Part shown: positions 1-12,828 of the stretch, one piece after another
How positions within the stretch are numbered: position 1 is the stretch's first letter
Layout of the letters: each line of letters opens with the position of its first letter
Assembly (NCBI GenBank): GCA_039591655.1
Contig: JBDHDE010000067.1
Location: forward strand, 1-12,828
Direction of reading: 5' to 3'
Length of the DNA stretch: 12,828 nt
From: Gemmatimonadota bacterium
GTDB taxonomy: Bacteria; Gemmatimonadota; Gemmatimonadetes; Gemmatimonadales; GWC2-71-9
Translations under genes and position numbers: made by a program
Notes under the pieces: model-generated
Databases searched by the model: none
What the model saw: the letters and a program-made list of their open reading frames with translations, nothing else
Told to the model about the DNA's origin: nothing

Positions 1-551
1 TCGCCCACGTCGCTCACGACGTTGAGCGCCCGCTCGGCAGCTGCCAGGGTGGTCTGCACCTGACCGGTCATGTCCGAGGACATGATGTCCTGCGCCCGCA
101 GCAACGTGCGGGTCGCCTCCTCGGCGAGCGCCACCGCACTCTCGGACAGCTCCGACTCGTTCACGCCCGCGATCATGGCGTCGTTGGGCAGGGGCTCTTC
201 GGCCGTGCCCGGCGAGTACGCCACGAACTTGCTGCCCAGGAAGTCGAGGGAGCGGATCTCGGCGCGGGCATCCACCCGCGGACTGACCTCCTCACGGATC
301 TGGAGGTCGGTCACCACGCGCCCTACCTGCTCCAGCCTCACCCTGGCTACGCGGCCCACGGTGACCCCGGAGATCTGGACCGGGTCGCCGGCGGTCAGCC
401 CGCTCACCGTCTCGAATCTCACCGGGACCATCATCATGCCTCGGCCGGTGAGCGACTCGCCGGTGAGCCACAGCAGCCCGCCGAACATGATGGCCAGCGC
501 GGCGAGCACCAGCACGCCGACCGTTATTTCCTGTTTGTAGTAGAGATCCAT
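1..551 (-). CDS. mlaD: MlaD/MCE family protein, partial (3' end outside window)
   Basis: Not in the ORF track because it runs off the edge. Translated by hand from ATG at 551: MDLYYKQEITVGVLVLAALAIMFGGLLWLTG...VRFETVSGLTAGDPVQISGVTVGRVARVRL...DARAEIRSLDFLGSKFVAYSPG. This is an N-terminal TM anchor plus an MCE domain (GL..G..V...GV.VG.V and LG.K.V...PG), located directly after mlaF. Confidence 0.93.
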   Translation of the reverse strand, partial: MDLYYKQEITVGVLVLAALAIMFGGLLWLTGESLTGRGMMMVPVRFETVSGLTAGDPVQISGVTVGRVARVRLEQVGRVVTDLQIREEVSPRVDARAEIRSLDFLGSKFVAYSPGTAEEPLPNDAMIAGVNESELSESAVALAEEATRTLLRAQDIMSSDMTGQVQTTLAAAERALNVVSDVG

Positions 552-563
552 GGCGATCCCCGC

Positions 564-1313
564 TCAGCGGACCACGGCGGAACCGAAGTCCCGCTCGAGG
601 AACTGTCGCACTGCCTGATCGTCGCTGTCCCGGAGCTCGTCGGGCGTGCCGACCTTCCGGATCTTCCCCTCACTCAGCAGAGCCACGCGGTCTCCCACCC
701 GGAACGATCCCCGCACGTCATGCGACACCACAACACTGGTGACGCCGAGCTCTTTCTGCAACTTCCCGATCAACGCGTCGATGATATCGGCGTTCACCGG
801 ATCGAGCCCCGAGGTGGGCTCATCATAGAGAAGATACGTGGGCTGCCCCGCGATGGCCCGGGCGATCCCCACGCGCTTCCTCATCCCACCCGACAGGTCC
901 GCGGGGAACGTCTCCGCCGACGTGGGCGGGAGGTTGACCAGATCGAGGCACTCCTGCACCCGCGTGTGGCAGAAGATGTCGTCGTTAGCGGAGGCTGGGT
1001 CGGTGATCCCCAGCTTGATGTTCTCGAACACCGACAGCGAGTCGAACAGCGCCCCGAACTGGAACACGTAGCCGATCCTCGTCCGGAGCCGCGCCAGTTC
1101 CTTACGGTCCAGAGTCGCCACCGGTTGGCCGTCCACGTAGACCTCCCCCGCGTCGGGGTGGATGAGCCCGTTGATGTGCTTGAGCAGCACGCTCTTGCCC
1201 ACCCCCGACGGTCCGAGGAGCGCCACCGTCTCGCCGCGCTGGACGTCGAAGTCGACGCCGTCCAGCACGATGTTGTCGCCGAAGCGCTTGTGGATGCCGA
1301 CCAGGCGTATCAC
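564..1313 (-). CDS. mlaF: MlaF-type ABC transporter ATP-binding protein
   Basis: Walker A GPSGVGKS, Q-loop FQFGALFDSL, signature LSGGMRKRVGIARA, Walker B LLYDEPTSGLDP, H-loop SHD. The GTG start overlaps the mlaE stop (GTGA). Confidence 0.95.
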   Translation of the reverse strand: MIRLVGIHKRFGDNIVLDGVDFDVQRGETVALLGPSGVGKSVLLKHINGLIHPDAGEVYVDGQPVATLDRKELARLRTRIGYVFQFGALFDSLSVFENIKLGITDPASANDDIFCHTRVQECLDLVNLPPTSAETFPADLSGGMRKRVGIARAIAGQPTYLLYDEPTSGLDPVNADIIDALIGKLQKELGVTSVVVSHDVRGSFRVGDRVALLSEGKIRKVGTPDELRDSDDQAVRQFLERDFGSAVVR

Positions 1314-2140
1314 AGCAACAACTCCGACAGTATCGCGTCTACCGCGAGGATCAGCACCGAACTCGACACCACCGCAGCCGTCGTTGCTTTACCCACCCCC
1401 TCGGCGCCCTTGCCGGTGTTGAACCCCATGTAGCACGGCACCAACGTGACCGCGACTCCGAAGAAGAGTGCCTTGAAGAGCGAGTACCACAGGTCGTACG
1501 GCCGGAAGAAGTAGCGCGCACCGTAGATGAAGTCGTAGTTCGAGATGTCAAGTGCGTGCCGCGCGGCGACCCATCCGGAGAGGATCCCCACGACGTCGGC
1601 GAAGATCACGAGCACCGGGAGCATGAGGGTGCCCGCCAGGACCCGTGGAATGATCAAGTGCGACACCGAAGAGCGGCCCAGGCTCTCGAGGGCGTCGATC
1701 TGCTCCGTCACCCGCATGGTGCCGAGCTCGGCCGCGTAGCGCGCCCCCACCCGCCCAGCCAGGATCAGCGCCGTGAGCACCGGCCCCAGCTCGAGGATCA
1801 GGGACTGGGTGATGACCCCCGCCGCAAAGTACACGGGGATCGTGCCCGTGAACTGGTAGCCCGCTTGGAGCGACGTCACGCCGCCCGCGAACCCGGCGGT
1901 CAGCAGCACGATGAACAGCGATCCCACACCCACCTGGTAGGCCTGCTCCGAGGTGCGGGGGAGCCAGATGCGCCACTCCGGGATGGCTCGAAAGATCTCT
2001 AAGACCAGGTACGAGACACGACCCATGTGGGTCGCTGCCAGCAGGAGGAGCCGGCCCGCGTAGCGCCGTACGTCGAGCTTGGCGGGACCCTTGATGGGGA
2101 TTCGGTAGGCCGTGGAGAGGCGCCAGCGGTCGTCAGTCAT
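1310..2140 (-). CDS. mlaE: MlaE-type ABC transporter permease
   Basis: Motifs ELGPVLTALILAGRVGA, AELGTMRVTEQIDALESLG, PRVLA and GAEGVGKATTAAVV are diagnostic of MlaE. Confidence 0.95.
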   Translation of the reverse strand: MTDDRWRLSTAYRIPIKGPAKLDVRRYAGRLLLLAATHMGRVSYLVLEIFRAIPEWRIWLPRTSEQAYQVGVGSLFIVLLTAGFAGGVTSLQAGYQFTGTIPVYFAAGVITQSLILELGPVLTALILAGRVGARYAAELGTMRVTEQIDALESLGRSSVSHLIIPRVLAGTLMLPVLVIFADVVGILSGWVAARHALDISNYDFIYGARYFFRPYDLWYSLFKALFFGVAVTLVPCYMGFNTGKGAEGVGKATTAAVVSSSVLILAVDAILSELLL

Positions 2141-2146
2141 GCAAAC

Positions 2147-2608
2147 CTAGAACGCTTCCCACGCGAAGAGCGCGATGACGGCCAGCGCACCCGCCACGCA
2201 GGAGACGATCATGAGTCGCTTGCGGTATACCTCGAACGCCGGCGGCAGCTCCCCCTTCGGAGACGTGATCGCGAGGCCGCCCATGCGGACCGCCGTGGGC
2301 AGGGCCACGAACAGCACCATGAGCCCGGCGGCAAGCCCCACCACGATCATCACCCAGAGCTTCGGCTCCTGGAGCAGCGCACCCATCCCGCTGCCGGAGA
2401 GTCCCATGGTCAGCAGCACTCCGGACGCGAGGACCAACAGCGCCCCGAGGCCGATGACGCTGGTCTGCACCCTTGCCAGGAGTCGGAAGACCCCCGCGCG
2501 GATCTCGTTGCTCTCCTGCCGCGCGCCCAGGGCGATGACCATGGCGCCCAGGGCTCCGCCGATCCACATGCACATACCCAGCGAGTGAATGAACTTGATC
2601 AGCGTCAC
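2147..2608 (-). CDS. Hypothetical 4-TM membrane protein (DUF2269/CopD-like topology)
   Basis: Four hydrophobic segments, N-terminal 'KFIH...WIGG', 'LASG' and a W/K-containing motif before TM3. The GTG start overlaps the upstream stop and is preceded by GGAGG. Confidence 0.8.
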   Translation of the reverse strand: MTLIKFIHSLGMCMWIGGALGAMVIALGARQESNEIRAGVFRLLARVQTSVIGLGALLVLASGVLLTMGLSGSGMGALLQEPKLWVMIVVGLAAGLMVLFVALPTAVRMGGLAITSPKGELPPAFEVYRKRLMIVSCVAGALAVIALFAWEAF

Positions 2609-3039
2609 CCGTCGGCCTCCCCACTCCTGAGCTCCGCGGTCAGCGGCTGGCGTCCCGCGTACCCGGTATCCACCTCGTGCCAGTAGCCGATCTCCGTCTC
2701 GCCCAGCTGCCAGCAGAGAAAGACGTCCCGGTCGTCCAGGCGGCTGTGGAAGTCCACCAGCCCACCGTCGAACCCCTTGAACACACAGCCCACCGACGAA
2801 AGCTCGTCGATGTGCTCATTGATACGCTGGGCAACCCGGTCGACCTCGACCCGCAGCTCCTCCTGCTCGTCGGTCTCGCCCTGCGCCGCGGTGCGGTCTG
2901 CCGCTATGACCTCGTAGCGGAAGATGCAGTCCCGCCACCTCTTGTACTCAGCCACGATGTCCTCGACGATGCGGCTGATGTACGGGATCGTGGCGTTCGC
3001 CTCGTCCAGCGTGAAGTACTTGACAGCCGTCTCCGCCAT
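2605..3039 (-). CDS. DUF2203 domain-containing protein
   Basis: YFTLDEANATIP at the N-terminus and GLVDF...VFLCWQLGE.EI.YWH....GYAGRQPL at the C-terminus match DUF2203. Start placed at ATG 3039 (GGGAAGG upstream). The ORF-track extension to 3168 overlaps patatin and is rejected. Confidence 0.88.
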   Translation of the reverse strand: MAETAVKYFTLDEANATIPYISRIVEDIVAEYKRWRDCIFRYEVIAADRTAAQGETDEQEELRVEVDRVAQRINEHIDELSSVGCVFKGFDGGLVDFHSRLDDRDVFLCWQLGETEIGYWHEVDTGYAGRQPLTAELRSGEADG

Positions 3040-3091
3040 AGCCCTTCCCGATACCGGAGGGGGGATAGGCCCCAGAAACTGGCTAGGCCGA

Positions 3092-3100
3092 AAGGTAACA
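3092..3100 (-). promoter_or_regulatory. Putative extended -10 promoter element (TGtTACCTT)
   Basis: The minus strand reads TG-T-TACCTT just after the patatin stop, about 50 nt upstream of the DUF2203 start. It resembles the TATCTT boxes elsewhere in the window. Confidence 0.4.
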
Positions 3101-3106
3101 AGGAGG

Positions 3107-3955
3107 TCAGCCAACCCCCAGGAAGCGGTGCAGTGTCCGCGTGGCCTCCCGATAGCCTTCCTCCACATAGCGGATCACCTCGCCCACCGCGAATGTAGCA
3201 CGCTGCTCGAGGTGTGGCCTCACCAACAACAGGGGCACCGGATCGTCCTTCCAGCGTCCGATGGCCTCCTCGGTCTGTGCCGCCATGAGGAAGCGCATGG
3301 CATCATTGTGGGCCTGGAGCATGGGCGGCACGAGCAGGCCCTCCGCCGGCTCGGAAAAGAAGGACGGGCCCACGGCCACCGCCACCAGCAGGTCGGGCTC
3401 AAACTCCCGGGCCACGTCCAAGGGCAGCACCGCTCTCAGGCCGCCGTCCACGTACTCCCGGTCGCCGATCGAGGCCGGCGGGTAGTACAGCGGCAATGCG
3501 CACGAGGCGTACAACGCCTCCACGAGCGGGACGCCCTCCAACCCGCCCTCACCAAACAGCACCAGCTGCCCGTTCCGGTTGTCGACGGCGGTTACGGTGA
3601 GGGGGGTGCGGAGCTCCGAGAACCGCCGGGCGGGAACGAGGCTGCGGATGGTGTCCTTGAGCGGCTCGGCCCTGAGGAAGCTCCGGGCGAGCGGCCCCAA
3701 GAGCAGGCCGGGGGAGGGCCGGGCCACGTCGGACCGCGTCACCAGCATCATCCGCTTGAGCACCTCGTCGTAGCTCAACCCGCTGGCGAACGCCGCCGCC
3801 ACGACCGCCCCCATGGAGGTGCCCACGTAATGCCTCGGACCGAGGCCCCACTCCTGCAGCGACCGCATGGCCCCGACGTGGGCCGCCGCCCGGGCACCCC
3901 CACCGCTCATCACGCACACCACCCTCTCGTACTTCGTCGCCTCGCTCGACGTCAT
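3107..3955 (-). CDS. Patatin-like phospholipase family protein
   Basis: Oxyanion motif SGGGARAAAHVG, nucleophile GTSMG, ASCALP and catalytic DGG. The ATG overlaps the thioesterase stop (ATGA). Confidence 0.93.
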   Translation of the reverse strand: MTSSEATKYERVVCVMSGGGARAAAHVGAMRSLQEWGLGPRHYVGTSMGAVVAAAFASGLSYDEVLKRMMLVTRSDVARPSPGLLLGPLARSFLRAEPLKDTIRSLVPARRFSELRTPLTVTAVDNRNGQLVLFGEGGLEGVPLVEALYASCALPLYYPPASIGDREYVDGGLRAVLPLDVAREFEPDLLVAVAVGPSFFSEPAEGLLVPPMLQAHNDAMRFLMAAQTEEAIGRWKDDPVPLLLVRPHLEQRATFAVGEVIRYVEEGYREATRTLHRFLGVG

Positions 3956-4434
3956 CGCCCCGGCCGCTTCCTCCTGAGATCCCGGCGGGCCTTGGCCTCC
4001 TCGTGGCGCCGCCTCTCATCGTCGGTCTGCGGCAGCACCGGCGCCACGGGCCGCGGTCGCTCCTCGTCGTCGATGGCCACGAAGGTGAGATAGCAGCTGT
4101 TGGTGTGACGCCGTCTGCCCGTCGCCACCTGTTCGGCCTCCACCCGCACACCCACCTCCATGGAGGTGCGCCCCACGAAGTTCACGCTCGCGCGCGCCGT
4201 CACCAACTCGCCCACGTGGATCGGCTCCCGGAAGTCCACCTGATCGACCGACACCGTGACGCACGGCCCGCCTGCGTGGCGGATCGCCGCTACCGCTGCC
4301 GCCCGGTCGACAAGCGAGAGGATCACCCCGCCGAACACGTTGCCGAGCACGTTCGCCATGTGCGGCATCATGAGCTCCGTCATCACGGCTTGCGAGTCCC
4401 GAACAGACCGGGGAGGGAGGTCGCCGGCTGTCAT
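3952..4434 (-). CDS. Acyl-CoA thioesterase (hotdog fold, YciA-like)
   Basis: MMPHMANVLGNVFGGVILSLVD, CVTVSVDQVDF.EPI.VG, VNFVGRTSMEVGV.V and TFVAID. Start placed at ATG 4434 (GAGGGG upstream) rather than GTG 4476. Confidence 0.93.
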   Translation of the reverse strand: MTAGDLPPRSVRDSQAVMTELMMPHMANVLGNVFGGVILSLVDRAAAVAAIRHAGGPCVTVSVDQVDFREPIHVGELVTARASVNFVGRTSMEVGVRVEAEQVATGRRRHTNSCYLTFVAIDDEERPRPVAPVLPQTDDERRRHEEAKARRDLRRKRPGR

Positions 4435-4498
4435 TGCCCCTCGACGTAGCCCTTCATTGCGGCCTGATCTCTTCACGCAGCGTGAACTGGAGTGCCAT
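4431..4498 (-). pseudogene. Probable internally deleted gene remnant (SRPBCC/START-like ends)
   Basis: Strong SD GAAGGAG (4510-4504), 5-nt spacer, then ATG 4498 giving MALQFTLREEI(RPQ*). A second frame gives AAMKGYVEGQ*, whose TGA (4433-4431) overlaps the thioesterase ATG. The family assignment is from recalled resemblance only. Confidence 0.55.
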
Positions 4499-4551
4499 GG
4501 GGACTCCTTCGGGAGGGTCGGGTTGGCCGAGCGCAGCGCGGACGCCGCCGC

Positions 4552-4956
4552 TCACAGCAAGATGATCATGTTGTACAGATGCGCGAGGATCCATGCGTAC
4601 GCCATTACGACGAACCCCAGCTTGAGCATCAGGAGCACCCGCTCGGGGGAGCCCTTCACCAAGTTCCTCCACCCTCTTCCGGCGTCCACCTCGACCGCCG
4701 AGAGCGAGCCGCCCCGTGCCGTGACGACGATCCGCAACGCCGCCTCCAGGAGGTCGGTCCCCAAGGCGCAGATCAGGAAGAACGCTGCGATAGCCAGCTG
4801 AATGGTGAGGGCGGTGCCGAAGGGGCCTTCCTGTCTGAACGCCCACACGCATGCGATCCCCGCGAAGGCGATGTGCCGCACGCGGTCGCTGAGGGACGAG
4901 AATTGCTGCACCAGGTCGGCGGCGACGCTCGGGCGATCCGCTTGGAATGCTGCCAT
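4552..4956 (-). CDS. Hypothetical small membrane protein (about 3 TM)
   Basis: 134-aa ORF filling the gap after nadE, with GAGGA SD at the nadE stop. Hydrophobic segments are IAFAGIACVWAF, LAIAAFFLICALG and LLMLKLGFVVMAYAWILAHL. Confidence 0.72.
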   Translation of the reverse strand: MAAFQADRPSVAADLVQQFSSLSDRVRHIAFAGIACVWAFRQEGPFGTALTIQLAIAAFFLICALGTDLLEAALRIVVTARGGSLSAVEVDAGRGWRNLVKGSPERVLLMLKLGFVVMAYAWILAHLYNMIILL

Positions 4957-4968
4957 ATGCTCGATCCT

Positions 4969-6771
4969 CTAGTAGTCCACCGGCCGCAAGTAGCTCTCAC
5001 CTATGGTAGTGCTGCTCACCATGGCGACGGTGGGCAACCTGCGCTTCCAGTGCGTGGAGTGTAACCGCCGGCTCACCAGCTCGACCTCGGCGGCCGTGAA
5101 CCCGCGGGCAACGATCCGGTGCTGCTTGAGCCCCAGCAAGAGCCAGTGGAGAATGCGGTCTGCCTTCTCATAGCTGATTCCCAAATCGGCCTCGTCGGTC
5201 TGGCCCGCCACGAGGTCGGCGGTGGCCGGCTTGTCCACGACGGCGCCGGGGACGCCCAGGTGCCCGGCCAGGGCGATGACCTGGCTCTTGAACAGGTCGC
5301 CCAGCGGGTTCACCGGCGGGGAGTCGTCGGCGTGCCAGGTGAAATAGCCCAGCAGACGCTCGGTCTTGTTTCCGGTGCCCAGGGGGAGCGCGCCGTACTT
5401 CGCCGAGAGATCGAACAGCGTGATCATCCGCATGCGCGCCATCACGTTGCCGCGGCGGGTGGGATCGGCATCCCTGTCTGCCGCTTCCAGGTAGGCGTCC
5501 ACCGCCCCGCTGATGTCCACCGTGAGAAGTTCGATCCCCAGCTCCTGCGCCACCAGCTCGGCGTGCTCCAGGCTCTCCTTGCTCGACGTCCTGTACGGCA
5601 TCCGCACGCCGATCACGTTCCCGTTGCCGAGCGCACGGGTCGCGAGGACGGCTGTGACGGAGCTGTCCACGCCGCCCGAGAGCCCCACGAGGCCCTTCTC
5701 GAACCCGCGGCGGCGCACCACCTCGTCACGCAGGAACGCCACCAGCCATTGCTCGGTGAGGGCGGCGTCAATGACCATGGGATCGCCGCCCTCGCTGGGA
5801 GCCAGGATCGCATGCTCGACCTTTGCGGCGGGCTTGGCGGTGCGGGGACACTCGTCCTCTACGTCGTACTCCAGCGGCGGCGCCTGACCCTCGGATCCCT
5901 CCAGCAGGTTGAGGAACTGCATCTCGAGATCGGCCAGGAGCGGCTGCTCGGAGCGCGCCCGGGTGATCTCGTCCTGCTGGACCGTGGCGGTGAGGAGCGC
6001 CTCCTCGAACAGCGGTCCGCGCACCAGCACCCCGCCGTGGGGATCGACCACCAGGGAGCTTCCCTGGAGGCCCTTGCCTCCCTCGAACCCGCCGAGCTGC
6101 GCAAAGGTCACGTAGAGCCCGTGCTCGCTCGCAATCTGCCGGGCCAGGATCTCCCACCGTCTGACGCTGGCCGGCCGCTCCCGGTCCTCACCCTTCTCAT
6201 GGTCTGGCGAGATCCCCCGGGCGGGGGAGGCGCTGGGGACGATGAGGAGTTGGGCGCCGTCCAGTGCGGCGAGGGTGGGAACGATGGTGTGCCACGCGTC
6301 CTCGCATATAGCGATCGCCGCCCGGCCCCACGCGGTGTCGAACGCCCGCACCGAGTGGCCGTGGTCCACGAACCGCTCTTCGTCGAACAGCCCGTATGTC
6401 GGTAGAAACACCTTGCGGTGCACGTGCCTGATCCCCGGCTCGGAACCGCCCAGCGTGGCGTACAGCGCCGAGTTGTAGTAGCGGTTGCGGAACTCCTCGT
6501 AGAATCCAATGACCACATCCACCGGCGGGGCGCCGGCCAAGGCGTGCTGCGCCGAGAGATCCCGGAAGACTGTCCCCGCCGTGACGGCGAGCTCCCGCAC
6601 CCCGCCCTCGAGGAAGTAGCCGGTGAGCGCGGCTTCGGGGAACACGACCAGCTGTGGTGGCTCATCCAACCCGGCTGCCTGCGCCAACACGCCGCCCACC
6701 CGCCGCAGGTTCTCTGCGTAGTCGCCCTTGGTGGGGCGAGTTTGGGCGATCATCAGACGGAGGTCGGGCAT
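4969..6771 (-). CDS. nadE: Glutamine-dependent NAD+ synthetase (nitrilase-family glutaminase domain fused to synthetase domain)
   Basis: N-terminal C-N hydrolase triad contexts FPEAAL, RKVFLPTYGLFDEERF and ICEDAW. C-terminal PP-loop GLSGGVDS, GNVMARMRM, GTGNKTE.LLGY, PLGDLFK and KPATADL..GQTDE. Confidence 0.96.
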   Translation of the reverse strand: MPDLRLMIAQTRPTKGDYAENLRRVGGVLAQAAGLDEPPQLVVFPEAALTGYFLEGGVRELAVTAGTVFRDLSAQHALAGAPPVDVVIGFYEEFRNRYYNSALYATLGGSEPGIRHVHRKVFLPTYGLFDEERFVDHGHSVRAFDTAWGRAAIAICEDAWHTIVPTLAALDGAQLLIVPSASPARGISPDHEKGEDRERPASVRRWEILARQIASEHGLYVTFAQLGGFEGGKGLQGSSLVVDPHGGVLVRGPLFEEALLTATVQQDEITRARSEQPLLADLEMQFLNLLEGSEGQAPPLEYDVEDECPRTAKPAAKVEHAILAPSEGGDPMVIDAALTEQWLVAFLRDEVVRRRGFEKGLVGLSGGVDSSVTAVLATRALGNGNVIGVRMPYRTSSKESLEHAELVAQELGIELLTVDISGAVDAYLEAADRDADPTRRGNVMARMRMITLFDLSAKYGALPLGTGNKTERLLGYFTWHADDSPPVNPLGDLFKSQVIALAGHLGVPGAVVDKPATADLVAGQTDEADLGISYEKADRILHWLLLGLKQHRIVARGFTAAEVELVSRRLHSTHWKRRLPTVAMVSSTTIGESYLRPVDY

Positions 6772-6777
6772 GGGGAG

Positions 6778-6783
6778 AAGATA
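6778..6783 (-). promoter_or_regulatory. Putative -10 box (TATCTT) of a leaderless nadE transcript
   Basis: The minus strand reads TATCTT-CTCCCC-ATG: a TANNNT hexamer 6 nt before the start codon, with a pyrimidine-rich upstream sequence and no SD. Confidence 0.6.
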
Positions 6784-6824
6784 GTGGAAGCCGGGGAGGG
6801 GCGGTAAGGACGAGGGCGCTACGA

Positions 6825-6855
6825 GGCCCCGAGCGCCCTGCAGGCGCCCGGGGCC
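6825..6855 (-). terminator. GC-rich stem-loop after the 6882-7364 gene (possible terminator or stabiliser, no U tract)
   Basis: GGCCCCGGGCGCC-TGCAG-GGCGCTCGGGGCC on the minus strand forms a 13-bp stem. The single irregular pair is G-U on minus but A-C on plus. Confidence 0.55.
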
Positions 6856-6881
6856 CAGGACCTCCCCTGCTGAAGTGTTGC

Positions 6882-7364
6882 CTACCAGCTCACCTCACCG
6901 TGCCACGAATTCGTGACTTTCCCATCCGGCATCGGGTCCCTGGCCGTCCAAGTTCCGCCGCCCGTCATGCCGGTGTACTTGCCCGCCCCGTTCGTCACTC
7001 CCCACTCCCCGCCCGCAGAGCCGCCGTTCCACCAGAGCCACCACATATTGCCCTCGCCGTCCCGGACAACGCAGTACCCGGCGGCGGTGAAGCTCATACC
7101 GTCCGCCTCGAAGACATAGGTACCCTTGCAGTCCTGGCTCGTCAGGTGGAACGGGCTCGCCTTGTCCTCGGTGATGGTGAACCCCAGGAAGCTGAGCGAA
7201 CGCACCGTGCGGCCGTCGGGAAGTTGATACTCCTCGGTACCTACAGGAGCGAGTAGCGTGTTGCCGTCCCCCGACCACGTCTGCTGCGCCTCGGCAGCCG
7301 TGGCAGCCCCCAGGCAGAGCAGGGCGGCGGCGGCCACGAGGGCGGTAGAGAATCTCCCGGTCAT
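6882..7364 (-). CDS. Secreted hypothetical protein, beta-rich (allene oxide cyclase/dirigent-like barrel possible)
   Basis: AGGAGGT SD before ATG 7364, signal peptide MTGRFSTALVAAAALLCLGAATAAEA|QQ, two Cys in the mature part and a 'WGVTNGAGKYTGMTGGGTW' motif. Confidence 0.8.
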   Translation of the reverse strand: MTGRFSTALVAAAALLCLGAATAAEAQQTWSGDGNTLLAPVGTEEYQLPDGRTVRSLSFLGFTITEDKASPFHLTSQDCKGTYVFEADGMSFTAAGYCVVRDGEGNMWWLWWNGGSAGGEWGVTNGAGKYTGMTGGGTWTARDPMPDGKVTNSWHGEVSW

Positions 7365-7483
7365 CGTCGGACCTCCTAGTAGAGTGGTTCTTCCCTTGAA
7401 GCGCGTGCAGAAACACAGCCCCCCGGGCTCACGCCCGGCGGACCACAGATCCACCCCACCTCCCCTGTATCTGTGTGGAAACG

Positions 7484-7503
7484 GACGAGCCAGCGGGCTC
7501 GCC
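7484..7503 (-). terminator. Stem-loop, possible terminator
   Basis: The minus strand reads GGCGAGCC-CGCT-GGCTCGTC (8 bp, one G-U) followed by CGTTTCC, 13 nt after the TAG at 7519-7517. Confidence 0.4.
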
Positions 7504-7516
7504 GGGAGTATCAGTC

Positions 7517-7579
7517 CTAGAGCCAGCGCGTGAACGTGAACCGCAGCCGCCAGTTCGTCAACCGGAACGCGTGTAGGAA
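7517..7579 (-). pseudogene. Possible 3' remnant of a deleted gene (outer-membrane beta-barrel-like C-terminal strand)
   Basis: The frame reads *FLHAFRLTNWRLRFTFTRWL*. 19 of 20 codons end in G/C, the tail alternates hydrophobic and polar residues, there is no ATG or SD, and a hairpin follows the stop. Confidence 0.4.
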
Positions 7580-7621
7580 TTAGCCGGGGTTCGGGCGCCC
7601 CTCAAGGCACTGTGCGCGGCT

Positions 7622-8461
7622 TCAATCTCTCCCGGCGGCCGCCGGAGCGAACAGCGCCCTCCCGAGCTCCTCGCGACCGAAGTTCCCGATCGCCCCCTGC
7701 GTCGCCCCGGACAGGAGATAGTCGAGCAGGGCACGCGCCCCCTCTGAGTTGAGCCAGGCGAAGCGCGCGGGATTCGCCAGCACCACGTGGTACGGATTGG
7801 CGAGCAGCGAATCGCCCTCTACCAGGATCTCGAGATCCAGCGGGTACTTGTGGCTGAGGAAGGTGGCGATGTCGCTGAGCGTGTACGCCTGGAGCTGATT
7901 GGCGATCTGGAGCGTAGCGCTCATGCCCTGGCCCGATTCCCGGTACCACACGCCGACGCGCTCCTCGCCCGCCAGACTCCACAGGTCGCGCTCCTTGAAG
8001 TGCGTCCCCGACCGATCCGCCCGGGAGACAAACAGGGCGCCGTGTCGCGCCACCGCGCCCAATGCCGCCAGCGCCGGCTGCCCCCTCGCGCCGGCAGGGT
8101 CATCGGCGGGCCCCACCAGCACGAACTCGTTGCGCATCAGGGAGTGGCGCGCCGCACCGTAGCCCTGCCGCACGAACTCCAGCTCCTCCTCGGGGGCGTG
8201 CACGATCAGCAGGTCCGCCTCCCCGAGGCGCCCCAGGGCCATCGCCTGGCCACTTCCCACCGCGATCACCTTGATGCGATACCCTGTGGCCCGCTCGAAC
8301 GGAGGAAGCAGGACTTCCAGCAGCCCTGCGTCCCGCACCGACGTGGTGGTGGCAAGCACGATCTCACGGTCCGCGGGGGTCTGGGCGGTCAGGGGGGCGG
8401 TGCCGGGTGCGAGGAGGGCTCCTGCGCACAGCAATGAGACGGGCACTCGTCCCGCGATCAC
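7622..8461 (-). CDS. tupA: Tungstate ABC transporter substrate-binding protein (TupA-like)
   Basis: LATTTSVRDAGLL (TTTS signature), AVGSGQAM..G..GEAD...VHAP..E, M.NEFVLVGP.DDPAG, FVSRADRSGTHFKE, Y.ESGQGM, AYTLSD and L.NPYHV. Start placed at GTG 8461, which gives a signal peptide. The track start at 8599 overlaps the upstream gene. Confidence 0.88.
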   Translation of the reverse strand: MIAGRVPVSLLCAGALLAPGTAPLTAQTPADREIVLATTTSVRDAGLLEVLLPPFERATGYRIKVIAVGSGQAMALGRLGEADLLIVHAPEEELEFVRQGYGAARHSLMRNEFVLVGPADDPAGARGQPALAALGAVARHGALFVSRADRSGTHFKERDLWSLAGEERVGVWYRESGQGMSATLQIANQLQAYTLSDIATFLSHKYPLDLEILVEGDSLLANPYHVVLANPARFAWLNSEGARALLDYLLSGATQGAIGNFGREELGRALFAPAAAGRD

Positions 8462-8483
8462 GGTAGTCTCGCGGTCTCGCTCG

Positions 8484-9056
8484 CTACGGATCGACTGCAC
8501 CCGTCGGGGGCGTGGTCCCCGGTGGCGCCGAATCCTGCGGCACTGTGACTTGCGGCCGCCCGTCGTCTGACACACCGCCGATCCACCGCCCGAGAGCAAC
8601 CGAGATGGCGATCAGCACGATGATGAGGAGTGCCCTCAGCAGTTGCCGCTTGAGGTCCGGCGCGAAGCGCTGTTTCAGGTCGGCCACTTCCTGGCGCAGC
8701 TTGTTCTTCTCCGCGGCCTTCTCGACGACCTGCACCAGGTGAGACATCTCCACGGGCTTCGTCAGGAAGTTTTCCGCCCCGCTCCGCATCGCCTCCACCG
8801 CCGCCTCGATCTCGCCGTATGCCGTCAGCATGATCACGGTGGCCTTCTTGCGGCGCAGCTGTTCGAGCACCTCCAGCCCGTTCATCCCCGGCATGTACAG
8901 ATCGAGCACGGTCACGTCAGGCCACACCTCGTTCCAGGTGGCGACCCCCTCCTTGCCCGACGACGCACGGTAGACCTGATAGCCGATGCGCTCGAAGTAC
9001 TCCCCCAGTGCGCGCAGGACGTCGAGGTCGTCGTCGATGAAGAGGATCTTGGGCAC
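8484..9056 (-). CDS. Response regulator receiver protein with C-terminal transmembrane helix
   Basis: KILFIDDD, phospho-acceptor VLDLYMPGMNG, IMLTAYG and FLTKP, followed by a coiled-coil linker, the hydrophobic ALLIIVLIAISVALG and a Pro/Thr-rich tail. No DNA-binding or AAA+ domain. Confidence 0.88.
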   Translation of the reverse strand: MPKILFIDDDLDVLRALGEYFERIGYQVYRASSGKEGVATWNEVWPDVTVLDLYMPGMNGLEVLEQLRRKKATVIMLTAYGEIEAAVEAMRSGAENFLTKPVEMSHLVQVVEKAAEKNKLRQEVADLKQRFAPDLKRQLLRALLIIVLIAISVALGRWIGGVSDDGRPQVTVPQDSAPPGTTPPTGAVDP

Positions 9057-9074
9057 GGACCAGAGGCTTCCTGG

Positions 9075-9890
9075 CTAGAAGAGTTCTCCCTGCTCCTGCA
9101 ACGTCTCGGGCGCCACCGGCTCCTGCCCCACCAACTGCTGAAGGTCGCGCGCGCTGTGGGGTGCGTGGCCCTGATAGTGATTGCTGAAGTAGCCGTAGAT
9201 CGTCGAAACGCGCTCGCCTAGCCTGGCGATCACGCTCCCCCAGAGTTCCAGCTCCCGTTCCCGCTCGAGCTGGGGATACGAGAAGTCCGCAAGCCGCTTC
9301 CCGGTACCCGACCACCGCACGTAGCCGAAGTCGGCCGTCGGCTCGATGGCCAACTCCGCCATCATGTCCCGCGGGATCCACCGGCCGTCCACCAACACAA
9401 GAGCTACACCCCTGGCCCGGAGGAACTCGCTGGTCGCCGGCGTCACCCATCCCGGGTGCCGGAACTCCATTGCCCAGCGGACTCCAGCCGGCAGACCTTC
9501 GAGGAACTGCTGCAGGATGGTCAGATTGCTTCGCGTGGGCCGGAAGGCCGGGCTGAGCTGCACCAGGAGCGGGCCCAGACGTTCCTCCAGCGGGCGCACT
9601 CGGTCCACGAACCGCCGCAGCACCCGCCCGGTATCCACCAGCCGCCGCTCGTGGGTGATCTCCTGCGGTACCTTGAGTGCGAACCGGAAGTCCGCGGGCA
9701 CACTGTCGTTCCAGCTCTGCACCGCGGGGTCCGGTGGCAGGCCGTAGGACGTCGACTCGATCTCCACCGTGGGGAAAGCGCGGCTGTACACGCTCAACAT
9801 CCCCGCAGGCTTGGTGCCCTGCGGGTAGAACGTGCCGACCCACGCTCCGTAATCCCATCCCTGGGTGCCGAGCAGGACGTCTGCCTTCAT
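9075..9890 (-). CDS. DUF72 (YecE-like) domain-containing protein
   Basis: GTQGWDY..W.G.FYP, F.TVEI.ST.Y..P, FRFALKVPQEITHE, LGPLLVQL.P.F, EFRH..W, YVRW and YGYFSNHYQGHAP. Confidence 0.93.
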   Translation of the reverse strand: MKADVLLGTQGWDYGAWVGTFYPQGTKPAGMLSVYSRAFPTVEIESTSYGLPPDPAVQSWNDSVPADFRFALKVPQEITHERRLVDTGRVLRRFVDRVRPLEERLGPLLVQLSPAFRPTRSNLTILQQFLEGLPAGVRWAMEFRHPGWVTPATSEFLRARGVALVLVDGRWIPRDMMAELAIEPTADFGYVRWSGTGKRLADFSYPQLERERELELWGSVIARLGERVSTIYGYFSNHYQGHAPHSARDLQQLVGQEPVAPETLQEQGELF

Positions 9891-9899
9891 CTCAGTGTC

Positions 9900-10277
9900 T
9901 CACTCTACTCTGCGCGCCCAGTACATCCGCATCTCCGTTATCTCGCCGTCCGCCGTCTCGCAAAACAGCGCCCCGCGCACGTCCACCGGCTCGCCGCTGC
10001 GGCGTCTCCGGAACGTGCACTTGAACTCCGTCGCGAACCACGGACCGGCCGCGTATACCTCGCCGCACCGGAAGGAGACCTCCGACTGCTCGAAGGGAAG
10101 ATCCTTCCAGTAGTCCGAAATCGCCCCCCGCCCCGTGATCGGTGTGGCGAAGGGCTCGGGGACGAACACGGCGTCCCCGGAAAACACTCCGGCTATTCCC
10201 GCGGCGTCGCCCTTTTCCCAGCTCTCGCCGAAGCGCTCGATCAGGATCGCGTAGCGGGTCCTCGCCTCGTCAGGCAT
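9900..10277 (-). CDS. SnoaL-like / NTF2-fold protein
   Basis: F.ESWEKGDA..IA..FS.DAVF...PF..PI.GR.AI..YW and a C-terminal G.I.EMR.YW, typical of SnoaL-like domains. Confidence 0.85.
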   Translation of the reverse strand: MPDEARTRYAILIERFGESWEKGDAAGIAGVFSGDAVFVPEPFATPITGRGAISDYWKDLPFEQSEVSFRCGEVYAAGPWFATEFKCTFRRRRSGEPVDVRGALFCETADGEITEMRMYWARRVE

Positions 10278-10315
10278 GCGGCCGCGCTCGCCGTGAGATC
10301 GCCATCGGTGAACCG

Positions 10316-10398
10316 CTACCCCGACCCGAACTCGGTCTCGTAGTCCTGCATAGCCGGGGATGCGGCTTCCAACGGTAGAACGGCGGTGGAAACGTCAT
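10316..10398 (-). pseudogene. ppa: Internally deleted inorganic pyrophosphatase remnant
   Basis: ATG 10398 gives MTFPPPFYRWKPHP (to 10357). A different frame gives AMQDYETEFGSG* (10354-10316, 11 of 12 codons ending G/C). These resemble my recollection of the N-terminus (..FP.PFYRWRPHPWHG) and C-terminus (AAM.DY..EFG) of a family I PPase subgroup. The catalytic core is absent. Confidence 0.68.
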
Positions 10399-10439
10399 CT
10401 CAGTGCGCCCGTGGCTCAGTAGCGGCGGACCCGCATACG

Positions 10440-10445
10440 TATCTT
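10440..10445 (+). promoter_or_regulatory. Putative -10 box (TATCTT) of a leaderless nucleoside hydrolase transcript
   Basis: TATCTT-AACAA-GTG-ATG with no SD. It is the same hexamer as before nadE. Confidence 0.6.
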
Positions 10446-10450
10446 AACAA

Positions 10451-11389
10451 GTGATGGCCGGCACCCAAGCAACGGTCCCGATCGTCATCGATACCGACCC
10501 GGGTATCGACGACGTAGTGGCTCTCGCCCTCGCCGCGCGTTCGCCGGAGCTCCGAGTGCAGGCGGTTACGACAACCTACGGCAACGCCACCCTGGCCGCG
10601 ACCACACGAAACGCCCGGGCGGCGCTGGAGCTGGCTGGAGCTGGCGGGACTCCCGTCCATCCGGGAGCCGACCGGCCGCTGGCGAGATCACTGGTCACGG
10701 CGCCCGAGACCCACGGTCCGACTGGAGTGGGCCACGCGCCGGTGGCTGCCGAGAGGCCGGTCACTCCCGACCCCACGGTCTTGCTGGATGTCCTCGAAGA
10801 GGTGGACTGGCCCGTGACGCTGGTGACCCTGGGGCCACTCACCAATCTGGCGCATGCGGTTGAGGTGGGCGGTGAGTTCGTGCGTCAGCGCGTGGCGCGG
10901 CACATCGGCATGTTCGGCAACATCCACGAGCGGGGGAACACGAACCGCTGGGCAGACTTCAACGCGTGGAGCGATCCCGAGGCCGCGGATCGGGTGCTCG
11001 GCGCCGGCCTGGCCACCGAGATGGTCGGCCTGGACGTAACCCGCCGAATGGAGCTCTCGGCCGGCGCCGTGGAGCACCTCGCGAGCGTATCCGATCCCCT
11101 CACGTCATGGCTGGGTCGGGCTCTCCGGTTCTACGTGCAGTTCCACCGCTCGCAGGAGCGACTCGACGGTTGCGTGGTGAACGACGTACTGCCGCTGGGT
11201 GAGCTGATCGCGCCGGGCCTTCTCACCCTGGCGGACCTCCGATTGGCGGTGGACCTTGGGGAGGGAGAGCACCGCGGGCGCACGGTGGAGCGCCCCGACG
11301 GCGTCCCCACGCGAGTGGCGCTGGAAGTGGACATCCACAGGATGCGGGAGCTGCTGGGGAGGGTGTTCGGAGACGACTGGGCAGGGTGA
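10451..11389 (+). CDS. Nucleoside hydrolase (IU-NH family)
   Basis: Ca-binding DTDPGIDD, TTTYGN, GADRPL, ETHG..G.G, TLGPLTNLA, FNAWSDPEAA..V and MVGLDVT. The start is GTG 10451 or ATG 10454. Confidence 0.93.
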   Translation: MMAGTQATVPIVIDTDPGIDDVVALALAARSPELRVQAVTTTYGNATLAATTRNARAALELAGAGGTPVHPGADRPLARSLVTAPETHGPTGVGHAPVAAERPVTPDPTVLLDVLEEVDWPVTLVTLGPLTNLAHAVEVGGEFVRQRVARHIGMFGNIHERGNTNRWADFNAWSDPEAADRVLGAGLATEMVGLDVTRRMELSAGAVEHLASVSDPLTSWLGRALRFYVQFHRSQERLDGCVVNDVLPLGELIAPGLLTLADLRLAVDLGEGEHRGRTVERPDGVPTRVALEVDIHRMRELLGRVFGDDWAG

Positions 11390-11403
11390 CCGCGGAGGGA
11401 TCC

Positions 11404-12363
11404 ATGACTGTTGGCCAGGTACGTGTTGCGGTGATGGGTGCCGGAACGGTGGGGCGTGGCTGGGCGGCGCTGTGCGCCGCTGCGGGATGGCCGGTCTCCC
11501 TGTACGACGTCGAGTCGGGCGCGCTCAAGGACGCCCAACAGGAGGTCGCGGCGCGGGCGCGGGCACTGGTCGAGCTGGAGCGCGCCGACCGGGGAAGCAC
11601 CGAGGCCGGGCTCGGACAGCTCGTCATCGCGCGCAGCATCCTCCAGGCCTGCTCGGACGTGCAATGGGTGATCGAGGCCGGCCCCGAGGATCTCCTCACC
11701 AAGCAGAAGATGTTCGCCGCCATCGAGGACGTGGCGGGATCCGCGAGGGCGGTAACCAGCTCCACCAGCGGGCTCAAGCCGGCCGACATCGCCGCCCGCT
11801 GCCGGAGAAAGGAGCGCTGCCTCGTAGCCCACCCCCTGAATCCGCCGGAGCTGGTCCCGCTGGTCGAGCTCGTCCCCAGCCCGGAGACCGAAGCCGCTCT
11901 GGTAGACCTGGTGAGGGGGTGGCTCCGCGCGTTGGGCCGCGTCCCGGTAGTGATCAGGAAGCCCGTCCCTGGAAACGTGGCCAATCGGATTGCAGCGGCG
12001 GTGTGGCGCGAGGCGATCCAACTGGTGCTCGACGGCGTGGTGGACGTGGACGATCTGGACCGCGCCGTCTCGGTAGGCCCGGCGCTGGGGTGGGCCGCGG
12101 CGGGCCCCCACCTCACCTATCACCTGGGAGCCGGTGACCGCGGTGTGTCGGGTTTCCTACAGCAGCTCCTGCAGACCTTCGAAGCGATCTGGGAGGACCT
12201 GCCCTCCTGGTCCAAGCTCGAACCGGAAGAGCAGCGCCGCCTGATCCATCTCGTGGAGCAGGCGTACGACGAGCAGGTGCAGGTCATCAAGCCGGCGAGG
12301 GATCGCCGGCTCGCCGGGATCTTGCGGGGGCTGGAGCAGGTGCGGGACTTGACAGTGCCTTGA
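11404..12363 (+). CDS. 3-hydroxyacyl-CoA dehydrogenase family, L-carnitine dehydrogenase / L-gulonate 3-dehydrogenase-like
   Basis: Rossmann motif GAGTVG.GWA, EAGPEDL..K, SSTSG, AHPLNPPELVPLVELV, ANRI.AAVWREA and GP.L.WA..GP.LTYHLG.G..G. ATG 11404 has a GGAGGG SD. The alternative GTG 11386 overlaps the upstream stop. Confidence 0.88.
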   Translation: MTVGQVRVAVMGAGTVGRGWAALCAAAGWPVSLYDVESGALKDAQQEVAARARALVELERADRGSTEAGLGQLVIARSILQACSDVQWVIEAGPEDLLTKQKMFAAIEDVAGSARAVTSSTSGLKPADIAARCRRKERCLVAHPLNPPELVPLVELVPSPETEAALVDLVRGWLRALGRVPVVIRKPVPGNVANRIAAAVWREAIQLVLDGVVDVDDLDRAVSVGPALGWAAAGPHLTYHLGAGDRGVSGFLQQLLQTFEAIWEDLPSWSKLEPEEQRRLIHLVEQAYDEQVQVIKPARDRRLAGILRGLEQVRDLTVP

Positions 12364-12389
12364 CGGTCCGGGGCCATCCTCGGTCCGTC
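12362..12389 (+). terminator. Stem-loop at the dehydrogenase stop codon
   Basis: GACGG-T-CCGGGG-CCAT-CCTCGG-T-CCGTC forms an 11-bp stem with one U-U mismatch and one G-U pair. No U tract. Confidence 0.35.
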
Positions 12390-12406
12390 GCCGGCTGGAG
12401 GCCTCA

Positions 12407-12828
12407 ATGCAAAACCGTACGTCACTCCTCGTGCTCCTCGCCTGTGCGTCGCCGGCCCAGGCCGTCGCGCAGGAGCAGGCCGCGGTCGAGCCGGGGACGC
12501 GGATACAGGTCTGGGCCGACTGCCCCACCCCGAGAACCCGGGAAGCCTGCACCCAGTATGTAGGCAGCCTTGCGGCACTCAGCGCCGACTCGCTGGTGAT
12601 GATCCTGGCAGCCGATTCCGTGCCGCACACCATAGGGTTGAACGAGATCGTAAGGCTGAAGGCCAACAGGGGACAGGGATCGGCCTGGAAACGGGGTGCG
12701 CTGTTCGGCATGCTCGGTGGAGCACTGATCGGGGGCGTGATCGGGTACGTGAGCTACCCAGAGGACGCGCCCTGCTGGTGGGACAACCCGGAACCGTGCC
12801 CGGCTCTCACCGCCTTCGCCGGCGCCGC
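12407..12828 (+). CDS. Secreted/membrane hypothetical protein with glycine zipper, partial
   Basis: Not in the ORF track because it is open to the edge. GGAGG SD, ATG 12407: MQNRTSLLVLLACASPAQAVA|QEQAAVEPGTRIQVWADC...C.QYVGSLAALSADSLVM...GALFGMLGGALIGGVIGYVSY...CWWDNPEPC. Confidence 0.85.
   Translation, partial: MQNRTSLLVLLACASPAQAVAQEQAAVEPGTRIQVWADCPTPRTREACTQYVGSLAALSADSLVMILAADSVPHTIGLNEIVRLKANRGQGSAWKRGALFGMLGGALIGGVIGYVSYPEDAPCWWDNPEPCPALTAFAGA

Follow-up and report, generated by a model that had tools for sequence, protein, structure and literature searches.

The locus

The window considered here, that is, the whole stretch of DNA analysed, comprises 12,828 nucleotides and is contig C67 of the genome of a marine-sediment Gemmatimonadota bacterium (called G000 in the following; 3.3 Mb, 95% complete). 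The features of interest are listed below in window coordinates.

8484..9056, minus strand: response-regulator receiver protein, intact
9075..9890, minus strand: DUF72 protein (PF01904), intact
9900..10277, minus strand: SnoaL-like protein (PF12680), intact, the downstream neighbour of ppa
10270..10398, minus strand: frameshifted 42-codon open reading frame starting at the old ppa start, its stop overlapping the SnoaL start
10316..10356, minus strand: 3' remnant of ppa, consisting of 2 nt of codon 192, codons 193-204 (AMQDYETEFGSG) and the stop TAG
10352..10367, no strand: 5-bp inverted repeat AGCCG/CGGCT, judged to be due to chance
10356..10357, no strand: deletion junction with about 532 nt out, spanned by contigs
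10357..10398, minus strand: 5' remnant of ppa, codons 1-14, with the translation MTFPPPFYRWKPHP
10441..10446, minus strand: TAAGAT, a -10-like hexamer upstream of ppa, found in 8 of the 10 genus loci examined
10451..11389, plus strand: divergent nucleoside hydrolase, Rih-like, below the NCBIfam cut-offs, intact

Elsewhere in the window (4969-6771, minus strand) there is a 600-aa open reading frame combining a nitrilase domain with NAD synthetase, by appearance a glutamine-dependent, PPi-producing NadE.

The two remnants are the ends of one gene. The peptide MTFPPPFYRWKPHP corresponds to residues 1-14 of the intact 204-aa PPase of the congener G007, with 11/14 identical positions, and AMQDYETEFGSG, which is read together with its stop from 10354-10316 in another frame, corresponds to residues 193-204, with 12/12 identical. 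A six-frame search of the 3.3-Mb genome gave a single occurrence of each of the motifs FP.PFY.W.PHP and A[MIL].DY..EFG, and the two are only 2 nt apart. The initial annotation had described minus-strand peptides joined out of frame at 10357/10356, had assigned them to opposite ends of one PPase, and had ascribed the arrangement to a single internal deletion that took nearly all of an FP.PFYRWRPHPWHG-type ppa. All of this is reproduced here, the remnant having a length of 83 nt compared to 615 nt for an intact ppa, which corresponds to a loss of ca 532 nt (ca 87%). A genuine deletion in a family I soluble pyrophosphatase gene has left these 83 bases as its scar.

While the remnant matches the two termini of intact congener proteins of the NF001886/PRK00642 type (PF00719), it differs from the family in being frameshifted and in having none of the motifs VKYE, YGFIP, DGDPLD, DDKI and RHYF..YK. 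The catalytic D-x-D-x-x-D motif and the full-length frame are both missing (83/615 nt), and without any family I motif and with a shifted frame the window copy cannot be an enzyme. In addition, Lys11 of the 5' remnant stands at a position where Arg is otherwise invariant (119/119 homologues with the PHPW motif, out of 120 examined). A profile search gave no PF00719 match anywhere in the G000 genome, and a relocated or second ppa was found there neither by HMM nor by tblastn. The 42-codon reading frame has no Pfam match and is likely a by-product. Taken alone, the window scar is an ordinary pseudogene remnant.

The deletion had also been thought to preserve the promoter and the start of the gene. 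The start codon and the -10-like hexamer have indeed stayed in place, but a scan of 10250-10520 for sigma-70 promoters and terminators passed no full promoter, nor any terminator.

The junction

The evidence for the junction consists of assembled contigs. Gapless contigs run across it in three of the four runs of one study (X1, X2 and X3; in X4 the site is not covered), X1 and X2 both being possible sources of the window DNA. It is also spanned in one of four runs from other studies, namely by an X5 contig that covers 10289-10458 with zero differences (X6-X8 have no cover). The junction is identical in these four contigs, which come from four samples and two studies, and the runs that span it are sediment metagenomes. 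The spanning contig of X3, with a depth of 3.2, has three differences to the window in 360 nt. One of them, T10367C, turns Lys11 back to Arg and cuts the inverted repeat to 4 bp. At this depth it could be an error; if real, it would mean that the deletion is older than the split of the two strains and that Lys11 is a later decay.

That the junction is an assembly collapse and that the cell still has an intact ppa is extremely improbable: contigs rather than raw reads underlie the junction, and a 198-nt X3 contig departs from the window at 10356 and runs on as intact-ppa-like sequence, but the sequence of this contig deviates from that of the window on either side, and its translation resembles the end of a G010-type gene, so that we read it as a co-occurring relative, the middle of ppa is absent from the G000 genome (HMM, tblastn), there is no repeat on which a collapse could occur, and the spanning contigs of the two studies reject it.

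As to the inverted repeat, which the initial annotation had noted as bracketing the junction, its coordinates are right but its significance is that of chance, since 11.7% of randomly chosen points in G000 are likewise flanked by a 5-bp repeat (1.9% if one arm has to begin at the point itself). With this chance of 0.12, and with one strain variant shortening the repeat, we reject it as the cause of the deletion. If the flanking codons were those of the conserved Trp and Ala, as the ancestral junction bases inferred from relatives suggest, the junction would have no microhomology.

Relatives with and without ppa

The SnoaL neighbour could be located in all 11 genomes of the genus. Directly upstream of it, an intact 204-aa ppa is present in five of the ten congeners (G002, G005, G007, G008 and G010), which confirms the expectation that relatives would have an intact gene between the SnoaL and the nucleoside hydrolase genes. 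In the profile search, PF00719 is over its cut-off in 5/10 congeners, and the protein of G008, the only one scanned with NF001886, scores 297 bits against a cut-off of 247 and passes PF00719 too. All five intact proteins retain the VKYE, YGFIP, DGDPLD, DDKI and RHYF..YK motifs. One subclade (L014/L021 = G005, L018/L022 = G010, L024 and L025) has extra genes between the nucleoside hydrolase gene and ppa, namely an ester-cyclase/SnoaL-like gene and, in G005, also a bacterioferritin-like gene; the site acquires genes repeatedly.

The gene is missing in the other six of the 11 genus genomes (G000, G001, G003, G004, G006 and G009). At the locus of G001 no trace of ppa was found. G003 has an in-frame stub of 14 codons (8 N-terminal and 6 C-terminal), G004 has lost the start and keeps the last 22 codons, and G006 and G009 have one common scar in which 2 codons are left. 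We have examined 160 further loci, several of them from duplicates of genus genomes, and read 24 by eye; new scars turned up at two metagenome loci, L062, where the last 15 codons are left, and L074, which has two cuts. One genus-level clade has, accordingly, six distinct ppa scars at one locus (that of G000 and five others). In 19 of the 160 loci, outside the ppa-bearing clade, the nucleoside hydrolase gene lies within ca 165 nt of SnoaL with no ppa match.

Where ppa is retained, its dN/dS is 0.057-0.139 (10 pairs), compared to 0.112-0.211 for DUF72. Lineages that keep the gene thus hold it under strong purifying selection, and for them it is not neutral. Among the 11 genus genomes we saw intact genes or deep deletions only, and no full-length copy with a frameshift or in slow decay. 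Such a pattern would be expected if the activity were selected against, but also if neutral deletion were fast.

The scars allow us to consider also the option that the remnant is retained for a function, either because the 42-codon reading frame couples translation to SnoaL or because the repeat guided a programmed excision. Wherever a scar has kept the ppa start, as is the case for the three of G000, G003 and G006/G009, the stop of the residual reading frame does overlap the SnoaL start. However, the three frames past the G000 junction all end harmlessly (in the native stop, in the overlapping stop or in a SnoaL fusion), so that such an overlap is often expected, and translational coupling through the mini-ORF is rejected on this ground. 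In G004, L062 and L074 the ppa start is gone altogether, each lineage has its own breakpoints, and the repeat is a chance one. A functional scar is for these reasons very unlikely.

Number of losses and origin of the gene

Trees were built on four proteins that flank the locus; rpoB is found in only 7/11 genomes and was therefore left out as a species-tree marker. In the flanking-protein tree, the intact G007 is sister to G003/G004/L062/L074 (98), and the intact G010 groups with G006/G009 (100). A topology that unites all seven scar rows in a single clade is rejected with a p-AU of 2e-5, which implies more than one loss of ppa. Joining G000 to the G003 group is rejected weakly (p-AU 0.036), the groups having been named after the first tree was seen. 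Two independent losses are firm, and three are likely. Within the G003 group, the four scars (G003, G004, L062 and L074) may go back to a single initial cut that was trimmed further afterwards.

The ppa proteins of the genus form one group (96/89), placed with modest support among homologues labelled Acidobacteriota, Scalindua and Pseudohongiellaceae. At 18 other loci of the family with a low-scoring ppa, mostly of the same type, a window neighbour lay beside ppa in 0/18. Since the outgroup loci have no ppa at this site, the gene was probably gained and then repeatedly lost. The simplest reading is that the gain took place after G001 had branched off; possibly, the outgroups instead lost ppa long ago and tracelessly.

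PPi handling in G000 and its relatives

G000 has an intact membrane PPase (G000:C13:32891-34882), with a score of 1013 for NF001961 against a cut-off of 926. Its gene follows, by reading, peptidyl-tRNA-hydrolase-like and ribosomal-protein-like genes. The protein contains GNTTAAIG, in which the Ala at the K+-dependence site is identical to that of the K+-dependent Vigna enzyme. Its ADIFES segment aligns with ADLLES of 4AV3 (chain position 255), where Vigna has Gly; position 255 is presumably Glu246 of Thermotoga, provided that the construct carries 9 extra residues. The gate Glu is therewith at the Thermotoga position, one turn from that of H+-PPases. Both this position and the GNTTAAIG Ala are shared with the K+-dependent Na+-PPase of Thermotoga maritima (4AV3; NF001961), and according to the rule in the accessible text of PMC9408878 they mark a K+-dependent Na+ pump, which is the ion specificity that we predict from the sequence for the G000 enzyme.

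A membrane PPase is present in 10/10 congeners, with or without ppa, and in 39/41 relatives, so it has not arrived as a substitute. The proposal that a membrane H+-PPase replaces the soluble enzyme in this bacterium is accordingly borne out as far as the presence of a membrane PPase goes, but this enzyme carries the Na+-pump signature and is no newcomer. The premise that a soluble PPase is normally essential does not describe the norm here: 81 of the 201 genomes of the family have a ppa match and 120 have none, and among the most complete ones the count is 70/164. The genome search suggested for alternative enzymes gave the membrane PPase only, with no other ppa and no ppaC; for the latter (family II), no DHHA2 match was found in the 95% complete G000 genome, which has two DHH matches, located in open reading frames of 806 and 352 aa.

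Other enzymes could also act on PPi. PPDK is found in 11/11 genus genomes, G000 included. At G000:C4:47921-48571 there is a HAD protein that scores 211.7 bits for NF009804, against a cut-off of 218. Such PpaX-like proteins, PpaX being what we take to be the label of NF009804/PRK13288, are found just under this cut-off in 38/41 relatives (Gemmatimonadales), and only 1/41 passes it. The nearest solved relatives of the C4 protein are labelled phosphoglycolate phosphatase. The PpaX-like protein may supply soluble PPase activity, and it is a candidate for an unrecognised soluble PPase of the order. Regarding PFK, no match was found in G000, as opposed to 10/10 congeners. The site of the PPi-type PFK, a type assigned by what we assume to be the diagnostic GGDD/PKT motif, falls in an assembly gap of G000: both neighbour genes of the congeners' PPi-type PFK break off at contig ends there (C140:3279 and C98:7288). 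The PPi-conserving metabolism considered in the initial annotation is in line with PPDK and the Na+-type membrane PPase, but this argument is weakened by the PpaX-like protein, which possibly hydrolyses PPi.

Other hollowed genes

To scan for further scars, G000 was compared with 2.4 of the 2.87 Mb of G005 using a home-made gene caller. There were 383 testable genes, and both positive controls were recovered. Of 18 candidates on the G000 side, 14 were discarded (5 at contig ends, 4 beside N gaps of G005, and 5 diverged full-length or partly aligned homologues), which leaves four scars: ppa, pfkA, alkaline phosphatase and an M14 peptidase. Three of the four are in phosphate-handling genes. The ATP-type pfkA scar (G000:C29:~600-715, locus L296) consists of an inner piece joined to the last ca 16 codons, a short stretch being common to both parts where they meet. 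In the alkaline phosphatase (PF00245) scar (G000:C14:~16045-16220, minus strand), the signal peptide and the first ca 37 codons are out of frame with the last ca 17, and the gene is intact in 9/10 congeners. Of the 845-aa M14 peptidase gene (G000:C34:~21920-22290), a 5' piece with an in-frame stop is left and the remainder is absent. G005 seems to carry a few scars too, although its 210 scaffold gaps blur the count; 20 of its 32 candidates lie no farther than 700 nt from an N gap, the other 12 stand as candidates, and the G005 rate is a rough one. The similar scars of other genes indicate that hollowing is an ordinary route of gene loss in G000.

Beside the pfkA scar (G000:C29:355-600, locus L296) there is a small gene with a C-G-V-TGA-G-Y-K read-through pattern, the TGA being conserved in G001-G004 and G007; we take it to resemble a selenoprotein of the Rdx/SelT type.

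G003, G004 and G007 lack the ATP-type pfkA at this site, and G006 and G009 have it. Its presence thus crosses the state of ppa, and a coupling of the two losses is not supported, as G007 has ppa without pfkA and G006/G009 the reverse.

Concerning the mechanism of the deletion, adjacent and divergent Ku and LigD genes are present at G000:C15:60846-64410. This makes end joining a candidate for the origin of the blunt ppa junction. Ku is found in 8/11 genus genomes, ppa-positive and ppa-negative alike, and Ku/LigD fails as a discriminator of the ppa state.

Interpretation

The reading that we favour, and consider probable, is the loss of a gained, redundant ppa beside a membrane PPase whenever selection relaxes. 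The gene would have been inserted between the promoter region of the nucleoside hydrolase and the SnoaL-DUF72-regulator genes after the split of G001. Once selection on ppa was relaxed, deletions restricted to the gene could persist because the shared promoter region (TAAGAT) and the neighbours were spared. Biosynthetic PPi would now be hydrolysed by the membrane enzyme with export of Na+, and would also be consumed by PPDK and perhaps by PPi-PFK, with the PpaX-like HAD enzyme as a possible further route of hydrolysis. The loss in G000 and its relatives is thus likely explained by the predicted Na+-pumping membrane PPase already removing PPi.

Another option considered was that the loss itself was selected, PPi being routed to the Na+-pumping membrane enzyme, PPDK and PPi-PFK so as to save energy in poor sediments. 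The genus has undergone at least two, likely three, independent losses of an otherwise strongly conserved gene, its membrane PPase has the Na+-pump signature, PPDK occurs in 11/11 genomes, and the runs that span the junction come from sediment, all of which speaks for this option. The ATP-type pfkA of G000 is scarred too, as one of three phosphate-related scars, and there are precedents: as far as the accessible text of the papers goes, both Syntrophus aciditrophicus (PMC4992975) and, likewise, Clostridium thermocellum (PMC8863071, PMC8575175) do without a soluble PPase. However, the pfkA and ppa losses are uncoupled (G007 versus G006/G009), the ppa-positive congeners equally have the membrane PPase and PPDK, and the PpaX-like HAD may sustain soluble hydrolysis. 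Hollow scars are found also in other genes of G000 and in G005, and the PPi-PFK site of G000 lies in an assembly gap. We therefore regard selection for the loss as possible, but on balance unlikely.

The two precedents share with G000 that a membrane PPase and PPDK are present and that no family I or II PPase gene is found. In the text available to us, PPi levels or enzyme activities were measured in those organisms, whereas the picture in G000 is drawn from sequence. Unlike what that text describes, G000 has a PpaX-like HAD, and its loss is recent and repeated, with scars beside sister species that keep ppa.

Deletional bias in bacteria is known to leave deletion-type pseudogene remnants. The ppa scar is alike in being a non-functional gene cut to short ends between intact neighbours, with more scars in the same genome; it differs from the usual case in that six different ppa scars from the same locus, within one genus-level clade, can be compared side by side. 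In the literature searched (titles and abstract starts, with few subscription journals covered), no report of ppa loss in Gemmatimonadota was found. The scar is a fresh instance of a known phenomenon, and its value lies in the six scars and the matched sister species.

Within a single genus, the locus preserves a record of how one gene was probably gained, held by purifying selection and deleted several times, and its scars can still be read. The customary view of ppa as essential needs correcting: in this group the gene is an on-and-off addition to a membrane PPase that nearly all members have. Drift versus energy saving in the loss of soluble PPase is debated in print (PMC8575175, in its accessible text), and the matched sister species let this be asked.

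Finally, one can speculate, although we consider it doubtful, that the soluble PPase is an energetic switch in these marine Gemmatimonadota, gained and kept under strong selection where fast removal of PPi pays and repeatedly selected out in energy-poor sediment, where PPi would then power a Na+ pump, PPDK and PPi-PFK. If this were true, the sister pairs G007 versus G003/G004 and G010 versus G006/G009, together with G000, in which the ATP-type pfkA and alkaline phosphatase are hollowed out as well, would be natural replicates for PPi as an energy currency.
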